This document shows positions 1 through 64,000 of a DNA stretch of 64,000 bases, piece after piece; within the stretch, counting starts at the first letter, position 1, and each line of letters starts with the position of its first letter. The notes beneath the pieces were generated by a model. It was not told the DNA's origin. It was given only the letters and a program-made list of their open reading frames with translations, and made no database searches. Source of the stretch: Promethearchaeota archaeon (lineage in GTDB: Archaea; Asgardarchaeota; Thorarchaeia; Thorarchaeales; Thorarchaeaceae); assembly GCA_014728035.1 (NCBI GenBank), contig WJMJ01000148.1, forward strand, positions 85,228 through 149,227. Direction: 5' to 3'. Position numbers and translations under genes: made by a program.

Positions 1-195
1 AATGTGGGGCAATTAGTTATAGGTTCAGTACTTATTGCATATGTTGGTGAAGTCATCTTTCAAGGTAATCTCCAATTTGGGTGGCAAGTTGCTTCCGTGT
101 TTCTATTCCTGTCAATACTCATCTCAATGAAATTGATTAGAAATTATCAAGTCGAAGGATCTACAGAACCAGCAACAGAAATGCCAGAAGAATAA
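1..195 (+). CDS. C-terminal end of an integral membrane protein, truncated by the window start (possibly an MFS transporter)
   Basis: Two hydrophobic helices followed by an acidic tail; stop TAA at 193-195; frame open at the window edge. Confidence 0.55.
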   Translation, partial: NVGQLVIGSVLIAYVGEVIFQGNLQFGWQVASVFLFLSILISMKLIRNYQVEGSTEPATEMPEE

Positions 196-224
196 TTCAA
201 TGAGTCATAAATCCCATTCAATAT

Positions 225-656
225 CTATTGTCGGGATTTGGATTTATCAAGTTCAAGTGATCGTAATATGGATTCAGTCCGTTTCTCTCGCATCTCTTCC
301 AAAGTTGGAAATTCAATTCGATGTTGGAAATCTTGCCACTCCTTCCAGTATTTTCTCAAATACTCACCAATCTCAAGAGGGTCACCAAAAATAACTTGAT
401 AGTTCTGGAGAATGCTTCCTTTAACTATGGTTGGAAGCGCTTCAAAAATGGTTACATCATACCTATCAGGCACTTTACCTAAGAACTTGAGTTTCTTATG
501 TTTAATTACTTCCTTATCTTCGGTATGAACTAGGACAGCTATATCAATGTCTGAAGTAGGTCCGGGAGTACCATTGGCCCACGAACCAAATAGAAGAACA
601 TCATAATCCGATAATGCTTTCAAATCCTCTTGGATATTCTCAGGCATCATTAACAT
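225..656 (-). CDS. mntA: Minimal nucleotidyltransferase (MNT) antitoxin
   Basis: LFGSWANGTPGPTSDIDIAV = GS-X10-DXD motif; overlaps the HEPN gene; likely start ATG 650 or 647. Confidence 0.85.
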   Translation of the reverse strand: MLMMPENIQEDLKALSDYDVLLFGSWANGTPGPTSDIDIAVLVHTEDKEVIKHKKLKFLGKVPDRYDVTIFEALPTIVKGSILQNYQVIFGDPLEIGEYLRKYWKEWQDFQHRIEFPTLEEMREKRTESILRSLELDKSKSRQ

Positions 657-1047
657 ACCGCTCCATTATTTCAACAAACGCTTCAAGTGTTTTCTTTACA
701 TCTGGATAAGAATCCAACACAATATCTTTGTCGATACCATTGTACTGATGTACGAGTACATTGCGAAGTCTATTGCACTTACTAAGATGTTCTCCAAGTT
801 CTAAAGAGATGATTGATTCAGAGGTTAAGAATTGTATATTTTCACTGTCACCTTTTGGAACAGAACCCAAATCCTTAGTGGCCATTGAAACAATATCCAT
901 CGCACTTTCTATAGAAGTGAGAATACAATAATACAGAGCTTTTTGCTCGATTGTAGTCGGATCATCAACTAATGAATCAGCGAGACATATATGCTCAACT
1001 ATGTATTGAAATTTAATCTTATATCGAGCAATTCGTTCATCTTTCAT
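640..1047 (-). CDS. hepT: HEPN (DUF86-type) RNase toxin
   Basis: RNVLVHQY = RX4HXY motif; 135 aa helical protein adjacent to MNT. Confidence 0.85.
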   Translation of the reverse strand: MKDERIARYKIKFQYIVEHICLADSLVDDPTTIEQKALYYCILTSIESAMDIVSMATKDLGSVPKGDSENIQFLTSESIISLELGEHLSKCNRLRNVLVHQYNGIDKDIVLDSYPDVKKTLEAFVEIMERYVNDA

Positions 1048-1202
1048 TATAGTATCACCCGAATAATACTATTACCACAAGAAAATGGATACATAATAGA
1101 TTTTGTTTCTTACTGGATTCATAAATTATGTGACACAAAAACACTAGATATTCATGTAGCAGTAAACAGCAGAAATCATTTCTATATCTGGAGAAAAAAA
1201 TC

Positions 1203-1231
1203 AAAATAAAAAAGAGACCCCTGTAGGGGTC
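1203..1231 (-). terminator. Hairpin plus T-tract terminator
   Basis: GACCCC-tgta-GGGGTC (1216-1231) followed by a T-run on the minus strand, just after the stop at 1239. Confidence 0.65.
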
Positions 1232-1238
1232 AAATTCT

Positions 1239-3767
1239 CTATTTCTTCACTTTCAGGAAGTAGATTAAGACAACAACAAGAGTTATTCCAGCGCCAGAAA
1301 TGGCTAGAATCATAATAACCGACATATCAGGTGCTGGTGGGGGTGTTCCAGTTGTAGTGGTTGTTGAACCTTGGGCATTTACGTTTACAGTACTGGAGCT
1401 TGTTACACTGTTTCCTGATGTATCATAGAGGGTTAGAGTAATTTCGTAGACACCTTCTCTAAGATTTGCATCATCCAGCAGATAACTAATGTTCGAACCA
1501 TCCCAAGTACCGCTCGCTAGAGTTGTAGTGTTATCCAGCATTATTACATATGAATGAGGCAATAGGTCACTGCAAGTCCAGTTCATCCAATGTCCAGTAG
1601 ATCCTTCAGTAATTGAGAAGTCACTAATTGAGGAGCAAGTTGGGTCTGTAGTATCGCCAACGGTTACAATTGTAGTTGCTGAAACAGTATTGCCACTATA
1701 GTCCTCAAGATAGAATGTTACATTATAAACTCCCAAATTCTTGTTGAAATATAGACCATAGTCTGCAGTTTCAGTAAATGAGCCACTATCTTCTTCAGTT
1801 CCATTTACTAGGACAGTATAACTACCGGGTGTATCCCAATTACCATCAGCAGTAAGGTTGAATTTAACGTGCGGATTTAAAGTGCCATACTCTATGAATT
1901 GAGTATTTTTTGCGTCAATGGTAGGAGCTGTAGAATCTATCACGTTGATAAGAACCGTATCAACTGCAACATTACCAAAAGTGTCATTTGCTACAATTGT
2001 GCAGTTGTAATCACCAAGCACTGAGATATCCAGCTCAGTGTTGAAACTCGTAGAATAGCTCTCCTGTATCTGCATAATATCATTCAGATAATATGCAATG
2101 ACATCAGGATAATCTTCAGTAATTGTCCAAACCAGAGGGTATAGACTTGTGGATGCCTCTACTTCCGTATCATTGGGGCCAGAGATATCAGGAGATACAT
2201 AGTCTACTTCATTTACCGTTACCTCAACTTCATCAATTTGTTCATTCATGAAAGCATCCCAGACCACAAGTTGAAGAGTATAGAGACCATGACTTAGATT
2301 CTCTAATTGATAGGTAAAGGGAAGAGAAGGAACCCAATAGCCAGATTTTACGGATTCTCCATCGAGATAGATGGTGTAATTCCAAGGATGCAGATCAAAA
2401 CCATTCCATTCGACAGTCGCGCTCTGGTCCTCATCAAAGGCAAAGTCTGCGGAACCTGAGATTATCGGGGATGTGGAATCTACAAGTTCAGCAGGATAAC
2501 TATCAGTAGCACCACTACCTCCAGGAATAGAATAGGGGGATGAATGTGACACATTGTAATAATTCCCCATTCCAGAGCCATCATCCCATGAAGATGTACC
2601 ACTACTCGCATCATAAGCATCATTTGTAGTGTGATTTGAGAGGTGGTTTCCATAGAAGATGTTTGAATCACTATTCAAGAAATTCCGGATTCCAATAGGT
2701 CCATGATGGATACGATTGTTGAGCACTCTACAATTCTCACCATACATCATTATACCATTTTGGGTAAAAGTGTGAACTACATTATCAGTCACATTACAGC
2801 CATCTAGATAATTCAAAGACATCCCGTCGTTGGAATCAAAAATCTCGTTAAAGCTGATTTCTGAAGATATCAGTCCATAGGAATAAATTGCATCCATATC
2901 TATATCAAAAAGTGTGTTATTAGTAATATGCGCTTCGGATAAGATATCACAATAGATACCGTCATAAAAATTACATATCGTATTTTGAGAGATGTGATAA
3001 TTGAATCCATTTGATGTGTCTATATAAATCCCATATTGACAGTGTCCATCAAGTGTATTTCCTGTGATATTATAGTTTTCAGAATTATCTATTTTCATAC
3101 CATACGAGGTGGCATTGATAATTATATTATCACTAATGGTGACAAATGAGCTAGTACTCCCGTCATATATTGCGGTGCTAGCTCCAATGATTGTATTATT
3201 ATGGATAGTGCAATTCAGAGCATTAAACAATGATATCCCAGTACCAGGATCTGAGATAGTATTCTTAGTGATTGTCACAAAGTAAGAATGCAATATACTT
3301 ATCCCAGAACTTTGAGTGTCAATTTGACATCCTTGGATTAAAGTACCGTTTGCATAGTCACAATAGATTTTAGATGAATCGAATGTACAATTTTGAATAA
3401 TACCATTAGTAGATTTCTCAATTCTCACACCATAATATGGAACACTTCCATGAAATTCACACGAATTAATCTCAAAGAAAGCTGACTGATTGTACACATT
3501 AATGATATGACCTTCTGTGTGAGTCAGGTTTACACCCTCAAGTGTATAGGGGGATTCTTGAGAACCAGATCCTGTGAACCCGAATTGAGTGAAGTTGTTC
3601 TCATGTGTGATGTTATAGAGTGTATCAGATGCTGAAACAATTGGTTGGTTCGATTCTATTTGGGGTATTATTTCTGTTGAGTGATCCTGATATACTTGAT
3701 TAGAACAACTTGAGAGTAATAATAGACCCAGAATAAAACCACCTATAATGTTCTTACTAGCCTGCAA
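1239..3767 (-). CDS. Cell-surface glycoprotein: parallel beta-helix (NosD/pectin-lyase-like), Ig-like repeats, Thr/Pro linker, C-terminal TM anchor
   Basis: Signal peptide; repeated GIxxxxSxNxxIxxNxI units; DTTxPT-type domain junctions; TTTTTGTPPP linker; TM followed by KVKK; many NxS/T sequons. Confidence 0.85.
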   Translation of the reverse strand: MQASKNIIGGFILGLLLLSSCSNQVYQDHSTEIIPQIESNQPIVSASDTLYNITHENNFTQFGFTGSGSQESPYTLEGVNLTHTEGHIINVYNQSAFFEINSCEFHGSVPYYGVRIEKSTNGIIQNCTFDSSKIYCDYANGTLIQGCQIDTQSSGISILHSYFVTITKNTISDPGTGISLFNALNCTIHNNTIIGASTAIYDGSTSSFVTISDNIIINATSYGMKIDNSENYNITGNTLDGHCQYGIYIDTSNGFNYHISQNTICNFYDGIYCDILSEAHITNNTLFDIDMDAIYSYGLISSEISFNEIFDSNDGMSLNYLDGCNVTDNVVHTFTQNGIMMYGENCRVLNNRIHHGPIGIRNFLNSDSNIFYGNHLSNHTTNDAYDASSGTSSWDDGSGMGNYYNVSHSSPYSIPGGSGATDSYPAELVDSTSPIISGSADFAFDEDQSATVEWNGFDLHPWNYTIYLDGESVKSGYWVPSLPFTYQLENLSHGLYTLQLVVWDAFMNEQIDEVEVTVNEVDYVSPDISGPNDTEVEASTSLYPLVWTITEDYPDVIAYYLNDIMQIQESYSTSFNTELDISVLGDYNCTIVANDTFGNVAVDTVLINVIDSTAPTIDAKNTQFIEYGTLNPHVKFNLTADGNWDTPGSYTVLVNGTEEDSGSFTETADYGLYFNKNLGVYNVTFYLEDYSGNTVSATTIVTVGDTTDPTCSSISDFSITEGSTGHWMNWTCSDLLPHSYVIMLDNTTTLASGTWDGSNISYLLDDANLREGVYEITLTLYDTSGNSVTSSSTVNVNAQGSTTTTTGTPPPAPDMSVIMILAISGAGITLVVVLIYFLKVKK

Positions 3768-3870
3768 ATCGAATATCTCCCGATTAGTTTCTCGTTCAGA
3801 AGTTGATATATTATATAAATGGAACGTTTTTTTATAACTCTCTAATAGAACTTGATTGAATTATCTATGC

Positions 3871-3898
3871 AAAAAAGAGAGAGACCCCCGTAGGGGTC
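3871..3898 (-). terminator. Hairpin plus T-tract terminator, near-identical to the one at 1216-1231
   Basis: GACCCC-cgta-GGGGTC (3883-3898) with adjacent A/T tract. Confidence 0.65.
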
Positions 3899-3905
3899 AG
3901 TTTCA

Positions 3906-6482
3906 CTATTTCTTTCTCAGGAAATAAATGATAATCACTACGAATACAACACCGATTCCAACCCCTGCAACAATAACCAAAATCATTGCATCAGCTGGAG
4001 GAGGAACAGAGGGACTAGTAGTTGTTGTACTAGTGGTAGTTGTGGTTGAGGTCGAAGATGAACCAGGATAGACCGTAACAATTGTTGTACGAACGACACT
4101 GTTACCTGATGTGTCATAGAGTGTCAAGGTAATGTTCCAAACTCCATCTCGAAGGCCAGCATTATCCAACAAGTAGTTGATATCAGTTCCGTCCCAAGAT
4201 CCACTCGCTAGAATTGTACTTCCATTAAGAGTGATTGAATACGAGTCGGGCAAGAAGTCAGAACAAGTCCAATTCATCCATATATCTGAATCACCCTCAG
4301 TGAAGAAGAAATTCGATACATAGGAACATGTTGGTGCGGTAGTATCTTCCAGAGTCACCCAACCCATACATGTGTAACCATTACCTGAAGTATCCTCATA
4401 GACATAGGTGATGTTGTAAACTCCGAGATCCGTACCATCCAGGTGGTATTCTAGAGAAGTATTACTTGTGAGAACTGTGGTGTTTGTGAGAGTTCCATTC
4501 TCATATATCCAGAGAGTTCCAGGTGCGTCCCACGTATGGAAGTCGTTGACCTCGAAAGGAACACCATCTCCAGAACCATACTCAATATCATACAGACCCC
4601 ACACAGCATACGTTGGAGGTATTGTATCGATGACTGAGATAATTACAGTGTGTACAGCAGTATTTCCAAAGGTGTCATTTGCTTTAATTGTACAATTGTA
4701 ATCACCTAATACAGAAATATCAAGTTCTGCACTGAATTCAGTAGTATAACTTACACTGGTCTGAATTACATCATTGAGATAATAAGTTACAGTATCTGGG
4801 TTGTCATCTGTGATATTCCAGTTGAGCTCATAGAGATCAAGGGATGGCTCAACATCAGCATCACTGTATCCTTCAATATCTGGTACTACATTATCTCCTT
4901 CGTTAACTGTGATCTGGACTTGATCGATTTGTTCATTCATATATGCATCCCAGATGACAAGTTGTGCTGTATGAACTCCCAATGATAAACCTTCAAAGGT
5001 ATAAGAGATATCGAGTGAAGGAATCCAATATCCAGAATCAATATCTGAACCATCTAATGACAGAGTATAATTCCATGGATGGATATCGAATATATTCCAA
5101 TCAATAGTACGTGACTCATAATCGTACATCTCTACATCAGGCTCATTTACTATTCCAGGACCAGAAGAATCTAGCAATACATTTGGAGCTCCATCATAAT
5201 TTCCAGAACCGCCAGGAATATAGTAATTAGCATCATGAGATTCATTGTAGAAGTTACCTGTCAGAGTGGGCGAATACCACCAGGTATTGTTAGTATTTCC
5301 TGCATTATCGTATGTGTCATTTGTGGTATGATTACTGAAGTGATTATTGTAGAGAAGGTTGTGATGACAACCTGTAGAAAGAACCATTCCAATTTGGCCA
5401 TGATGTATCTTATTGTCAGTAATTATGCACGAATTTGAGTTAATGAAAAAGAATCCATAATCATAGAATGTGTTCAAGATGTTATTTCGAACAAGTACAT
5501 CCTCACCTGAAACAATATCGATTCCTCGGTAGGTTGTATTCGCTATCTCGTTACCTTCAACAGTAGAGGACCAAATATAATCCAGATAGATTGCATGATC
5601 ACCAATGTTTCGAAGTTTGTTGTTACGAATTAAGCTGCCACCATTAGAATTCTGATAAATACCATAGTCAGCAATATCAACTAAGGTATTGTTTTCAATT
5701 CTTTGATAATAATTACTGTTTGAAATATCATATATGCCATAATTTGATGCATTGGTTATCAGATTGTTAGTTATATTTACATAACTGGAGTAAGCGTAGA
5801 TTCCTGCTCCTGTCCCATAGAGATTTCGAATAGAGTTATCATGATAGACAGAATCGTCAGATAACCCATTATCACGTATTCCATAATATGCTATGTCAAT
5901 CTCGTTTCTCTGAATTGTTGTATTGGGTGCCGAAGAGTGAAATATGGCATTTGTCATATCATGCATAATATTATCAGATACTTCAATGAAATGCGAATCG
6001 TGTATGTATGTGCCATATGAACATCCGTCCATTGTACAATGTGATATCAGCGTGTTGTTTGCTCTGTAAACATATACTCCACGTATTGTTGTAAAAGTAC
6101 AGGCCTCGATAATTCCATTGCTTGAGTTATCAATACGGATACCATAACGTGACATAGTTGATGCGTTGAAATCACAAGATTTTATCTTCCAGTATGCGGT
6201 CTGATCCGAAATTTCAATTATATCCCCAAGAGAATATGTGGTTGAATTTCCTTCTAGTAAGTAGGGGTCACCTTGCGTACCGCTCCCCGAAAAGCCAAAT
6301 TGCGTGAAATTATCTTCATGAGTGATTTCATAAAGTGTTACTCCAGGGTCCGCTGAAACAGCATAGGTTTCTAGACCCGTTTCTTCATTTTGGAATTCTA
6401 TTGGTATCCCTTGATTGATTCCGACCGGAATCAGGAATAGCGCAAATAGAAATCCTGCTAGTAGTAATTTCTTGGCGTGCAT
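3906..6482 (-). CDS. Cell-surface beta-helix/Ig-repeat glycoprotein, tandem paralogue of 1239-3767
   Basis: Same architecture; shared segments ITHExNFTQFGFxGSG, HPWNYT, MNEQID, LDISVLGDYNCTI, ITLTLYDTSGNSV. Confidence 0.85.
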   Translation of the reverse strand: MHAKKLLLAGFLFALFLIPVGINQGIPIEFQNEETGLETYAVSADPGVTLYEITHEDNFTQFGFSGSGTQGDPYLLEGNSTTYSLGDIIEISDQTAYWKIKSCDFNASTMSRYGIRIDNSSNGIIEACTFTTIRGVYVYRANNTLISHCTMDGCSYGTYIHDSHFIEVSDNIMHDMTNAIFHSSAPNTTIQRNEIDIAYYGIRDNGLSDDSVYHDNSIRNLYGTGAGIYAYSSYVNITNNLITNASNYGIYDISNSNYYQRIENNTLVDIADYGIYQNSNGGSLIRNNKLRNIGDHAIYLDYIWSSTVEGNEIANTTYRGIDIVSGEDVLVRNNILNTFYDYGFFFINSNSCIITDNKIHHGQIGMVLSTGCHHNLLYNNHFSNHTTNDTYDNAGNTNNTWWYSPTLTGNFYNESHDANYYIPGGSGNYDGAPNVLLDSSGPGIVNEPDVEMYDYESRTIDWNIFDIHPWNYTLSLDGSDIDSGYWIPSLDISYTFEGLSLGVHTAQLVIWDAYMNEQIDQVQITVNEGDNVVPDIEGYSDADVEPSLDLYELNWNITDDNPDTVTYYLNDVIQTSVSYTTEFSAELDISVLGDYNCTIKANDTFGNTAVHTVIISVIDTIPPTYAVWGLYDIEYGSGDGVPFEVNDFHTWDAPGTLWIYENGTLTNTTVLTSNTSLEYHLDGTDLGVYNITYVYEDTSGNGYTCMGWVTLEDTTAPTCSYVSNFFFTEGDSDIWMNWTCSDFLPDSYSITLNGSTILASGSWDGTDINYLLDNAGLRDGVWNITLTLYDTSGNSVVRTTIVTVYPGSSSTSTTTTTSTTTTSPSVPPPADAMILVIVAGVGIGVVFVVIIIYFLRKK

Positions 6483-6640
6483 ATAATGCCTCCTTAAGCA
6501 ATATAAATGAGCGAAGAAGACCCCATATAAACTTCTTTACCATCAATTATTAAAATGATTTTTAAAAAAAATGGTTTACCTAATCAAGTAACAGACTGAT
6601 TTATACGACACTTGGTCATAAGGATAATAGAGGTTTAGTA

Positions 6641-8491
6641 ATGACTCAGTCTGAATTTGAGAAATTCCTTTCCATCGAAGTTGCTGGTGGTGCTAGCTGG
6701 CATCCTGTTGCCAACAAAATAGCTTATGTCTATGATGCATCAGGTGTGAATCAAATCTACCTAAGTGAGGTTTTTGAGGGAAAAGCTCTTTGGCCGAAGC
6801 GGCTCACGTTTGAGGAAGACCGTTGTACAGATCCTAGGTTCTTGGAAGATGCGAGTATCATTTTCACACGCGATAGAGGAGGAAATGAAAATTTCCAAAT
6901 AGGATCAATCAATGAGTCCTACGAGCTGGAATGGCTTACTAATGATTTGGATGCAAAACACAGAGTCATAACCACATCAAAGATAGGATTCTATTATATT
7001 GCAAATATTGAAGACAAATCAAGACTGGACATCTATAGACGCCGCATTCCATTTGACATGACTAAACCAGAATTGCTTTATCGACCTAAGAAAGGTATAG
7101 TTTCTCCAATCCTAATCTCAGATGATGACAAGCAAGTTGTGATAAAACGATATCTTGGTAATGTCTATCAAGAATTAGCTCTCATTGATACTGAAAATGA
7201 GGAAATAACAGAATTAACCGAAGAGCAGACAAAAATTAGAAAGAGTCGCTGGACTCCAATAAGATGGCTAAATGAAGAAACAATACTTGTGAGAACAGAT
7301 TTTGAATCTAACTTTGACAGACTAGCAGTCCTTACTCTCGATGGAGAATTCAGGACCTATGACGAAATCGAAGAGAATCTCCAATGGGAAGTCAAGACCC
7401 AGGCCTATAGTTCCAATGATGATTACACCTACTATGTTATGAACGAGGAAGGTTACAGTACTATCTATCGTGCAAAATTCTCACCAAATTCTGTTTCTGG
7501 AATTGAGAAGATAGTACTTCCAAAGAAAGGAGCAATAGCATTGGGTGATGCTAGATCTTGGAATCGTGGACTAACAGTATCACCTGACGGTTCTAAGTTG
7601 GCAATAACCTTAAGCACACCCACATCACCAACTTCTGTCTGGATCTATTCAATAGAAGACAAGAAGTTTTGGAATGCTACACCTGTAAACACTGCAGGAT
7701 TGAACCCAATCAATTTTGTTGGAGAGAAACTACTTCGCTTCAATAGTTTTGATGGTCTCAGTGTACCATACTTCAGACTCTTACCACAAGGTGAGATGCC
7801 AGAAAAGGGATGGCCAACAATTTTGATGATTCATGGTGGACCCGAGTCACAGCTTATCCCAGCATTTAGCCCTGTCATGCAGTTCTATGCATCCGCAGGA
7901 TTTGCCATTGTAGCACCAAATATCCGTGGTAGCACAGGATATGGAAAGAAATATCTGGATCTTGATAATGTTGAGAAACGTTTGGATTCGATAATGGATA
8001 TCAAACATCTTGCTTTGCATCTAAAAGAAACTGATACTACAATTGATGGTGATCGCCTTATCATATACGGCGGCAGTTACGGAGGATTTGCTGTGTTATC
8101 TGCAATGACGGAACACCCGGAACTATGGAAAGCTGGTGTCGATATTGTAGGAATATCCAATTTTGTGACTTTCCTACAAAACACAGCTGACTGGCGAAGG
8201 GCACTTAGAGAAGCTGAATATGGAAGTTTGGAACATGATATGGAAACCTTGAGGAAAATCAGTCCAATCCATAAGGTAGACAAAATCGCCGCTCCTTTAT
8301 TTATAATACAAGGAGACAACGATGAGAGAGTACCACTTTCAGAATCCATTCAAATATATGAGGAATTAAAAGAGAAAGGTCTCGAAACTAAGATGCTTAG
8401 ATTCTCAGATGAAGGGCACGGATTGGCGAAACGGAAGAATAGAATTCTAGCTTATTCGAATGTACTTGAATGGCTGAAAGAAATAGTCTGA
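6641..8491 (+). CDS. S9 family serine peptidase (acylaminoacyl/dipeptidyl aminopeptidase)
   Basis: N-terminal beta-propeller; HGGP, GGSYGG (Ser), DERV (Asp), DEGHG (His). Confidence 0.92.
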   Translation: MTQSEFEKFLSIEVAGGASWHPVANKIAYVYDASGVNQIYLSEVFEGKALWPKRLTFEEDRCTDPRFLEDASIIFTRDRGGNENFQIGSINESYELEWLTNDLDAKHRVITTSKIGFYYIANIEDKSRLDIYRRRIPFDMTKPELLYRPKKGIVSPILISDDDKQVVIKRYLGNVYQELALIDTENEEITELTEEQTKIRKSRWTPIRWLNEETILVRTDFESNFDRLAVLTLDGEFRTYDEIEENLQWEVKTQAYSSNDDYTYYVMNEEGYSTIYRAKFSPNSVSGIEKIVLPKKGAIALGDARSWNRGLTVSPDGSKLAITLSTPTSPTSVWIYSIEDKKFWNATPVNTAGLNPINFVGEKLLRFNSFDGLSVPYFRLLPQGEMPEKGWPTILMIHGGPESQLIPAFSPVMQFYASAGFAIVAPNIRGSTGYGKKYLDLDNVEKRLDSIMDIKHLALHLKETDTTIDGDRLIIYGGSYGGFAVLSAMTEHPELWKAGVDIVGISNFVTFLQNTADWRRALREAEYGSLEHDMETLRKISPIHKVDKIAAPLFIIQGDNDERVPLSESIQIYEELKEKGLETKMLRFSDEGHGLAKRKNRILAYSNVLEWLKEIV

Positions 8492-8566
8492 TATGATTAG
8501 GCTGGATGAAAACTGAAATTCGCGTGCAGAGTCAAAGTTAAGAGGTAAAATAACATAAGCCAACTA

Positions 8567-9193
8567 GTGAATCCTATGAAACGTATTATTCTATCTGTGA
8601 TCTTCCTAACCATGCTACTCACTCCAGTAGCCGCTGTTGATTTTGGACCGAATAAACACATAGACAATGAAACTGGAGCAACTGTTCGTGTAACGATATC
8701 CGCAGATACACCGTTCGTAACACCATACACCGAAGAAATAGAAATTGATCTGAGTATAGAATTTAACCAAACTGATATTACACAATTGAATATCTCCGAA
8801 ATAGCTGTTTCGATTCAAAAATACCAACCAAACCTAGATTCATATACCCCAATAGGTTTTGGAATAAACGCATATGAACCAGAAATCTTCAGTACCTATT
8901 TCGGAAATATCACAGATACAATAGAACTTAGCGAATCAATTTCTGCTGTTGAATGCTATTTCGCAATTACGTTGGTAGGTTCATTCACAAACGGGTCTGA
9001 CGTCCATTCATTTGAAATAATGACATCAAACGACTTTCTCGGTCCATTCACAATTTCACCTGGAAGTGGAACTGCGGAATTCATCGTTGGGGCCGTACTG
9101 ATTCTGATAACGGTCATCGTAATGGTGGCTGGAGCATATGTGGTTAAGAAAAGCAAGGAACCGGTTAGAAAGAGAGCTAGCATTGAAGATTAG
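8567..9193 (+). CDS. Secreted, C-terminally anchored hypothetical protein
   Basis: Signal peptide, beta-rich acidic ectodomain, C-terminal TM and basic tail. Confidence 0.7.
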   Translation: MNPMKRIILSVIFLTMLLTPVAAVDFGPNKHIDNETGATVRVTISADTPFVTPYTEEIEIDLSIEFNQTDITQLNISEIAVSIQKYQPNLDSYTPIGFGINAYEPEIFSTYFGNITDTIELSESISAVECYFAITLVGSFTNGSDVHSFEIMTSNDFLGPFTISPGSGTAEFIVGAVLILITVIVMVAGAYVVKKSKEPVRKRASIED

Positions 9194-9292
9194 GTAACAA
9201 TCTATTCAAGTATAGTACTTCAGGATGAAAATTGACTCATACGAAAGTATTCATAAGATACACCAATGAACGAAATTATTGGATGATATCTT

Positions 9293-11074
9293 ATGGCCGA
9301 TGAAGCTATGACTTGGGATCTTTCACAATTAGTAGAGTTTGATGACCCAGCGTATATAGAAGAAAGACTCACAGCAGCAGTAAAAGCAGCTGAGGAATTC
9401 CGCGATAAACACAGAGGGAAAATATCAAAGTATACAGCTGCGAAGGTCGCTGAATTATTAGAGGAAGAAGATAGGTTACAATTGGAGTTTGAAGGAGCTT
9501 TCAAGTATGCAAGCTTAGCATATTCAGCAAACATGAATGACGAGGTTGCAAAAAAATTAGCTGATAAAGCTAGACAGGCAGGAATGCTACTTGGACAAGC
9601 TTTAGCATTTCGGGATATCGAATTAGGAAAGCTTCTAGCTGACAAACCTAAGATTGTAGAAGCTTCTGAAGTGAGTGAGTATAGACATAATCTTGAGAGA
9701 ATTCTTCAACGGGTTCCATACATGCTGAGCGAAGAAAAGGAGCAACTTGTCATCTCAAAGGATAAGAACGGTATCAATGCTTGGTATCAGCTTCATGGCG
9801 ATTGGCTTGCCACGCGTGCTTTTGATATCGAAGTTGATGGTGAGATGAAGACCATGCCATATGGCGAGATTCTCAGCCTCTATCAAAGTCCAGACAGAAA
9901 CCTCCGGAGACGGGCTCAGAAAACCGTTTATGGAGAACTTGGAAAAGATCATATTGTTTGGTCTTCAGCTATTCGTTCAGTATGTTCAGATCATATTCAG
10001 ATGTGCAAAATGCGTGGATATCCAAGCCCAATGACATCAAGTTTGATTGCAAATGATGTTGATGAAGAAACGATTGAAGCTCTGATGAATACCATTGAAA
10101 ACAATGTAGCTGTCTATCAAGAATATCTCAAACTCAAAGCTGAAGTCATGGGTCTTAAAAAGTTAGGAAATTGGGATATCATAGCTCCTCTACCAAATGC
10201 ACCAGATAAGAAATACACATGGGATGAATCACGAAAGCTAGTGGTTGAAGCCTATTCGGACTTTGATGAAGAATCTGGAGAATGGATGGATGAGATGTTT
10301 GAAAAACGCCACATTGATGGTGCAGTACGAAACGGAAAACGTTCAGGTGCTTTCTGCTCAACATGGTTCTCTGGAAAAAGTGCATACATACTTCAGAGTT
10401 TCAATGGTACTATGAGCGATGTCTTTACTCAAGCACACGAGTTGGGGCATGCTTTACATGCATATCTTGGTTCTCGTGCACAAAAACCATCAAACTATGA
10501 AATTGGTAGTTGTGTGGCAGAAACCGGTTCTATCTTTGGAGAGCTTCTCTTAACAGAGAAACTTCTTGCTCAAGCTGAATCAAAAGAGCTTAAACAAGCT
10601 ATCCTTACATCTGTTCTCGATGAATTCGGTGAAGCAGCTTTCCAAGTTTCCACAAGGACTTGGTTCGAAACCATGTTGTACGAAGCAATTGAGGATGGAG
10701 AATACCTTGACGGTGATAAGGTCTCAGAACTCTGGTTAAAGGCTCGTGACAGGATGTATGGCGATTCAGTTGAATGGTTAGATGAGCTCAAATGGTGGTG
10801 GACCATGAAGCTTCACTTCTACATTCCACGCTACAGATACTATAACTATCCCTACGTCTATGCTCAGTTGTTTGTCTATGCCATGTATCGGCTGTACAAA
10901 GAAGAAGGTAAGGAATTTGTACCTAAACTCAAAGCGTTACTTGCTGCTGGTTCTAGCAAATCTCCGAGAAACCTCGCTGCTGAAATTGGCTTTGATATCA
11001 CAAAGGAAGAGTTCTGGCAGAAAGGTATCGAACAGTTCAAAGAGTTTGTAGAGGTTTTCAAAGAAACTTTGTAG
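9293..11074 (+). CDS. pepF: M3B oligoendopeptidase F
   Basis: WDLS N-terminus, GKRSGAFC, AHELGH zincin motif, VAETGS, HFY..YYNYPY. Confidence 0.92.
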   Translation: MADEAMTWDLSQLVEFDDPAYIEERLTAAVKAAEEFRDKHRGKISKYTAAKVAELLEEEDRLQLEFEGAFKYASLAYSANMNDEVAKKLADKARQAGMLLGQALAFRDIELGKLLADKPKIVEASEVSEYRHNLERILQRVPYMLSEEKEQLVISKDKNGINAWYQLHGDWLATRAFDIEVDGEMKTMPYGEILSLYQSPDRNLRRRAQKTVYGELGKDHIVWSSAIRSVCSDHIQMCKMRGYPSPMTSSLIANDVDEETIEALMNTIENNVAVYQEYLKLKAEVMGLKKLGNWDIIAPLPNAPDKKYTWDESRKLVVEAYSDFDEESGEWMDEMFEKRHIDGAVRNGKRSGAFCSTWFSGKSAYILQSFNGTMSDVFTQAHELGHALHAYLGSRAQKPSNYEIGSCVAETGSIFGELLLTEKLLAQAESKELKQAILTSVLDEFGEAAFQVSTRTWFETMLYEAIEDGEYLDGDKVSELWLKARDRMYGDSVEWLDELKWWWTMKLHFYIPRYRYYNYPYVYAQLFVYAMYRLYKEEGKEFVPKLKALLAAGSSKSPRNLAAEIGFDITKEEFWQKGIEQFKEFVEVFKETL

Positions 11075-11081
11075 GTTGAAA

Positions 11082-11115
11082 TGTGGGATTGATTTCCCAC
11101 ACAACTTTTCTTTTT
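11082..11115 (+). terminator. Hairpin plus T-tract terminator
   Basis: TGTGGGA...TCCCACA followed by ttttcttttt. Confidence 0.6.
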
Positions 11116-11441
11116 CCCATATTGATTGATGAGAATCTGAAGAAACAACAAGCAGTTTCAAGTTACATTGTTATTCATGTATCAAAACATGAAAATAAGC
11201 AAGCTGTCTTTTCCTGAAACTCTAGAAGTAAGTTTGTTCTATACTTCGATGGAATCGATTCTGATATCTAGCTGCCCGTTAGTAAATCAATCTATGATTC
11301 TCTGTCTATGTTTGTAACCGATGATGATAATGACCCCAGAAACAATACTCTCTTTTCACTGCTGGATATTTTGATCAGACAACAATTTACTCTAACCATA
11401 ATAATATGTAGCTGTAACAATATTAGACACAAGAACCAATC

Positions 11442-11849
11442 ATGTATCGGTTTGGAACTCAGGAAAATCGAGAGGATGTCATTGCTCTAAGGTGGCCTAG
11501 GGCTTGTCTGTTATGTGGAGTAAAGGCATCTGATGAAGATAGTCCACAATATGCAATACTTGGGGAGTTCTACGAAGAAAAAAATACACAAGTTCTCTTG
11601 AAAATGCCAGGTTTCTTCTTTGTCTGTAATGGATGTACTCAGACCATCCAAAAATCAACAGAAATGGGAAATTCACAAGAATTAGCTCAAAAGCTGATGA
11701 AACATCCATGGAAAGCGATATTAAAACTTGAAAAGAATGGCACTGTAAACCTACCTAATGGAGTATTCAAGAATAAATTACTTCAACTAAACCCAGATGG
11801 AAAATTCGGTTCAATTGATGATCCTATGAAAACCATACTTGATAAATGA
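11442..11849 (+). CDS. Hypothetical protein with CxxC...CxxC zinc-binding motif
   Basis: WPRACLLCG ... FVCNGC. Confidence 0.6.
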   Translation: MYRFGTQENREDVIALRWPRACLLCGVKASDEDSPQYAILGEFYEEKNTQVLLKMPGFFFVCNGCTQTIQKSTEMGNSQELAQKLMKHPWKAILKLEKNGTVNLPNGVFKNKLLQLNPDGKFGSIDDPMKTILDK

Positions 11850-11858
11850 GGTTTCGAT

Positions 11859-12797
11859 ATGAGCTATGGAGAAACCCTTCGAACAAAAACTGAAGAAGAA
11901 TTTACCCGAGCCAAATTATGCCTACTACCAAACGAATCAGTAGAATTTGTATGTCAGTCTCGAAACGGTTTCCTTGTGCTATCACACAGAAGACTTGCAA
12001 TTCTAGAAAAGTCAAAAGATAAAGTCTACACAATCAGTCAAGCCATTCCACTTGAATGTGTTTCTGAGATATCTGAAAAGAAAAAAGACAAAGTGAAGGT
12101 TTCATGTAAGAAACACTCCAAATCTAATACCACCTTTGAAGAAATAGAAATGAAGGCTCCTAAGGCAAAAAGAGGTGAAGACAAAGACGCAGTCAGGAAA
12201 CAATTTGAAGATTCTATGAAACACTTCCAAGAATCGGTTAATAATATCCTTCACCAAACACCTGAAACATTGCTTAATCGAGACCTATCTTACCTACATC
12301 ATCTGCCAGACAGTTTGACAAGAAATGCAGTGCTTGATCTGAATATCATCCTTCAGGACCAACCCATCTACGATTCGCTTTACTATGAGGGTCTGAAGTA
12401 TCTTGGCCCCAAACCATTTCTAATAGAAGAGACCGTTCGAATTGCAGAGGAAAGAGAGAACGGTGTTTTGTTTGCCGCTGGGAAACAGGGCTTTATCATG
12501 ATCCAAGGGAGAAAAGATGGTCGGTTCATATCAGATGTTTTAGTTGATAAAATCGAATGGAGAAACATCAGCAGTCTTAGCTACGAATGGCAAAACGAGG
12601 GAGTCTTCGAAGTTGCCTATTCACTACAGCAAGGTGCTAAAGAGAAACTGGTCAGATATGTGTGGTCTCCAACCGTAAATGAGGATGTGAGGGAATATCA
12701 CTGGCTCTGGCAGTGCCTGAATGGTCCATGGATCATTGAGGATATCTTCGCTGCCTATTCTGATGGTAAATTCTCCCAAGGAATTAGTGTCCCTTGA
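11859..12797 (+). CDS. Hypothetical protein, probably with two PH-like domains
   Basis: LLPNESV...GFLVLSHRRLAIL...AIPLECVSEI and NGVLFAAGKQGFIMI...IEWRNISSLSY match the bacterial-PH pattern; GAGG RBS. Confidence 0.55.
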   Translation: MSYGETLRTKTEEEFTRAKLCLLPNESVEFVCQSRNGFLVLSHRRLAILEKSKDKVYTISQAIPLECVSEISEKKKDKVKVSCKKHSKSNTTFEEIEMKAPKAKRGEDKDAVRKQFEDSMKHFQESVNNILHQTPETLLNRDLSYLHHLPDSLTRNAVLDLNIILQDQPIYDSLYYEGLKYLGPKPFLIEETVRIAEERENGVLFAAGKQGFIMIQGRKDGRFISDVLVDKIEWRNISSLSYEWQNEGVFEVAYSLQQGAKEKLVRYVWSPTVNEDVREYHWLWQCLNGPWIIEDIFAAYSDGKFSQGISVP

Positions 12798-12875
12798 TTA
12801 TCTACTATCTTTTCCAAGATTTCCATCAATAATTTTATTTTTCCCTAAATTCTTCACCCAATAATCATTGAGTGA

Positions 12876-15800
12876 GTGCACGCCATGAACAAAATCATTC
12901 CAGTCGGTATACTTCTCATATTATTTGCAACTCCTATGTTTGCTTCAATATCGTCAATCAGCAAAATCGAAGTTAGGCAATTTGATACCTCAGATTTAAC
13001 GCCAAGCGAAAGGGTAGTAATAACCCATAACGATAACTTTACCGAGGTAGGGTTTGCCGGGTCTGGAACTATTGGCGATCCGTACATCCTTGACAGCTAT
13101 AATATCACTTACACTGGTTGGACTGCACATATCAGCATCTCAGACACGGATGCATATTTCACTATCAAAAATTGCTACATCGCAGCTTCTAATGGCAATC
13201 TAGACACAGGTATATTTCTTGACAATGTAACGAATGGTAAAATCGAATCGTGCCAGTTCAATGAGTTGAATTACGGAATTAGATTTCGTGATGTATCTAA
13301 TAGTTCGATTTTCAATTGCACTTTCAATAAGGGAAGCAGGGGTCTATTTTTTGAAACATCTGTGCTGAATGATGTTGACACGGTAAATATTACTAATTCA
13401 AACTATGCTATCTATGTAAGAGGAGGATTCTGGAATAACTTTACAGAAGTTCATATCTCTAATCCTGCTAACAATGGAATTGACATTGATAATTATGGAC
13501 TATGTACAATTGATAACACCACAATAGCAAATGCTAGTGGTATCGGTATAAAGCTGAATAATTTCGAAGATGTTAAGATAAGCAATGTAAGCATTGATAA
13601 TCCTCAAGATGGAATCGTACTTACCTCGGGAATAAATCTGGATTTGTCAAATTGTTCCATAAATAATAGTTTTGGCACTGCAGTAGATATAGACAGCAGC
13701 GAACTGATTAGTTTAGATAATACAACCGTTATCGATTCCTTTGAGGGCATTCGCGTCACCAGATCAGATAATATTAGTTTGGTAGGGTGTGAAGTGAACA
13801 ACAGCATATACGCTGGAATCTATCTTTCAAGCAACACCAATGTAACAATGCAGGACAATCATATGTATAGATGTGGTCTTACTGTTGAGAATCTACCAAT
13901 TGCTGCACCTGCAACTGGTAGTGGTAATACGGTAAACGGTCTAACTCTGGGCTGGTACGGTTCCTTGGCCGATCATGTAATCGATGGTGAAACACATGGA
14001 CAGATTCTGTTGGGAAATTGTGACAACGTGACCATTGAAGGAGGAAACTTCAGTAGAGTACATACGGGGGTCACATTCTATCTTAGTTTTGACTGTGCTA
14101 TCCAGAATGCAATTCTTGGAAACAACTCTCATCGTGGAATCCAAATCTATTCAGCTCAAAGGACACGGGTGGAAAACTGTACGATATCAGATACTGGTAC
14201 AAAAGGAATTGAGGTCACTAGTTCTGAAGGTTGCATCATTCACAATAACACACTGGATTCAGTTGGACTAGCAATAACTGGGAATACAATTGGAGAATGG
14301 AACATGAGTTGTCTAGATAATACAGTAAATGGATTACCTCTGCTCTATCTTTTCACTGAATCTGGACTGGAGTATACAACAACTTTCGGTCAAATTATCC
14401 TAGTAAACTCTACTTTCATCAGAATAACTTCTGGACATATCCATCATGTTACTGTAGGTGTCAGTCTCTTTAGTTCTGCGAATAATACCCTTGAGTCCTT
14501 GGATATTCATGATACCAGACAATATGGCATTCAAGCAAAAAACAGTGAATGGACTAACATCACAAATTGTGAGGTCGAGTCATACGGAGAAGCATGTATC
14601 TCTCTATCAAACTCACATAATTCTACACTGTTGAGAAATACAATTTCAGGAGCAAATGATGGTTTCGAAATATCAAGTTCCAAGTCTGTAGATATTTGGA
14701 GCAATAATGTATCTTTTTGCAATCTGGGAATTACTGTATCGTCTTCTGAAAATGCACATATCAAACACAATGAGATCTACAACTGTACCACTGGAATTTC
14801 TGATGGATTCAATAGTCTTCTAACAGCTGAACTCAATACGATTTCAAATTGCACAACAGGAGTAAGTGGTGCGCTCACTGGAAGTCATACAATATACCTT
14901 AACACCTTTAATGAATGTGAAAAAGGAATAGCGCTCTGGATATCCACAAATGACACGATAGTTGGAAATATCTTTGATCAAGGATTAATAGGAATCGAAC
15001 TCAGCAGCATATCTGAATCCATGGTAAAAAATAATCATCTCAGCAGTTTCGAGGAATATGGAATAGATGTTATCTCAAGTAATAATATCACCGTAGCATC
15101 GAGTGAAATATTCAACAGCGAAGTAGCTTTAGCAATTCACAACTCGAATAACTGTAGTATTTTCGATAATGTCATTACAGATAATTTCGAGGGAATTCAC
15201 ATCTACTCTGGAGAGAATAACACCATCTATCAGAATTATTTAGGATGGTGCTCAGGAACTTTAGTTACTGATGATGGAAACCTGAACTCTTGGACAAATG
15301 TGACTGGCAACTATTACGAGGATTATTCTGGAACAGGTAACTACTCCATTGTTGGAACAGCAAACAACAATGATACAAGTCCAGCTTATGCTCTTCATAT
15401 CTATGAGCAGTCTGACAAGGAGTATGAGCAAGGTACAACAGCACATACCATTGCTTGGACTATTGATTGTCCATATCCAGCGAATTACGAAATTACTCGT
15501 AATAGTTCAACTGTGAAGACTGGGCCCTATACTGATTCTGTATCAATCACATTCGATTCTCCAGATTACGGTACCACTGAATATTCAGTAATTGTCTATG
15601 ATCAATTTGGGCACACAGTATCAGATGATGCCCAGGTTGAAGTTGTAGACACCACGAGTCCAATATTAAGCAATCCCACAGACTATCAATACATTCAAGG
15701 AACAACAGGAAATACTGTAGTTTGGTCAGGGAATGACCATAACCCAGATAACTATCGAATATGGCACAATGGTACTCTTATTCGCTGGGGTAGTTGGGAC

Positions 15801-16223
15801 GGATCAAATATAACTCTGGATGTTGATGCGTATGCACTAGGAGCGCATAATTTCACTCTTGAAGTTGAGGATTTATTTGGAAATGTGGCAACCGATACAG
15901 TAATCGTTAGAGTACTCCAACAGACCAGCACTACTGAGACCTCAACAACTACTACAACTACAACTGATACATCCTCAGAAACAACAACTACTACTACATC
16001 TGATGGTGATGAATTGTGGTTCAGTCCTGTCTTAGGTGGAATACTAAGTTTAATTGCTGCCGCATTAACCTTGGCAGCGACGGTAATTCGAGGTAGTGAC
16101 TATTGGGCCAGAAGAAAAGCTAAACAAGAAGCAGAATCCCATATTTCGGAATCAGGTGAAGAATCAGAAATAACACCAGAAGAAACTTCAATCCCTAAGA
16201 CAGAAGATGTTGAAGAGAGATAG
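12876..16223 (+). CDS. Large cell-surface beta-helix (NosD-like) glycoprotein with Ig-like repeats, Thr-rich linker, TM anchor and acidic cytoplasmic tail
   Basis: ITHNDNF..GFAGSGT.DPYIL cap, long PbH1-type repeats, DTTSP junction, poly-Thr, TM. Confidence 0.85.
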   Translation: MHAMNKIIPVGILLILFATPMFASISSISKIEVRQFDTSDLTPSERVVITHNDNFTEVGFAGSGTIGDPYILDSYNITYTGWTAHISISDTDAYFTIKNCYIAASNGNLDTGIFLDNVTNGKIESCQFNELNYGIRFRDVSNSSIFNCTFNKGSRGLFFETSVLNDVDTVNITNSNYAIYVRGGFWNNFTEVHISNPANNGIDIDNYGLCTIDNTTIANASGIGIKLNNFEDVKISNVSIDNPQDGIVLTSGINLDLSNCSINNSFGTAVDIDSSELISLDNTTVIDSFEGIRVTRSDNISLVGCEVNNSIYAGIYLSSNTNVTMQDNHMYRCGLTVENLPIAAPATGSGNTVNGLTLGWYGSLADHVIDGETHGQILLGNCDNVTIEGGNFSRVHTGVTFYLSFDCAIQNAILGNNSHRGIQIYSAQRTRVENCTISDTGTKGIEVTSSEGCIIHNNTLDSVGLAITGNTIGEWNMSCLDNTVNGLPLLYLFTESGLEYTTTFGQIILVNSTFIRITSGHIHHVTVGVSLFSSANNTLESLDIHDTRQYGIQAKNSEWTNITNCEVESYGEACISLSNSHNSTLLRNTISGANDGFEISSSKSVDIWSNNVSFCNLGITVSSSENAHIKHNEIYNCTTGISDGFNSLLTAELNTISNCTTGVSGALTGSHTIYLNTFNECEKGIALWISTNDTIVGNIFDQGLIGIELSSISESMVKNNHLSSFEEYGIDVISSNNITVASSEIFNSEVALAIHNSNNCSIFDNVITDNFEGIHIYSGENNTIYQNYLGWCSGTLVTDDGNLNSWTNVTGNYYEDYSGTGNYSIVGTANNNDTSPAYALHIYEQSDKEYEQGTTAHTIAWTIDCPYPANYEITRNSSTVKTGPYTDSVSITFDSPDYGTTEYSVIVYDQFGHTVSDDAQVEVVDTTSPILSNPTDYQYIQGTTGNTVVWSGNDHNPDNYRIWHNGTLIRWGSWDGSNITLDVDAYALGAHNFTLEVEDLFGNVATDTVIVRVLQQTSTTETSTTTTTTTDTSSETTTTTTSDGDELWFSPVLGGILSLIAAALTLAATVIRGSDYWARRKAKQEAESHISESGEESEITPEETSIPKTEDVEER

Positions 16224-16304
16224 AAATCAGATACTGACTTTCAAATCAACGAAATCTATCTGCAATCGCAAGTCCATTTTTTCTGACTTGTGATTCACTT
16301 TCAA

Positions 16305-17477
16305 TTAAGATTCAACTTGATTCTGTGTAGCGGCAATTGTAGCTTTTGCAATTTTCTCAAGAAAATCAAAGTCAATCTTATTGATTGTATCAGCCTCTGT
16401 GTGATAGTATGGATATCTGAAGTTAGCTGTATCGGTCAACATCAACGCGGGGATTCCAGCCTTCCAGAATGGTGCATGATCAGACCGCAAAAGGTCTGGT
16501 GCAGATTTGACAATCTCATCATATCCCATTGGAACCTGAAGAAGACCGTAAGGAAGATTGACACTATCATCTTCACACGCATCTGCAAAAGATTGAGCTA
16601 GATCACCTGAATTCTTATCAGCTAGGATTGCAATGAAATCACCAATACTGAGATTCTCAGATGTATTGTACTTCTGAAACATCTCAGTACCAAGACCCTG
16701 TGGAAGATTCTGGCTGTGGGGTTGCTTAGAAGTATATCCGATGGTCTCAAGGCAGAGCATACCGATAACTTCGCGATTTTGTTTCTGTGCTTGTTCAATC
16801 CAATGCTTACTTCCTATTGAACCATAGTTCCGTTTCAGATATTCAGCAGAAGGACTGTTTAGAAAATCGTCAAGTATTACAAGTTCATTTTCCTTCAAGT
16901 CATCTCGTATAGCATCTAGTGCGGCTGAAACCATTCTATCCCTATCTTTGCCTTTTCGCCATTCCTCATTCGCAGCATTACCATATTTCTTCATAACCTC
17001 TTTCGCACGCAAAGAAGAGTACCGTTTAGTCTCATCTATGAATCTGAGTTGAGTTAGAAGTTCCCTCATTGCACGTTGAAAAACAGGATTTCCTTCTTCA
17101 AGAGTAAAGCTAACAAATCTAACTCCTGTTATATCGGTTTGAGCAAGAACTCTTGATGTTTCAAGCATAACTGCAATTGCAGTTCCGTTATCGTTAGCTC
17201 CGGGAGCGATAGAAACAGTATCATAATGAGAAGCGACAATAAGCTGTGGTTCAGATTCTTCTCCAATCCAAGCTTCGATATTCCTCAAATCATAATCAAG
17301 ACCATCGATTCTAAACTTTTGCTCCTTTGTCGTGAGACCATATTCTTTGAATTGTGTAAGAATATAATCTGCACATTCTTCTAGTTTTTCAGGTCCATCA
17401 AGAACATGCTTAACACCTTCTGTCTTCAGAATATGTTTGTAGAGTTGTCCCTTTTCAGGTCTATCCATATTAATCAA
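16305..17477 (-). CDS. M28 family metallopeptidase
   Basis: SHYDT, PGANDNGTA, TLEE, LETIGY, RSDHAPFW, YYHTEADT. Confidence 0.88.
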   Translation of the reverse strand: MINMDRPEKGQLYKHILKTEGVKHVLDGPEKLEECADYILTQFKEYGLTTKEQKFRIDGLDYDLRNIEAWIGEESEPQLIVASHYDTVSIAPGANDNGTAIAVMLETSRVLAQTDITGVRFVSFTLEEGNPVFQRAMRELLTQLRFIDETKRYSSLRAKEVMKKYGNAANEEWRKGKDRDRMVSAALDAIRDDLKENELVILDDFLNSPSAEYLKRNYGSIGSKHWIEQAQKQNREVIGMLCLETIGYTSKQPHSQNLPQGLGTEMFQKYNTSENLSIGDFIAILADKNSGDLAQSFADACEDDSVNLPYGLLQVPMGYDEIVKSAPDLLRSDHAPFWKAGIPALMLTDTANFRYPYYHTEADTINKIDFDFLEKIAKATIAATQNQVES

Positions 17478-17519
17478 CCAGTAACATCGAAACCAATGTA
17501 TCTGATTTTAAGACTTCAC

Positions 17520-18311
17520 TTATTGACACGTGCTATTAACAGCAGCTTCAATCGCTTCGTGCATACTCTCATATAGTACTGATGAAAGGGTTTCATACGT
17601 CTTTTGATCTTTTTCTGGAAAAGCCAAGTCATTCCATGAACCCATGCCACCAAATACTCGACAACAGAATGCTCCTGATAATAGATTTCGCGATTTTTCA
17701 TCAAGTATCTCTGGAGGAAAAAGACCGTCAAAAGACATATGTTCTCTTCCCTCTAACACGTCCAAGGCATTCTGGAATATCTCCAGCCAATTCTCAGTAT
17801 ACTCAAAACGTTCTGTAAAATCTACTAATTTTTCCAATGTTAGCCGTAATCCTTCGTATGCTATATCTACTGAGAGTGAAGTATGAGGAATAATTGGTCC
17901 ATCCTCAGTTAGCATTAGTAGATGAAAACCAAGAAATCTACTTCCAGCAATATTTCGACCGATTTGATAGACATCACTTGATTCTTCATGATGAGCTTCA
18001 ATAAGCCATTCCCCAAGATTCTGTTGGGATATTCCTTTGAGACGGTCTGGAAGCTGATTCATCGAGGCAACATAATGCAACCTCAAATGAGTCACTCCTT
18101 TGCCTTTAAGAAATTGAAGCCACTTCATAGGATTCTGTGCAATCAATTTGCGGTCATCATAGACCATATCCTTTGGAGCTCCTTTTGGAGGTTGAATAAA
18201 CTTCACAAACTGTATTGTAGAATGATCTGAACCATAGTCTACTGGTACATTATCCAGTATCTTGTTTGTGATAATTACCAGTGAGGCAGTCTGCTGGAAT
18301 TCTATTGACAT
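17520..18311 (-). CDS. Hypothetical protein with C-terminal FGGMGSWND motif
   Basis: 263-aa ORF; VFGGMGSWND motif recurs in uncharacterised helical proteins. Confidence 0.6.
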   Translation of the reverse strand: MSIEFQQTASLVIITNKILDNVPVDYGSDHSTIQFVKFIQPPKGAPKDMVYDDRKLIAQNPMKWLQFLKGKGVTHLRLHYVASMNQLPDRLKGISQQNLGEWLIEAHHEESSDVYQIGRNIAGSRFLGFHLLMLTEDGPIIPHTSLSVDIAYEGLRLTLEKLVDFTERFEYTENWLEIFQNALDVLEGREHMSFDGLFPPEILDEKSRNLLSGAFCCRVFGGMGSWNDLAFPEKDQKTYETLSSVLYESMHEAIEAAVNSTCQ

Positions 18312-18469
18312 TGCAAATTTCCCTAATCTTTCTAGGAGATACTGGAATATGAATCATATGGCTAAATTAGTTTGAGAAAATCTGTGAACAATCTACAAAG
18401 AAAGTGTAATTTCTCCATTAATACTAACAAATCAAAGATCACATACATTTTTCCTACTAGATTTGTTAA

Positions 18470-19288
18470 TCAGATTACTGCTATTTCAGGTGATTCTGTA
18501 AGACGACTTTTATTGAAAGCCGAAACCTCTTGCCATCGTTTTTTATCATAACTGATAGCTCCAGTTGGACATGACTTTGCACAAGCAAAGCAATGAATAC
18601 AACTATCATCTCTATCAGGTAATGTGGTGATATCAATTGCTTGAACGGGACAGATACTTTCACACCTTCCACATTCACGACAGAGAGTCTTATCAAAATC
18701 AATATCTGGAATCCGGAATCGTCTTGTTAATCTCGAGATGTAATACAATATTTTGACTCTAGTAGAATAAAACTTTAAATCTTCAGATAGATTGGTCCAC
18801 GGGATTGGATCATGTAATCTGTTCTGAATAGTCTCTGAGAATTCATTCACATATTCATCTAAGGATGTTTGGGGAAAATCCAAATCTTGGTAGAAATACG
18901 GAGCGGTCGTTTTGAAAGCGGAAAGAAATATGTAACCTTTTTTGTGAAGTGATTTTGACAGCTCCCAGACACTCTTGCCAGTGCTTACATGACCATATGT
19001 AACGAAAGAGAACGCATATCGCTCTCCATTAATCATAGATAGACTATCCAGAAATTTTTGTACTGGAGGAAGGATATCAAGATGAAATACTGGGGATCCA
19101 ACACCCAATATTGTTGCTTCTTCAATCGAATTTCTAAAGACCTCATTGTTTAGTTCAACTTTCGCCAAATCGAATAGTACAGTGTCCCAATTTTCCGGAA
19201 ACGATGCAGCTATCATTTTTGCAAGTGCTCTTGTTGAACCGTTAGTAGACATGTAAACAATACACACACGGAATGGGGAAGATACCAT
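18470..19288 (-). CDS. Flavodoxin-ferredoxin fusion (EFR1-like)
   Basis: YMSTNGST flavodoxin loop, GSPVF, two CxxCxxCxxxCP motifs; start moved to ATG 19288 because the upstream extension is the operator region. Confidence 0.85.
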   Translation of the reverse strand: MVSSPFRVCIVYMSTNGSTRALAKMIAASFPENWDTVLFDLAKVELNNEVFRNSIEEATILGVGSPVFHLDILPPVQKFLDSLSMINGERYAFSFVTYGHVSTGKSVWELSKSLHKKGYIFLSAFKTTAPYFYQDLDFPQTSLDEYVNEFSETIQNRLHDPIPWTNLSEDLKFYSTRVKILYYISRLTRRFRIPDIDFDKTLCRECGRCESICPVQAIDITTLPDRDDSCIHCFACAKSCPTGAISYDKKRWQEVSAFNKSRLTESPEIAVI

Positions 19289-19293
19289 ATTGA

Positions 19294-19360
19294 TTGCACT
19301 ATGTAATATTTGCATAATGCAAATAAAAACATTGCGTAACGCAACAATTACTAAATGCAA
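19294..19360. promoter_or_regulatory. Four palindromic operator boxes (TTGCA-N3-TGCAA consensus), probable MarR sites
   Basis: TTGCACTATGTAA 19294, TTGCATAATGCAA 19310, TTGCGTAACGCAA 19332, TTACTAAATGCAA 19348. Confidence 0.75.
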
Positions 19361-19396
19361 ATATATTTACTGAAGAATACACATAGTGAAATCACC

Positions 19397-19822
19397 TTGA
19401 CTGAACAGAACGATGGTATTCTCAACCTCTTTACTCGGGTAGTGCTTAATCTCACAAGAATAATTGAGACGTTTGAATTTGATGGAAATAAATTAGGGAA
19501 CACTGTGTTTCTTATTGACTATCTTCATCACAATCAGAATTGTAGCATGACCGATATATCTCAAGAAATCATCCTTACGCCAAGTACAGTAACACGCCAA
19601 ATTGATAAATTGGTTGATTGGAAATTAGCAAGTCGTAAAGTATCAAAGGAAGACAGACGGAAAGTAGTTGTCAAACTCACCAGGAAAGGAGAGCAAGCTT
19701 ACAAGAAATTTTATGATCTCCGGATGGGAAACATCAGTAAGATCCTTGAAAATATGACTAAGAAAGAAGTAAGGATTCTTGAAAAGCTCCTAGAACAGAT
19801 TGTTTCTCAATATGAATCATAA
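19397..19822 (+). CDS. MarR family transcriptional regulator
   Basis: PSTVTRQIDKLV...EDRRKVVVKLTRKG winged helix; probable TTG start at 19397 (ORF track start 19355). Confidence 0.88.
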   Translation: MTEQNDGILNLFTRVVLNLTRIIETFEFDGNKLGNTVFLIDYLHHNQNCSMTDISQEIILTPSTVTRQIDKLVDWKLASRKVSKEDRRKVVVKLTRKGEQAYKKFYDLRMGNISKILENMTKKEVRILEKLLEQIVSQYES

Positions 19823-19926
19823 ATGCAACATACACAACAAGGTAAATAAAAGGAAAGAAAAAAAGAAGTTATACTGAGAGAAGTGGTAATCACCGCCTGT
19901 GTGGTGAGTTCTACGGGCCGGTAGAA

Positions 19927-20127
19927 TTATGCCTCTTCTTTCACCTTTTCAAAGCCAGCAATCTCATCATCAATATGTTTGATGTAGTCTTCGAGACAGC
20001 TCTTCAATGCTTCTAGGCGTTTAATTTTAGTTGCTTTGCTAGCACCAAAAGGATGGCCGCATTCATCATGGCAACATTCACCAAAATGCATGGGAAATAC
20101 CATTCTTCTGTATCTATGTCCTCTCAT
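19927..20127 (-). CDS. Small Cys/His-rich coiled-coil protein
   Basis: CCHDECGH followed by a heptad helix; ATGA overlap with the padR stop. Confidence 0.7.
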   Translation of the reverse strand: MRGHRYRRMVFPMHFGECCHDECGHPFGASKATKIKRLEALKSCLEDYIKHIDDEIAGFEKVKEEA

Positions 20128-20705
20128 TCCGTTTTTTCACCTCCGTGTGCTTTATCAGAATTCTTGAGTTCTTTCAATTGTTTATTCACCCAAGCAAGTT
20201 CCTTCTGGAGAAAACGTTTGTATGATCTCAATCTCACAAGATTTGAACCATGACAGGACGGATCTTCACAGCATTGTCTAATGCTCATGAAAACAAGAGG
20301 ACTTCTCTCATGAAGAGAAGTCTTGTAGAATTCATCAGACCTGTCCTGACCAACACTCTCCAGTACTAAGTTGAGTATCTTCCCCATATGCTGCATACGA
20401 TAGCTGAAAGAATCAATTGCCTCATTGAGAACTTCTTGTCCCTTATCGGTTAGCTCATACTCTGTAGTATCAGGCTTTCCTTCTTGGGGGACTTTCCTTC
20501 CTTTGATGAGACCTTTCTCTTCCATTCGATGCAATGCAGGGTAGAGCGTTCCACTCTTTATTCTGGTCTCTCCTAGCCTTCTCCCAAGTTTTTGTAGGAT
20601 GGTATATCCATGCACAGGCTTGTCCTTGAGAATAGCAAGTATTAACAGAGATACCCAACTGATACCTCGCTTCGAATGCCTGCTTTTGACACGGGGACCG
20701 GACAT
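20124..20705 (-). CDS. PadR family transcriptional regulator
   Basis: LILAILKDKPVHGY, SGTLYPALHRMEEKGLI, YELTDKG. Confidence 0.9.
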   Translation of the reverse strand: MSGPRVKSRHSKRGISWVSLLILAILKDKPVHGYTILQKLGRRLGETRIKSGTLYPALHRMEEKGLIKGRKVPQEGKPDTTEYELTDKGQEVLNEAIDSFSYRMQHMGKILNLVLESVGQDRSDEFYKTSLHERSPLVFMSIRQCCEDPSCHGSNLVRLRSYKRFLQKELAWVNKQLKELKNSDKAHGGEKTE

Positions 20706-20706
20706 T

Positions 20707-20783
20707 ATGTAGACCTCTACTTATGTTGAACTCTACATAAGTCGAAGCTCAAAGATATATAAAGGTTATGTAGTGTTCTACAT
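20707..20783. promoter_or_regulatory. Three ATGT-N8-ACAT-type PadR operator boxes flanking a TATA element
   Basis: ATGTAGACCTCTACTT 20707, ATGTTGAACTCTACAT 20723, ATGTAGTGTTCTACAT 20768; TATATAAA at about 20756-20763. Confidence 0.75.
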
Positions 20784-20881
20784 ATCTCCCGTTATGCATA
20801 ATGATACATATCGATATGAATAAGTTGAGCATATCGGTTATAAGGATATTCACCCATTGTTTTTACATAGAATTGGAGATA

Positions 20882-22678
20882 ATGACGATGGCCAAGATAT
20901 TAAGAATCGATATGTCAAGCCTTGAACACAAATGGGAAGACATACCATCAAAATACGAGACCTACGCTGGTAGAGCACTAACTTCAGCGATAGTACATGA
21001 CGAAGTAGAACCAACCTGTCATCCTCTTCGAGCTGGCAACAAACTTGTAGTCTCTCCGGGATTATTGGCTGGCACATTAGCACCATCCTCTGGCAGACTC
21101 AGTTTCGGAGCTAAATCGCCTTTGACAGGTGGAATCAAAGAAGCTAATGCAGGTGGTCTAACTGGAACCAGACTAGCAAGGATTGGAGTTCGAGGAATAG
21201 TACTTGAGGGAATTCCTGATACCAAAGATGATTGGTACAGCATAGTAGTTGGAAAGGATAAATGTGAGATCAAAAAGACTAACGAATATGCTGGAATTGG
21301 AGCATATGAACTAATCGGAAAGATATGGAAAGAGTACGATTCCAAGCCTGGAATAGTAGGTTGTGGAATAACAGGTCAAAAATTATTGATGGGTTCAGGA
21401 ATTTTTGGAAACAATATTGAGAACAGCGATCCTGGAAGATATGCAGGACGTGGTGGACTCGGAGCTGTACTAGGTTCTAAGAGAGTTGTAGCTATTATTT
21501 CTGATGACACTGACGGAGAACGACCTGAGCCAAAAGACGAAGAGAAGTTTTCTGAAGGTAGAAAAGCAATGGTCAAGGCACTAAATGAACATCCTGTCAC
21601 TGGAAAATTGAAGGATGATGAAGGTAATGCCTTTGGTGCATTAAAGAACTACGGAACCAATGTATTGATGAATATCCTGAATGAAGGTGGAGGTCTCCCA
21701 GCATTTGGTTTTAGTAGAGGTAGATCTGATGTCGCTGCAAAAATTTCTGGTGAAGCAGTTCACGAACTTGTTGATAAGGTCAAAGAAAAGTTCGGAGACA
21801 AAACACCAGCAACATATGGACATCCTTGTCATCCAGGATGTATAATGGCTTGTTCAAATGTTGTACCATATGAAGATACAGGAAAGTTGCAGGTTAGCCC
21901 ATTAGAATACGAATCTGCATGGGCTCTTGGTACAAACTTGGGTATCGATTCATTACATGATGTAGCTGAACTTAACAGGCTCTGTAATGACCTCGGTCTT
22001 GATACCATAGAAACTGGCAATGCTATTGCAATGCTAATGGAAGGAGGCGTTATCGAATATGGTGATGGAAAAGGCGCAATCAAAGCACTTGAGAAAGCTT
22101 ACGGGGACGATACTCTTCTTGGTAAATTAGTAAGCTCAGGAGCTCAGACTGTCGGTCAGACTCTCGGAGTCACAAGAATTCCAGTAGTCAAAGGACAAGC
22201 ACTTCCAGCTTATGATCCTAGACCTATCAGAGGAATTGGAGTAACCTACGCTACCTCAACAATGGGTGCGGATCATACTGCAGGTTACACCATTGCTGCT
22301 GAAATTCTCGGAATTAAAGGTGATGTTTCTGATCCGCGAGGCCTCAAGAAAGCAGATCTGTCCAGAACATTCCAAGCGACTACTGCATATATTGATTCTA
22401 GTGGCTACTGCCTGTTTATCGCATTCGCAATTCTAGATGACGATGATGGATTCCAAGGCATGGTAGACACGGTAAATGCATACTTGGGTAAAGATATCGA
22501 CGTGACCCAATATGGTCTTGAAACACTCAAGAAGGAACGATCATTCAACAAAGGTGCAGGGTTCAGCAAAGAGGATGACCGACTACCAGAATTCTTCAAG
22601 AAAGAACCATTGCCACCTCATAATGTCACTTTCGATGTGAGCGAAGAAGAGCTAGACAAAGTATACGAAGGAATGTAA
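20882..22678 (+). CDS. aor: Tungsten-dependent aldehyde:ferredoxin oxidoreductase
   Basis: KILRIDM, KSPLTGGIKEANAGG, GRGGLGAVLGSK, CHPGCIMAC, EYES, DDRLP; start after GGAG RBS at 20882 or 20888. Confidence 0.92.
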   Translation: MTMAKILRIDMSSLEHKWEDIPSKYETYAGRALTSAIVHDEVEPTCHPLRAGNKLVVSPGLLAGTLAPSSGRLSFGAKSPLTGGIKEANAGGLTGTRLARIGVRGIVLEGIPDTKDDWYSIVVGKDKCEIKKTNEYAGIGAYELIGKIWKEYDSKPGIVGCGITGQKLLMGSGIFGNNIENSDPGRYAGRGGLGAVLGSKRVVAIISDDTDGERPEPKDEEKFSEGRKAMVKALNEHPVTGKLKDDEGNAFGALKNYGTNVLMNILNEGGGLPAFGFSRGRSDVAAKISGEAVHELVDKVKEKFGDKTPATYGHPCHPGCIMACSNVVPYEDTGKLQVSPLEYESAWALGTNLGIDSLHDVAELNRLCNDLGLDTIETGNAIAMLMEGGVIEYGDGKGAIKALEKAYGDDTLLGKLVSSGAQTVGQTLGVTRIPVVKGQALPAYDPRPIRGIGVTYATSTMGADHTAGYTIAAEILGIKGDVSDPRGLKKADLSRTFQATTAYIDSSGYCLFIAFAILDDDDGFQGMVDTVNAYLGKDIDVTQYGLETLKKERSFNKGAGFSKEDDRLPEFFKKEPLPPHNVTFDVSEEELDKVYEGM

Positions 22679-22687
22679 TGTTCCAGT

Positions 22688-22720
22688 TGGAGTGGGATTT
22701 TCCCATTCCATCTTCTTTTT
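22688..22720 (+). terminator. Hairpin plus T-tract after aor
   Basis: TGGAGTGGGA-ttt-TCCCATTCCA then tcttcttttt. Confidence 0.6.
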
Positions 22721-22754
22721 GTTATAACAATCCAATATAATGATGTGATAAAAA

Positions 22755-23063
22755 ATGCTCAACATCTATCTTTACGGTTGTCTGAGAAAATTAGTGGATA
22801 ATAGTAGAGTCACTGAAGACACTAAGATGGAGCTAGAACACATTGAAGGAGAAACCTTCATTCAACTTATTCATAGAATCGGTCTTGAAAAGAAAGATTT
22901 GGGTGACTGTTTCAGAAATGGCAATTTAGTCAAGGACGATGAAGTTTTGGATGATGGAGACCGCATTGGACTATTTCCATTTAATATGGTACTACTTTGT
23001 GGTGGACAACATTTGAAGGGGCATGGATACACTCAATCAGAAAAAGACGTGGACTATTATTGA
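22755..23063 (+). CDS. MoaD/ThiS-like beta-grasp protein with C-terminal extension
   Basis: IYLYGCLR...FRNG...LDDGDRIGLFP, then LLCGG followed by 19 more residues. Confidence 0.7.
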   Translation: MLNIYLYGCLRKLVDNSRVTEDTKMELEHIEGETFIQLIHRIGLEKKDLGDCFRNGNLVKDDEVLDDGDRIGLFPFNMVLLCGGQHLKGHGYTQSEKDVDYY

Positions 23064-23066
23064 GGA

Positions 23067-23315
23067 GTGAAAATGAAAGTTCAAGTTAAATTGTATGCAA
23101 CCCTTCGGGACTATGCTCCTAGAAAATGTGGTATTGGAGAGGCATTCCTCTTTGAGGTTAAAGATAATACAGTTCGAGCAATATTGGAAAAATTATCAAT
23201 TCCAGAAGAGTATGCAAGAATAGTAATGGTAAACGGTAGCAGGATATCAGATTATTCTTACAAACTTGATGAAAATGATCTTGTAGTTATTTTTCCGCCA
23301 ATAGGTGGAGGATAA
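23067..23315 (+). CDS. moaD: MoaD/SAMP-type ubiquitin-like sulfur carrier
   Basis: VKLYATLR...MVNG...LDENDLVVIFPPIGGG with free C-terminal GG. Confidence 0.88.
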   Translation: MKMKVQVKLYATLRDYAPRKCGIGEAFLFEVKDNTVRAILEKLSIPEEYARIVMVNGSRISDYSYKLDENDLVVIFPPIGGG

Positions 23316-23639
23316 TTGAAAATTACTACATATGATTCATTTGCATAATCCTTTTCGCCATACTTTCTGATTTCTGTATGGGATTATGATGTTTAGTCTT
23401 CTCTACGTTGTACCGAAACAAATTACATTAGTTAATTTGAAAATTGTTTCTTTAAACCTCATAATCCCTTTATCAGGAATTGGCTTCATGTTGTTAATCC
23501 TAATGGTGATTCTCATTCTAATGGATAGAACAACTAGAGTGACTATAACCCATCCATATATCCTGCTGAATCAGTCTAAAGAAATTGAGGATATTAAACA
23601 TAATAGCGAGAAGAAGAGTATTTGAATCATGAATACACC

Positions 23640-23933
23640 TCAGCTAATCAAGGTGACCGACCGAATCATTTCTTCTTCTTTTGAAACCTCTTTTAGCACT
23701 CGACTCATATATTCGAATAAATCGTCTATGGACTCTCCCCACATTGATAATTTAATACCTAAACTATCACCTACAATATCTTCAACCATCTTATCTAAGG
23801 TTTCACTATCATCAGAATACCGTTCATTTTTAGTTGGGCAAACTTGGACACCCGAGCGTTGTCCGTCCAGAAACGGTACTGGAACTGGCTCGGTCCTTTT
23901 CAGGGAATGTGTGTCTGGTGACCAGACCTTCAT
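23640..23933 (-). CDS. Hypothetical protein
   Basis: 97-aa ORF with GGATGA RBS-like element, downstream of the TPR gene. Confidence 0.55.
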   Translation of the reverse strand: MKVWSPDTHSLKRTEPVPVPFLDGQRSGVQVCPTKNERYSDDSETLDKMVEDIVGDSLGIKLSMWGESIDDLFEYMSRVLKEVSKEEEMIRSVTLIS

Positions 23934-24041
23934 CCTGTATCATCCCATATAACCTCCTATCAGTTCCTGTCCTACAATGTCCAAGTTTCCAGTAGCTGAC
24001 TGCAACCCATCACTTACTCTTTATTTGTGGCTCTAGGCGAG

Positions 24042-25541
24042 CTAATCAAGACCATATAGGTCTCCGATTTTTGTTAGATAAGTTACGAGCTCATCAGATG
24101 ATATGCTTCTGGGTCGTTCCCCCTCAGCTGAACCGACTTTCTCATACATCGTTCTAGCTTTCACAAAAGATTGATATCTGGTAAGAAATTTGTTCGCTCT
24201 TACAGCAATTGGAATGAATCCTTTTTTCTTGGATAAGGATACTACTCTCTCTAAGCGAGATTCTGTGCGGTTAGTATTTCCCTTAACCCAATCAGATAGA
24301 ATATTGATAATCATACCCTCTAGTTGCCAATCGCTTCTGTCAGATTCTTCAAGCATTTTAGCAAGTCTATCAATTCCAGTCTGTATTCTTTGTAGGAGTA
24401 TTTCTTCTTCTGTGACTTGATATACCTTAAGATACTGTTCTAGGAGAAAAACTAGAGCTGGATACAATTCGTCTAATCTCTCGTCACTTCTACGTACTAT
24501 TTCATCGTATAAACGTTCCAAACTCTCATTCTTTCCATCACCTGTTTTTGATTTCACATTAAGAATGAGAAGTTGAAATGGAATTGGCGATTCTGTCTTA
24601 GAATGAAATTCAAAGGCTTGATGCAGTATCTCAGAAGCTTTTTCAATTTGGTCCAAATATAGATAAGCTTCAGCTAGTACCGATAATGTTTCAACATATT
24701 CATATCCAAATAGTTCTGCTTCTTCATGAACTCTCTTGGATTCTAATGCGGTTTCTAACATAGATTCGTAATCAAGCAAGTTCTGTTCAACGAAGCTCTT
24801 CACAACCAAGGCCCAAGCTAATAGGTCCATCATCTGTTTTTCTCTAGCAATATCAGCAACCTGCTTTGCTTCAACCAGAGCCTCGTCATACCGTCCCATT
24901 GCATTTAGTGAATCAGCCATTGAATTCTGAATCCACAGCATTCCTCGGATATGTCCACCTTCAGAAAACAATTTTCTCGCTTTTTCATAATATGCTATGG
25001 TTTCAGAGTTGTTTCCCTTTGCCTTGTAATAATTTCCTGTGTTTGTTAGTGCTTTTGCTCTTAGAAGCGGAGCTTCTACCTCTGTATGCGTATCAATTAC
25101 TGATTGATAGCAATCCAATGCTTTGTCTAGATCATCAAGAGCAAAATAACAATTACCCATAAGCAAATGTAACTGTAACCAGATTAAATGGTAGTCCCCT
25201 TTTTCCGCCAATGAACTTGTTTTCTTAGCCATTTCTAAAGCTGCGTTGCTCTTTCCAGTAGCTATCAATGTTTGTATCACTAATTCGTTAAAACGGAGAT
25301 TGATTTCGATATCTTTTATTTTCTTAACCTGAGATCTCAACTGTTCCAAATCGTTTTGGATATATGTCATATCACCGCTCAATATCCGACTGCGAGCTAA
25401 TTCAATCCTAGTAGCGATCCCAATTTTATCTTCGGAAGGATGTTGTTTAGTTAGGCATTCAAGCATCGGAATACATTGGGTGTATTCACCAATTTCCTCG
25501 AAGTATCGAGCTTTTTCTAATTCTTCTATTGGCGTACTCAT
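24042..25541 (-). CDS. Tetratricopeptide repeat protein
   Basis: Repeated helical units such as LMGNCYFALDDLDKALDCYQ and ALTNTGNYYKAKGNNSETIAYYEKA. Confidence 0.85.
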   Translation of the reverse strand: MSTPIEELEKARYFEEIGEYTQCIPMLECLTKQHPSEDKIGIATRIELARSRILSGDMTYIQNDLEQLRSQVKKIKDIEINLRFNELVIQTLIATGKSNAALEMAKKTSSLAEKGDYHLIWLQLHLLMGNCYFALDDLDKALDCYQSVIDTHTEVEAPLLRAKALTNTGNYYKAKGNNSETIAYYEKARKLFSEGGHIRGMLWIQNSMADSLNAMGRYDEALVEAKQVADIAREKQMMDLLAWALVVKSFVEQNLLDYESMLETALESKRVHEEAELFGYEYVETLSVLAEAYLYLDQIEKASEILHQAFEFHSKTESPIPFQLLILNVKSKTGDGKNESLERLYDEIVRRSDERLDELYPALVFLLEQYLKVYQVTEEEILLQRIQTGIDRLAKMLEESDRSDWQLEGMIINILSDWVKGNTNRTESRLERVVSLSKKKGFIPIAVRANKFLTRYQSFVKARTMYEKVGSAEGERPRSISSDELVTYLTKIGDLYGLD

Positions 25542-25659
25542 CTGGAAAGCACCACACAGACTTTGTAATACTCAATGTAATAGTAATTGAAAAACTCTTT
25601 GAGAAAATACATATGAATCCAACTATAATTTTCACAACACATTCGAGGACTGATTAATA

Positions 25660-26109
25660 ATGAAGCGAAAAATTGGTAAAATAGCTGTAGATCATTTCAC
25701 ATCTGAATATAATTGTGCTCAATCTGTATTAATGGCAATTCTGAAGAATGAAGAGAAGATGTTTAAAGAGGCCATAAACATAGCTGCAGGATTTGGAGCG
25801 GGGATGGGATATCAATGTTCAAACTGCGGAGCTCTTTCTGGAGGTGTAATGGCAGCAGGAATCTTATGTGGAGAAAAAGGTCTATCAGTAAGAGAACATG
25901 CAAGATTGACATACCAAATGACCTCAGAATTATTTGATAAGTTCGAAGCAGAGTTTGGTACAAGAATTTGTGATGAACTCATAGGAATAGATATGCACAA
26001 TCCAGAGGAATTACAGCGTGCGCGTGACGAAAATATCTTCTATACAAAATGTATTACTTTCATTGAGAAAGTTGTAGAATTTGTTCTAGAACTAAATGAA
26101 GCCATATGA
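25660..26109 (+). CDS. C_GCAxxG_C_C family putative redox protein
   Basis: YNCAQSV, GFGAGMG, CGALSGG, ICDEL, KC. Confidence 0.85.
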   Translation: MKRKIGKIAVDHFTSEYNCAQSVLMAILKNEEKMFKEAINIAAGFGAGMGYQCSNCGALSGGVMAAGILCGEKGLSVREHARLTYQMTSELFDKFEAEFGTRICDELIGIDMHNPEELQRARDENIFYTKCITFIEKVVEFVLELNEAI

Positions 26110-26184
26110 CTGATTAATCCGTATTTCCGTGCTCTAATACATGACCTTATCTTGGTGTATAGTGAATAATATTTTGGTATCAAA

Positions 26185-26811
26185 ATGGACGTTTTTTCAC
26201 TACCATCACCAAAATTCCAAGGTAAAATGTCACTTGAAGAAACCATGAAAAGAAGACGTACTCACCGTTCACTAACTAACCAGGATATTTCTGAAGATGA
26301 TTTATCTCAACTTCTTTGGGCTACATACGGAATCAATGATACTCGAGACACTCTGGAAGAAGATGAATTCTATCACAGAACAGTCCCATCATCAGGTCAC
26401 TCGTTTCCAACTATAGTATACGTCGTCATGAAACAAGGTCTTTTCAGATATGAGGCTGAAAATCATGAATTGGTATTAGTCAAAGACACAGATTTCCGAG
26501 GTGAGCTCCCCAACGAAGGAATGTGGGAACCAAATAGATTGGCTATTCAAACTGCTCCATTAACAATTATTCTTGCTAGTGATAATGAGATAGCCTCCGA
26601 ATTATCTCCCTTTCTTGAAGATGTTTTAAAATACCAGTTTATTGAAATTGGACACTGTGCACAGAACCTTATGCTCCAAGCTACTAGTCTTGGGTTAGGT
26701 CTCACCACTATGACTAGTTTTGATCGTATTCACATCTACAGAACTTTGAAGATACCTCTGAAACATAGACCTGTGTATGTCATTCCCGTAGGTCATCCAA
26801 CAAAGGAATGA
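26185..26811 (+). CDS. SagB/ThcOx-type nitroreductase (FMN oxidoreductase)
   Basis: LPSP..MSLEETMKRRRTHR, LSQLLWA, RTVPSSG, EIGHCAQNLMLQA, PVGHP. Confidence 0.85.
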   Translation: MDVFSLPSPKFQGKMSLEETMKRRRTHRSLTNQDISEDDLSQLLWATYGINDTRDTLEEDEFYHRTVPSSGHSFPTIVYVVMKQGLFRYEAENHELVLVKDTDFRGELPNEGMWEPNRLAIQTAPLTIILASDNEIASELSPFLEDVLKYQFIEIGHCAQNLMLQATSLGLGLTTMTSFDRIHIYRTLKIPLKHRPVYVIPVGHPTKE

Positions 26812-26906
26812 TAGTAAAGAGTTTACTCTTTGCCAATATAATATCCTAGATTTTCTAGAATTGCCACCATATAATTCGCTTTGTTAGAAATATCAGAGTG
26901 CTAAAA

Positions 26907-27380
26907 TCATAGAAGTTGAGAAATCACACTGTCATATTGGTTATAGGGTCTTAGACCAGGTAACTGTCCTGCAGGTTTTCCATCTTTGAAAACAATGACC
27001 ATTGGAACTGATTGCACACCAAATTGACCTGTAACACGTGGATTCCTATCAATGTCGATCTTTGCAATAACAGCTTTCCCTTTGAATTCCTCCGCTAACT
27101 CCTGAATAATTGGTGCAAGCATCTTACATGGTTGACACCATTCTCCGTAGAAATCCACCAATGCAACTTTTGTCTGTTGGATAGTCTGCCAGAAGTTTCC
27201 ATCATTCAATTGAATTGGATATCCTTTGGAAAGAGGTTCGCGTACCTCTGGTTTAGGCTCCTTTGCTTTCTTTGCTCGTTCCATTAATAGTTCCATTTTT
27301 CTCCTTCTTATTGCTTCAAGTTCATCATCACTCAACAAGTAGCCAGCCTCCATAATTTCGTATGTGTGTTTACAATGCAC
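26907..27380 (-). CDS. trxA: Thioredoxin with archaeal-type N-terminal helix
   Basis: WCQPC active site, VQSVP cis-Pro loop, DDELEAIRRRK helix; true start probably about 27335-27353. Confidence 0.88.
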   Translation of the reverse strand: MHCKHTYEIMEAGYLLSDDELEAIRRRKMELLMERAKKAKEPKPEVREPLSKGYPIQLNDGNFWQTIQQTKVALVDFYGEWCQPCKMLAPIIQELAEEFKGKAVIAKIDIDRNPRVTGQFGVQSVPMVIVFKDGKPAGQLPGLRPYNQYDSVISQLL

Positions 27381-27490
27381 ATTCGTATTGAATCCGTATT
27401 AAATTATTCGCTTTGTGAATTTGAACAATTGCCTTCATACATCCAATTAATAACTGGATAAATCACCCCGAGAATGATGGAGGACCTTCA

Positions 27491-28438
27491 GTGACTCATG
27501 AAAACCTCAAGCATTACATTCTTCTGGTAGGTGCGATGTTCTTTTGGGGTGGAAGCTGGGTTTCAGCAAAGATTCTCGTAAGTATAGCACCAGCAATGAC
27601 CATTGGCTTCTTCAGATTTCTTATTGGAAGTGCCTTCTTCATCGGATTTCTCACAGCAACTGGAAGTTTCAAGAATGTGTTCAAGAGGTCAAATCTGAAG
27701 TGGATCTTTCTTGCAGGGCTGACTGGTGTATTTGGCTATGGAGTCTTCTTCCTGATTGGTATGCAATTCACTACAGCTGCACAAGGATCAATTATTGCAG
27801 GCACAAACCCTGCAACAGTTAGTATTTTTGCGCACATCATTCATAAAGAACGATTAGACGATAGATGGAGATATGTTGGATTTCTCTTAGCGTATCTGGG
27901 AATAGTCTTTGTTATAGGAATACAGTCTCTATTAGATTTTCATCTCGAATACCTTATTGGAAATCTGATCATTGTCTGTGCAATGATGGTATGGGGCCTC
28001 TATTCTTCAATTGGTAAGAAAGCAATGGAAAACATGTCCTCAGCTGAAGCTACAGGAGGAGGAATAATGATTGGATGTGCCATGTTTGGAATAGGAGCTT
28101 TCTTCGAGGGATTCTGGACGCTTCCTGCTATTGTATCAATTGATTTCTGGTGGAATATCCTCTTCTTAGGTGGTGCGGTTACGTTTCTTGGATTCTTCTT
28201 CTACTTTGACGCTATCAAGAGCATTGGGGCGACTCGAAGTGCAATCTTCATCAATCTAGTTCCGGTCTTTGGAACTCTACTCTCGGTTCTCATTCTTGGA
28301 GAGATTATTTACTGGACATTTATCGTTGGACTAATATTGGTGTCTATCGGAATTGTCACTATTAATTTTCCAAGTAAGAAGAGTGATATCAGAAAACCTA
28401 CCACTTACGATGAATCTATGCTCGTTACGGAAGAATGA
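27491..28438 (+). CDS. DMT/EamA family transporter
   Basis: About 10 TMs, FWGGSW, duplicated EamA pattern, NLVPVFG. Confidence 0.9.
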   Translation: MTHENLKHYILLVGAMFFWGGSWVSAKILVSIAPAMTIGFFRFLIGSAFFIGFLTATGSFKNVFKRSNLKWIFLAGLTGVFGYGVFFLIGMQFTTAAQGSIIAGTNPATVSIFAHIIHKERLDDRWRYVGFLLAYLGIVFVIGIQSLLDFHLEYLIGNLIIVCAMMVWGLYSSIGKKAMENMSSAEATGGGIMIGCAMFGIGAFFEGFWTLPAIVSIDFWWNILFLGGAVTFLGFFFYFDAIKSIGATRSAIFINLVPVFGTLLSVLILGEIIYWTFIVGLILVSIGIVTINFPSKKSDIRKPTTYDESMLVTEE

Positions 28439-28498
28439 TAATGAAATTAGTATTCAAAATATTAGAGAGAGGACAAAAACAATACAGGTGTCAAAAGA

Positions 28499-30007
28499 GT
28501 GACCGCATATAACAAACTGATGAGTCTCATAAAAGAGATCTATGTGCTAAATAGTGCTGCTGGAATCATTCAGTGGGATCAAGAAACCTACATGCCTCCA
28601 AAAGGGATTCGGCTAAGGTCAGAACAGCTCTCACTGCTTGGGATGTTAGCTCATAGAAAAATGACAAGTACACAACTTGGTCAATATCTTGATGAAGCAA
28701 TGAAGAATTTTGATGATTTTGACGAAGTTGAAAAAAGGAATCTTATTCTCTTCAAGAAGGAGTACGATATTCAAACTGTAATTCCAGAAGAACTAGTCGG
28801 ACAAATAGCCAAGCAAAGGGTTGTTTCTGTAGAGACCTGGAAAAAAGCTAAAGCTGCAAATGACTGGAAGATGTTTCAACCTGAACTTGAGAAGATGGTC
28901 GAACTGTCAGTAAAACGAGCTGAATTAACCATGGATGTCATTGAAGCATCCACTCCATATAATGCAATGATTGACACATTTGAGCCAAAAATGACAGCAG
29001 ATGCCATTGATAAAGTTTTTAGTGAACTTCGCGATGGACTTGTTCCCCTTACGAAGAAATACTCTGATATCTCTGCAGAGATTGACGATTCATTTCTTTC
29101 ACGAATCGTTCCGATTGAGAAACAGAGAATCATGGCAACAGAATTAGCAAACATAGCAGGATATGATACTACATCTGATGAAGCTGGTGGCAGAATAGAC
29201 GAGGTTGAACATCCCTTCACAACAGGCTATTATGATGATGTTAGAATTACCGTGAAGTACCATCCGGAGAATGTATCATCTATGATCTATGCTATTCTTC
29301 ATGAAGCAGGCCATGCACTGTATGAACAGAACCTTAATTCTGATTGGATGTTCCAACCAATTGGTTCCGCCTCTAGCTATGGTGTTCATGAATCACAGTC
29401 TAGATTTTTGGAGAATATGATTGGTCGGTCTCCAGAATTTCTCCAATATTATCTCCCACAGTTCAGAAATCAAACAGGTGGTCTTTTTGCAGATGTCAAA
29501 GATGACCTTCTACTCCAAAGTTTCAACTTAGTTAAACCCTCTCTCATTAGAATTGAAGCAGACGAGGTTACATATTCACTTCACGTCATAATCAGATTTG
29601 AGATTGAGAAAGCTCTCTTCTCAGGAAAAATAGATATTGGAGACTTGCCTCAATTTTGGAATGAAAAATACGAAGAATACCTCGGAGTACAAGTTCCCAA
29701 TGATAGTAGGGGTGTTATGCAAGATACGCATTGGGCATCCGGATACTATGGATACTTCCCGTCTTATGCCCTAGGAAATGTGTTTGATGGTATGTGGTTA
29801 AGTGCTTTGAACAAAGATGTCCCAGACTGGCGTGAAAGTGTCAAAGAAGGGAAACTAAATCCAGCAATGGATTGGATGAAGAAGAACGTACATCACCATT
29901 CAAATATGTACGATCCCTTAGACTTGGTCAAAGTTGTAACTGGAAGCGAAATGTCCGCTAAGCCCTTCTTGAAATACCTCGAAAACAAATTTGAGAAAAT
30001 CTTCTAA
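28499..30007 (+). CDS. M32 carboxypeptidase (Taq/Pfu type)
   Basis: WDQETYMP, HPF, DVRIT, HEAGH, HESQS, IRIEADE, QDTHW, GYFPSY. Confidence 0.93.
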   Translation: MTAYNKLMSLIKEIYVLNSAAGIIQWDQETYMPPKGIRLRSEQLSLLGMLAHRKMTSTQLGQYLDEAMKNFDDFDEVEKRNLILFKKEYDIQTVIPEELVGQIAKQRVVSVETWKKAKAANDWKMFQPELEKMVELSVKRAELTMDVIEASTPYNAMIDTFEPKMTADAIDKVFSELRDGLVPLTKKYSDISAEIDDSFLSRIVPIEKQRIMATELANIAGYDTTSDEAGGRIDEVEHPFTTGYYDDVRITVKYHPENVSSMIYAILHEAGHALYEQNLNSDWMFQPIGSASSYGVHESQSRFLENMIGRSPEFLQYYLPQFRNQTGGLFADVKDDLLLQSFNLVKPSLIRIEADEVTYSLHVIIRFEIEKALFSGKIDIGDLPQFWNEKYEEYLGVQVPNDSRGVMQDTHWASGYYGYFPSYALGNVFDGMWLSALNKDVPDWRESVKEGKLNPAMDWMKKNVHHHSNMYDPLDLVKVVTGSEMSAKPFLKYLENKFEKIF

Positions 30008-30016
30008 TTTTGAGTG

Positions 30017-30050
30017 TGGAGTGGTAGATCCACTCCATAACTCTATTTTC
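30017..30050. terminator. Hairpin between convergent genes
   Basis: TGGAGTGG-tagat-CCACTCCA. Confidence 0.55.
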
Positions 30051-30085
30051 AAAAAAGGAAAGAACAGGGAAAGTCCCTGTTTATA

Positions 30086-31480
30086 TTAACCTGTAACTGA
30101 GAATCCATCAATTACCATAGTTGGCAGGAACACACCATTTGTGGTCAATTCAACATCAGACCCAACATGGAGAATGTTCTTAAAGCCCTCATAGAAATTG
30201 CCTGCAACAGATACTGGCTTCAAAGGAGTAACGATTTCACCATCTTCCACGAGAAAGACTGAGTTGGCGACACAGGAAAATTCACCTGTTGCTACAGATG
30301 AGTGAAATATCCCAATAGGACTCTCTGTGATGTATATGGCTTTTCCATCGATTGCTCCAAAGATTTCTTCTTTGCTCTTGGAACCAGGAGAAACTGAAAT
30401 AGTCTTCACACTAACACCAGGAGTTTGCTCATAAGGAGTTGCACCACCAAACAATCCCTGAGACCGTTCACAGTTACCAGTTGACCCGATACCAAATATC
30501 TTGCCATAGTATGTATCAAACAAGTGTGTCTTCAGAACGCCACTTTCGACAATGACATTCTTTTGCTGTGGAAGTCCTTCATGGTCTACCGCACTTGTTC
30601 CCCAACCATCAGGTTTCTGACCATCATCGACCAAAGTGAACTCCTTCGATGCGATTGTATCACCAATCATATCACAAAGTGGAGAAATACCCTCAACAAT
30701 AAAACGACCTGTTGATGCAGTAGCGATACTCGGAATAATATACGAGTCTCCAGCTCTTGGACCCCATATCGTTGGCAACGATTCAGTCATATCCAAGGCT
30801 TTAGCACCATGTTGTTCAGTTGCTCGTTTCACGGCTAACTCGCCAAGACCTTCAATATCGAATAAACGGTCTCTTGCTCCATCAAAGCCAAATCCAGTCT
30901 TTCTCTCTTCACCTTCAATAGACATCACATATCCATAGCCATAGTTGAATCCACCACGTGAAGCTGCAGCAATTCCTCTACTACTGATTATGGCATAACC
31001 ACCCCAGCCAGTATTCGATTGTCCCGAAAATACCTTTACGCGTTCATCGATACCTTGAGCATCCTCAATAATCTGTTGAGTCTTTTCAATCAATTCATCA
31101 ATGCTAACGGACAAAATATCTTTTGAGAACAATCCGTCTTTTCCAGCAGGTTTTGGATCAGCAAATCCGACCCAACGTTCATCCTCTGAGCTGGTCTTCT
31201 CAACAATGCTTTTTGCTTCTTTGATACTGAATTTTACTCGATCTAATGAAATCCCACTCGCAGAGGCAAAGCCAACCTTTTTACCTTTTGAAACTCGTAC
31301 AGCATTTCCTGTTGTAGCTCCATCGTTAGCAGATACAATACCCTGCTGGATTGAAACACTCTGAGTGTTTTGGTAAAACAGGAATATTTCGTATTCCATT
31401 GCAGAATCGAGTGATTCAGCATGTTTTAATGCAGTGTCTCCAATAGCAAGCAATTCATCATTAATTGTTTCATATTTCAT
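30086..31480 (-). CDS. pmbA: PmbA/TldE family protein
   Basis: DHEG..QQKNVIVESGVL, STGNC, TGEFS, GNFYE; coupled to tldD. Confidence 0.88.
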   Translation of the reverse strand: MKYETINDELLAIGDTALKHAESLDSAMEYEIFLFYQNTQSVSIQQGIVSANDGATTGNAVRVSKGKKVGFASASGISLDRVKFSIKEAKSIVEKTSSEDERWVGFADPKPAGKDGLFSKDILSVSIDELIEKTQQIIEDAQGIDERVKVFSGQSNTGWGGYAIISSRGIAAASRGGFNYGYGYVMSIEGEERKTGFGFDGARDRLFDIEGLGELAVKRATEQHGAKALDMTESLPTIWGPRAGDSYIIPSIATASTGRFIVEGISPLCDMIGDTIASKEFTLVDDGQKPDGWGTSAVDHEGLPQQKNVIVESGVLKTHLFDTYYGKIFGIGSTGNCERSQGLFGGATPYEQTPGVSVKTISVSPGSKSKEEIFGAIDGKAIYITESPIGIFHSSVATGEFSCVANSVFLVEDGEIVTPLKPVSVAGNFYEGFKNILHVGSDVELTTNGVFLPTMVIDGFSVTG

Positions 31481-32901
31481 TATGCTTTCCCTCCAAAAGT
31501 TACATCCTTCACAAGTAATTTTGGCCCGCCCAATCCTGTCGGTAATGGAAACTGACCACCTTTACCACAACCACCAAAGTATCCACTTTTTATTACTAGT
31601 CTATCTGTTGCTCCATATACATTGTTAAGCAATTCTAGAATGTTCCCAGATAGGGCAACCTCCCGAAGTGGGTGTTGAATCTCACCATTTTCTACCCAAT
31701 AGCCTCGAATAGCTTTGAACAGAAAACTACCATCTCCTTGCACTTGGCCACCAGTTGTCTGTATTGCATAGACACCTGTTCCAAGTTCTTCAAGCGCTTC
31801 TTCTTCATTAGAAATTTCACCTGGAGCAAAATAGGTGTTCGTCATTCTACATATTGGTGGGTAAATGAATTGAACAGCTCTGGCATTGCCGGACGGTTTC
31901 TGGCCGAGTTTCTGAGCAGTCCCTCGATTATGTAGATAATGTTTCAGAATTCCTTTGTTTAAAATGACTGTGTCACTACCTGCAATTCCTTGATCATCAT
32001 AAGGCATCCAGAGTCCACCATATTTTGTCAAGTCTGGTACTCCATTATCATGAATGGTAGCATGTTCACTACCAATTCGCTCTCCAATCTTACCTGAAAG
32101 AGGAGAACTACCGGTTACAACAAAATCAGCTTCACTGAGGTGTCCGAAAGACTCGTGTGCTAATACACCAACAAGAGATTCTTCGATTAAGGTTGAGAAT
32201 TTGCCAGCAGGACATGCTTTTGCTGTTAATTGTTCCTTAGCTCGGACTGCTGCTTCTTTACCAAATCCTTCTGGTACGTCTCCAGCATATGCTTCTAATC
32301 CAACTGTACCCCCATATCGTTCGGTACCATAGACCATAGCTCCTGAATCGGTCTTTGAAGTTACAGTCACTCTAAGCTCAGTAGTTAGAAAGTCCCAATC
32401 TATCTCAGAATGATCAGAATTGTAGAGCATCTTTTTACCATACAATTCACCATACAATCCTCGGATGTTACGAACACTCTCGCCATGTTCTTGAGCAGTT
32501 TCGACGCAACGATTGACTAGGTCAGTTTTGTGTGCGATATCATATTCATCAGGATGCATCTTTACACTAGGAGTTTCGGTTGACTTGCTTCTAATCGCAT
32601 CACCTTTTTCAAAAGGCAGCTTCAACATAGCAACAGCAGCAGAGGTCTTAGCCATTTTGAATGCCTTTTCTGTTGCCGTCATTATTGCATCTTTATCATC
32701 GCTTGCACTGAACGAGAATCCAGAAACACCCTCAACGTATGCTGTGATGCCAAATCCTTTTCTGGATTTTACAAGTATACTTTTCCATGTGTCATCAGTT
32801 CGTTCAAGAGTACGAAGCGTGAGATTATCAAATCTTGCTTCTACAAAATCTGCTCCGAGTTTCTCTCCGAATGAAACACATTCCTTTAGTTTTTCCATCA
32901 T
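31480..32901 (-). CDS. tldD: TldD family metalloprotease
   Basis: HESFGHLSEAD, YDDQG, RMTNTY, CGKGGQ. Confidence 0.92.
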   Translation of the reverse strand: MMEKLKECVSFGEKLGADFVEARFDNLTLRTLERTDDTWKSILVKSRKGFGITAYVEGVSGFSFSASDDKDAIMTATEKAFKMAKTSAAVAMLKLPFEKGDAIRSKSTETPSVKMHPDEYDIAHKTDLVNRCVETAQEHGESVRNIRGLYGELYGKKMLYNSDHSEIDWDFLTTELRVTVTSKTDSGAMVYGTERYGGTVGLEAYAGDVPEGFGKEAAVRAKEQLTAKACPAGKFSTLIEESLVGVLAHESFGHLSEADFVVTGSSPLSGKIGERIGSEHATIHDNGVPDLTKYGGLWMPYDDQGIAGSDTVILNKGILKHYLHNRGTAQKLGQKPSGNARAVQFIYPPICRMTNTYFAPGEISNEEEALEELGTGVYAIQTTGGQVQGDGSFLFKAIRGYWVENGEIQHPLREVALSGNILELLNNVYGATDRLVIKSGYFGGCGKGGQFPLPTGLGGPKLLVKDVTFGGKA

Positions 32902-33202
32902 ATTTGTTCTCTCTTAGTTCTTCTAACTGAAAGTAATATGGTCAGTCTGTATAATGATTCTGAGACTTAGTGACCATATATCAAATCACTTTTCAAATAT
33001 TTTTTACAATATATGAATAGTTCTTCTAGTTGTTCTGAGTAACGATATCAATGATAAATTAGCAGATATAAGAGCTAGTCACAAAATAGGCTCACATGTT
33101 GTTACTATATGGAGAGAGCAAAATCCAAGATATCTACAAGTTGTTCTTTACTAAACGGATTAATACATTTTGATGAGCCAAATCCAGAAATGCATGATCG
33201 CA

Positions 33203-33763
33203 TTATGGTTCCATCGATTCTCTTTCAGTAGGTGTCTTGAAAAGCTTTTCAACAACTAATCGTGCCATTTTTGCAAAAGCCTCATTGACATTCTTGTCTA
33301 ATCGAACGCTCATCTCAATGTACTCTCCATTGAACTTTTCTGCTACTTCCTTTCCCTCCTCAGTGGAAACAACACGTTCCATCACAAGATCTACCTTGTT
33401 TGCAACTAGGAGTGGTACATAATTATCAAGGTTCTTATCCACTTCAGCTTTCCAGTCAAGAATATCATTCAAACTTTCCCACTGAGTTACGTCAAAAAGG
33501 AACATTACACCTGAAGCGCCATTATAGTAATTTGCACGAACACGTTCTAGAAAATCTTGTGAGCCCATGTCCCATATCTGCAGGTTGACGTAGGTATCCT
33601 TGTCTAATCTAATCTTTTTGAAGGCAAAACCAGTACCAAGAGTTGGAGAGTAATGCTCCCTAAAAGCACCAGTAGAATAACGAACAATCATAGAAGTCTT
33701 CCCTACTGACGCGCTTCCTACGGTTACAATCTTCAATAAATAAGTCGGGCTCATTAATAACAC
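33203..33763 (-). CDS. Rab-like small GTPase with divergent G3/G5 motifs
   Basis: GSASVGKT, PTLG, WDMGSQ, NKVD, MSVR; no prenylation motif. Confidence 0.9.
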   Translation of the reverse strand: MLLMSPTYLLKIVTVGSASVGKTSMIVRYSTGAFREHYSPTLGTGFAFKKIRLDKDTYVNLQIWDMGSQDFLERVRANYYNGASGVMFLFDVTQWESLNDILDWKAEVDKNLDNYVPLLVANKVDLVMERVVSTEEGKEVAEKFNGEYIEMSVRLDKNVNEAFAKMARLVVEKLFKTPTERESMEP

Positions 33764-33824
33764 CTCATTGAGTACAAATGTGTTTGGAATCCTAAATAAC
33801 CATTACTTGGACATCTAATGAATT

Positions 33825-34622
33825 TCATATGATTTGCAATCCTAATTGTCTTCCTAGTACAATAACAGTGAGACAAGCAGCAGGACTAAGGTTAGCGTAT
33901 CCTTCAATAAAGCGATTTAATTGAACCTCGTCTAATCTCTGGATATTCTCAATGCTATAATCATTACCAAGCGAGAAGGATGAACATGCACACAAGCCTG
34001 CGACTGACGTTGGTCCATATGTACTAATTGCTCGTAGTACTAGTCGGTATACTAAACCAATGAGCTCGTGTTTATCACCAGATAATTTTACACAATCGAA
34101 AAACGTCCCATCCTGAAACTTCTTATCTTGCGTCATTAATTCTAACCAAAACGCAAATTCCTCAAAACCAATGAAGTCCTTAGAGGAATATCTTGGAAAG
34201 AGAACTTGATTATAGTTATTAACTAGATGTAAAGAGAATCTTGGCAAATCTTCATTGTCAAGCTTCATGACAAAACGGGCCATTAATTTTGTCCATTCTC
34301 CAAAAACCCAATGAACCGAAGTTGTCTGTGTAGGGTAAATTTTTGAAGCATCTATACAAACTGACCATTGATTATTTTTGCATTGGATATGCTCCAGAAT
34401 CAATTCCAACTCAGGATCCTCAGCCAACTTTGTCATTATATTATCAACAATATCACTGGAATAGACCATTTCAGCAACACGCAAAATAATTTCAAAGGCC
34501 TCCCGAACCATGAGAATACGCCTCGACTCGCCTGAGAGCGCATCTATTGTTTCTTGATCGGATGCATTTTGAAGTAGCTTGATAGAGCCTTTCTTTTCAC
34601 CCAAGTTATCGAGTTTTGCCAA
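33825..34622 (-). CDS. Hypothetical protein; stand-alone paralogue of the C-terminal half of 34738-36345
   Basis: GGTGA RBS and TTG start; shared RRIL, GEWTKL, RYxSxDFxGxEEFxFWLEL motifs. Confidence 0.75.
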   Translation of the reverse strand: MAKLDNLGEKKGSIKLLQNASDQETIDALSGESRRILMVREAFEIILRVAEMVYSSDIVDNIMTKLAEDPELELILEHIQCKNNQWSVCIDASKIYPTQTTSVHWVFGEWTKLMARFVMKLDNEDLPRFSLHLVNNYNQVLFPRYSSKDFIGFEEFAFWLELMTQDKKFQDGTFFDCVKLSGDKHELIGLVYRLVLRAISTYGPTSVAGLCACSSFSLGNDYSIENIQRLDEVQLNRFIEGYANLSPAACLTVIVLGRQLGLQII

Positions 34623-34737
34623 ATAATCACCAGTGTGTTGTTTCTTGTGATACTTCTTTTTAATATCACGGATTTCAAGTAATTACACTAGATTATAACA
34701 GATATCCATATAGAAATGTTACTTGTTGGCATTATGA

Positions 34738-36345
34738 TTAGATTATCTTTCTAGAGCCATTCTTTTTTGACCGTAACACTTCTGGTACTTGGATGCCTCT
34801 CTGTTTCGCTAAGATGAGAATAGAAAGACGAGACGCTGGTCCTAATTTTGAATAATTAATAATGAAAGTTTCAAGAGTCTGCTCGCTATACTGTTCCATC
34901 CATTTTGCAGAGAGGTCATTACCAAAAGCAATGCCAGACGCAGTACAAATATCTTTGATACGTTCTTCTCCATAAATCGATTTTCCCCGTAACAAAAGAA
35001 TGTACGCTAAATCAAGAGCTGTTTTCCGTCCGGAATCCGCAATACTCCCAGCTCTTGTCGTAATTGGTCTATGCCATTTGTCAATTGTAAGGAGCTCTAA
35101 CCAAAAGGAAAATTCTTCCATGCCACGAAAATCAAGACTGGTATATCGATCAAATAGAAATGTGGTAAATGACGAAATTATTCGTTCAATAAAAACCTCA
35201 AGTTTTCTTGAATCAAACGCTTCGATATATTGTGCAACGAGCTTAGTCCACTCACCATACACAAGCATCATCTTGTTAATTGGAAGGTTTATGTAAACAT
35301 CCGGATGAAAATCAATTGTCCATCGCTTAGCAAAATATCTAATCTGGCCTACAACTTCAGGTGAAGCTGTCTTATTTAATACTGATTTTATTGCAGCTCC
35401 AGCTTCAAGATGAGAATAGACTTGTTCGGAAATGCGTAGTAAGACTTCCAATACCTCTTTAGCTAACAAGATTCTACGCATCTCAGGGCCTAGAACAAGA
35501 ATTGCATCTTTATCCATTAGATAGTCCAGAGCTTTGTAAATATCGGTTTCATCGAACTGATCTCTAAGAAGATGGATAATATCACCGACACTTCTACGTC
35601 CGTCAATAAATCCTCGAATTCGTGGTATTATTGGTAGTAGTCGCGGATAATGATTCTTTAGTGCTTTATAATCCTGAGACGATGATCGCTGATACTCGAT
35701 ATATCGACTTCTAACAGAAATATAATCTCCCGGACCAAGCATATTTTTGAAACGAATTGCTCGAAATGCCCATAACTTTGACATTTCTAACAGTAGAGCC
35801 TTTTCTGTCACCCCTCCTTCAATCTTAATACGTTCTATTGTTCGTGTTCCATCAATGAGGTCAGTAACTGCATTTCTATGAGCATCTCCAAGAATGATAC
35901 CTGGCAGAAAGTAAGGAACCCATTTTCCAGGTAGTTCTTGGAAAGCTAATTTTTGCATCACGCGTTCTCCAAATGCTTGCAAATAGATTTCTACAAAAGA
36001 AGAGTCTAGGTCATGAGGTGCTGCAGACGCTAACCATTCAAGTTCAAACTCCGCAAGTAGTGAAGTAAGTATCTGTGGAATCTCAGGTAGTATTGGTCCG
36101 TAACTTATAGCTATTAGATTCGTTTGTACTCCCGTGATGACTGTGAATACCCTAGCTCCGTAATCAATATTGAACTTGGGTACTCTGGTTTCTAATACTT
36201 CTTTAGAAAACATGTCAATCGCTGCAAAGAAACTAGATGCCAACATAGGATCCATTTCCTTTGAACGGGGATCTAACTGCATGAAGAATCGAGGCATTCC
36301 ATTTCGGTCCATAATGAGAATGGCCTCTATATTATGGCGTACCAC
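34738..36345 (-). CDS. Longin-domain protein with two winged-helix repeats (NPRL2-like) and an uncharacterised C-terminal domain
   Basis: AILIMDRNGMPRF...DPMLASSFFAAIDMFSKE longin; VPYF...IDGTRTIERI and IDGRRSVGDI wHTH repeats. Confidence 0.7.
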   Translation of the reverse strand: MVRHNIEAILIMDRNGMPRFFMQLDPRSKEMDPMLASSFFAAIDMFSKEVLETRVPKFNIDYGARVFTVITGVQTNLIAISYGPILPEIPQILTSLLAEFELEWLASAAPHDLDSSFVEIYLQAFGERVMQKLAFQELPGKWVPYFLPGIILGDAHRNAVTDLIDGTRTIERIKIEGGVTEKALLLEMSKLWAFRAIRFKNMLGPGDYISVRSRYIEYQRSSSQDYKALKNHYPRLLPIIPRIRGFIDGRRSVGDIIHLLRDQFDETDIYKALDYLMDKDAILVLGPEMRRILLAKEVLEVLLRISEQVYSHLEAGAAIKSVLNKTASPEVVGQIRYFAKRWTIDFHPDVYINLPINKMMLVYGEWTKLVAQYIEAFDSRKLEVFIERIISSFTTFLFDRYTSLDFRGMEEFSFWLELLTIDKWHRPITTRAGSIADSGRKTALDLAYILLLRGKSIYGEERIKDICTASGIAFGNDLSAKWMEQYSEQTLETFIINYSKLGPASRLSILILAKQRGIQVPEVLRSKKNGSRKII

Positions 36346-36409
36346 TGCAAGGTCCTCACTATCCTCGTGAGTGTTTTATAATATTAGCATTGTTGGGGGA
36401 TAGTAATAA

Positions 36410-36587
36410 GAAAAACAAGCTAGCGGCAGGTACAAAGACCTGCCAGACTAACTAAAAACTTCGGTTTTTCCCATGAATTGTGTGCTGGCGATGCACGAAC
36501 TATGCGTCATAGTTTAATGTTCTTTGTGACGTCTGGAGAACGTCGTCGATGCGTTCGTTCTAGATCTTTGCTAATCACTGCCAGCAA
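36410..36587 (-). ncRNA. Candidate structured small RNA (or short-ORF mRNA)
   Basis: About 46% GC intergenic block with several stems, an upstream TATA-like ATTATAAT (36610-36617) and a terminal hairpin with T-run. Confidence 0.45.
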
Positions 36588-36634
36588 ATAATAGCATATC
36601 ATATATCATATTATAATGTTTTGGCTATGGACAT

Positions 36635-37195
36635 TTATTTCTTGCCAGGTAACTTTGGGTGAACGGGGGGATAAGTAGCATAGAGTGACCTAGCTATCCT
36701 TAGAAAAATGTCTTTAACATTAAAGCCTGTCTTTGCCGAAGTCTCATAGAATGGGAAGCCATGAGAATCAGCATAGTTTCTACCAATTGCGGGAATGACC
36801 TCACGTTGATGAGTCATGTCTGCTTTATTTCCAAGAACAATGCAAGGAAGAGTTCTCCCGTCAACAGTCTTGATACTCTCAGTTAGTCCTTCTAGCCAAT
36901 AAGGAATATTCTCAAATGATTCCATAGAGGTTATATCATACACAAGTATAGCGTAATGAGCACCTTTGTAATACTTCGTTCTGAGCTCGTCAAAAGATGC
37001 TTGACCACCTAAATCAATCACTGTGAGGATAACTGGAGTAAACGTATCAATATTCAAGGCAATAGCACTAAGGTCTACTCCAACCGTAGCAGTATAATCT
37101 TCATCAAATTCACCTAACAATAATTGACGAATTAACGAGCTCTTACCTACTGAAGCATCTCCAACAAGCAATACTTTGTATGCTGCAACCGCCAA
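36635..37195 (-). CDS. Rab-like small GTPase
   Basis: GDASVGKS, ATVGVD, DLGGQ, YYKGA, NKAD, ETSAK; probable TTG start at 37195 after a GGAG RBS. Confidence 0.92.
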   Translation of the reverse strand: MAVAAYKVLLVGDASVGKSSLIRQLLLGEFDEDYTATVGVDLSAIALNIDTFTPVILTVIDLGGQASFDELRTKYYKGAHYAILVYDITSMESFENIPYWLEGLTESIKTVDGRTLPCIVLGNKADMTHQREVIPAIGRNYADSHGFPFYETSAKTGFNVKDIFLRIARSLYATYPPVHPKLPGKK

Positions 37196-37369
37196 CGTGG
37201 TATCTCCTTGAGTATATCTAACTCTTATCGATAAATCCTTTACAAATGTGAATAATACAACACGTACAAATAAGGTCATTTCGTCTTCTTCTAAAAGATA
37301 TTAGCTCCATTCTTCTATAATGAACCGTGAGAAGGAAAAGACTATCTAGCTAAAACCGAGTTAGTAATT

Positions 37370-38260
37370 GTGATTATAGTGCTCAATTATGAGGGAAGTA
37401 TCTGGAGACCTCCCAGTGAAGCAAGAAGTCTTATTCTTCAAGCCACAGTGGGATGTTCCCATAATGCTTGTACATTTTGTATTTCTTACAAAAAGAAGAA
37501 ATACCGAGTTAGAGGTGTTGAGGGTATCAAAGAAGATCTCTCCAAAATACCAAATAGCTATCTTCATAGAGTACGTAGAGTTTTTCTTGCAGATGGCAAT
37601 GCTTTAGCTGTAGATGTAGACGAGATGCAATTAATTCTTGCAGAGTTAAATAAATCAATCCCGAATCTTGAACGAGTTGGAACCTATGCATATGCAAAAG
37701 ATGTTGATGGAAAAACTGTTGAAGATCTAAAAGACTTGAAAAAAGCAGGTCTTGGAATTGTATACTTAGGTCTCGAAACTGGTGATGACCAGCTACTTGA
37801 ATGGGTGAGAAAAGGATTAGATTCTAAGAAAAATATTGATTCATGTCTTATGGTTAGAAAAGCTGGTATTCCTCTATCCCTAACCATCATTCTGGGTCTA
37901 GGAGGACTTGAACTTTCTGAACGACATGCAAAAGCTACAGCCGAAGTTCTAAACAAGATTGACCCTGAATATGTAGGAGCACTTACACTCATGATTCCGG
38001 AAGGAACTCCTCTCCATTCAATTACGCAACGTGGAGAGTTCAAACCAATGTCCCCTAGTCAGATTCTTTCAGAAATGAAAATTCTCGTTCAACACCTTAA
38101 TCTCACCGAGTGCATCTTTAGAACAAATCATGCTTCAAATTACCTTCCTGTGAGAGGAACACTAAATCGAGATAAACAATTGATTCTGGATCAAATCACA
38201 GCAGCTCTAAATCAAGGTGAATCAGCACATCTAAGAACTGAATACATGAGAGGCTTGTAG
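37370..38260 (+). CDS. Radical SAM protein
   Basis: RPPSEARS, CSHNACTFC, FLADGNAL, GLETG, NHASNY. Confidence 0.9.
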   Translation: MIIVLNYEGSIWRPPSEARSLILQATVGCSHNACTFCISYKKKKYRVRGVEGIKEDLSKIPNSYLHRVRRVFLADGNALAVDVDEMQLILAELNKSIPNLERVGTYAYAKDVDGKTVEDLKDLKKAGLGIVYLGLETGDDQLLEWVRKGLDSKKNIDSCLMVRKAGIPLSLTIILGLGGLELSERHAKATAEVLNKIDPEYVGALTLMIPEGTPLHSITQRGEFKPMSPSQILSEMKILVQHLNLTECIFRTNHASNYLPVRGTLNRDKQLILDQITAALNQGESAHLRTEYMRGL

Positions 38261-38329
38261 ATAAATAACAACAAAAGCCATATCAATCATGGTGCTTATA
38301 ATAGGGATAAACTTACGGAAGGGAAATCC

Positions 38330-40843
38330 ATGGTAATTCAAGTACTACTTGTAGATGATGATTCGGATTTTCTAGAACTTACAAAAACTAATCTGGAAAA
38401 AATTTCTTCGGATCTTGAAATAACTACATGTACTACTGTTGATATTGGATTGGAACTTGTGCATTCGCAATATTTTGATTGTGTAGTGTCGGATTTCCAG
38501 ATGCCCGAAAAGGACGGCCTTGAATTCTTACAAGAATTGAGAGAGAAAGATATCAAAATCCCTTTCATAATCTTTACTGGACGAAGCAGAGAAGAAGTTG
38601 CCATCAAAGCACTAAATTTAGGAGCTTCTCAATATTTAACAAAAGGTGCTGATATCAAGAGTCAATTTCATCAATTGGAACATTCCATTAAACAATTAGT
38701 CCAACATAAAAGAACTGAGGAAAAATATGCAAAGCGAGAAGAAGAACTACATGAGTTTCTGAACAACACGCATATCGGGATAGAAATTATTGCTGAGGAG
38801 TCTAGTACTATTCTCTATGCTAATCATGGGATGGAAATTATCACTGGATATTCCCCTTCAGAATTAATAGAATTAACATTTGAAGAGCAAATAAAAATTA
38901 TACATCCTGAAGATAGAGAATTTCTTAGGAAAACAATCTTACAGCGAACCAAGGGTGAAAAGTCTCCGCCATATTACGAGATAAGATTAATACGAAAAAA
39001 CGAAGAAACAATCTGGGTTGCTATTACAACAATTCCAATTCAGTACAAGGGAAAATCAGCAATTCAGGTTGTGTTTCTAGATATTTCTCAACAAACATCA
39101 GGACAAGTTACTAGAACCAAAACAAAAGACAGAGTGATACTTGAAAAAATTAAAACTGGACTTTACATCTACGAACTTCGTGATGACGATCAGCTTGTCT
39201 TAATTGATGGAAATAATGCTGCCGGAGATATTACAGGAATATATCCTTCAGAATTCTTGGATGAGGAATTTCGTGAGATATGGCCAGAAACTGAAGAAGT
39301 TGGATTCTATCAGGCTATGATTAACGTGGTTAAAACTCACGAACCATATGAATCAGAGAGTTATGATTATCAGGACAATAGGGTTCAGGGATGCTATCGT
39401 ATTTTTGCATTTTATATACCACCTAAAATTCTCTGTGTTAGCTTCACAGATGTTACAGATCTGAAACAAATTCAAGAAGAATTGGAGAAAAATGAACGTA
39501 TTCTCGAAGCATTGTTTAAGATAACTAAACATCTCAACGAAACCTGTTTTTCCTTTACTGAACGAATGGAGAATGTTATTGAAAAGATAACTAAATCATT
39601 GCCAGAATATATGAATCCATCTTTGGAAATTACAATTGATTCTCAGAAATGGGGTAATTCTACAGAAGCCATGGAATGCATTCAGCAGTATCCAATCAAA
39701 ATTTTTGAAAAAGTAAGAGGAAATATGTCTCTTCATATCCCAAGAAAAATTGTTTCTGAAGTATCCCTATCAGAAGAAGATGATTCTATGCTCAAAACTA
39801 TCGTTGAACAGATAGGACAAACTCTTGCAAAACAAGAAACTAGAGCGGCTTTAGCTGAAGGAGAGAGAAAATACAGAACAGTTGTACAATCCATGGCAGA
39901 TTTGGTTCTTGTATTTGACAGTGAAAACAGACATCTTGAATATTTTCCGACAGACTCTGAATTAATCTTAACCGAACCAGAAGAATTTCTTGGTAAAACA
40001 ATCAGTGAAGTATTACCTGAGGAAATTGCCAAGGAATATGAGACCCGAGTTAAGCAAGCACGTGAAGGAAGAAAAAATATTGACTTCGAGTATTACTCAA
40101 TTAATCGAAGAGGGAAGGGAAGGTGGTTTCATGCGCTATTTACAAAACATGAGATAGAGGGTCAAGTACTCGTAGTAGTTAGAGAGATTAGCGAGAGAAA
40201 GAAACAAGAACAACTCGTTAAGAAACAGAAAACTGAACTAAGTAAGTTTGCTCATAGAATGCGGCATGATATAGTTGGAGTATTAAGTAATATCTATGGA
40301 TTTTTGGAGCTAATACGAAATGGTGAGATCGAACACATTGATTCTATCGAAAGATTAGTTGGTAGGTCGGAAAAGATACTTGAAAAATCGATAATTCTGG
40401 CAGATGCGGGGTTAATAATTGGGGAGAAAGAAGAAGTAGATTTTGAAACACTTATCAAGGATATAGCTAGTGAAGTTGTTCCGAAAACGATTCATGTTGA
40501 AGTAGAATGCATACCACATGTATATGGAGACCAAGAGAAATTAGCTCAAGTTACAATAAATATTTTGAGAAATGCTGTAACACATGGAGAACCATCCAGA
40601 ATATTCATCTTTCAAGAAATAGTAGATGGAAGACATGTTATCCGCTTTTGCAATGATGGAAAAGAGATACCCCCTCAAGAAATTATCAGGATTAAGGAGT
40701 TTGAAACAGCTTCGAAGCTACATGGAATAGGCCTTACAATCGTACAACGCATAATCGAAGCTCACAGATGGCAAATTACAATCTCAAGTTCAGAGGACAC
40801 CTGTTTCAGCATATGGATTCCTAATCAAGATATCGTAACATGA
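38330..40843 (+). CDS. Hybrid receiver-PAS histidine kinase
   Basis: VLLVDDD/SDFQMP/TK receiver; PAS motifs (IHPEDR, DVTD); RMRHDI H-box; NAVTHG, NDG, GIGL. Confidence 0.88.
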   Translation: MVIQVLLVDDDSDFLELTKTNLEKISSDLEITTCTTVDIGLELVHSQYFDCVVSDFQMPEKDGLEFLQELREKDIKIPFIIFTGRSREEVAIKALNLGASQYLTKGADIKSQFHQLEHSIKQLVQHKRTEEKYAKREEELHEFLNNTHIGIEIIAEESSTILYANHGMEIITGYSPSELIELTFEEQIKIIHPEDREFLRKTILQRTKGEKSPPYYEIRLIRKNEETIWVAITTIPIQYKGKSAIQVVFLDISQQTSGQVTRTKTKDRVILEKIKTGLYIYELRDDDQLVLIDGNNAAGDITGIYPSEFLDEEFREIWPETEEVGFYQAMINVVKTHEPYESESYDYQDNRVQGCYRIFAFYIPPKILCVSFTDVTDLKQIQEELEKNERILEALFKITKHLNETCFSFTERMENVIEKITKSLPEYMNPSLEITIDSQKWGNSTEAMECIQQYPIKIFEKVRGNMSLHIPRKIVSEVSLSEEDDSMLKTIVEQIGQTLAKQETRAALAEGERKYRTVVQSMADLVLVFDSENRHLEYFPTDSELILTEPEEFLGKTISEVLPEEIAKEYETRVKQAREGRKNIDFEYYSINRRGKGRWFHALFTKHEIEGQVLVVVREISERKKQEQLVKKQKTELSKFAHRMRHDIVGVLSNIYGFLELIRNGEIEHIDSIERLVGRSEKILEKSIILADAGLIIGEKEEVDFETLIKDIASEVVPKTIHVEVECIPHVYGDQEKLAQVTINILRNAVTHGEPSRIFIFQEIVDGRHVIRFCNDGKEIPPQEIIRIKEFETASKLHGIGLTIVQRIIEAHRWQITISSSEDTCFSIWIPNQDIVT

Positions 40844-41355
40844 TTTCATTCTTTCAGAAAACCCGAGTGAAACAAGCATATTTAGTATTCGATCTATATG
40901 TAAATTGAAAGATACAAAAATGCACCAGTTGTATTCCTAGTTGTTTATTGACTTATCTTTATGCCAATTATCTTTGCATATCAAGTATGGCTTTACAAAA
41001 ACATACGTTTCGGGAATATTATACTTCAAATTCCTATCCTTTTCAGAATAGCAATAGCGGAATCAATCCTCGGAGTCATGATGGGATTCATCTTGAGTTC
41101 AATTGCCCTTATTCTGCATGCCAAGTTAAGTGGACTCGAAAATGGAATACACGAAATATCAAGGCAAAAGGTATTCAGCAATATTTTCAAATTATTTTCT
41201 TCTAATTCTGGTTTCCACAAGTATTGTTCTTATTAGTTCTTTAAATTACAATTCAGATTAACTATTAGTTGACAGTCTCTGAAAAGGTAACAAGAGACAA
41301 CAAAGAAAGACTCTCAAAACCTTGAATGAAAAAGGAACGGCTTTAGATAGCCGTT

Positions 41356-42195
41356 TCAGTCTTCTGGTACAAATACACCACTCATAGGAGTTACTTCGAG
41401 ACCTTTCTCTCGTAGAGCTTTTACAAAAGGAGCTATTCCCACTGAATCCGATGACATATGTCCTGTTGCTATGAGGTTTCCAGCATTGTCCTCTTTTTTC
41501 AGCTCCTTTGCATCAGATGTGCCAAGGTGCATATAGAACACTGTTGAGAATCCTGCATTGAAGTATGCCATTGCTACTCCAGCTCCACCATTAGTCCCTC
41601 CAGCCATACCTACAGTCCATTTTCCAAGAAGATTAGAAGAGGATCCAACATAGACCACGGGTTCAGTCATTCCCAACTTCATCTCTGGCAGCTCCATCAT
41701 AGATTCAATAGCATCACTAACTCGAGGATTGTCAATTTTTTCAGTACCTTTCTTAATAGCTTCAGTAAATCGCCTTCGACAAATCAAGTCCAAAGGAAGA
41801 TGTATGTTCATGTAAGGGATATCAAGGAGTTTTGCTGCCGAGATATTATGATCATAATTACTTACGTGGGTTCGCATCTTAACAGCTTCAAGACGAGGTT
41901 GAATTGCTTTCTCTGCAATATGTGGAGAAATTCCTGCCTCTATCATTTGATCAATCTGTGTCTCCACAACTTTTTCAAAATTAATCCTTGAAGTGCCTCC
42001 TGGTGGATGATGTGCTATGACGAGATCGAAATTCAGTTCTTTTGCTAAGAGCATCTCTGGCAGTTGCATATCTATTCCGATTAATACATTCTTTATTTCT
42101 TTACCCGGATTATGAATACCCGAGTCACCTGGTATTTCATCTAGTCCAGCCATTTCAAGAGCCAAAGCCATTATTTCTTCAGTATCCATATTCAC
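41356..42195 (-). CDS. NIF3/YbgI-like dinuclear metal-binding protein
   Basis: GID, IAHHP, NIHLPLD, MH, GHMSSDSVG. Confidence 0.75.
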   Translation of the reverse strand: MNMDTEEIMALALEMAGLDEIPGDSGIHNPGKEIKNVLIGIDMQLPEMLLAKELNFDLVIAHHPPGGTSRINFEKVVETQIDQMIEAGISPHIAEKAIQPRLEAVKMRTHVSNYDHNISAAKLLDIPYMNIHLPLDLICRRRFTEAIKKGTEKIDNPRVSDAIESMMELPEMKLGMTEPVVYVGSSSNLLGKWTVGMAGGTNGGAGVAMAYFNAGFSTVFYMHLGTSDAKELKKEDNAGNLIATGHMSSDSVGIAPFVKALREKGLEVTPMSGVFVPED

Positions 42196-42367
42196 TCACT
42201 ATGAAATTGGGATACAATCTAGAATAAGAACACACCGAATTGAACACATTTGTCAATAGTTACAAAATATGGATAAGTAGGAACCTTTTTCTTACATTTC
42301 CTTATTTGATATCGTAGATGGTTTGCATCTTCTTTATCCTGCTAATCGTCTTTTGGAGTGAGTTACA

Positions 42368-42766
42368 ATGGAGAAAATCTACGTCATAAGCTGTAGCCAA
42401 GACCTAGCAAGTATCGGTATGGATAGAATAAGGACGGGTGTTGAGGGCCTTGAAGAAACCACCATATCTCTTGATTGGTCAAAGGTACGTTTTGTTCCAG
42501 TTGTGGCAAATGAGACCGTTTCATTCAGAGAAGATGAAACAAAATTAGTATCGATTCGACCTATCAAAGTCCCAGCAAATGCAATGGTTATTCAGTCAAT
42601 GTATGGCACAAATGGAATGGGCCACATCTCCTGTATTGGATCTACAGAGTTCAAAATGTATAATGAAGATAGAGTTGCAGACATGTCTATGTTTCAGTCA
42701 AGACTTAAAGCAAAAGTAATGAAAGATGACTTACTTGGCCAAGTCCTTGTTGTTCCTGCAAAATGA
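42368..42766 (+). CDS. DUF22-like archaeal protein
   Basis: PVVANE...VSIRPIKVPAN...GHI...KDDLLG pattern. Confidence 0.6.
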   Translation: MEKIYVISCSQDLASIGMDRIRTGVEGLEETTISLDWSKVRFVPVVANETVSFREDETKLVSIRPIKVPANAMVIQSMYGTNGMGHISCIGSTEFKMYNEDRVADMSMFQSRLKAKVMKDDLLGQVLVVPAK

Positions 42767-42801
42767 ATAATGCGCCGCCATAAAGGGCGGCCACATCAAA
42801 A

Positions 42802-43050
42802 TTATTTCACTCGTTTGATAAACCAAATCAGCTTATCGTCTTCTTCCCGCATCTCTATAATCTCATTGCCAGTGCGACTAGCCCATGAGGGGAAGTCTTT
42901 CTTTGTTCCGATATCAGTAGCGACTACTTTCAGAATCTCTCCAATATCTACTTTCTCGATCTCTTTCTTGGTTCGAAGAATTGGCATGGGACAGCGAAGT
43001 CCACTAGCGTCGAACTCCCTAGCGATCTGATGTTCAGTCATGGTAATCAC
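42802..43050 (-). CDS. tusA: TusA sulfur carrier
   Basis: DASGLRCPMPI, GEILKVVATD, DFPSW. Confidence 0.92.
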   Translation of the reverse strand: MITMTEHQIAREFDASGLRCPMPILRTKKEIEKVDIGEILKVVATDIGTKKDFPSWASRTGNEIIEMREEDDKLIWFIKRVK

Positions 43051-43228
43051 TCTTTCTTAACAATATTTACGTTTTAATGTTACGATAGTACCAAAACTAA
43101 AACTTACTGAAATGTTGGTTACACATAGTTAAATAATACAGACTGTAATGTTGTTTTACATACATTATTTTAACGTAAATGTTCTATTTCGTCATCTTTA
43201 TCAGTGGTTTTTACAATCGTTAAGCTAA

Positions 43229-43642
43229 TTGGTGAACACCATGGCAATATTGAAGCTATTACTATTCGTACTGTTCGCCTTGAACGTAAGCTCGATGTTC
43301 TCGGGATTTATGTTAGCGAGGAGGATGGGCTATTACCTGATGACTCAGGTCATGATGCTCATGTTTGCAATGCTTGTTGGAATAGGAGTGTTAGTAGTTG
43401 GATTATTCATTCCACCTGTAACTCCGGTGATGTTTGATCTATTACACTTTTTGATACTTGTTGATTTCATTCTTGTATTGCTAGCAACGATTTTGGAATT
43501 CGTTCAGATTCTACCGATTCTAATGAAGACGATGCAGGGAGGGCCAATCCATAGCTCTCATATCACGAATCTGATTGTTACAACCTTTCTAGCCCTTGCA
43601 ATGGTTCTATTCTACGTAGACATTGCATCAATAATACCATAG
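43229..43642 (+). CDS. Four-TM hypothetical membrane protein
   Basis: Four hydrophobic segments; GGTGA RBS before ATG 43241; upstream of the DsrE-like gene. Confidence 0.65.
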   Translation: MVNTMAILKLLLFVLFALNVSSMFSGFMLARRMGYYLMTQVMMLMFAMLVGIGVLVVGLFIPPVTPVMFDLLHFLILVDFILVLLATILEFVQILPILMKTMQGGPIHSSHITNLIVTTFLALAMVLFYVDIASIIP

Positions 43643-43655
43643 GAGATGAAAAAAC

Positions 43656-44018
43656 ATGCCAAGTTTATACATTGTAGGTCAATGGGGCCCAGAAGCTGCT
43701 GAACGCTGCTATGGTCCTTTCGTAACTGGAACCACAGCACAAGCGCAGGATGTTGAAGCAAACATCTTTTTGATGATGGATGCAGTCTATCTGATGAAAA
43801 AGGGTGTTGCAGAGAAAGTAAAAGCACCAGGATTCCCACCACTCCCAGAGCTCATAGATGCATTTCTTGAGATGGGTGGCAAAATTCAGGTATGCTCAAA
43901 CTCAGCAGAATTCAGAGGTTTAGAAGAGGAAGACTTACGTGACTCACGCATTGAGATAGCTGGCGCAGCAACAATGATAGATGACACGTTAAAACATGAT
44001 AGGACTCTGATATTCTAA
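43656..44018 (+). CDS. DsrE/DsrF-like family protein
   Basis: IFLMMDAVYL, QVCSNSAEFRG, IAGAA. Confidence 0.85.
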   Translation: MPSLYIVGQWGPEAAERCYGPFVTGTTAQAQDVEANIFLMMDAVYLMKKGVAEKVKAPGFPPLPELIDAFLEMGGKIQVCSNSAEFRGLEEEDLRDSRIEIAGAATMIDDTLKHDRTLIF

Positions 44019-44027
44019 CTCGAACTA

Positions 44028-44064
44028 CGTAGGGGAATAAAACCCCTACGCATCCATTTTCTTT
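44028..44064. terminator. Hairpin between convergent dsrE-like and dsrH genes
   Basis: CGTAGGGG-aataaaa-CCCCTACG with a T-tract on the plus strand. Confidence 0.6.
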
Positions 44065-44367
44065 TTACAATGACACAACGCGGTCAAATTGTTCCATAAT
44101 CAAGTCAACCATCTCAGAATAGTCAACAAGAGTTGGTTTAACGACCAGACGACCGCCAATTCCACGTTCTTCAACATGATGTTTTGATGCAAAAACTGTT
44201 AGACCAAGGTCTGTAACCTCACTAGAATGTGGGCAACCTTTGTCAATCATAAACACACCATCCTGCACCAACAGAAGTGCTACCTCATCACTGATTTTTT
44301 TGAGAGCTGCTGCTACTTCGTGAAGACTATTACATTCCCTAGACATCCAAATTAAATACTTCATCAT
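44065..44367 (-). CDS. dsrH: DsrH/TusB sulfur relay subunit
   Basis: LLLVQDGV, EERGI, VDYSEMVDLI. Confidence 0.88.
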   Translation of the reverse strand: MMKYLIWMSRECNSLHEVAAALKKISDEVALLLVQDGVFMIDKGCPHSSEVTDLGLTVFASKHHVEERGIGGRLVVKPTLVDYSEMVDLIMEQFDRVVSL

Positions 44368-44375
44368 CTCGCCTC

Positions 44376-44726
44376 CTAAAATGTCACTACAACCTCGTTA
44401 ACCTTGAATTGTTCAGCAACTTGATCTTCATCCAAAATCTCTACTTCTTCCATGAGTTCTTCTTTTGTGATTCCACGATCTTCAAGCGATTTCTTACTAG
44501 CACAAATTCTTCCGTCGAATGAAAGGTAGGTCATTTTGAACATTTTTACATGCATAATATCCATTGTTTTCAATAAAGCATACACACCATCACCCATGAA
44601 AAGCATAGTAGGCTCATGATCCATTCCAAACATTCCTACTGAGGCTCGCCACCCCTCGAAATTAATGATTTTACCAAAAGGCCGAGTGTTAATCAAAAGT
44701 AATACAGGTCTCTCTTCAAATTCCAT
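44376..44726 (-). CDS. dsrF: DsrF/TusC sulfur relay subunit
   Basis: RPFG, EGWR, FMGDGVYAL, SLEDRGI; middle gene of the EFH operon. Confidence 0.85.
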   Translation of the reverse strand: MEFEERPVLLLINTRPFGKIINFEGWRASVGMFGMDHEPTMLFMGDGVYALLKTMDIMHVKMFKMTYLSFDGRICASKKSLEDRGITKEELMEEVEILDEDQVAEQFKVNEVVVTF

Positions 44727-44737
44727 TCTGATACCTC

Positions 44738-45103
44738 CTAAATTGAAAATGATATGAATCGATCACACTCACCAACGATCTCAGCAAACTCTGTAAGACC
44801 TGATACTTCAATACCATCAACAAAATCGCTACCTCGTTGGTCAAACCCTCTAGCAGAAGTACAAAGCCCACAAGCCTGAAATTCTACTCCTTCGTTTGCA
44901 AGTTCCATTAATTTATCATTCATTGCTCTGTCAGGATCAGGTTCTTGACCCAACTTCGCATTATTCACTCCGTCAACGAAGAGAAATACTTTCACAACGT
45001 ATCCCTTGTCAACTGCTGCTCGCACTAAATCGTAGAACGTGTGACTATTCTCGTACGTATATGGCGAGGACATTAGTAGAATTCCTAGAATCTTTTTCTC
45101 CAC
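44738..45103 (-). CDS. dsrE: DsrE/TusD sulfur relay subunit
   Basis: SSPY, FLFVDGV, ACGLCTSARG (active Cys), SGLTEF. Confidence 0.88.
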   Translation of the reverse strand: MEKKILGILLMSSPYTYENSHTFYDLVRAAVDKGYVVKVFLFVDGVNNAKLGQEPDPDRAMNDKLMELANEGVEFQACGLCTSARGFDQRGSDFVDGIEVSGLTEFAEIVGECDRFISFSI

Positions 45104-45308
45104 CTGAACAACTCTCCAAATTAGATTATCATTTCTTAGGGAAATGGGTTAAAAAATGTAAGGAATCGGATATAATTTGATTGACAACTATAGATTTTAA
45201 ACAAAAAATGCAACACAATATAGTGAACTTGTCAAACAATATGTGCAAAAAAACACAAGCATGATTATCAATGCGGATTGAATTATCATATATGGTTATA
45301 TTTGAGGG

Positions 45309-47528
45309 ATGATAATGTACCCAATAAAAAAAGTTGGTTTGGTTATAGTTCTCATTTCATTGCTAGGATGTTCAACTATACCCACACCTGGAAGGGGCTG
45401 GACAATCGATGATATACAAGGACCTTGTGTTGACCAGGTTATCTTTCATGTAGCTGATGAAGATGAGAGAGTTAACGGATTACTGAATGGCACATTCGAT
45501 ATTATCTGTGATGTATCACAAAGATACAGCGCTGAACTTGCTGCACATGAATCTATAGAAGTTGAATCAGTGTTGGAAAATGGCTACAGTTCAATTTTCA
45601 TAAATTGTGATTGGTATCCGTTAAATTTTTCTGCAATCCGAAAAGCGGTAGCTCTGACCATAAGCAAACAGGATATTTGTACAGAAATATACAACACCAC
45701 TGTAAGACCACTAGATACTATCCTCCCTCAACAACATGTCTACTCAGCAGAGGGTCTTTTTGAATCGATGTATCATTCGGAACTCAATGAAGCAAACGCC
45801 CTCCTTAACGATGCAGGATTTCTTGATGTAGATAATGATACTTATCGTGAAAACCCACTTGGTCAACCACTAGAAATCATATTTGCTGTGAGGAATGACC
45901 CTGTCAGTATAAAAATTGGTGAATGCATTGTTTCGAGTCTGGAAGAATTGGGTCTCCAGATAATATTATCAATTCGTGAAATCCTACCATGGGATCCCAC
46001 TCCTCTCATCTATCCTTACAGAGAATGGCAATTGGCATTAGATCATGTCAGTATCGAATCTGATGACATAAGATGGATTGCTTATGAGTTTTGGTCTGAA
46101 TATGCGGATGAAGCAGATTATAACATACCGAAGTACAGAAGTGCTCAATTCGACTCGTGGAGAAACCAACTTCTGAAAGGACACTCACATGAAGAAGTTA
46201 AGGAGGCAATAACTGCTATGCAGAGAATTCTCTTTGATGACTGTCCACTGGTTCCTCTGTGCCAGGAGTATACTATTTCTGCGTATCGCACAGACCGATT
46301 CACAGGATTCAAAGAGTATGACTTTTCCGAAATCCTCCATAGATGGAATCTTCAACATATTAGACAAAAGAGAGGAGATTCATTGTCAGGAGTGCTTCAC
46401 TGCGGAGTGCCCTACATCCCAGACTACTCACAAACAGATACAGAGCTATATAATTTCAATGATAGAATCTTTGGATATTATGATGATATGTTCTTTGATA
46501 GTCTACTGGTTGAAAATGCAGAAGGGGGATTGAATCCCTGGTTATGTGAATCATATACCAAAGAAACTCACGATGATGACCCATCAGTCGTTGAGGGGAA
46601 TTGCAGGTACACTTTTAAACTGTTAAACAATGTGACTTGGAATGATGGAACCCCCTTAACTGCATTTGATATTATTTCTACATTTGTCCAATATCGTAAT
46701 TCAACAAGATTTGAATACTCCCTTGCAAAGTCAATTTCCTCGGTCTATTCTCTTGATGACTTCACAGTTGTTGTGGAAATTGCTACCGAATCCTACCTCT
46801 CTTTCAAGAACATCATTGAATGTAAGATTCTTTCTAAAGCAGTCCTTGAATATAATAATGATACAGGATGGGATAACTGGTATCCTCATTTGGGTGATCT
46901 GCCTGACCAGTTGTGGGAAGCATCGGGTCCATTCACTGTTGAGGAGTATCTTGATAATGAAAAGATGACTGTAGCGAAGAACCAAGAATACTTTCGTTCT
47001 GTTGATACAAGCAGGCTCCCATATATTTCTGGAGTAGATAACATCACGATATCATCTGGAACCATCCATGAATTACAGTGGGATGTGCAATCTTCAAAAC
47101 CGCACTCTATTGAGATATATCGGAATGATACGCTCTATTACACTTCCGAGGGAGATGGTAGTGAGTTTATGTTACAGATTAATGAATCAGAAGAGTGTTG
47201 TGTGATGTACACAGCATATATCATTGATAATGAGGGATTTTGTGGATCACATACAATACATGTAACCGTTTTGCCACATTTCGAAATGGCTATTCATGAC
47301 TTTTTTATAAATCCAATTAGCTTATTATTTACGTTAGTTGGTTCTTCTGTTATGATATTTTATGGTGCACGGATTATCCATTATAAGAGAACAAAAGGTA
47401 CACACACCCGTGGAAAATCAGAAAAAAATAACCTGAATGAACTTCCAAAAACGATAGAACTGTCAATACTGGTATTGTGTGTAACCAATTCCAATCGAAT
47501 TCTTAGAAGTCGAATACTTAAATCGTAG
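45309..47528 (+). CDS. OppA/DppA-like (family 5) solute-binding protein, circularly permuted, with Ig-like domain and C-terminal TM
   Basis: IRKAVAL and MQRILFDDCPLVPL occur before FDSLL...PWLCES...YTFKL...WNDGTPLTAFD...GPF. Confidence 0.8.
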   Translation: MIMYPIKKVGLVIVLISLLGCSTIPTPGRGWTIDDIQGPCVDQVIFHVADEDERVNGLLNGTFDIICDVSQRYSAELAAHESIEVESVLENGYSSIFINCDWYPLNFSAIRKAVALTISKQDICTEIYNTTVRPLDTILPQQHVYSAEGLFESMYHSELNEANALLNDAGFLDVDNDTYRENPLGQPLEIIFAVRNDPVSIKIGECIVSSLEELGLQIILSIREILPWDPTPLIYPYREWQLALDHVSIESDDIRWIAYEFWSEYADEADYNIPKYRSAQFDSWRNQLLKGHSHEEVKEAITAMQRILFDDCPLVPLCQEYTISAYRTDRFTGFKEYDFSEILHRWNLQHIRQKRGDSLSGVLHCGVPYIPDYSQTDTELYNFNDRIFGYYDDMFFDSLLVENAEGGLNPWLCESYTKETHDDDPSVVEGNCRYTFKLLNNVTWNDGTPLTAFDIISTFVQYRNSTRFEYSLAKSISSVYSLDDFTVVVEIATESYLSFKNIIECKILSKAVLEYNNDTGWDNWYPHLGDLPDQLWEASGPFTVEEYLDNEKMTVAKNQEYFRSVDTSRLPYISGVDNITISSGTIHELQWDVQSSKPHSIEIYRNDTLYYTSEGDGSEFMLQINESEECCVMYTAYIIDNEGFCGSHTIHVTVLPHFEMAIHDFFINPISLLFTLVGSSVMIFYGARIIHYKRTKGTHTRGKSEKNNLNELPKTIELSILVLCVTNSNRILRSRILKS

Positions 47529-47669
47529 TTCAGTGTGTATCATACTTTTTAATGGAAAACAATGAAGATAGAGAAGCTATAAATCTATCCGATAGTAATC
47601 CTTGTTTAGTTGCTAGACAACATTGAATAAGGGGTAATACTGGCAACAAATACCGAAGAAAATGGAGAT

Positions 47670-48746
47670 ATGATGATGAGTGAGATTGTTCTGAAATTCC
47701 AAAAAAAGGATAATACTGAGAGTGAACTTGTTTTTGAGCCAGATGATGATGTGTTTGATTTGTCAAAACAAGGTATCATCAGTATCGATTTGAGCCCTCT
47801 AAAAAATGCTGAAGCAATTAAGGAGCTTAATCTTGGAGCAAATAAAATTGAAGAAATAGACCTTAGTCCACTCACAGGTTTAGAAACCCTTGAGGTACTT
47901 AACCTGTTCAAGAATAAACTGGTTGAAATCAATCTCACTCCATTAGAAAGCTGTGTAAACCTGTTGGAACTAAATCTCGGTCAAAATGAAATCCAAGAAA
48001 TCGATCTGACTCCACTAGCTAGTTGTTCACAACTAACTAGACTCCGTTTATTCTCAAACCAAATCGAGTACATAGATATCACTGCTTTGGCTGATTGTGA
48101 AAAACTGGAAGCCTTAGAATTAGAGAATAATGGATTTTCAGAGATAGATTTACGACCACTTGCGGGTTGTCCAAATCTTGTTCAATTAAACCTCATGTAC
48201 AATGCGCTTGCTGAACTTGATCTCACTCACTTAAAGCGTTGCAAAGAACTGAAATTCCTTTATCTTCATCATAATACATTGACTTCGATAGATCTTACTC
48301 CCTTAGAAAATTGTACAAAATTGAAAATACTACGGCTTGGAAGCAACGAGCTAGAATCAATAGACCTTGGCCCACTTTCAAAATGTATCAGATTGCGGCG
48401 ACTTGGCCTTGCAATGAATCAATTAGAATTTATCAGTCTAGAACCTCTATCCACATGCACCCGATTACGCAGTTTGGACATTGCAGGAAATAGTATTGAT
48501 GAGATCGATTTAAGTCCCTTAGGAAAATGTGTTGAGCTGGAAGAGCTATATCTATTCAGTGATCATCCAGAAGAGAACACCTTCGATACAATTGATTTAA
48601 CACAGTTATTTAACTGTCCAGAATTAGAAGATTTAGGCCTGCCAATAGATGCTGAGCTGGTTGCAAAAGAATCTAAGAAACGACAAAAGGATAAGCCAAT
48701 AGCTCTCGAAGATTTGATTGAAGAGAGAAGAATAACTTGGATATAG
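47670..48746 (+). CDS. Leucine-rich repeat protein (22-aa repeats)
   Basis: About 12-13 repeats of IDLxPLxxCxxLxxLxLxxNxLxx. Confidence 0.92.
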   Translation: MMMSEIVLKFQKKDNTESELVFEPDDDVFDLSKQGIISIDLSPLKNAEAIKELNLGANKIEEIDLSPLTGLETLEVLNLFKNKLVEINLTPLESCVNLLELNLGQNEIQEIDLTPLASCSQLTRLRLFSNQIEYIDITALADCEKLEALELENNGFSEIDLRPLAGCPNLVQLNLMYNALAELDLTHLKRCKELKFLYLHHNTLTSIDLTPLENCTKLKILRLGSNELESIDLGPLSKCIRLRRLGLAMNQLEFISLEPLSTCTRLRSLDIAGNSIDEIDLSPLGKCVELEELYLFSDHPEENTFDTIDLTQLFNCPELEDLGLPIDAELVAKESKKRQKDKPIALEDLIEERRITWI

Positions 48747-48811
48747 TCTATTAGATTAAGAAGCGAAGTGGTTATATTTCCCAGTGGTAACTTAGCAAAT
48801 GGTGTACGTAG

Positions 48812-49459
48812 ATGGTTATTGAGATAGAGGATGAGATGAAAGCTCAGATAATAGAGATGTTCGATGTCATTACTAATGATGTTACAATCCACGTTTTTCT
48901 TAAAGAACACGATTGTCTCTATTGCAATGATACACAAGCTCTTGCAGATCAAGTTGCTGAATTGTCCGAAAGAGTTCGAGTGAAAATCCATAAAGGTTCT
49001 GAAGGAGCGATTCTGATGGAAGAGTTGGGAGTCGAGATGCATCCAGCTATAGTCTTACATGGAAAAGAAAAATACAAAATCAGATTCTATGGTATTCCAG
49101 CAGGACACGAATTTAGTGCTTTTATTGCAGGTGTGGTTCTAGCTGGCACAGGTGTAGCACAACTACCACCAGGTATTATTGAGGATATTGAAGCGATTGA
49201 CGAACCTATTCATATCAGGGTCTTTACAACTCCTCAATGTCCTTACTGTCCAAATATGGTTCGGTTAGCTCATATGGCTGCTGTACTAAATCCACTAATC
49301 TCAGCAGATATGATCGAATCACTAGAATTTAGTAAGCTAGCTGAGAAGTATGAAGTTTTTGGAGTGCCAAAGACAATTATCAACGATACCGTTTCAATCG
49401 AAGGACTGGCACAACCAGATTTATTTGTTGAGAAATTATTTGATGCAATAGACCAATAA
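48812..49459 (+). CDS. Protein disulfide oxidoreductase (two thioredoxin folds)
   Basis: CLYC and CPYC motifs, GIPAGHEF, GVPKT. Confidence 0.9.
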   Translation: MVIEIEDEMKAQIIEMFDVITNDVTIHVFLKEHDCLYCNDTQALADQVAELSERVRVKIHKGSEGAILMEELGVEMHPAIVLHGKEKYKIRFYGIPAGHEFSAFIAGVVLAGTGVAQLPPGIIEDIEAIDEPIHIRVFTTPQCPYCPNMVRLAHMAAVLNPLISADMIESLEFSKLAEKYEVFGVPKTIINDTVSIEGLAQPDLFVEKLFDAIDQ

Positions 49460-49469
49460 GGAATTAACT

Positions 49470-49751
49470 ATGACTCAATCTTTCGTCCTCTTACTTCGGC
49501 CTACTCCAAAGTACGGAGAACCTCAGACAGATGATATTGTTTCACAACACTTTAAGTATCTTCAGGAACTACAATCAAGAGGAATTCTAATTATGGCAGG
49601 GAGATTCTCGGATGTTCTTATTGGGATAGTCATTTTTCAGTGTAATGATAAAGAAGAAGCAAACAAAATAATGGAAGAGGATCCAGCAGTTAGGGAGGGC
49701 ATATTTCATGCTGAGTTATATCCTTGGAGAATAGCACTGAGAAGTGAATAG
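49470..49751 (+). CDS. YciI family protein
   Basis: QHFKYL...MAGRF...EDPAVREG. Confidence 0.82.
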   Translation: MTQSFVLLLRPTPKYGEPQTDDIVSQHFKYLQELQSRGILIMAGRFSDVLIGIVIFQCNDKEEANKIMEEDPAVREGIFHAELYPWRIALRSE

Positions 49752-49762
49752 ACCATAGCAAT

Positions 49763-50701
49763 CTATTCACTCTGCTGACAGGTATAGACAAATTCGTTCT
49801 CATTAACATACAGATAAGCTTGGTAAGCTGCATGTACTCCCTCTGCAACACCAGTAATTGCTTGTTTAAATTCGGACTCGACAACATCACCGGCTGCGAA
49901 AATCCCTGGAATGTTTGTTCTACTAGCTCGGTCGATAATGATTTCCTTCTTCTTGTTTGTTTCAACACCTAGCTTCTTTGCCAATCCAGACATGGGAATG
50001 CCTCCGATAGCGATGAATACTCCATCAAGTTCAAGAGTATCAGAACCATTGTAGGAATTATCAAGTTTTACTCCAGTGACCCTTTGAGAACCAAGAATTT
50101 CAATCACATTAGTCTCAGTAATAACTTCAATTTTCTCTTCCTTCTGAATTCTTGCTGCGTTTATTGGTTCAGGTCGTATCTGTTTTCCTCTATAGATGAT
50201 GTATACTTTGGGAGAATACTTTGCTAGAAGTAACGCCTCTTTTGCTGCACTATCGCTACCTCCGACAACTGCAACAGTTTTTCCTTGAAACAGTGGAGCA
50301 TCGCATAATGCACAGTAACTGACTCCGCGATTTCGCAATTCGTCATGTCCCGGAACTTTGAGTTCTCTTTCTTCCATTCCAGTGGCGAAAAGAATTGTCT
50401 TAGCGAAAAATGTTTTACTTTCAGTTATAACATAGAATATCTTCTCATCAGTTCGAATTACATCTTCGACCATATCAGTTTCAAAATCGACTATGTAGTC
50501 CAGGGCGTGATCTTTTAGCTTCTTTGCCAGCTCTTTTCCTGTCAGCTGAATGAAACCAGGATAATTAGCAACATCATCTGTGAGAGTTATTGTACCACCC
50601 TCAACATCTCCAATGACCAAAGATGTTAATCCTAGTCTAGCAGCATACATAGAAGCCGCATAGCCTGTGACACCAGAACCTACAATGATCAAATCGTACA
50701 A
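49763..50701 (-). CDS. trxB: Thioredoxin reductase
   Basis: FAD motif GSG..G, GVSYCALCD, GGSDSA, GIFAAGD. Confidence 0.92.
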   Translation of the reverse strand: MYDLIIVGSGVTGYAASMYAARLGLTSLVIGDVEGGTITLTDDVANYPGFIQLTGKELAKKLKDHALDYIVDFETDMVEDVIRTDEKIFYVITESKTFFAKTILFATGMEERELKVPGHDELRNRGVSYCALCDAPLFQGKTVAVVGGSDSAAKEALLLAKYSPKVYIIYRGKQIRPEPINAARIQKEEKIEVITETNVIEILGSQRVTGVKLDNSYNGSDTLELDGVFIAIGGIPMSGLAKKLGVETNKKKEIIIDRASRTNIPGIFAAGDVVESEFKQAITGVAEGVHAAYQAYLYVNENEFVYTCQQSE

Positions 50702-50704
50702 CTT

Positions 50705-50962
50705 CTAGCCTCCAAGTTTGCGTTTCAATCGCCTTTGAACTCTTCGATCGAATCCAACATAGACATTGTCATCAAAGACAATTGCAGGAATACCTAGTTG
50801 GTTTGACTTCTCCTTAAGTTCATCAAATAGTTCAGGTTTCGTAAGAACGCATTTTTCATCGTAAGAAGTTCCAATCTCATCAAGAAATTCTTTAAGTTTC
50901 TTCGAATGAGGACATAAAGGAGCAGTATATATAGTGACCTTTACCAAGACTTTGTTCTCCAT
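50705..50962 (-). CDS. Glutaredoxin/NrdH-like protein (CxxS)
   Basis: IYTAPLCPHS, GIPAI, VGFD. Confidence 0.82.
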   Translation of the reverse strand: MENKVLVKVTIYTAPLCPHSKKLKEFLDEIGTSYDEKCVLTKPELFDELKEKSNQLGIPAIVFDDNVYVGFDRRVQRRLKRKLGG

Positions 50963-51127
50963 TGATTTCTATCTATTATCTGGAATATACACGATGCCAT
51001 ATAAGATTTGAATATAGCTATGTATTGTGAATACAGTAGAGAAACTATATTAAAGTAAAAAGTTAATGAATCAATATTAGTTACGCAGGGAGGATGCGGC
51101 AACTACCTTAGAACTGGTGAATTCGTA

Positions 51128-54100
51128 ATGGGAAAGAGAGCTCTTGGAGATCGCAAAGCCGAAAATCTAATTGAGGTCGGTGTGGGATATTCCACGCTTA
51201 AAGATTCATATCAAGCAGGGTTAGCAGCTTCCAAAGATGCCTTATCTCAAATCATGGAGCACGAGGTTTCAGTTGTTATCCTGTTTACATCCTCACGATT
51301 CGACCTTGAAAAATTAGCTCAAGGAGTTAAAGAAGTAGCTGACGATGCTATTGTAATTGGTACCACTACAGCAGGTGAAATAGCAGACAGAAGATTAGAA
51401 AATTCAGTTGTGGTTGTAGTATTAGCATCTCCTTTTATCAGCGTTAATGTGGGAATTGGAACTAATGTTGCAAAAGATTGGAGAAGCGCAGTTGAAGATG
51501 TCATCAAATCATCAGATGTTGCCAAGTATTTTCAGAAAGACTATTCAATTTGGGCTAACTTGACTAGAAATGGGAAAAATGTATTTGGACTACTTTTTTC
51601 ACCTGGAGCTACTCTAAAGGCAGATTCCCAAAATTACCTCATTCTCCAAGAGTTGATTAGCAGATCTGAATCAAAGATACCTTTCTTCGGTGGAGCGTCA
51701 GCAGATGACTGGAAATTGGAAGAAAATCATGTAATCTTAAATGGGAAAGTATATCCGAATAGTATACTCTTGGCAGTATTTGAAACTAGCCTGTCATTTG
51801 GGATTGGAATGGCGCATGGTTACGAGGCTAGTGATGAAAAATTCAGGGTAACGAAAATAGAAGGACAAGAAATTCTTGAGATTGATAACAAACCCGCAGT
51901 TAAGGTGCTTTCTGAAATATTTGATTTTAAAATAGAAGAAATAGGAGGTATGCATTTAGGTTTCTTGACAACGGGAACCATCGGATACCAGAAAGATCAA
52001 GGTGACTATGTTCTCAATATCCCATCCAGAGTGACTAGTCGACAAGGAGTTATCTTGTCTCACGCTGTTCCACAAGGTATTGAATTAACCGTTATGAAAG
52101 CGACTAAGAAGCGTCTAGCTGAAGCTAGCAAAAATGCTCTTCGTCGCGCAAATCTGAGAGCGGGTATTTCAAAACCCGCTATATGTATTACATTTTCTTG
52201 TGCTCTTAGAGCTGCAATATTGGATGACGAAGCTGATAATGAGATACAATCCATGAAAGAAGCAGCACCGAAAACACCAATCGTAGGATTCTATTCTTTT
52301 GGAGAACAGACGATATCAAATGATGGAACCAACGAGCATTTCAACGAGATAATTTCGGTTCTTTCAATTGGAAACTCTCTTTCACCGAGTGCAGAAGTCG
52401 CATTAGAAAATAAACAACTATTAAGAGAATTAAAAATAACAGAAGAAGCACAAAGGGCTCTTCTGATTCAAATGCCTGATGCTGTAATTGCTACGGACGA
52501 GGATGGTGTCATTTCTCATTGGAATCCGAAAGCAGAAGAAATTCTTGGTTATAGTGAAGAATATTGTATTGGGAAAATACTTGAAGATGTTCTAAGTGAT
52601 AGTGCTCAGGAATTACTCAACCTGATAAAAACCGAGAATTGTGGGATTGGATATTCATCTGAGCTCTATATCCTAGCATCAAATGGCACAAAAATTCCTT
52701 TTCTCGTAACCGCATCACATAACAGAAATCAACCATATTTTACCGATGTTTATATTCTACATGACATTAGACACAGAATTGAAATGCGAAATGCGCTGCT
52801 TGATAGCGAAGAGAAGTATAGAAATCTAATTGAAAATTCACTTGAAGGTATTGCTATAGCTACTGATAATAAATTCCTCTTTGTTAACACAGCTTTTTCA
52901 AAACTGATGGGGCGATCAATAGATGAATTGCTATCTAAAAGAATGCCTGCTATTCTACATTTCATTCATCCAGAAGATGTAGAGAAATTGACAATCTTAA
53001 ACGATGTGTGGCAAAAAGAAAGAACTGTTCCGGATAGAGTAGAATTCAGAGTTATAACAGATACAGGAGAAACAAAATGGATTGAATGTTATCCTCAAAC
53101 GATAATGTACGATGATGTACCGGCAATTCAAATGCTCGCTCATGATATCACGATAAGAAAAAATGTGATGAATTCACTTGAGAAAGAAAGGACATTCTTT
53201 CAAACCCTAGCAGAAGTATCCGTCGAGGATGATGATATTCAAAGCATTTGCAGAAGGATACTTGAAACACTAATGAGAAACTATGATTTTCATTTAGGAG
53301 CTATTCAGCTATACGACGAGAAGAACAATTTGCTTGAGCTGGTGGCAGCTCAGGGAGTGAGTCCTTACAAAACATACAAACACATGAAAGTCGCTCCCAT
53401 TGAAGAAACGGGGTTCATTGCCTCCCATGTCGCATACTCGAAGGAACCCATTTACATCACAGATAGCATTCCGGAAGCTTGGCCAAAAATCGTTGAACAA
53501 CGTTTCAAAGAATTAAGAGTAAGAAGTTCTATGACCTATCCAATTTTGCGTTCCGATTCTTCGTTGATTGGTATTGTTAATTTTGCATCAAAAAAATCCT
53601 CATCATTTTCCAGTTATGACAAACAATTTTACCAAGCAGCAATTTCCATGCTCGGAACTGCAATAGAAAAAGCTGAAGCAAAACAAAAATTAGTTGAATC
53701 AAAAGAACTTTTTGAAAAGACATTCATATCACAGAGAGATTCGATATTAATCCTTTCGAAATCCAATCCACCAATTGTTGTCGACTGTAATCCGATGGCT
53801 AATGAAGTGTTTGGTTATCCAAGAAATGAGCTAATTGGGAGTGCAGTAGAAATTTTAGCTCCAGATGATTCTTCAGGAAATCGTCTGATCCATCAATTGA
53901 CTCATAATATTAAAAGACGAGGATTTATCCAAATTCCAGATTTTGTTTTGGAAAGCAAAACTGGAAAGAAATTGGATACTGAAATCACAGCGGTTCTACT
54001 TCAAAAAGATTCGGGAGGTGATATGGGATCAGTTGTAGTAATACGTGATATTACAAAAGAAAAGCAAGATGAACAAGCTCTAATAGAAAGTGAACAGCGA

Positions 54101-55075
54101 TACAAGACTGTACTTCAATCATTAAATGACCTTGTGTTTGTGTTTGACGAAGAAAACAGATATACACAGTTTTATTCAGCTAGCGGACATTTACTTGCTG
54201 TGTCTAAAGAAGAATTCATAGGAAAGCAAGTGGATGAAGTATTGGATAATGAATCGAGTAGAATATTGCTATCGACTCTTGACAGAGTTCGTGAAACAGG
54301 AGAAAATGGAAATATAGAATATGAATTGGAAATCAACGGGGAAGTGCGGTACTTCTCAGGTTCAGTGTCATTACAGGATGACGGAAAACACTGCACTTTG
54401 ATTGTCCGTGACGTGACCGAAAGGAAACTTGCTGAAAATGAGCTACTCACTTCATATCGGGATCTTGAATTATATACGTCTCTGTTACGTCATGACATAG
54501 CTAACGATTTGCAAATAATAATGGCACAATCTGGAATGCTCGAAAAAAACCTGGGAGATATCAATCGAGAACGAACAGAAGCAATTTTTGCTGCAGCAGA
54601 GAGAATGGGAAGAGTCTTGAGTGTTTTCGGAGCAAGCGAAAATGAACCTAAACAGACTCTATTAGCTATGATAGAAAAAATATCAGACCAAGCAAAACGT
54701 GCTCATCCTGGATTAATTGTTAATATCGAATGTACTAATCATGCCAAATCTATCAACCTAAGCATTGGAAGACTCATTCCTTTGGCTTTTGATAATCTTC
54801 TTAGAAATGCAGCTACATTTGCTGGAGAAAATCCAGTTGTTGATATCAAGATTAGGAAATCACAAAATACTATCATCATTGATTTCAAGGATAACGGAGA
54901 TGGGATTCCTACCCATATCCACGATAACCTATTTCAAAGGGGCACATCCACTACTGGTGGAGGATTAGGATTATACCTTACAAAAAGAGTCCTAGAAGGA
55001 CATGGAGCAAGTATTGAATTAATAAAAGACAAGCACAAAGGTACTCATTTTCGTGTGGTATTTCCAATCCAATAA
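51128..55075 (+). CDS. FIST-PAS-PAS-GAF-PAS-PAS histidine kinase
   Basis: GTTTAGEI, FFGGASAD, FSCALR, GFYSFGE (FIST); several PAS domains; LLRHDIAN H-box; DNGDG, GLGL. Confidence 0.9.
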   Translation: MGKRALGDRKAENLIEVGVGYSTLKDSYQAGLAASKDALSQIMEHEVSVVILFTSSRFDLEKLAQGVKEVADDAIVIGTTTAGEIADRRLENSVVVVVLASPFISVNVGIGTNVAKDWRSAVEDVIKSSDVAKYFQKDYSIWANLTRNGKNVFGLLFSPGATLKADSQNYLILQELISRSESKIPFFGGASADDWKLEENHVILNGKVYPNSILLAVFETSLSFGIGMAHGYEASDEKFRVTKIEGQEILEIDNKPAVKVLSEIFDFKIEEIGGMHLGFLTTGTIGYQKDQGDYVLNIPSRVTSRQGVILSHAVPQGIELTVMKATKKRLAEASKNALRRANLRAGISKPAICITFSCALRAAILDDEADNEIQSMKEAAPKTPIVGFYSFGEQTISNDGTNEHFNEIISVLSIGNSLSPSAEVALENKQLLRELKITEEAQRALLIQMPDAVIATDEDGVISHWNPKAEEILGYSEEYCIGKILEDVLSDSAQELLNLIKTENCGIGYSSELYILASNGTKIPFLVTASHNRNQPYFTDVYILHDIRHRIEMRNALLDSEEKYRNLIENSLEGIAIATDNKFLFVNTAFSKLMGRSIDELLSKRMPAILHFIHPEDVEKLTILNDVWQKERTVPDRVEFRVITDTGETKWIECYPQTIMYDDVPAIQMLAHDITIRKNVMNSLEKERTFFQTLAEVSVEDDDIQSICRRILETLMRNYDFHLGAIQLYDEKNNLLELVAAQGVSPYKTYKHMKVAPIEETGFIASHVAYSKEPIYITDSIPEAWPKIVEQRFKELRVRSSMTYPILRSDSSLIGIVNFASKKSSSFSSYDKQFYQAAISMLGTAIEKAEAKQKLVESKELFEKTFISQRDSILILSKSNPPIVVDCNPMANEVFGYPRNELIGSAVEILAPDDSSGNRLIHQLTHNIKRRGFIQIPDFVLESKTGKKLDTEITAVLLQKDSGGDMGSVVVIRDITKEKQDEQALIESEQRYKTVLQSLNDLVFVFDEENRYTQFYSASGHLLAVSKEEFIGKQVDEVLDNESSRILLSTLDRVRETGENGNIEYELEINGEVRYFSGSVSLQDDGKHCTLIVRDVTERKLAENELLTSYRDLELYTSLLRHDIANDLQIIMAQSGMLEKNLGDINRERTEAIFAAAERMGRVLSVFGASENEPKQTLLAMIEKISDQAKRAHPGLIVNIECTNHAKSINLSIGRLIPLAFDNLLRNAATFAGENPVVDIKIRKSQNTIIIDFKDNGDGIPTHIHDNLFQRGTSTTGGGLGLYLTKRVLEGHGASIELIKDKHKGTHFRVVFPIQ

Positions 55076-55152
55076 TTCCAATTTCTTGTCCTTTGTCAAC
55101 AGTCTTAAGCAATAACGATGTATTTGTGTTATTCATATTTAGAGGGATTGGA

Positions 55153-55629
55153 TTGAAAAAAGAAGATACGCTTGAATTCATTGATAAACAGATAGATCTA
55201 GAAGAAAACATAATTAATATCGTAAAGGAAAACACTTCCAAACTTGGAAATGCTTTCGTGAAAGATTTACTTCTAGGTATTGCGCAAGACTCGAAAAAAC
55301 ACGCGGCATTACTCAAGTCATTGAAGAAAGCAGTCGAAGGACCTACACCTTTCATCAGCACTGATGAACGAGACAAGATTGCCAAGGGAATCGAGAAACA
55401 TATCGAACTTGAATCACAAGCAATCGAGACCTACTCGGAACTTATTAAGAAGAGCGACAATGAGCAGGTTAAAACCATTGCTGCTATGATTCATGAAGAT
55501 GAGATTCGACACCATGCACTTTTGAAAGAATTGCACAAAACAATAATCGAGCCCGAAACTTTGACAGAAGACATGATTTGGGATATTTTGTGGAAAGACT
55601 CACCCTGGCATGGTAGTCCTGGCGGCTAA
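55153..55629 (+). CDS. Ferritin-like (rubrerythrin-type) di-iron protein
   Basis: Duplicated LE...DSKKH and LE...DEIRH; probable TTG start at 55153. Confidence 0.8.
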   Translation: MKKEDTLEFIDKQIDLEENIINIVKENTSKLGNAFVKDLLLGIAQDSKKHAALLKSLKKAVEGPTPFISTDERDKIAKGIEKHIELESQAIETYSELIKKSDNEQVKTIAAMIHEDEIRHHALLKELHKTIIEPETLTEDMIWDILWKDSPWHGSPGG

Positions 55630-55645
55630 TTCAAAACATGATAAC

Positions 55646-55680
55646 TGTGGGTTTTATCCCACACCAATTCTATTTTATTC
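55646..55680. terminator. Hairpin between convergent genes
   Basis: TGTGGG-ttttat-CCCACA. Confidence 0.5.
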
Positions 55681-56227
55681 CATACTCATCAACAAGATTC
55701 AGAAAGGTCGAGTCTAAGGTATCCATTCCTACTCCGGTTTTAGCGGAAATCAAATGGGTGGTCATTCCATATTCATTAGCAACTTCGATCATCTCATCAC
55801 CAATCTGGTCGATTTTATCTCCATCTATAAGATCAATTTTATTTCCTACCAAAATGAAGCGTTTTCCATCCCCACTATCGAAATTCAGATTGCTATTTTC
55901 ATTGACTGCTGGAATCCAATAAGTGAACAAATTATCAAATGTCTGCATTTTACTTACATCAAAGAAAAGGAGGCCAATTTTTGCACCACGTATCATTGTT
56001 TTCATCTGATCTGCAAATCGTTTTTGGCCACCAAAGTCCCATATTGATAGTGTGCATTCAGTACCACTGGGAAGCTCCACCTTCTTAGTATCAAAACTTG
56101 CACCGATTGTAGTGCGTAGCATATCTGGATCAGGAAAATTACCAGTTGTATAGCGTTGGGTAAAAGATGTCTTCCCGCACTCTGTATCACCCAACACTGC
56201 TACTTTTACAATCGCCATTTGATTCAA
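55670..56227 (-). CDS. Rab-like small GTPase
   Basis: GDTECGKT, TTIG, WDFGGQ, NKID, ISAKTG. Confidence 0.92.
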   Translation of the reverse strand: MNQMAIVKVAVLGDTECGKTSFTQRYTTGNFPDPDMLRTTIGASFDTKKVELPSGTECTLSIWDFGGQKRFADQMKTMIRGAKIGLLFFDVSKMQTFDNLFTYWIPAVNENSNLNFDSGDGKRFILVGNKIDLIDGDKIDQIGDEMIEVANEYGMTTHLISAKTGVGMDTLDSTFLNLVDEYGIK

Positions 56228-56230
56228 TCC

Positions 56231-57607
56231 TCACGAAGACTGTTGACTGGACGTTCCTCTTAGAGTAGATATAATTTTTGCAAATGGAGGGCTAACACCG
56301 ATTGCTGCCGCAGCTGCTACACCCAATAGGATTAACGCTAGTTCAAATTGAAAATCTTCTACGTACATTGCAGATAAAGCTGCTAATAGCGCAGAAATAA
56401 CAAAGAGAACAAATCTTGATGCTGCTCTTCCAGCTCCAATCTTATACAGTCTCCACGAAGTTCGAATGAAAAGAACTATAGACCATATCAAAAATGGACC
56501 TAGAAGAATCCAGAGATCTCCTGCAACCCATCTACCGTCTGCAACTTCAGGTATTGCTAGAATTGTTATGAATGTGCAAAATGAGATTATTATCTCCCTA
56601 GTAACTGAGTATCCCCTCTCACCAAGTGCAGTAGATGCTGCAGCTAAAGTGATTCCTGTTAGTCCGAAACAACCGAGAAGTACGTCAAACCAAATCATAT
56701 AGCGATTGAATACTTCATTTTGTGAGATATAGACAGCCCATGAAAGGGAATGAGTAAACAATAACAACGAAATGGAACCAAGAACAAGAGCAATATATTT
56801 TGGTACTCTTGCTTCAGTTCTAGTTAGTTCGCCGAGGAAAAAGTCCAATGGTGCTAAAATACACAATCCCGTTATGAGACATGCCAGTACAAAACTCCAG
56901 ATTACATAAGTTCCAAAACTCAGAGCAACTATAATCAATGGAATACATATTGTAAGTCCGGTTCCAAATAATAAAATGGTAATCATTGTTCTTGGGGGTT
57001 TCCTAATTGATCCAAATATTGCTGCTCCTACAATCAGCGGTGCGTTTACAAAGATGTAATATTCAGGATTACTCCAGACAAAACCTGTACTAGCAAGCCA
57101 CCATGTCATAATATACATCAACAGTAACAGAGTTAGTGAGCCGGTAAATATAGTGGGATTCTCTTTAAGCAGTGTCAGAGCAAAGAAGAATGTTGCAATT
57201 AAGAACAATGCGAGAATGGGAGCAAAAAGAATGAGAATGCTAGTACCAGTAAAAAGTCGTTGAATATTCTCAAAAATCACTGGAACGATCAGAAAAGCAG
57301 TTATGATAGTTCCATTTCTTGCACGATTGCCTTCTTGAAAGAGAATATTCATCTGAGCAATGAGAACAAATCCTAGGAATAACGCATTAAAACCAGTAAT
57401 GATGAAACGAAGTGGCTCCATCATTCCCGCAAGTACGGAGAGTGTCACAAATATTCCTGCGATTCCAAATGCGGTCAATGCTCTTTGTGTATAGATCGTA
57501 AGTGTACCGTAAATCTCTCTGATTCTTTTTACATATATCAAGAGAGAGAAAGAAATGATAATACTTACAACCAGTCCGCTAATATTCATAGCAAGTGTGT
57601 AATCCAT
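56231..57607 (-). CDS. About 15-TM membrane protein (copy B), putative double-7TM receptor
   Basis: 15 hydrophobic segments counted by eye; paralogue of 58291-59661. Confidence 0.75.
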   Translation of the reverse strand: MDYTLAMNISGLVVSIIISFSLLIYVKRIREIYGTLTIYTQRALTAFGIAGIFVTLSVLAGMMEPLRFIITGFNALFLGFVLIAQMNILFQEGNRARNGTIITAFLIVPVIFENIQRLFTGTSILILFAPILALFLIATFFFALTLLKENPTIFTGSLTLLLLMYIMTWWLASTGFVWSNPEYYIFVNAPLIVGAAIFGSIRKPPRTMITILLFGTGLTICIPLIIVALSFGTYVIWSFVLACLITGLCILAPLDFFLGELTRTEARVPKYIALVLGSISLLLFTHSLSWAVYISQNEVFNRYMIWFDVLLGCFGLTGITLAAASTALGERGYSVTREIIISFCTFITILAIPEVADGRWVAGDLWILLGPFLIWSIVLFIRTSWRLYKIGAGRAASRFVLFVISALLAALSAMYVEDFQFELALILLGVAAAAAIGVSPPFAKIISTLRGTSSQQSS

Positions 57608-57613
57608 TTTGTA

Positions 57614-57991
57614 TCAACCCCATAAATCAGATATTTCGCGTCCGCGTTTATCAGCGACTTTTTGAATTCGTTTTGCAATCTCTTCTTTCGATGCTTCCGG
57701 TTTATTTGTAATGGAGGTCAAACTGTCAGCCACTTCATTCTCATTATCAGCTTCAGCTATGTAGACATAATCCCCCAAGGTGACATATCCGACAACACCA
57801 CGATCCGATTTCATAAAATGGTGTTTACCTTCCGAAAGACTTGCTGGGTCATCACGTTCAAGAGCTGCAGAAACGAGCTGTACAATACCCATCAACAAAG
57901 CAACTCGTTCATCCTTTTGCTCATCAATGGGATATAATACTTGAGAGCTCATATCGTCCAATTTTACTTTTGCTACCAGTCTGATGACCAT
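57614..57991 (-). CDS. Longin-fold protein (copy B)
   Basis: Beta-beta-alpha-beta-beta-beta-alpha-alpha pattern; C-terminus KRGREISDLWG. Confidence 0.65.
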   Translation of the reverse strand: MVIRLVAKVKLDDMSSQVLYPIDEQKDERVALLMGIVQLVSAALERDDPASLSEGKHHFMKSDRGVVGYVTLGDYVYIAEADNENEVADSLTSITNKPEASKEEIAKRIQKVADKRGREISDLWG

Positions 57992-58284
57992 TAGTCACCA
58001 CCCCCAAAAGCATCAGTTAACCAATCAAGCTCTTTAGACCCAGTTCGCTTCTTGGGTTCTTCTTTCTTTTTCATTGGAACAACAACGTCTCGAACCCCGA
58101 GACCTTTACCTCCACGTTGGTTATAGAGGGTGACCAGCAGTTCATGCCCATTTTCGCAATTTGCTATCATAGTTGGTGAGCGACCCTCATCCTTAATTCT
58201 CTGTTTAATAGATTCAGCTTCTTCATCTGAAAGTTTGATGGTAGTCTGACCTTGACACTCTGGACATTTGAATGTGATATCCAT
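57991..58284 (-). CDS. Small zinc-binding protein (copy B)
   Basis: FKCPEC...CENGH; C-terminus ELDWLTDAFG. Confidence 0.75.
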   Translation of the reverse strand: MDITFKCPECQGQTTIKLSDEEAESIKQRIKDEGRSPTMIANCENGHELLVTLYNQRGGKGLGVRDVVVPMKKKEEPKKRTGSKELDWLTDAFGGGD

Positions 58285-58290
58285 GATTTA

Positions 58291-59661
58291 TCAGCTCCCT
58301 TCCTTTTGTGATGATGTGCGTCTTGAAATAAACCGAATAACGGGTGGACTATTTGCCAATGATAGAATGACTGAAAATGCTAATAGTGCTAAGACAATTC
58401 CAAATGGAAAATTATCTGAAAACATAGAAACAATTCCAACTGCCAATGCAGATGTTATGAATAAGATAAATCTGAAAGCAGCTGTACCTGCCCCAAGTCG
58501 TGCTATTCGAATGGATGTTCTGATGAATAACAACATTCCAGCAGCAATTCCGAATCCAATAAAGAGCCATAGTACTTCTTGTTCATAGCGACCACCAATT
58601 ACATCAGGAAATGCAAAACATACAATAGCAGATCCATATATGTTTAGGAATTCCCTTGAGTAGGAATATGCTGTATTTCCAAAGTTCATCACTACACCAG
58701 CAAGAACGAAAGCTCCAACTGCAAACATTCCCAACACTACATCAAACCACACAAAATATTGATTCCATGCACCTTCGGATTGGTAGATAGAAAATGATAA
58801 TGCGTGAGTCATAATCATTAGAGAAAGTGCGCCAATGACTAATGCAATATATCGAGGTGCTTTCGTTCCCGTTTCTTGTGCTTGCTGAATGAAATAGTTT
58901 AGAGGGATGATCATCGCTAAACCTGATAGTATTGCAGCTTGCGAATAGAGTGTAATGATGGTTTCACCGGACTGGAACGAAACTATGACTAGTGATGAAC
59001 CAATTGTGAATGCAGTGAGGATTAGAAAAATCGTTAACATTGTTCTAACTGGTTTTCTTATAGATGCAAATATTGAAGCTCCCAGCAACAATGGTAAAGC
59101 ATTGATTATGAAAAATTCGGGATTGACGAACAACCATCCAGATGCTGACACTAGCCATGCAACAACAAAGACCAATTCTAGAACTAGAAAAGAAACCGAG
59201 AATACTGTCGGATTTTCACGAACAAGTACAATCGAAGATATAATTCCCCCACCAAGGAAAAACAGTAAAGTCACCATTAGAATTCCAATTGTGGGAGGTA
59301 AAACAAACCTGAGGTAAGCACTGATAGCAACCGATGATGCCATTAGTAGTATAATGATAATTTTGAGATAATTAGCTAATTTCTTATTTGGATAAAGAAT
59401 ATTGATCTGAGTAAGAAATAGCAATCCAAGAAAGATGGCGCTATTACCCATTACCAGATGAGTCATCGTAGAGTGAACAGCAAAGAATGGTACAAAAGCC
59501 ATGGAGATTCCTGCAGCACCATATGTCATCAGAGCTCGACGTGTATTGGGAGTGATTTCTGTGATGATTTCTCTAATGTTTCTCCCGTAAATTACAATAG
59601 AAAACAATGTTGCCGCAAAGGTTACCAATCCTGAAATAAAGATAGTCTGTGAAAAATCCAT
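58291..59661 (-). CDS. About 15-TM membrane protein (copy A), putative double-7TM receptor
   Basis: Shares IREI, ENPT, NPE, SIRKPxRTM, YIALV, THxLS, WFDV, FIRTS, SPP with copy B. Confidence 0.75.
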   Translation of the reverse strand: MDFSQTIFISGLVTFAATLFSIVIYGRNIREIITEITPNTRRALMTYGAAGISMAFVPFFAVHSTMTHLVMGNSAIFLGLLFLTQINILYPNKKLANYLKIIIILLMASSVAISAYLRFVLPPTIGILMVTLLFFLGGGIISSIVLVRENPTVFSVSFLVLELVFVVAWLVSASGWLFVNPEFFIINALPLLLGASIFASIRKPVRTMLTIFLILTAFTIGSSLVIVSFQSGETIITLYSQAAILSGLAMIIPLNYFIQQAQETGTKAPRYIALVIGALSLMIMTHALSFSIYQSEGAWNQYFVWFDVVLGMFAVGAFVLAGVVMNFGNTAYSYSREFLNIYGSAIVCFAFPDVIGGRYEQEVLWLFIGFGIAAGMLLFIRTSIRIARLGAGTAAFRFILFITSALAVGIVSMFSDNFPFGIVLALLAFSVILSLANSPPVIRFISRRTSSQKEGS

Positions 59662-59671
59662 TATTACACCT

Positions 59672-60049
59672 CTAACCCCATAAATCTGAAATTTCCCTGC
59701 CTCTTTTGCTTGCTACTTTCTCGATTCGTGTTGTCAATTCTTCAGTAGAAGCATCTGGTTCTTTTGCTACAGAACGAACACATTCACCAGCTTCATTTTC
59801 ATTATCAGCTTCACAAATGAAAAGTGTACCACCAACCTGAGAATATGATATGACGCCTCGATCGCTTTTCATAAAATGTGGCTGATCTGAAGGTATCTCC
59901 TGAATATCATCTCTTTCAAGTGCTGCTGAAACCAATTGTACAATTCCAGTAAGAAGCGCAATACGTTCAGCTTTTTCTTCACCTACTGGATAAAGTACTG
60001 TCGAAGACATATCATCAAGAGCTACTTTTACAACTAAACGAATTACCAA
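59672..60049 (-). CDS. Longin-fold protein (copy A)
   Basis: Paralogue of 57614-57991; GAGGAGG RBS and TTG start. Confidence 0.65.
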   Translation of the reverse strand: MVIRLVVKVALDDMSSTVLYPVGEEKAERIALLTGIVQLVSAALERDDIQEIPSDQPHFMKSDRGVISYSQVGGTLFICEADNENEAGECVRSVAKEPDASTEELTTRIEKVASKRGREISDLWG

Positions 60050-60061
60050 GCTTTATCCTCC

Positions 60062-60346
60062 TCATCCAAAAGCGTCTGTGAGCCAGTCTAGCTCACTTGA
60101 ACCTGTTTTCGATTCCTTTTTCTTTTCTTTCTGCATTGGTACGACAACATCTCGTACCCCGAGACCTTTACCTCCACGTTGATTGTATAAGGTAACGAGT
60201 AATTCATGATTGTTCTCACACCTAACAATCATCGTGGGACTACGACCTTCTTTAGAGATTCTCTCCTTAACCTCAGCAGCCTCTTCATCGGTCATTTCTA
60301 TAAGAGCTGAACCGTCACAGGCTGGACATTTGAATACTAGTTTCAT
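60062..60346 (-). CDS. Small zinc-binding protein (copy A)
   Basis: FKCPAC...CENNH; paralogue of 57991-58284. Confidence 0.75.
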   Translation of the reverse strand: MKLVFKCPACDGSALIEMTDEEAAEVKERISKEGRSPTMIVRCENNHELLVTLYNQRGGKGLGVRDVVVPMQKEKKKESKTGSSELDWLTDAFG

Positions 60347-60736
60347 AGCTATCGTCCAGAACGTTCTCTTGGCCTACGAATTTGAATGAAAAACCCTTGA
60401 TATAGGTTATTAGGATTTATTCAAAATCTGAAGCTAGAAGACTCTCACGAATTCGCTATTTCGATTTCTCAATCTCAGTAAATCTTCTTCGCATACAATC
60501 TCGAATAAACTCAGGAAAAGAAGAATAGCCAAGTTCGTAGTCTCTATTGAATCGTTCGAATTTTATTCTGTAGTCATCAGGTAACGTTACAGTAGTCTGT
60601 CGTCCCAAAACAATCACTTCAGAGTTTTAACAGCTATCATGTCTAAAATAGACTGATTGTCAGAGGTCAAAGCTTATGTTCAAGGTTGCATATTGTAATA
60701 CATTCTATATTGAAAACGCTTGGAGAATTGTTTATT

Positions 60737-62635
60737 GTGACAGTAGAGGATGTGAAAAGAACAGATGACGGTCCAGCTCTTATGCTTGCGAATGAAGCGG
60801 TCGTAAGAGGTGCGCTTGAAGCTGATGTAAAGGTTGTTGCTTTTTATCCAGGGTCACCTACCTCAGAGATCCTAGACACATTTGGAGAGGTCTTGGACCA
60901 TTTTGGTGATTATCGGATGGAGATATCTGCTAATGAAAAGGTTGCTCTTGAGACCGCAGCTGGTGCGTCAATGGCAGGGCAACGTTCCTTTGTAAGTATG
61001 AAAAGTGTTGGAATGAACGTAGCCAGTGACTCGATGTTCAGCATAGGATATACAGGTCTCAATGCAGGGTGTGTCTGTCTGATTGCAGATGACCCCTATG
61101 CCCATTCATCACAGTCTGAGCAAGATGGACGATATTTTGGAGAAGCAGCATATGTTCCCATGATAGAACCCGCCACAGCTCAAGAAGCTAAAGATATGAC
61201 AAAATGGGCCTTTGAGGTCTCAGAACGCCACAAAACTTTGGTCATTATGAGAACTACGACTAGAGTCAATCATCAGAGAGGAATGGTTAACCTCGGAAAA
61301 CTGGATCGAACTCCATTCAAGAAAAACAAATGGGCAGACGTGAAAGGCGAATACTTCACAGTTGGAGCAATCGCCCGAGCTCTAAAAGCGAAGATACTAG
61401 AACGAACTAAGAAGGTTCGTAAAGAATTTGAAAAGACCAAATTCAATTTCATTGATGAAGGTGAAGGAGACACAGGGATAATCACTGCAGGTGTCTGTTA
61501 TTTACATTCCAAAGAAGCAATGAATAATCTAAACATGGAACTGCCTGTGCTAAAGATAGGAACTCTGTTTCCACTACCAGAACAGAAAATTGGCGAGTTC
61601 ATCAAACCACTGAAACGATTGATCATCGTAGAAGAATTAACTCCATATCTTGAGACCCGGATTACTGCTCTAGCTAAAGATATCAATCCTGACTTGGAGA
61701 TAATCGGAAAACGAAGCGGTCACTTCAGTGAGATGCTTGAATATAACGTACCAATTGTCGAGAAAGTGTTAGCATCTGTTTTTGAAACGAAACCAAGTCT
61801 CGACTACGATGCAATACTCGAAAGAGCAGAGAAGTTAAAGGCGGACCTTCCAGAACGAAGCCCAATATTCTGTCCTGGGTGTCCACATCGGGGTACACTT
61901 TGGGCATTTAGAGAGGCTTTACGGAAACTAAAGATTCGTGATGATATCGTGTATAACAACGACATAGGGTGTTACTCGATGGCTTTTCTCCCTCCCAATA
62001 ATTTTAGCGACTCAATGCTGGCAATGGGAGCTTCGTTAGGGGTCTCAGCTGGAATGGCACTCTCGTTAGAAGACAAAGTTATAGCTATGGTAGGTGATTC
62101 AACACTATATCATGCAGCGCTTCCCGGGATTGTAAATTTGATTCACCATAATGCAAACGTAACATTGTTTGTCTTAGATAACTCCGTGACTGCAATGACT
62201 GGACAGCAGTTTAACCCGAATAGCCCATATGATGCTGGGAGGTCTCCAGCAAGAAAGATAGACATGGAGAAACTCTTCGAGGGGCTCGGTGCTGACAAAA
62301 TCACAGTCATCGATCCATATCAGACGAGGGACTCTGTTAAGCCAATTATGGAAGCAATAGAAGCAGAAGGTCTCTCAGTAATCATTGCTAGAAGAGATTG
62401 TGCGCTCTATGGAGACCGTGAAAAGAAAAGAGCTGGAGAAAAAATCATTCCGAGTGAGAACGACAAGGAAACCTGCAGAGGTATCTATGCATGTGTTAAG
62501 GAATTCTATTGTCCAGCTATTGTTGTTGATGAATCAGACCATAAGATGATGATAGTACAAGACTTGTGCGATGGTTGTCTTGAATGTCGTCAAGTCTGTC
62601 CCGTGGATGCTCCATATCACGTAGGAGGTGCATAG
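60737..62635 (+). CDS. iorA: Indolepyruvate:ferredoxin oxidoreductase alpha subunit
   Basis: ANEAVVRGA, YPGSPTSE, NEKVALE, FCPGCPHR, DIGCY, GDST..H, LDN..TAMTG, C-terminal ferredoxin; probable GTG start at 60737. Confidence 0.93.
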   Translation: MTVEDVKRTDDGPALMLANEAVVRGALEADVKVVAFYPGSPTSEILDTFGEVLDHFGDYRMEISANEKVALETAAGASMAGQRSFVSMKSVGMNVASDSMFSIGYTGLNAGCVCLIADDPYAHSSQSEQDGRYFGEAAYVPMIEPATAQEAKDMTKWAFEVSERHKTLVIMRTTTRVNHQRGMVNLGKLDRTPFKKNKWADVKGEYFTVGAIARALKAKILERTKKVRKEFEKTKFNFIDEGEGDTGIITAGVCYLHSKEAMNNLNMELPVLKIGTLFPLPEQKIGEFIKPLKRLIIVEELTPYLETRITALAKDINPDLEIIGKRSGHFSEMLEYNVPIVEKVLASVFETKPSLDYDAILERAEKLKADLPERSPIFCPGCPHRGTLWAFREALRKLKIRDDIVYNNDIGCYSMAFLPPNNFSDSMLAMGASLGVSAGMALSLEDKVIAMVGDSTLYHAALPGIVNLIHHNANVTLFVLDNSVTAMTGQQFNPNSPYDAGRSPARKIDMEKLFEGLGADKITVIDPYQTRDSVKPIMEAIEAEGLSVIIARRDCALYGDREKKRAGEKIIPSENDKETCRGIYACVKEFYCPAIVVDESDHKMMIVQDLCDGCLECRQVCPVDAPYHVGGA

Positions 62636-63260
62636 AATGGAAGGCACATACAATATCATGTTCTGTGGAGTCGGAGGGCAAGGCCTCATGTTGTTATCAT
62701 CCATCTTAGGAAAAGCAGCGACTGATTCAGGTATCAAGGTCATGACTGGAGAACAACACGGTCTCTCTCAACGTCAAGGTTCTATCTATGTCCATTTCAG
62801 AATGGGAAATCCGATATCTCCGCTAATTCCCTATGGTAAAGCAGATCTAATGATAGCTATGGAAGCTAGTGAAGCTCTGAGATACATCGAGTATCTGAAA
62901 GATGATGGGATAATTATCATGAGTAACCGAGTGATGCCAAGTGTGGCTGAAACTAGAGAAGTTGCTCTTGACAAAGATGAAAAGACAAAATACTACACAA
63001 TAGAAGAGATTGAGGAAAAGCTCAGGCAGGTCACAGACAAGATAATCCTGTTGGATTCACTTGAACTTGCGACAAAAGCAGGTAATCCAAAAACTGAGAA
63101 TTCTGTATTAATCGGTGCTGTTACTGCCTGTGACGATTTCCCGATTCCAGCAGATGAAGTAAAAGAGTCAGTTCTTGAATTAGTTCCACCTAAGACCGTG
63201 AAAGCGAATACAAAAGCTTTCGAACTTGGTCAAGAAGCAGGTGGAGACTGCCTTGGTTAG
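62628..63260 (+). CDS. iorB: Indolepyruvate:ferredoxin oxidoreductase beta subunit
   Basis: CGVGGQG, HGLSQRQGS, EALRY, NTKAFELG. Confidence 0.92.
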   Translation: MHRMEGTYNIMFCGVGGQGLMLLSSILGKAATDSGIKVMTGEQHGLSQRQGSIYVHFRMGNPISPLIPYGKADLMIAMEASEALRYIEYLKDDGIIIMSNRVMPSVAETREVALDKDEKTKYYTIEEIEEKLRQVTDKIILLDSLELATKAGNPKTENSVLIGAVTACDDFPIPADEVKESVLELVPPKTVKANTKAFELGQEAGGDCLG

Positions 63261-63264
63261 TTCT

Positions 63265-63302
63265 AGGATAGAGCTTCATGCTCTATCCTTCAATTTCTTT
63301 TA
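63265..63302 (+). terminator. Hairpin plus T-tract after iorB
   Basis: AGGATAGAGC-ttcat-GCTCTATCCT then a T-rich run. Confidence 0.65.
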
Positions 63303-63464
63303 GAAATTTTAACTTACTTTTTGAAAGGTGAAACTTAAATTGTTACTTTTCTAACAAATGCTGACTTGAGTAGCAATACTAAGGCACGCTAATGGTTTAG
63401 GATGTCAAATATAATCAGGTATAAGCTGATTTTTGCTACTTCAAATGCTTAAGGGAGAATTAAC

Positions 63465-64000
63465 TTGAAATTAAATCACGGAATGAAATTAGTGATTATT
63501 CTATTCGCATTCTTACTATTATTTTCTGCACCACAGGGAGAGAATGTGACTCTTTTAGAAGAATCTAATGACATTCAAATCACACGAACAGCTATTCACG
63601 CACCAGCGGGTTTAGATGATGTTAACATTACAGTAGACACAGTTTGGAATACAGACATGAATCTCACTAGGGGAATCGAGATTGACGAGGATGCAACACT
63701 GTTTATCAATAATTCCTATGTTAGATTAAATCAAGCCAACTACTCGAGTTGCTCGATTGTTGTAAAGAATGGTGGTACTCTCATTATCAAGAACGGATCT
63801 ACTCTAAACACGTACAATGACAGTATTGTGATGTATTCTATTGATTTCCAAGGTGGGTCTTATGGTAATATTACAGACTCCACTGTCATCCGCTGTTACA
63901 ATATTGAAGTTAGCTCATGTCAGATAACTCCATTCTTCTCAGAGATTGCTTTTGCCAACAACGTATTCTACGATTGGGGGTCACTTTCTGGCGGAATGAT
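63465..64000 (+). CDS. N-terminal part of a secreted beta-helix-type surface protein, truncated by the window end (absent from the ORF track)
   Basis: TTG 63465 or ATG 63483 after GGGAG; MKLVIILFAFLLLFSAP signal peptide; IVVKNGGTLIIKNGS; frame open to 64000. Confidence 0.75.
   Translation, partial: MKLNHGMKLVIILFAFLLLFSAPQGENVTLLEESNDIQITRTAIHAPAGLDDVNITVDTVWNTDMNLTRGIEIDEDATLFINNSYVRLNQANYSSCSIVVKNGGTLIIKNGSTLNTYNDSIVMYSIDFQGGSYGNITDSTVIRCYNIEVSSCQITPFFSEIAFANNVFYDWGSLSGGM

Follow-up and report, generated by a model that had tools for sequence, protein, structure and literature searches.

An NPRL2-like longin and winged-helix protein of Thorarchaeota and its neighboring Rab-like GTPase

The locus and its two GTPases

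The window analyzed here is a 64,000-nt stretch of contig WJMJ01000148.1 from a member of the Thorarchaeota, and all positions are given in window numbering. Four genes on the minus strand encode, from upstream to downstream, a small GTPase (GTPase A, 36635..37279), a 535-aa protein (34738..36345), a 265-aa protein (33825..34622) and a second small GTPase (GTPase B, 33203..33763). An earlier note on this DNA had described these four genes with a GTPase at either end, and we found all four open reading frames at the coordinates it gave; both terminal products match Pfam Ras (3.6e-43 for GTPase A and 4e-41 for GTPase B). A response-regulator-PAS-kinase gene adjoins the operon.

GTPase A and the gene for the 535-aa protein are separated by a 289-bp spacer (36346..36634, minus strand). 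It contains a TATA-like sequence, TTATAAAA, about 35-40 nt ahead of the GTG start of the 535-aa gene, and blocks that can form stems. The spacer is single copy in the genome and has an RNA fold z-score of -2.37. It is 81% identical to its equivalent in the locus L081, and the differences spare the stems and fall in the loops. A search of Rfam with the spacer gave no match, and the equivalent spacers of two related loci, L082 and L083, are only 66-105 bp long. The conserved stem-forming blocks might be a non-coding RNA or a leader.

Both GTPases consist of a single G domain (186-214 aa as annotated). Their top sequence matches in the PDB are the Thorarchaeota Rab 7ezb, Rab1, Rab3 and Rab8, and Gtr1_RagA stays below the Pfam cut-off. 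Judged by sequence, both are thus Rab-like, as the earlier note proposed, and not Rag GTPases. A prenylatable C-terminal cysteine motif is absent from both; GTPase A has a basic tail with no C-terminal cysteine. The closest solved relatives of GTPase A are Rab1A/B (~6e-31), and its motifs are canonical (GDASVGKS, DLGGQ, NKAD and SAK). Although annotated as 214 aa, it probably starts at the TTG at 37195, giving about 186 aa, because its orthologs are 187-202 aa long and conservation begins at LAVAAYKV. GTPase B, annotated as 186 aa, probably starts at the ATG at 33754, since its orthologs begin with MSPxYLL, and its closest solved relative is 7ezb (9e-38). Whereas GTPase A keeps the canonical G3 motif of the Rab family, GTPase B departs from it (DMGSQ rather than DxxGQ). 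Among the 61 orthologs compared, WD[LM]GSQ is invariant; G5 (SVR) is also non-canonical. Gln69 and all of the nucleotide-binding motifs are retained in GTPase B.

An NPRL2-like protein with a lineage-specific C-terminal module

The 535-aa protein has an N-terminal longin domain (residues ~3-137), two winged helices (~143-211 and ~224-284), a helical domain (287-420) and a C-terminal piece (~440-520). In its AlphaFold2 model (pLDDT 77, pTM 0.74), residues 3-137 have the topology beta-beta-alpha-beta-beta-beta-alpha-alpha and match the longins of adaptin sigma/mu, TRAPP, Sec22b, VAMP7 and Fuzzy with VIA Z scores of 10-12, bearing out the N-terminal longin that the earlier note had recognized from its sequence pattern. 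When the whole model was compared with the PDB using Foldseek, the best 13 matches were all GATOR1/SEACIT chains (E 3.5e-6 to 1.9e-3), and NPRL2/NPRL3 (Npr2/Npr3) gave the best multi-domain structural matches. MglB was also among the structural matches.

Tandem PqqD-type winged helices are a defining feature of NPRL2/NPRL3. The 535-aa protein shares with these proteins the order of a longin domain followed by two winged helices with a VPxF...IDGxR...I motif. The motifs that the earlier note read from this protein (WVPYF, LIDGTRTIERI, LWAFRAIRF, FIDGRRSVGDI and LMDKDAILV) are all found in its translation, and those it gave for NPRL2 (DVPVF, YIDGFRHIQKI and LLYYGVVTL) are all in the human protein, where HMMER aligns them to the archaeal ones. 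In an hmmsearch of PDB sequences, a broad family profile (A2) found human NPRL2 with an E-value of 3.1e-11, aligning profile positions 134-280 to human residues 170-329, and yeast Npr2 with 1e-4. Comparison of A2 with a vertebrate NPRL2 alignment by hhalign gave 92.3% probability and an E-value of 5.4e-7, with query positions 138-286 aligned to NPRL2 169-327; this alignment covers the winged helices only. A profile made from the longin domain found nothing in the PDB, so that the longin alone has no sequence affinity to that of NPRL2, and it is the paired winged helices and the domain architecture as a whole that tie the protein specifically to NPRL2. On the profile alignments, we consider the winged-helix pair homologous to residues 170-329 of human NPRL2, and the longin and tandem winged helices proposed in the earlier note hold up.

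The family nevertheless differs from NPRL2/NPRL3 in falling below the Pfam NPR2 thresholds. The 535-aa protein has no Pfam match, NPR2 (PF06218) has none in the genome, and none of 42 family members has an NPR2 or NPR3 match above the curated threshold. Sub-threshold matches among these 42 are to PqqD (15/42), HTH_NPRL3 (4/42, best 0.0063) and NPR2 (1/42, E 0.23).

The 535-aa gene product is thus a member of a Thorarchaeota NPRL2-like family with a longin domain, PqqD-type tandem winged helices and a helical C-terminal module. The family comprises 112 clusters and 78 genomic loci, nearly all of them labelled Thorarchaeota. The available part of a preprint by Liu et al. (2020, bioRxiv 10.1101/2020.10.19.343400) describes an Asgard NPRL2-like family in Thorarchaeota, placed in the asCOG category "NPRL2-like longin domain", which combines a longin with an NPRL2-specific domain and is present in most Thorarchaeota genomes. 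The two families are very probably the same, matched by description and phyletic spread rather than by asCOG accession. That part of the preprint's text makes no mention of a downstream Rab-like GTPase, of fused and split forms, of the C-terminal module or of a missing arginine finger.

Unlike NPRL2, the Thorarchaeota protein carries an extra C-terminal module, which is helical, about 250 aa long and lineage-specific, and matches no solved fold. The 265-aa protein is a stand-alone paralog of this module: by BLASTP it aligns to residues 271-520 only of the 535-aa protein (34% identity, E 3e-44). Its AlphaFold2 model (pLDDT 82, pTM 0.81) is mostly helical with one beta-hairpin, and searches with the 265-aa protein and the module found no fold match among solved structures or in the Atlas. 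The 265-aa gene is present in two genomes only, those of the window and of L081, and the free copy of the module added there may pair or compete with the fused one.

Conserved linkage and co-duplication with GTPase B

The earlier note suggested that the 535-aa protein acts on the two GTPases and that the linkage should be sought in other Thorarchaeia. This held for GTPase B and largely failed for the other genes. Among the 71 Thorarchaeota loci with enough downstream sequence, 57 have a GTPase B-like gene on the same strand within 300 bp downstream (median gap 75 bp), typically 60-100 bp from the regulator, and of the 22 split-form loci, 10 lack an adjoining GTPase. With only ~30 Ras-family genes in the 4.3 Mb of the window's genome, chance adjacency would be expected about 1% of the time. 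GTPase A falls in a clade separate from that of GTPase B. The only other loci with a GTPase A ortholog ahead of the NPRL2-like gene are L081, L082 and L083, which form a four-member subclade with the window, and the 265-aa gene is confined to the two genomes named above.

The linked GTPases (66 sequences) form one clade with SH-aLRT support of 100, apart from the 20 other Rab/Ras-like GTPases of the genome. Within this clade, GTPases next to fused regulators (n=49, support 96) are separated from those next to split regulators (n=17, support 82). The regulators divide likewise in their own tree, where the fused forms are one clade with support of 100. Because the GTPase clade splits as the regulators do, we conclude from these sequence trees that the regulator and GTPase B were duplicated as a unit. 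Fused and split pairs co-occur in at least 8 metagenome-assembled genomes. GTPase B orthologs are 62-72% identical, versus 40-46% for the regulators.

Gene order could be kept for other reasons, such as shared regulation only, with the two proteins working in separate processes, and archaeal operons can indeed join functionally loose genes. However, the genes have stayed adjacent even though sequence identity has fallen to 35-45% and the pair has duplicated, and the GTPase tree mirrors that of the regulators. Conserved adjacency with mirrored trees is hard to explain otherwise than by functional coupling, and we regard separate processes as very improbable.

Linkage to a GTPase is not found across the whole family. 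More distant members lie beside response regulators and PAS/histidine-kinase (two-component) genes with no GTPase, and regulating a GTPase may therefore not be a role common to the whole family. These neighborhoods, together with the response-regulator-PAS-kinase gene beside the window's operon, would suit a GTPase-controlled adaptor in transcription or signalling, in which the winged helices bind DNA or peptide, the longin senses the state of the GTPase, and the protein is an effector. The winged-helix region of distant relatives has sub-threshold HTH_47, TrmB and MarR matches, HTH_47 or TrmB is found on about 50% of the members in the closest Atlas clusters, and the winged helices resemble PqqD peptide-binding domains. 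However, known longin-GTPase pairs, as in TRAPP, Mon1-Ccz1, DENN, FLCN and GATOR1, are of the regulator-substrate type. Moreover, the winged helices are specifically NPRL2-like, and the NPRL2 data point to protein contacts, not DNA: NPRL2 contacts DEPDC5 through its TINI domain, and a large contact surface is formed between the C-terminal domains of NPRL2 and NPRL3 (review, PMC8534245). An effector role for the 535-aa protein therefore seems unlikely to us.

Possible modes of regulation

The earlier note read the locus as a GATOR1-like GAP. Such a GAP would insert an arginine finger of its longin domain into one or both Rab-like GTPases, as NPRL2 does with Arg78 for RagA. Arg78 lies on a longin loop (PMC8534245) and is invariant in vertebrate NPRL2 sequences. 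The note itself could locate no equivalent, correctly: among 108 Thorarchaeota homologs, no arginine in residues 1-140 is invariant. R65 (79% of the 108) is replaced by His in 23/108, and the beta3-beta4 turn that carries it is at the other end of the sheet. The beta4-beta5 turn, which corresponds to the position of Arg78 as judged from secondary structure rather than residue-level superposition, is a short, Arg-free Gly turn in 61/61 superfamily members.

Some features do favor such a GAP, in addition to the NPRL2 homology by profile, hhalign and Foldseek. A G-x-P motif in the beta1-beta2 loop (strands 6-13 and 18-23) runs through the superfamily, with G16 conserved to at least 90% and P18 found in most sequences; the vertebrate NPRL2 G20-P21 is at the same position, with one residue more in Thorarchaeota. 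A GP motif at the end of this loop has been reported for GAP-type longins (PMC12290439), and the archaeal sequence resembles it. R19 usually directly follows G-x-P in the fused clade and is found in 58 of the 108 sequences (54%), but the split clade has Leu at this position and some sequences have Lys. Gln69 and the nucleotide-binding motifs are retained in GTPase B, as noted above, but the partner GTPases are not Rags, and DEPDC5/Iml1 (PF12257) has no match in the window's genome (97.9% complete), which is weak evidence, as control genomes could not give a match either. Since the longin domain has no conserved arginine, a catalytic mechanism of the GATOR1 type is unlikely on sequence grounds, and we doubt that the protein is a true GATOR1-like GAP.

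Based on homology, domain layout, conserved adjacency and co-duplication, we think it reasonably likely that the 535-aa protein and GTPase B are a dedicated pair, the former being a longin-platform regulator of the latter. The G-x-P motif of the longin loop fits this reading as well. We postulate that GTPase B docks on the longin domain, probably a dimer as in other longin/roadblock platforms, and that this domain sets the nucleotide state of the GTPase. With no arginine finger, it could do so by promoting exchange, in the manner of the longin Rab-GEFs, or as a GAP of the MglB type, by reorienting the Gln of the GTPase itself. Assembly or signal input might be the task of the winged helices and C-terminal module. 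The subclade of the window has gained a second Rab-like GTPase (GTPase A).

Known systems resemble this proposed pair in different respects. As with NPRL2/NPRL3, a small GTPase is the presumed target of the 535-aa protein, and the two are encoded together; in contrast to GATOR1, that GTPase has a Rab-like G domain without the C-terminal roadblock domain of Rags, and the regulator lacks an Arg78-type finger and has G-x-P instead of GP in its longin loop. The longin Rab-GEFs (TRAPP core, Mon1-Ccz1, Fuzzy-Inturned and DENN) also use a longin platform on Rab-type GTPases with no arginine finger. However, the archaeal protein lacks a tri-longin or DENN architecture, its post-longin part is NPRL2-like, and no sequence relationship to these GEFs was detected. 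In MglB-MglA, regulator and GTPase are side by side and a roadblock/longin-type platform works without a catalytic arginine, although MglB consists of one roadblock domain and MglA, which is not Rab-like, carries an intrinsic arginine. Lastly, the available text of Liu et al. (bioRxiv 10.1101/2020.10.19.343400) reports a conserved Asgard operon of a LAMTOR1-like protein, a Rab-like GTPase and a DENN protein. There, too, a Rab-like, non-Rag GTPase is joined to eukaryote-like regulators of the mTORC1 branch, but these are roadblock and DENN proteins rather than a longin with NPRL2 winged helices, and the phyletic spread is wider.

We also consider a more speculative, and on balance improbable, view of the operon as a surviving prokaryotic module of the GATOR1 type. 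A longin platform of the NPRL2 family would regulate a Rab-like GTPase of its own with no arginine finger involved, duplicated pairs would form hetero-oligomers foreshadowing NPRL2/NPRL3 and RagA/RagC, and the C-terminal module would serve as a new domain for assembly or sensing. If so, the arginine finger and Rag specificity would be later eukaryotic additions.

The small GTPases and the longin or roadblock proteins of Asgard archaea number in the dozens, and which regulator serves which GTPase is mostly obscure. Genome layout rarely helps to pair them (Tran et al. 2024, PMC10933270). Although the protein family itself is already published, its tight, co-duplicated pairing with a GTPase offers a testable couple in a close relative of eukaryotes, and the conserved adjacency of an NPRL2-family protein and a Rab-like GTPase points to a concrete cognate pair. 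Such a pair bears on whether the GATOR1-type longin module began as a GAP, a GEF or a scaffold, on whether the arginine finger might be a eukaryotic innovation, and on the pre-eukaryotic rise of GTPase circuits for nutrient signalling and membrane trafficking.

A four-gene locus encoding an NPRL2-related protein

Four co-oriented ORFs occupy the minus strand at the coordinates that the earlier note had assigned to them: GTPase A (36635-37279; 214 aa; Pfam Ras, E 3.6e-43), an NPRL2-like protein of 535 aa (34738-36345), a 265-aa protein related to the C-terminal module of the NPRL2-like one (33825-34622), and GTPase B (33203-33763; 186 aa; Pfam Ras, E 4e-41). Every peptide string quoted in that note is present in the translations, and the NPRL2 motifs that it gives are accurate. 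A search for sequencing runs over 33203-37279 listed none, RNA data included. The closest solved relative of GTPase B is the crystallised 'Thorarchaeota Rab' 7ezb (E 9e-38), and that of GTPase A is Rab1A (E 6e-31). The annotated N-termini of both GTPases are probably too long; comparison with orthologs suggests starts at the ATG at 33754 for GTPase B and at the TTG at 37195 for GTPase A.

The family of the 535-aa protein comprises 112 sequence clusters; almost all come from Thorarchaeota MAGs, and none has an annotation beyond 'hypothetical'. In Pfam and NCBIfam scans, neither the 535-aa nor the 265-aa protein had a match above threshold, and a weak NCBIfam match to PqqD corresponds to the second winged helix of the 535-aa protein. 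An AF2 model of this protein (42 homologs in the alignment; pLDDT 77, pTM 0.74) contains a longin domain (residues 3-137), two winged helices (residues ~143-211 and ~224-284), a helical domain (residues 287-420) and a less confident C-terminal piece (residues ~440-520). In a Foldseek search of the PDB with this model, the 13 best matches were all GATOR1 or SEACIT chains (E 3.5e-6 to 1.9e-3; 336-486 aligned columns), with low TM-scores that indicate a different arrangement of the domains. Rigid-body re-alignment recovered a generic longin fold, with Z of 10-12 to adaptin sigma/mu, TRAPP, Sec22b, VAMP7, Fuzzy and MglB.

Sequence profiles point to the same kinship. The best match of the close-family profile among PDB sequences is human NPRL2, at an E value of just 0.012. 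A broader profile, which adds distant Asgard members from an exhaustive search, matches human NPRL2 with E 3.1e-11 across both winged helices (NPRL2 170-329) and yeast Npr2 with E 1e-4, and hhalign against an NPRL2 alignment of vertebrate sequences only gave 92.3% probability over the same winged-helix region. A longin-only profile found nothing significant among PDB sequences and did not recover the NPRL2 longin; neither this profile nor hhalign against vertebrate NPRL2 linked the longin of the family to that of NPRL2. At the level of sequence, homology of the 535-aa protein to the NPRL2-specific region that follows the longin domain is established. A 2020 preprint by Liu et al. (bioRxiv 10.1101/2020.10.19.343400) describes a Thorarchaeota family with a longin domain and an NPRL2-specific domain, and 'NPRL2-like longin domain' is a standard category of Asgard ESPs. 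Thus, the central identification was already known, and the gene described here is a new member.

Upstream of the NPRL2-like gene, a 289-bp spacer (36346-36634, minus strand) separates it from GTPase A. The spacer is 81% identical to its equivalent at L081, one of three loci (L081, L082 and L083) that share the subclade of the window's locus, and its stem arms are perfectly conserved (e.g., TGCTGGC/GCCAGCA and GGCAGGT/ACCTGCC) with variable loops between them. Its fold z-score is modest (-2.37), its sequence is single-copy in the window's genome, and the same interval in L082 and L083 is just 66-105 bp. An Rfam scan of 33000-37500 gave no match. The spacer may represent a small RNA or a structured leader, or be no more than a promoter region.

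The C-terminal module, paralogs and distant relatives

The C-terminal module is an addition relative to NPRL2, since NPRL2 ends ~50 residues past its second winged helix. In many relatives the last ~110 residues are encoded by an ORF of their own (the split form, as opposed to the fused form of the window). The 265-aa protein is paralogous to residues 271-520 of the 535-aa one (34% identity, E 3e-44), and the free gene occurs only in the window and at L081. Its AF2 model (pLDDT 82, pTM 0.81) consists of helices and a single hairpin. The best PDB match by Foldseek had an E value of 0.31, and the best of 48,161 chains compared by VIA-align reached a Z of 5.8, which is noise level; TM values in a shape search of the ESM Atlas did not exceed 0.29, nor did scores in an Atlas feature search exceed 0.83. 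As modeled, the module has no convincing fold match in the PDB or the ESM Atlas, which does not in itself prove a new fold. In one split-form clade (L069-L073 and L084), which is without an adjacent GTPase, another gene lies between the main gene and the ~108-aa C-terminal piece; at L084 this gene belongs to the Lactamase_B family. Several MAGs of this clade are labelled Heimdallarchaeota or Bathyarchaeia, and their proteins group with the Thorarchaeota ones.

The NPRL2-like gene of the window has no relative above 51% identity in species-representative genomes and one at 82% elsewhere (P0002, at L081). The window's own assembly contains at least six full-length NPRL2-like paralogs, at sites that include C44:183160-184383, C141:11946-14090 and contigs C84, C166 and C61. 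The assembly is rated 8.5% contaminated, and some of these contigs may therefore derive from a second Thorarchaeota organism. The C141 paralog is a split form (~415 aa and ~110 aa); after it comes a GTPase B-like gene (56% identity) that is nearly identical to the GTPase of L065 (SHMX01000006.1, Thorarchaeota isolate BC). The C44 paralog is also split, with its C-terminal piece ~850 bp off and no GTPase in view. The window itself has a second longin-plus-GTPase cluster on the minus strand (55670-60346), with ORFs of 94, 125, 456, 97, 125 and 458 aa and then a 185-aa Ras-family GTPase (55670-56227, minus strand; E 5e-27).

Distant family members (~410 aa) occur in MAGs of Thor, Hodarchaeales and Heimdallarchaeaceae, where they adjoin two-component genes, not GTPases. 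For example, the 423-aa distant member P0189 is embedded in a series of response-regulator, PAS and HATPase genes (L085:2036-5979). These neighbours fit the link between NPRL2-like longins and two-component signalling reported by Liu et al. (bioRxiv 10.1101/2020.10.19.343400).

Linkage and co-duplication with GTPase B

We surveyed 78 Thorarchaeota loci, 71 of which have a complete gene and at least 650 bp downstream. A GTPase B-like gene lies within 300 bp on the same strand in 57 of the 71 (median gap 75 bp), including 45/49 fused and 12/22 split forms; a further four split forms have one 1.3-3.5 kb downstream. With ~30 Ras-family genes in the window's 4.3-Mb genome, this adjacency greatly exceeds the chance expectation. 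In a tree that took in other Rab/Ras-like GTPases of that genome, all 66 linked GTPases fall in one clade (SH-aLRT 100), which splits into neighbours of fused regulators (support 96) and neighbours of split regulators (support 82). The tree of the regulators divides likewise: the fused forms are monophyletic (support 100), and among them the window's group is sister to the remaining 43. Both types of pair occur together in at least eight MAGs and in the window's own assembly. The mirrored trees indicate that the pair was duplicated as a unit and stayed together. Judged from sequence comparison, co-duplication with continued adjacency is the strongest available evidence for functional coupling, and together with the excess adjacency it makes it very improbable that gene order is conserved here without interaction. 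Complex prediction from the alignments of the 535-aa protein and GTPase B, run without controls, scored 0.12 and 0.18, short of the mark of 0.32, and is evidence neither way.

Conservation is unusually high among GTPase B orthologs (62-72% identity, versus 40-46% for the regulator). They keep the P-loop, the switch I Thr, Gln69 and NKxD, and have an invariant, non-canonical G3 (WD[LM]GSQ; DMGSQ in GTPase B itself) and SVR at G5. The earlier note had two GTPases bracketing the NPRL2-like gene. Both are present and both belong to the Ras superfamily, but the bracketing is a feature of the window's subclade, since GTPase A orthologs lie upstream of the regulator only in L081, L082 and L083. They form a clade separate from GTPase B, and at ~33% identity GTPase A is ruled out as a recent duplicate of GTPase B. 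Beyond the four genes, the locus is flanked by a TldD/PmbA pair and an M32 peptidase gene on one side (30086-32901) and by genes for a radical-SAM protein and a response-regulator-PAS-histidine-kinase on the other (37370-40843). All of these are present at L081, and the TldD/PmbA pair, the M32 peptidase and the radical-SAM gene at L082; none was seen at L083, and they are thus probably not part of the module.

Departures from GATOR1 and possible modes of action

NPRL2 is defined catalytically by Arg78, which sits on a longin loop (PMC8534245) and does not vary among vertebrate NPRL2 sequences. Across 108 Thor homologs, the longin domain has no invariant arginine, although a helix with E99-F100-E101 and W104 is invariant. 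R19 is found in 54% and is Leu in the split clade. R65, found in 79%, is ruled out as an arginine finger because it is His in the other 21% and sits in the beta3-beta4 turn. By secondary structure, rather than residue-level superposition, the position equivalent to Arg78 should be the beta4-beta5 turn, which in each of the 61 superfamily members inspected is a Gly turn of two or three residues that lacks Arg. Unlike the Rag GTPases of GATOR1 signalling, the partner GTPases are Rab-like. A search of the window's genome for PF12257 (IML1/DEPDC5) found no match, which is weak evidence, and one for PF06218 (NPR2) found none either. By descent and domain layout the locus is therefore related to NPRL2, but it does not qualify as a GATOR1-type arginine-finger GAP acting on Rag, and we consider it unlikely that the 535-aa protein is a true arginine-finger GAP. 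A GAP role of some kind stays alive because of a conserved G-x-P (G16 and P18) in the beta1-beta2 loop, which recalls the GP motif found only in GAP-type longins (PMC12290439).

We think it rather probable that the 535-aa protein serves the Rab-like GTPase B as its dedicated regulator, acting as a longin platform and with no arginine finger. The established longin regulators of Rabs (TRAPP, Mon1-Ccz1, Fuzzy-Inturned and DENN) act as exchange factors, and the roadblock protein MglB is a GAP that contributes no catalytic residue. Action on GTPase B by an exchange mode or by an MglB-like GAP mode would both fit, and we slightly favour exchange or platform activity over GAP. The PqqD-type winged helices would probably mediate assembly or input; an adaptor or transcription factor that uses them under control of the GTPase seems improbable to us. 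Within GATOR1, DEPDC5 is contacted by the TINI domain of NPRL2, and a large contact surface is built by the C-terminal domains of NPRL2 and NPRL3 (PMC8534245). The C-terminal module of the 535-aa protein would probably have a similar role in assembly or input, and the free 265-aa copy may pair with the fused module or compete for it.

In the searchable literature we found no report that the family is paired, conservedly and with joint duplication, with a Rab-like GTPase clade of its own, nor of the unusual G3 motif of GTPase B, the fused and split forms, the extra C-terminal module, or the family-wide lack of an arginine finger; Liu et al. may already have recorded the GTPase neighbour. Tran et al. 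2024 (PMC10933270) note that Asgard genomes generally lack operon pairings of this kind, which makes the pair of regulator and GTPase B useful for experiment.

Follow-up and report, generated by a model that had tools for sequence, protein, structure and literature searches.

The window analysed here, a stretch of 64,000 nucleotides from Thorarchaeota (an Asgard archaeon), carries on its minus strand, between positions 55670 and 60346, seven tightly packed and co-oriented genes in the order ZnF-A, longin-A, TM-A, ZnF-B, longin-B, TM-B and GTPase (Table 1). The intergenic gaps, read from the sequence in gene order, are 12, 10, 6, -1, 6 and 12 nt; the gap of -1 corresponds to a TAATG in which the stop codon of ZnF-B overlaps the start codon of longin-B. 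An earlier, sequence-only reading of this DNA had described seven co-oriented genes with gaps of no more than about 12 nt and one such overlap, and all of the ORFs were found where it had placed them. The first six genes form a triplet present as copies A and B, which are 69% identical for the ZnF proteins, 64% for the 125-aa proteins and 36% for the TM proteins. As had also been proposed, the triplet is a diverged tandem duplication, with both copies intact, ahead of a single GTPase gene.

Table 1. Genes of the operon, with positions counted from the first nucleotide of the window.
Gene	Position	Strand	Product	Basis
ZnF-A	60062..60346	-	94-aa Brz-type zinc-ribbon protein	ORF
longin-A	59672..60049	-	125-aa stand-alone longin-fold protein	ORF and AF2 model
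TM-A	58291..59661	-	456-aa 15-TM protein; two 7TM bundles, linker helix, cytoplasmic C-terminal helix	
ZnF-B	57991..58284	-	97-aa paralogue of ZnF-A	ORF, Pfam Zn_ribbon_Brz
longin-B	57614..57991	-	125-aa paralogue of longin-A	ORF
TM-B	56231..57607	-	458-aa paralogue of TM-A (36% over full length)	ORF
Rab-like GTPase	55670..56218	-	182 aa from ATG	ORF opens at TTG 56227

Conservation and distribution of the module

All 18 units examined, drawn from 16 genomes of a single Thorarchaeota family, keep the order ZnF, longin, TM (one or two genes) and GTPase; this count includes a second locus of the present genome, which is the third copy here. A related metagenomic contig has the identical seven-gene layout together with the same flanking genes. 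Since every unit keeps the order and the related contig shares the layout, the arrangement is not a matter of chance. Of two very diverged metagenomic versions, one (L042) keeps the order at identities of 20% for the longin, 33% for the ZnF protein and 43% for the GTPase, and another (L044) has a ZnF-sized gene, a 128-aa gene and two TM genes on a contig that ends before the GTPase position. The GTPase gene, earlier taken to belong with the others, accompanies the module in all the related loci examined that cover its position. The composition first given for the module is correct for this operon, which does consist of a duplicated triplet plus a GTPase, but the basic unit is one of four genes, usually with one longin gene. 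Two TM paralogues occur in tandem in many genomes. The duplicated triplet itself is a local elaboration, present in this window and in one close relative.

The module is found in 40 of the 85 genomes of its own family, with one weak match in the single genome of the sister family and no matches in the 313 genomes of other Asgard families that were searched; the module family is lineage-specific and patchy. In the literature, we found no paper describing this operon module.

Protein families encoded by the module

The ORF of the GTPase opens at a TTG, and the ATG at 56218 is the likelier start according to the alignment of orthologues. The protein contains G1 GxxxxGKT, the switch-I Thr, G3 DFGGQ, G4 NKID and G5 SAK, as well as an FPDP motif before switch I, and it matches Pfam Ras at 2e-27 (96 bits, with a cut-off of 21.6) and Roc at 3.4e-21. 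Conserved in 18 orthologues are GxxxxGKT, the switch-I T, WDFGGQ (including the catalytic Gln), NKxD and SAK, and none of the 18 has a Cys for lipidation or prenylation in its C-terminal tail, in agreement with the initial description of a GTPase that has all G1-G5 motifs and no lipid anchor. Without such a Cys, the GTPase would therefore need a protein partner to reach the membrane. This genome yields 36 Ras-family matches. The cognate GTPases of the module are 51-66% identical to each other, whereas they are 24-30% identical to other Ras-family genes in the same loci, which argues that the GTPase is dedicated to the module. Its closest sequence matches in the PDB are Ypt7/Rab7 (4e-20), Rab28, the Thorarchaeota Rab 7ezb, Ypt51 (Rab5), Rab12 and Rab27.

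For the 125-aa proteins, no Pfam family reaches its cut-off, and their assignment draws on structure prediction. The AF2 model of longin-A (pLDDT 83.3, pTM 0.76) comprises E3-10, E15-20, H27-46, E58-62, E65-72, E75-81, H84-95 and H102-124, that is, the order b1-b2-a1-b3-b4-b5-a2-a3 without a helix before b1, which is the longin order. The best 50 structural matches obtained with VIA are all longin or roadblock domains. The first is the DENND1A longin (Z 10.3, rmsd 3.3 A, 112 aligned, model residues 1-123), and the others include CPLANE (Z 9.6, 3.3 A, 113 aligned), TRAPP (Z 8.7, 3.0 A, 110 aligned), Mon1-Ccz1 (Z 8.6, 3.1 A, 111 aligned), VAMP7 (Z 8.2), Sec22 (Z 8.2), a Lokiarchaeota longin (Z 8.0) and, again among the Rab-GEF longins, BLOC-3. 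The modelled element order and these matches support the longin fold that had been suggested for both proteins. Foldseek returned nothing at E<=0.001 with the longin model, and a profile search of PDB sequences found neither a longin nor any other sequence relative. PF19031 (Intu_longin_1, the first longin domain of INTU/CCZ1/HPS4) matches weakly in 6 of 46 members, with a best E of 0.013. A roadblock/LC7 domain of the MglB type was rejected for the 125-aa protein, as the model opens with a strand and not with an N-terminal helix; roadblock structures align to residues 1-100 of longin-A only. Membership of Pfam Robl_LC7, matched by 1 of 46 members at E 0.08, was rejected as well. A dense run of invariant positions falls in helix a1, where longin-B differs from longin-A at a few positions, and the b1-b2 loop is identical in the two. 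No catalytic residue was identified in the longin.

These likenesses could also fit a machine for membrane identity or remodelling, a primitive system of the Rab/GEF type in which the GTPase and the longin would mark or shape a membrane region instead of signalling, the 15-TM protein being a resident anchor or cargo and the zinc ribbon a structural adaptor. The nearest solved relatives of the GTPase are indeed Rabs (Ypt7, Rab28 and Rab5/Ypt51), the best full-length longin matches are the Rab-GEF longins DENND1A, CPLANE, TRAPP, Mon1-Ccz1 and BLOC-3, and the weak PF19031 match points in the same direction. However, none of the loci examined has a coat, tether, SNARE or ESCRT gene linked to the operon, the range of the module is limited to roughly half of a single archaeal family, and the membrane partner has a 7TM shape like that of a sensor, 7TM modules being found at the head of bacterial and archaeal sensors (7TMR-DISM, HisKA_7TM). 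We therefore regard a remodelling machine as unlikely.

The TM proteins have 15 TM segments in a hydropathy scan, as first reported. K and R are concentrated in the odd loops (mean of 19.9, against 2.4 in the even loops), which places the N-terminus outside and the C-terminus inside. The AF2 model of TM-A (pLDDT 89.7, pTM 0.87) refines the earlier picture to a pair of receptor-shaped bundles of seven helices each, connected by a linker helix, with a short cytoplasmic helix after the last TM segment. In VIA, residues 1-207 match GPCR-like folds (Z 14.0, 4.0 A, 201 aligned) and residues 232-455 match ADGRL3 (Z 14.3, 5.8 A, 221 aligned); the range of Z 13-14.3 against 7TM receptors is borderline for helical bundles according to the tool's note, and a common helical arrangement alone may be the source of such matches. 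For both halves, the best 50 matches have the fold of a 7TM receptor or a rhodopsin, apart from one 7TM subunit of a solute transporter, OST-alpha. Neighbours of the TM protein in the ESM Atlas are 7TMR-DISM, HisKA_7TM, rhodopsin and class C GPCR. Foldseek gave nothing at E<=0.001 with the TM model, the protein matches no Pfam family (and none of 30 members a 7TM Pfam family), and the two halves have no detectable sequence similarity to each other (hhalign probability 3.7%). A profile search of 1.84 billion representatives with the TM family retrieved 67 proteins only, all of them members of the family, within which TM-A and TM-B group in one supported clade (SH-aLRT 95). Of the 29 TM-protein positions conserved at 80% or more, 14 sit in cytoplasmic loops, and no conserved Lys that could serve as the retinal lysine is among the TM positions conserved at that level. 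The TM protein may act as a sensor rather than as a scaffold or transporter.

A different role for the same proteins would be in transport: the 15-TM proteins might be transporters or solute-binding transceptors whose activity the longin and the GTPase report or control, so that the module would govern nutrient uptake or sensing and not a receptor cascade. Comparable eukaryotic systems are SLC38A9 or LYCHOS together with Rag GTPases and Ragulator/GATOR1. The weak Foldseek rows do include LYCHOS/GPR155 and MFS/POT transporters (E 0.04-0.15), but at TM-scores of 0.17-0.27, never above 0.27, and there is neither an MFS- or POT-type fold among the best 50 VIA matches of either TM half nor a transporter Pfam family in 30 TM members. 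The tandem TM paralogues of many genomes are what a heteromeric membrane complex would lead one to expect, and longin and roadblock proteins act with Rag GTPases at nutrient transceptors (PMC10933270). On balance, regulation of transport seems improbable.

The ZnF proteins, as seen in ZnF-A, combine a CPxC...CxxxH ribbon with a basic linker and carry DWxxxAFG as a conserved motif at the C-terminus. Pfam Zn_ribbon_Brz (PF23454) is matched by all 20 of 20 family members (best E 6.3e-7); ZnF-B, at E 7.4e-7 and 30.1 bits, lies above the cut-off of 27.9, and ZnF-A, at E 9.5e-4 and 20.2 bits, lies below it. Positions C7, P8, C10, C43, H47, W88, F93 and G94 are invariant, and the four zinc ligands C7, C10, C43 and H47 are thus kept throughout the family, as in a Brz-type zinc ribbon. 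A profile search found no sequence relative among PDB sequences. The Brz zinc ribbon, a transcription regulator, is the sole family link of these proteins. Gene regulation could then be the output, with a Brz-like ribbon that stays at the membrane complex until a change in the state of the GTPase releases or activates it. In favour of such a membrane-tethered switch are the match of the whole family to Brz, above the curated cut-off for ZnF-B, and the similar context of the Brz gene in Halobacterium, directly upstream of the 7TM gene bop (PMC2253796). Yet the proteins have no recognisable DNA-binding domain beyond the ribbon, and the conserved C-terminal DWxxxAFG and the translational coupling to the longin are more suggestive of contacts between proteins, so we hold a transcription switch to be very unlikely.

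A predicted longin-GTPase complex and the proposed switch

When two longins and the GTPase were modelled together, the predicted complex scored 0.85, against 0.26 for the best of three controls, in line with the longin-GTPase interaction that had been postulated. Among 80 solved complexes, 58 reached the score mark, as did 2 of 110 mismatched pairs; these counts are only a rough guide here, since the prediction used our own alignments and involved three chains. At least 93% of the contacts are shared between runs, with a partner pLDDT of at least 88, and the predicted interface joins longin residues 11-16 and 25-46 to GTPase residues 1-5, 27-46, 55-58 and 68-80; a longin dimer is thus predicted to clamp the switch regions of the GTPase. 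The score may reflect likeness of fold, since MglA-MglB, Mon1-Ccz1-Ypt7, TRAPP-Ypt1 and DENND1-Rab35 complexes have been solved. It does not reflect memory of a solved sequence relative, because the longin and the ZnF protein have none in the PDB.

We consider that this conserved, lineage-specific archaeal module is probably a dedicated switch made up of membrane protein, longin and GTPase. Its core comprises four genes, for a Brz-type zinc ribbon, a longin, one or two 15-helix TM proteins and a diverged Rab-like GTPase. In the mechanism that we propose, the longin would dimerise (as A/A, B/B or A/B), and its helix a1 and b1-b2 loop would clamp switch I, the interswitch and switch II of the GTPase, thereby setting the nucleotide state. 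Since a unit usually has a single longin gene, the homodimer would be the default regulator, and the A/B heterodimer is a candidate lineage-specific option. As to the role of the longin, we lean slightly to a GEF; the data would fit a GAP equally well. Through its conserved cytoplasmic loops, the double-7TM protein would offer a site at the membrane and might also deliver the input signal; the zinc ribbon, translationally coupled to the longin, may be an adaptor or an output, possibly a transcriptional one as with Brz. Gene content, folds, topology, synteny and family range are what the analysis establishes, and longin-GTPase binding is what it predicts; membrane recruitment, sensing, the choice between GEF and GAP and the role of the zinc ribbon are what we infer from the parts.

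It is possible, though somewhat doubtful, that the double-7TM protein is a true receptor for a ligand or stimulus, signalling directly to a Ras-superfamily GTPase via the longin and the zinc ribbon. If so, the closest relatives of eukaryotes would possess a self-contained archaeal receptor-to-G-protein pathway, in which the longin would be the exchange factor, in the place that the GPCR itself holds for G-alpha. The operon in any case names a testable switch, a likely regulator and a likely membrane partner in close relatives of eukaryotes.

Comparison with known systems

Brz of Halobacterium salinarum is a small zinc-finger regulator of bacteriorhodopsin encoded directly upstream of bop (PMC2253796). 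The ZnF proteins are likewise small archaeal CPxC...C/H zinc ribbons that match PF23454, with genes upstream of and co-oriented with that of a 7TM protein; they differ in the added basic linker, the invariant C-terminal DWxxxAFG peptide and the coupling to a longin and a GTPase, and their transcriptional role is putative. With 7TM receptors (GPCRs, microbial rhodopsins, 7TMR-DISM and HisKA_7TM), the TM proteins share a seven-helix bundle in each half, the N-out/C-in orientation, the short cytoplasmic helix after the last TM segment and, through their genes, a linkage to a GTPase. Unlike those receptors, they have two bundles and a linker helix in one chain, no 7TM Pfam match and no conserved retinal lysine, and their genes are linked to one for a small Rab-like GTPase instead of a heterotrimeric G-alpha.

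The eukaryotic longin Rab GEFs (DENND1, Mon1-Ccz1, the TRAPP core, CPLANE and BLOC-3) resemble the 125-aa proteins at Z 8.2-10.3 over 110-113 residues with an rmsd of 3.0-3.3 A, and in both a longin pair faces a Rab-like GTPase, here by prediction. There is no significant sequence similarity (the best Pfam match being PF19031 at E 0.013), and the eukaryotic subunits are multi-domain, whereas the archaeal protein is a single 125-aa domain with a putative GEF role. In MglA-MglB and the Asgard roadblock/Rab pairs (PDB 6izw, 6h5b, 7f8m, 7ezb), a dimer of the roadblock/longin superfamily contacts the switch regions of the GTPase, as in the geometry predicted here, and one of the solved proteins most closely related to the module GTPase is the Thorarchaeota Rab 7ezb. 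The present regulator, in contrast to MglB and roadblock proteins, has longin topology, with no N-terminal helix and with two C-terminal helices. In MK-D1, GTPase genes reportedly do not as a rule share operons with roadblock or longin genes, and longin homologues have been listed for Loki and Odin (PMC10933270); compared with these Asgard cases, the longin/GTPase pair described here is operonic and occurs in Thorarchaeota.

The actinobacterial conservons (CvnA-D; the Mfp operon) encode a histidine-kinase-like CvnA, the roadblock protein CvnB, the DUF742 protein CvnC and the MglA-type GTPase CvnD (PMC4316618, PMC13343842, PMC13621833, PMC11343762). They too are four-gene operons for a membrane protein of sensor type, a roadblock-superfamily protein, a small accessory protein and a Ras-superfamily GTPase, with several copies per genome and a GTPase that has no lipid anchor and is thought to act in a membrane-associated complex. 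None of the four proteins is orthologous, however: the membrane protein here is a double 7TM without a kinase domain, the regulator has longin and not roadblock topology, a Brz-type zinc ribbon stands in place of DUF742 as the accessory protein, the GTPase is Rab-like and not MglA-type, and the host is an Asgard archaeon. Pfam matches to HATPase, Robl_LC7 and DUF742 are absent from all seven proteins. The resemblance to conservons is one of logic only, the module being built from other families.

Organization and duplication of the operon

Seven co-oriented genes on the minus strand run from 60346 to 55670, as read from the ORF list and the sequence, with two rounds of zinc-ribbon protein (ZnF), 125-aa protein (longin) and 15-TM membrane protein (TM) followed by a single small GTPase. 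The intergenic gaps are, in gene order, 12, 10, 6, -1 (TAATG), 6 and 12 nt. Genes 4-6 repeat genes 1-3, and all copies are intact. When compared with the ORF list, the sequence and the copy alignments, the description of this feature in the sequence-only reading proved right in every checkable detail. The source, Thorarchaeota going by how its homologues are named, is a metagenome-assembled genome of 4.33 Mb in 173 contigs, 98% complete with 8.5% contamination. A promoter and terminator scan gave counts near the shuffled expectation; the scan is of bacterial type and the host is an archaeon, so it is uninformative here.

Coordinates of the operon genes, their neighbors and the comparison loci
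Feature	Location	Strand	Content	Basis
ZnF-A	window 60346..60062	-	94 aa	ORF
longin-A	window 60049..59672	-	125 aa	ORF
TM-A	window 59661..58291	-	456 aa	ORF
ZnF-B	window 58284..57991	-	97 aa	ORF
longin-B	window 57991..57614	-	125 aa	ORF
TM-B	window 57607..56231	-	458 aa	ORF
small GTPase	window 56227 (TTG, ORF start), 56218 (ATG, likely start), stop 55670	-		ORF
short upstream ORF	window 60456-60617	-	53 aa; 109 nt upstream of ZnF-A	
sensor, histidine-kinase type	window 51128-55075	+	1315 aa; FIST-PAS-GAF-PAS	
rubrerythrin/ferritin-like protein	window 55093-55629	+		
2-oxoacid:ferredoxin oxidoreductase gene pair	window 60686-63260	+		
third copy, source genome	L007:5940-8574 (contig C25:333939-336573)		ZnF 93 aa, longin 124 aa, TM 472 aa, GTPase 181 aa	
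extra TM paralogue	L037:4292-5653		upstream of ZnF gene	
diverged metagenomic unit	L042:5311-7906		ZnF 96 aa (33% identical), 129-aa protein (20%), TM, Ras-family GTPase (43%)	
diverged metagenomic unit	L044:2425-5841		ZnF-sized gene, 128-aa gene, two TM genes, then contig end	
sister-family locus	L046:5350-8571		TM protein of 457 aa, 138-aa protein, convergent GTPase	

The A and B copies are 69% identical in the small ZnF proteins and 64% in the 125-aa proteins, versus 36% in the membrane proteins, and because of this disparity it was considered whether a young ZnF-longin copy had been inserted between two old TM paralogues. The TM phylogeny (maximum likelihood, 32 proteins) rules this out. 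TM-A and TM-B fall in one supported clade (SH-aLRT 95) together with one unit from each of two other genomes and both TM proteins of a third; the widespread "second" TM genes, present in eight other genomes, form a separate clade. This placement indicates that the triplet duplication is lineage-specific; the simplest reading would be duplication of the whole triplet, with the TM genes evolving faster than their soluble partners.

The surroundings of the operon were also recorded. The sensor and the rubrerythrin/ferritin-like genes converge on its GTPase end, and they flank the operon in the related metagenomic contig L047 as well, but not in the other genomes examined. The oxidoreductase pair is divergent from the operon and is kept in L047, where the orthologues carry TPP-enzyme and POR domains; it is read as the indolepyruvate type. 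The 53-aa ORF has no Pfam match, its N-terminal pattern is faintly like that of ribbon-helix-helix proteins, and no gene is called at the equivalent place in L047.

Soluble components and their predicted complex

The 125-aa protein belongs to no Pfam or NCBIfam family. Its AlphaFold2 model, built on 46 homologues (pLDDT 83), shows the order strand-strand-helix-strand-strand-strand-helix-helix, which is that of longins. Foldseek against the PDB returned nothing at E<=0.001 for either the longin or the TM model; the weak rows for the 125-aa model (E about 2e-3) were every one a roadblock or a longin. In an exhaustive VIA-align search, the best 50 rows all belonged to the longin/roadblock superfamily. 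Roadblock structures cover residues 1-100 only, whereas the matches spanning the whole model are longins, mostly from Rab GEFs: DENND1A was best (Z 10.3, 3.3 A, 112 aligned), followed by CPLANE (9.6), TRAPP (8.7), Mon1-Ccz1 (8.6), BLOC-3, VAMP7 and Sec22 (8.2 each) and a Lokiarchaeota longin (8.0). By profile, PF19031 (the first longin domain of INTU/CCZ1/HPS4) matched 6 of 46 members weakly (best E 0.013), a search of PDB sequences with the longin profile gave nothing relevant, and no fused longin forms were found among longer proteins, which is weak evidence. Because of the model order, the structural matches and the weak or absent profile matches, the protein is, as modeled, a longin fold outside every known longin sequence family.

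The GTPase is a clear member of the Ras superfamily (Pfam Ras 2e-27, Roc 3.4e-21), one of 36 Ras-family matches in the source genome. Motifs G1-G5 are intact, DFGGQ retains its catalytic Gln, and the C-terminus lacks a Cys. Its nearest solved relatives are all Rabs, namely Ypt7, Rab28, the Thorarchaeota Rab 7ezb and Ypt51. With these Rabs and the Rab-GEF longins in view, we also weighed whether the module might be a machine for membrane identity, which we regard as unlikely.

In a controlled complex prediction, two longin chains with the GTPase scored 0.85, and the best of three controls scored 0.26. The mark used is reached by 58 of 80 solved complexes and by 2 of 110 mismatched pairs, which is a rough guide here, since the prediction took three chains and custom alignments. 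At least 93% of contacts recur between runs, with partner pLDDT of at least 88. On the longin side, the predicted interface comprises the b1-b2 loop and helix a1 of both copies; on the GTPase side, it comprises strand 1, switch I (27-46), the interswitch (55-58) and switch II (68-80). The prediction supports binding between two longins and the GTPase. MglB contacts MglA, and longin GEFs contact Rabs, in this same geometry, so resemblance to solved complexes may account for part of the pass. The invariant longin positions include a dense run in helix a1. Longin-A and longin-B have the same b1-b2 loop and only a few differences in helix a1, and hence either copy could, judging from these residues, serve the single GTPase.

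As for the ZnF proteins, the Brz zinc-ribbon family PF23454 is matched by all 20 collected members, ZnF-B lying above and ZnF-A below its curated cut-off. Beyond a sub-threshold Brz match, NCBIfam gave nothing for the ZnF, longin or TM proteins, and PDB sequences searched with the ZnF profile gave nothing relevant. The zinc-ligand motifs CPxC and CxxxH are invariant, as are a GRSPT loop, an RD pair and a C-terminal DWxxxAFG peptide that sits after a variable basic linker. The Brz gene is known to lie directly upstream of the 7TM gene bop (PMC2253796). The gene context is similar to that of ZnF ahead of TM here, which may be coincidence. A membrane-tethered, Brz-like transcription switch was also weighed; we consider it improbable, the least probable of the readings.

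The membrane protein and the proposed mechanism

None of 30 members of the TM protein family falls in a Pfam family, and a word-based search for homologues of TM-A yielded a single relative besides the query. A hydropathy scan gives 15 TM segments. Across the alignment, K+R averages 19.9 in odd loops versus 2.4 in even loops, which places the N-terminus outside and the C-terminus inside. The model is confident (pLDDT 89.7, pTM 0.87), and in an exhaustive structure search its best 50 rows were all seven-helix receptor folds: GPCRs of classes A, B, C and F, adhesion and taste receptors, microbial rhodopsins and designed GPCR-like folds. Residues 1-207 matched receptor folds with Z up to 14.0 (4.0 A, 201 aligned) and residues 232-455 with Z 14.3 (5.8 A, 221 aligned), although Z 13-14 is borderline for helical bundles according to the search tool's own note. 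Neighbors in the ESM Atlas are 7TMR-DISM, HisKA_7TM, bacteriorhodopsin and class C GPCR modules. Because of the model, the topology count and the receptor-fold matches of both halves, the protein reads as a putative 7TM bundle, linker helix, second 7TM bundle and short cytoplasmic helix, the two bundles being oriented alike. An internal duplication is without sequence support (hhalign of the N half versus the C half, probability 3.7%). It is not a retinal protein, since the alignment holds no conserved lysine.

Among the TM positions conserved at 80% or more, 14 of 29 lie in cytoplasmic loops, where they are enriched. The best-supported reading, which we hold to be reasonably probable, is a dedicated membrane-protein/longin/GTPase switch module, its function being one that we infer. 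The longin dimer would set the nucleotide state of the lipid-less, Rab-like GTPase, as either GEF or GAP; the double-7TM protein would use its conserved cytoplasmic loops to offer a membrane site and perhaps also to supply the input; and ZnF, translationally coupled to the longin, may be an adaptor or an output. That the receptor-like protein is instead a transceptor or a regulator of transport seems doubtful, about as much so as a role in membrane identity.

Conservation, range and relation to known systems

The module is not confined to this operon. The source genome holds a third copy on another contig, in the plain four-gene form ZnF, longin, TM, GTPase, whose TM falls in another subclade than TM-A and TM-B; on the opposite strand, 1.3 kb upstream of this copy, is a gene for an unrelated Rab-like GTPase (193 aa, 30% identical). 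Loci from 15 further genomes of the source's own family were compared, and the order ZnF, longin, TM, GTPase was kept in all 18 units examined, of which 9 have one TM gene and 9 have two in tandem. In each of two genomes, two whole units stand in tandem. L047 shares the seven-gene layout and the same flanks, with a TM-A orthologue 76% identical. One genome has an additional TM paralogue upstream of the ZnF gene, besides the TM in the usual place. In several relatives (e.g., G027, G037, G069, G055 and G016), the second-TM matches contain one in-frame stop, which may be gene-boundary read-through or a decaying paralogue.

The longin profile matched 24 of 43 own-family genomes and none of 157 other Asgard genomes. 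The TM profile matched 40 of 85 own-family genomes, with one weak match in a sister family and no match in the remaining Asgard genomes searched; against 1.84 billion protein representatives it found 67 proteins only, the most distant of which are still in the same gene arrangement. The PEPCK gene next to the very diverged unit L042 shares 78-83% identity with its counterpart in another Asgard family, although the five representative genomes of that family lack the module: the L042 TM protein has no match in them. The L042 longin-like protein has no match in 400 Asgard genomes. Because the four proteins are kept together despite divergence to 20-43% identity, their sequences and order indicate that they are functionally linked. 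In the sister family, the TM protein of L046 (genome G112) is the weak profile match (hhalign 74%); the 138-aa protein after it does not detectably resemble the longin profile, the GTPase shows 40% identity and an FPNP motif, and upstream are two membrane proteins with double zinc-ribbon/B-box-like Cys motifs. It is possible that this locus is a rearranged remote variant. The narrow, patchy range argues that the module is a lineage-specific invention and not a forerunner of a eukaryotic pathway.

Asgard archaea have dozens of small GTPases and longin/roadblock proteins, and, to our knowledge, few of these regulators have been assigned to a particular GTPase. The main value of the operon is that it supplies a matched, testable set, kept across a family and with a confident predicted interface: one GTPase with its own longin, zinc-ribbon protein and membrane partner. 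It is therefore ready for binding, nucleotide-exchange and structural experiments. Three of the four module proteins are without a curated family or characterized function. Were the 7TM-shaped protein the input, the operon would encode a prokaryotic receptor-to-small-GTPase pathway made of eukaryote-like parts.

A description of the module was not found in published full texts on Asgard 7TM proteins, longins, GTPases and gene neighborhoods. The module itself is real and conserved, and the literature apparently does not yet describe it. A 2026 structural-clustering preprint, in the portion available, reports 7TM proteins from Asgard archaea and a cluster resembling class C GPCRs, and that portion does not tie Asgard 7TM proteins to a GTPase operon. 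Tran et al. (PMC10933270) tabulated longin homologues for Loki and Odin and found MK-D1 GTPase genes generally outside operons with roadblock/longin genes, so that partners there are unreadable from the genome. Liu et al. (preprint 10.1101/2020.10.19.343400) reported a LAMTOR1-like/Rab-like/DENN operon and, besides, NPRL2-like longins, a different set from the one here. In its logic the module comes nearest to the actinobacterial conservon CvnA-D, where one operon, frequently present in many copies, encodes a membrane sensor, a roadblock protein, an accessory protein and a small GTPase (PMC4316618, PMC13343842, PMC13621833). The two systems share no orthologous component, and the conservon is therefore an analogue of which the module is not a member. 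The module is a fresh version of a known theme, namely a membrane sensor, a roadblock-superfamily regulator and a small GTPase.

Follow-up and report, generated by a model that had tools for sequence, protein, structure and literature searches.

A fifteen-helix membrane protein family of Thorarchaeota, predicted to pair two GPCR-arranged seven-helix bundles, in a conserved cassette with a Rab-like GTPase

Two paralogous membrane proteins encoded in a window of 64,000 nucleotides (the whole stretch of DNA that was analysed) are each predicted to be a single-chain pseudo-dimer, made of two seven-helix bundles arranged and oriented as in G protein-coupled receptors (GPCRs) and one further helix, TM8. 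In the reading that we prefer, to which we assign a probability of a little under 0.6, these 15-TM proteins are the pseudo-dimeric 7TM membrane component of a four-part module specific to Thorarchaeota, a component which would sense and dock partners, with a longin-regulated GTPase in the same module. Topology, fold, family range, conservation of the cassette and the pattern of residue conservation are shown by prediction and comparison; we infer that the four cassette proteins bind one another, that sensing takes place, which way the signal runs and what it acts on.

The copy adjoining the GTPase gene (P0001, 458 residues, 56231..57607) and its upstream paralogue (P0002, 456 residues, 58291..59661), both taken from their translations and located, like every feature given below, on the minus strand, share 36% identity along the whole of their length. 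A preliminary description had counted 15 hydrophobic segments in each paralogue, and the same number emerges from the family-averaged hydropathy profile and from the AF2 model of P0001 (pLDDT 89.9, pTM 0.87), which has 15 TM helices. Because lysine and arginine are concentrated overwhelmingly in the loops that follow odd-numbered helices, we place the N-terminus outside and the C-terminus inside, in agreement with the orientation first read from the basic loops. Averaged over 63 relatives, the loops after odd-numbered helices plus the C-tail carry 19.5 Lys and Arg per protein vs 2.7 in the other loops, and the ratio between both sets is never lower than 4 in any single protein. All the loop motifs quoted at that stage (KRIREI/RNIREI, GNRAR/PNKK, KENPT/RENPT, SIRKPxRTM, TxxRxPK/TxxKxPR and FIRTSxR..GAGxAAxRF) were found in the translations.

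In P0001 the first bundle (TM1-7, residues 1-204, 56996..57607) starts with its N-terminus outside, and the linker helix TM8 (residues 205-231 in the AF2 model, 56915..56995) brings the chain back outside. TM8 is preceded by a conserved cytoplasmic motif, P204-W205-R206 (residues of the consensus; P0001 itself carries P at position 205), and is left uncovered by both sets of 7TM structural alignments. The second bundle (TM9-15, residues 232-438, 56294..56914) is followed in the AF2 model by a cytoplasmic amphipathic helix at the position of GPCR helix 8 (residues 440-451, 56255..56290); P440, which precedes it, is invariant in the family, and the structural alignments of the C-terminal half reach residue 454. 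P0001 ends about 20 residues beyond TM15 and contains no soluble domain, and all full-length relatives measure 438-482 residues, bearing out the claim that a soluble output domain is absent.

An exhaustive VIA search returned GPCR-fold matches to both halves of P0001, and the top solved matches of the halves were all GPCR-fold chains. Together with the topology, these matches support the reading of the chain as 7 + 1 + 7 with both halves in GPCR orientation. Clear structural pictures came from the exhaustive VIA search and the Atlas only, and Foldseek against the PDB gave no match at E <= 0.001 with either predicted model. An internal repeat was not recovered at the level of sequence: hhalign of the TM1-7 against the TM9-15 half-alignment gave a probability of about 3%, with the best local match out of register, and 0.2% for the reversed control. 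The two halves may nonetheless be alike in predicted structure, a likeness supported only indirectly. Sequence relatives are few. The family comprises 68 matches among 1.84 billion representative proteins and is almost restricted to one Thorarchaeota family; a word-indexed homologue search with the 15-TM protein retrieved, besides the query, a single protein, 75% identical; neither the 15-TM nor the longin proteins matched any family in Pfam or NCBIfam. The 15-TM proteins form a family of membrane proteins that is not annotated and whose 7+1+7 architecture is unusual.

Conservation within the family peaks at the cytoplasmic face. Inside the membrane, His286 in TM10 (codon at 56750..56752) is a histidine in 49 of the 56 core relatives and position 308 in TM11 (codon of Asp308 at 56684..56686) is Asp or Glu in 50 of them, so that each is about 88% conserved; in a distant branch, position 286 is D, E or N and position 308 is D, N or E. 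It had been proposed that polar residues in helices 10 and 11 are conserved within the motifs THxLS and WFDV. Both motifs are present, and H286 and D308 are indeed conserved across the family, but the remaining T, L, S, W, F and V are common to the two paralogues only. This pair, His286 and Asp/Glu308, lies in the outward half of the second bundle and is one candidate for a sensing site.

At all loci examined with complete flanks, the 15-TM gene (one or two copies) belongs to a cassette of the form zinc-ribbon protein / longin-fold protein / 15-TM protein / Rab-like GTPase. The longin-fold protein P0003 (125 residues, 57614..57991) carries a conserved C-terminal end, ...EISDLWG, and has an upstream copy of the same length, P0005 (59672..60049; 64% identity). 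Both show the element order b-b-a-b-b-b-a-a and match longin domains structurally; a sequence-profile search of the PDB with the longin alignment returned nothing meaningful. The zinc-ribbon protein P0004 (97 residues, 57991..58284), with the motifs CPxC...C-x3-H and EGRSPT and the C-terminal sequence ELDWLTDAFGG, matches Pfam Zn_ribbon_Brz (7.4e-07, 30.1 bits, cut-off 27.9), and its upstream copy P0006 (94 residues, 60062..60346), 69% identical, matches this profile under the cut-off. The small GTPase P0007 (55670..56227; Pfam Ras, 2e-27), whose true start is likely the ATG at 56218, has intact and conserved G1-G5 motifs (GKT, T40, WDFGGQ, NKxD, SAK), including the catalytic Gln, and has no C-terminal cysteines for prenylation. 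The nearest solved sequences are Ypt7/Rab7, Rab28 and the Thorarchaeota Rab 7ezb; C-terminal cysteines have likewise been reported absent from Thorarchaeota Rab (PMC10933270). A complex prediction with the four cassette proteins, the 15-TM protein included, scored 0.56, while controls in which the GTPase was replaced or one partner was unrelated scored 0.46 and 0.34, respectively, so that the prediction speaks in neither direction on binding. Literature on Asgard GTPase, longin and roadblock proteins, on Asgard 7TM proteins and GPCRs, and on archaeal GPCR-like operons yielded no description of the cassette.

In the module that we favour, the 15-TM protein would sense an intramembrane or extracellular stimulus and dock its soluble partners at its conserved cytoplasmic face, and the longin protein would act as a GEF or GAP platform for the Rab-like GTPase. 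The module may in this way let a membrane event set the nucleotide state of the GTPase, which lacks its own lipid anchor, or its recruitment to the membrane. A bolder version, which we regard as possible but rather unlikely, is an archaeal 7TM-to-GTPase system in which a double GPCR-fold receptor and the longin protein would control nucleotide exchange on the Rab-like GTPase, with the invariant C-terminal aromatic peptides of the longin and zinc-ribbon proteins docking in the cytoplasmic cavities of both bundles, much as the C-terminal helix of G-alpha enters an active GPCR. If true, this would place receptor-to-G-protein coupling and receptor-mediated recruitment of Rab-like GTPases to membranes in the archaeal lineage closest to eukaryotes, through either common descent with GPCRs or convergence.

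The same cassette could also be explained by a 15-TM protein that is a passive dock, tethering a GTPase/longin pair devoid of a lipid anchor to the cell membrane (a parallel is SR-alpha, whose SRX longin domain binds SR-beta, itself anchored in the membrane), or by one that is an effector switched by the GTPase, for example for lipid scrambling or ion leak. We judge this explanation unlikely, though worth keeping in mind. Against it, two complete seven-helix bundles are more than a simple anchor needs, bundle 2 has a conserved pair of buried residues, a His and an acidic one, in its outer half, and among predicted structures each half comes closest to the input modules of signalling proteins in bacteria.

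Catalysis within the membrane is harder to reconcile with the data. One or both bundles of the 15-TM proteins might be a 7TM hydrolase of the PAQR/alkaline-ceramidase/TMEM8 (CREST) type or an opsin-like scramblase, with His286 and Asp308 catalytic or metal-binding, and this would fit the one His and one acidic residue conserved within the membrane, a PAQR/TrhA (HlyIII) cluster in the Atlas structural list (residues 233-440, TM-score 0.64) and the occurrence of Myomaker (TMEM8c) among the weak Foldseek matches. A single His plus an acidic residue is, however, not the multi-His/Asp/Ser metal motif of PAQR/CREST proteins, and His286 gives way to D, E or N in the distant branch. As far as is known, PAQR proteins are oriented N-in, opposite to the N-out topology of the 15-TM proteins; HlyIII of Pfam matches none of 28 members; and hydrolases are missing from the top solved matches. 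We give an intramembrane enzyme or lipid handler little credence. A secondary transporter or antiporter-like protein of 14-15 helices is more improbable still, even if size and helix count resemble those of many transporters and one Atlas row is a Proton_antipo_M protein (TM-score 0.48 by query, 0.23 by row). The MFS, MATE and POT matches in Foldseek have TM-scores <= 0.2 and rmsd > 19 A, no transporter is found among the best 50 of the exhaustive VIA search, and neither Pfam nor NCBIfam gave a transporter match, in line with the absence of a transporter signature noted at the outset. The helix count is odd, 15 rather than 12-14, and the build, 7+1+7 from two parallel bundles, is unlike the inverted repeats of transporters. 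Helix count and fold led us to reject the transporter.

Rab-, Ras- and Arf-like GTPases are numerous in Asgard archaea, as are longin/roadblock proteins, and how the GTPases gain access to membranes without lipid anchors, and what their inputs are, is an open question (PMC10933270). Here the cassette is a well-delimited candidate of four proteins, one of them a dedicated, polytopic membrane partner whose fold is receptor-like. Conserved beside longin, zinc-ribbon and Rab-like proteins, the 15-TM protein is a candidate for the receptor, or the anchor, on which a small-GTPase switch would rely in an archaeon closely related to eukaryotes.

With eukaryotic GPCRs (adhesion, class C, class B and class A) the bundles share the predicted helix arrangement and the N-out/C-in orientation, as exemplified by ADGRL3 (8jmt), GPR156 (8ieb) and ADGRF1 (7wu3/8g2y). 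As the preliminary description had cautioned, such a topology does not imply homology: the predicted fold is alike, while similarity to GPCRs was not found in sequences or profiles. The GPCR families of Pfam (7tm_1, 7tm_2, 7tm_3, Frizzled and others) gave no match at E up to 1 with P0001, P0002 or 28 aligned relatives, and a reading of the 15-TM sequences revealed none of the motifs DRY, NPxxY and CWxP. Unlike GPCRs, the 15-TM protein has two bundles per chain, and in place of a heterotrimeric G protein the cassette has a monomeric, Rab-like GTPase with a longin regulator. Among structural clusters shared by Asgard archaea and eukaryotes, a 2026 preprint names '7TM proteins' of Asgard archaea and a cluster labelled 'a class C GPCR', giving no detail.

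Prokaryotic 7TM sensor modules (7TMR-DISM_7TM, HisKA_7TM, DUF6962 and the unnamed 7TM N-termini of GGDEF, HisKA and AraC proteins) resemble each half in predicted fold (TM-score 0.6-0.74) and share with the 15-TM proteins a prokaryotic signalling context. They consist of a single bundle with a fused cytoplasmic output domain, whereas the 15-TM proteins are two fused bundles without one, their presumed output being encoded by separate genes. The Pfam profiles 7TMR-DISM_7TM, HisKA_7TM and DUF6962 have no match in 28 members; a cluster with HisKA_7TM in 10% of its members (score 0.86) is a language-model lead only. A microbial rhodopsin was rejected, since the lysine that retinal binding requires is nearly absent: 1 of 63 sequences has a Lys in TM7, and 1 of 63 has one in TM15.

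In gene content the cassette resembles the actinobacterial conservons (CvnA-D, mfp operon), which have been put forward as a counterpart of GPCR signalling in prokaryotes; both are four-gene operons in which a Ras-like GTPase and its presumed regulator, a roadblock/longin-superfamily protein, are combined with a membrane protein and a small accessory protein (PMC13621833, PMC13343842, PMC11343762). The conservon membrane protein is histidine-kinase-like, in contrast to a double 7TM protein without ATPase; the accessory protein is DUF742, a reported GEF, instead of a zinc ribbon; the GTPase belongs to the MglA group (PMC4316618) and not to the Rab-like proteins; and the lineage is Actinomycetota, as against Thorarchaeota. 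HATPase, HisKA and DUF742 have no match in the cassette proteins. The cassette may be seen as an archaeal counterpart of these actinobacterial G protein systems in which the membrane component is of the 7TM kind and not a histidine kinase.

Finally, bestrhodopsin (7pl9) and LYCHOS/GPR155 (8u5n), which appear as weak Foldseek matches (TM-score 0.17-0.26), resemble the 15-TM proteins in joining, on one chain, a 7TM bundle and a further multi-helix membrane unit. The signalling targets of LYCHOS are the Rag GTPases and GATOR1, a complex that contains longin domains. The 15-TM proteins have neither a bestrophin nor a PIN-like transporter domain.

The two membrane proteins lie in a cluster of seven tightly packed minus-strand genes (55670-60346), separated by gaps of 3-12 bases or overlapping by one base. 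The cluster begins with a Zn-ribbon protein (60062-60346), a 125-aa longin-fold protein (59672-60049) and the 456-aa membrane protein P0002 (58291-59661), continues with another copy each of the Zn-ribbon protein (57991-58284) and the 125-aa longin protein (57614-57991) and with the 458-aa membrane protein P0001 (56231-57607), and ends with a small Rab-like GTPase (55670-56227, likely start at the ATG at 56218). The interval 56231-59661 of the preliminary description comprises both membrane proteins plus the two small genes between them. The genes flanking the cassette encode a FIST-PAS-GAF histidine kinase, a rubrerythrin-like protein and a 2-oxoacid:ferredoxin oxidoreductase, and show neither a relation to it nor conservation. 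The kinase, a 1315-aa sensor protein (FIST_N/FIST_C, several PAS, GAF, HATPase_c; 51128-55075, plus strand), is transcribed towards the GTPase end of the cassette and is followed by the rubrerythrin/ferritin-like ORF (55093-55629); neither occurs beside the cassette in the two distant-branch loci, the only ones among the relatives with flanks read. The window also encodes a 358-aa leucine-rich-repeat protein (LRR_4, LRR_8; 47670-48746, plus strand), followed by a thioredoxin-domain protein (48812-49459).

Over their whole length P0001 and P0002 share 36% identity, and all motifs quoted in the preliminary description were found in their translations. Its count of fifteen helices per protein agrees with the 15 hydrophobic segments seen in hydropathy averaged over 28 relatives, and with the 15 long helices, plus a short one at 440-451, in an AlphaFold2 model of P0001 built on a 28-sequence alignment (mean pLDDT 89.9, pTM 0.87). 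Across 63 relatives, the loops after odd-numbered helices and the C-terminal tail carry a mean of 19.5 Lys+Arg, versus 2.7 in the other loops and the N-terminus, with a lowest ratio of 4 in any single protein. By the positive-inside rule this places the N-terminus outside and the C-terminus inside, as proposed, and the original observation is confirmed.

We then compared the model exhaustively with 48,161 representative solved chains. The best 50 matches were all GPCR-fold seven-helix structures: 49 are 7TM domains of natural GPCRs, and the remaining one is a soluble GPCR-like fold obtained by design. Both halves match such chains; helix 205-231 falls in neither set of matches and is the linker in the model. 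A 7 + 1 + 7 build with GPCR-like halves is supported at the level of predicted structure. Compared with predicted models (ESM Atlas), each half also matches bacterial seven-helix modules: residues 7-204 resemble the membrane N-terminus of sensor histidine kinases and residues 232-440 resemble DUF6962 (TM-score 0.72 by the matched row), with further matches to 7TM modules fused to GGDEF, GAF, HisKA or AraC domains. The internal repeat that had been suggested as a check was not found at the sequence level in a profile-profile comparison of the halves (probability about 3%). Neither seventh helix contains a lysine, so the proteins are not rhodopsins.

The polar residues of helices 10-11 (THxLS, WFDV), previously put forward as a possible ligand or metal site, are conserved in part. 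A His occupies position 286 (TM10) in 49 of 56 core sequences, its place being taken by D, E or N in the distant branch, and an acidic residue (D or E) stands at position 308 (TM11) in 50 of the 56; the remaining residues of both motifs show no family-wide conservation. Given the N-out/C-in topology, His286 and 308 fall on helices two and three of the second bundle, in the half nearer the outside. Forty positions are conserved at 75% or more (for example L44, the SPSPF loop, PWR 204-206, F257..Q260..P269, G391..F399..F402 and S-S-P 438-440), of which 24 map to cytoplasmic loops or to the cytoplasmic third of a helix and 11 to the outer side; the difference in information content gives a Mann-Whitney p = 0.001.

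The 15-TM proteins form a new family of narrow distribution. None of 28 members is matched by a Pfam or NCBIfam model, and a profile search through all 1.84 billion representative proteins returned 68 matches, either full-length relatives of 438-482 aa or fragments, with no single-bundle or domain-fused relative. Of 301 genomes drawn from across the phylum, 76 belong to the window's own family, and 38 of these encode such a protein; one sister-family genome gave a weak match (E 5e-8), and the 224 others gave a single marginal one. The window's own genome carries a third, single-cassette copy on another contig (G000:C25). The assembly is of 4.33 Mb (97.9% complete, 8.5% contamination; the window is from its contig C121). 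A same-genus genome of about 3.2 Mb has an orthologue of this third copy only (G001:C1:650157-651563), and P0001 shares 75% identity with its nearest relative elsewhere. The contig that holds the window could therefore come from a second Thorarchaeote in the bin.

Gene order is constant across 16 loci, each from a different genome: Zn-ribbon, 125-aa protein, one or two 15-TM genes, then GTPase. The only departures are at contig ends, and some loci hold two complete cassettes. All four genes recur in this order in the distant branch, where the 15-TM protein scores only 82 bits against the profile. Many relatives have two adjacent 15-TM genes per cassette (L009-L023, e.g. L014:5201-7969 and L016:6290-9046). 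In these pairs the GTPase-proximal copies form one clade (7 of 8 copies; support 100/99), suggesting from the tree an old a/b duplication kept in fixed order, the products of which possibly form a hetero-dimer. Both 15-TM genes of the window fall in a different clade, whose members are each accompanied by a Zn-ribbon and a longin gene of their own.

The cassette GTPase retains motifs G1-G5 intact, including the catalytic Gln, and lacks a C-terminal cysteine; the solved sequences nearest to it are those of Ypt7/Rab7, Rab28 and the Thorarchaeota Rab 7ezb. Two more small GTPases of the window (33203-33763 and 36635-37279, minus strand) are 29-31% identical to it. A Thorarchaeota Rab without prenylation cysteines, probably needing GAPs or GEFs, has been described (Tran et al., PMC10933270). 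The Zn-ribbon protein carries a CPxC...C-x3-H site, and one copy (57991-58284) passes the Pfam cut-off for Zn_ribbon_Brz. As this family is named for the transcriptional regulator Brz, the protein may be a DNA-binding output held at the membrane. Short aromatic peptides are conserved at the C-termini of the Zn-ribbon protein (DW[LVI]xxxFG(G); 57991-58284 and 60062-60346) and the longin protein ([DS]LW[GR]; 57614-57991 and 59672-60049), as well as at relatives' loci L032:3311-3996 and L034:145-828. Because even the distant branch retains both, these peptides are candidates for docking tails.

The best-supported reading is that the 15-TM protein would act as a seven-helix receptor of pseudo-dimeric build or, at the least, as a dedicated dock at the membrane, binding the cassette's soluble proteins through its conserved cytoplasmic face. 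The longin protein would serve the Rab-like GTPase as a platform for GEF or GAP activity, and the GTPase would obtain from the 15-TM protein the membrane attachment and the input that it otherwise lacks. We infer everything here beyond fold, topology, conservation and synteny, and put forward the function of the cassette as a directly testable hypothesis. The closest rival is that the 15-TM protein is a passive anchor or an effector controlled by the GTPase. Ranked after it is a PAQR/CREST-like intramembrane hydrolase or scramblase; one PAQR/TrhA cluster does appear among the ESM Atlas matches. A transporter, the alternative raised in the preliminary description, comes last and is disfavoured by both fold and helix count.

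The predicted halves of the 15-TM protein are like eukaryotic GPCRs in fold and orientation, but sequence-based tests did not place them in that family, so that the two may or may not be homologous. They are also similar in predicted structure to prokaryotic 7TM input modules, but the 15-TM protein differs from these in having neither a fused output nor their Pfam signatures. We found no description of the Thorarchaeota cassette in the literature; Asgard 7TM clusters are named, with no further detail, in a 2026 preprint. As a system, its closest analogue is the actinobacterial conservon, which consists of a membrane sensor kinase, a roadblock protein, a DUF742 GEF and a Ras-like GTPase (PMC13621833, PMC13343842, PMC11343762, PMC4316618). 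The two share the same logic with different parts, and the cassette is a new variant of prokaryotic small-GTPase signalling modules.
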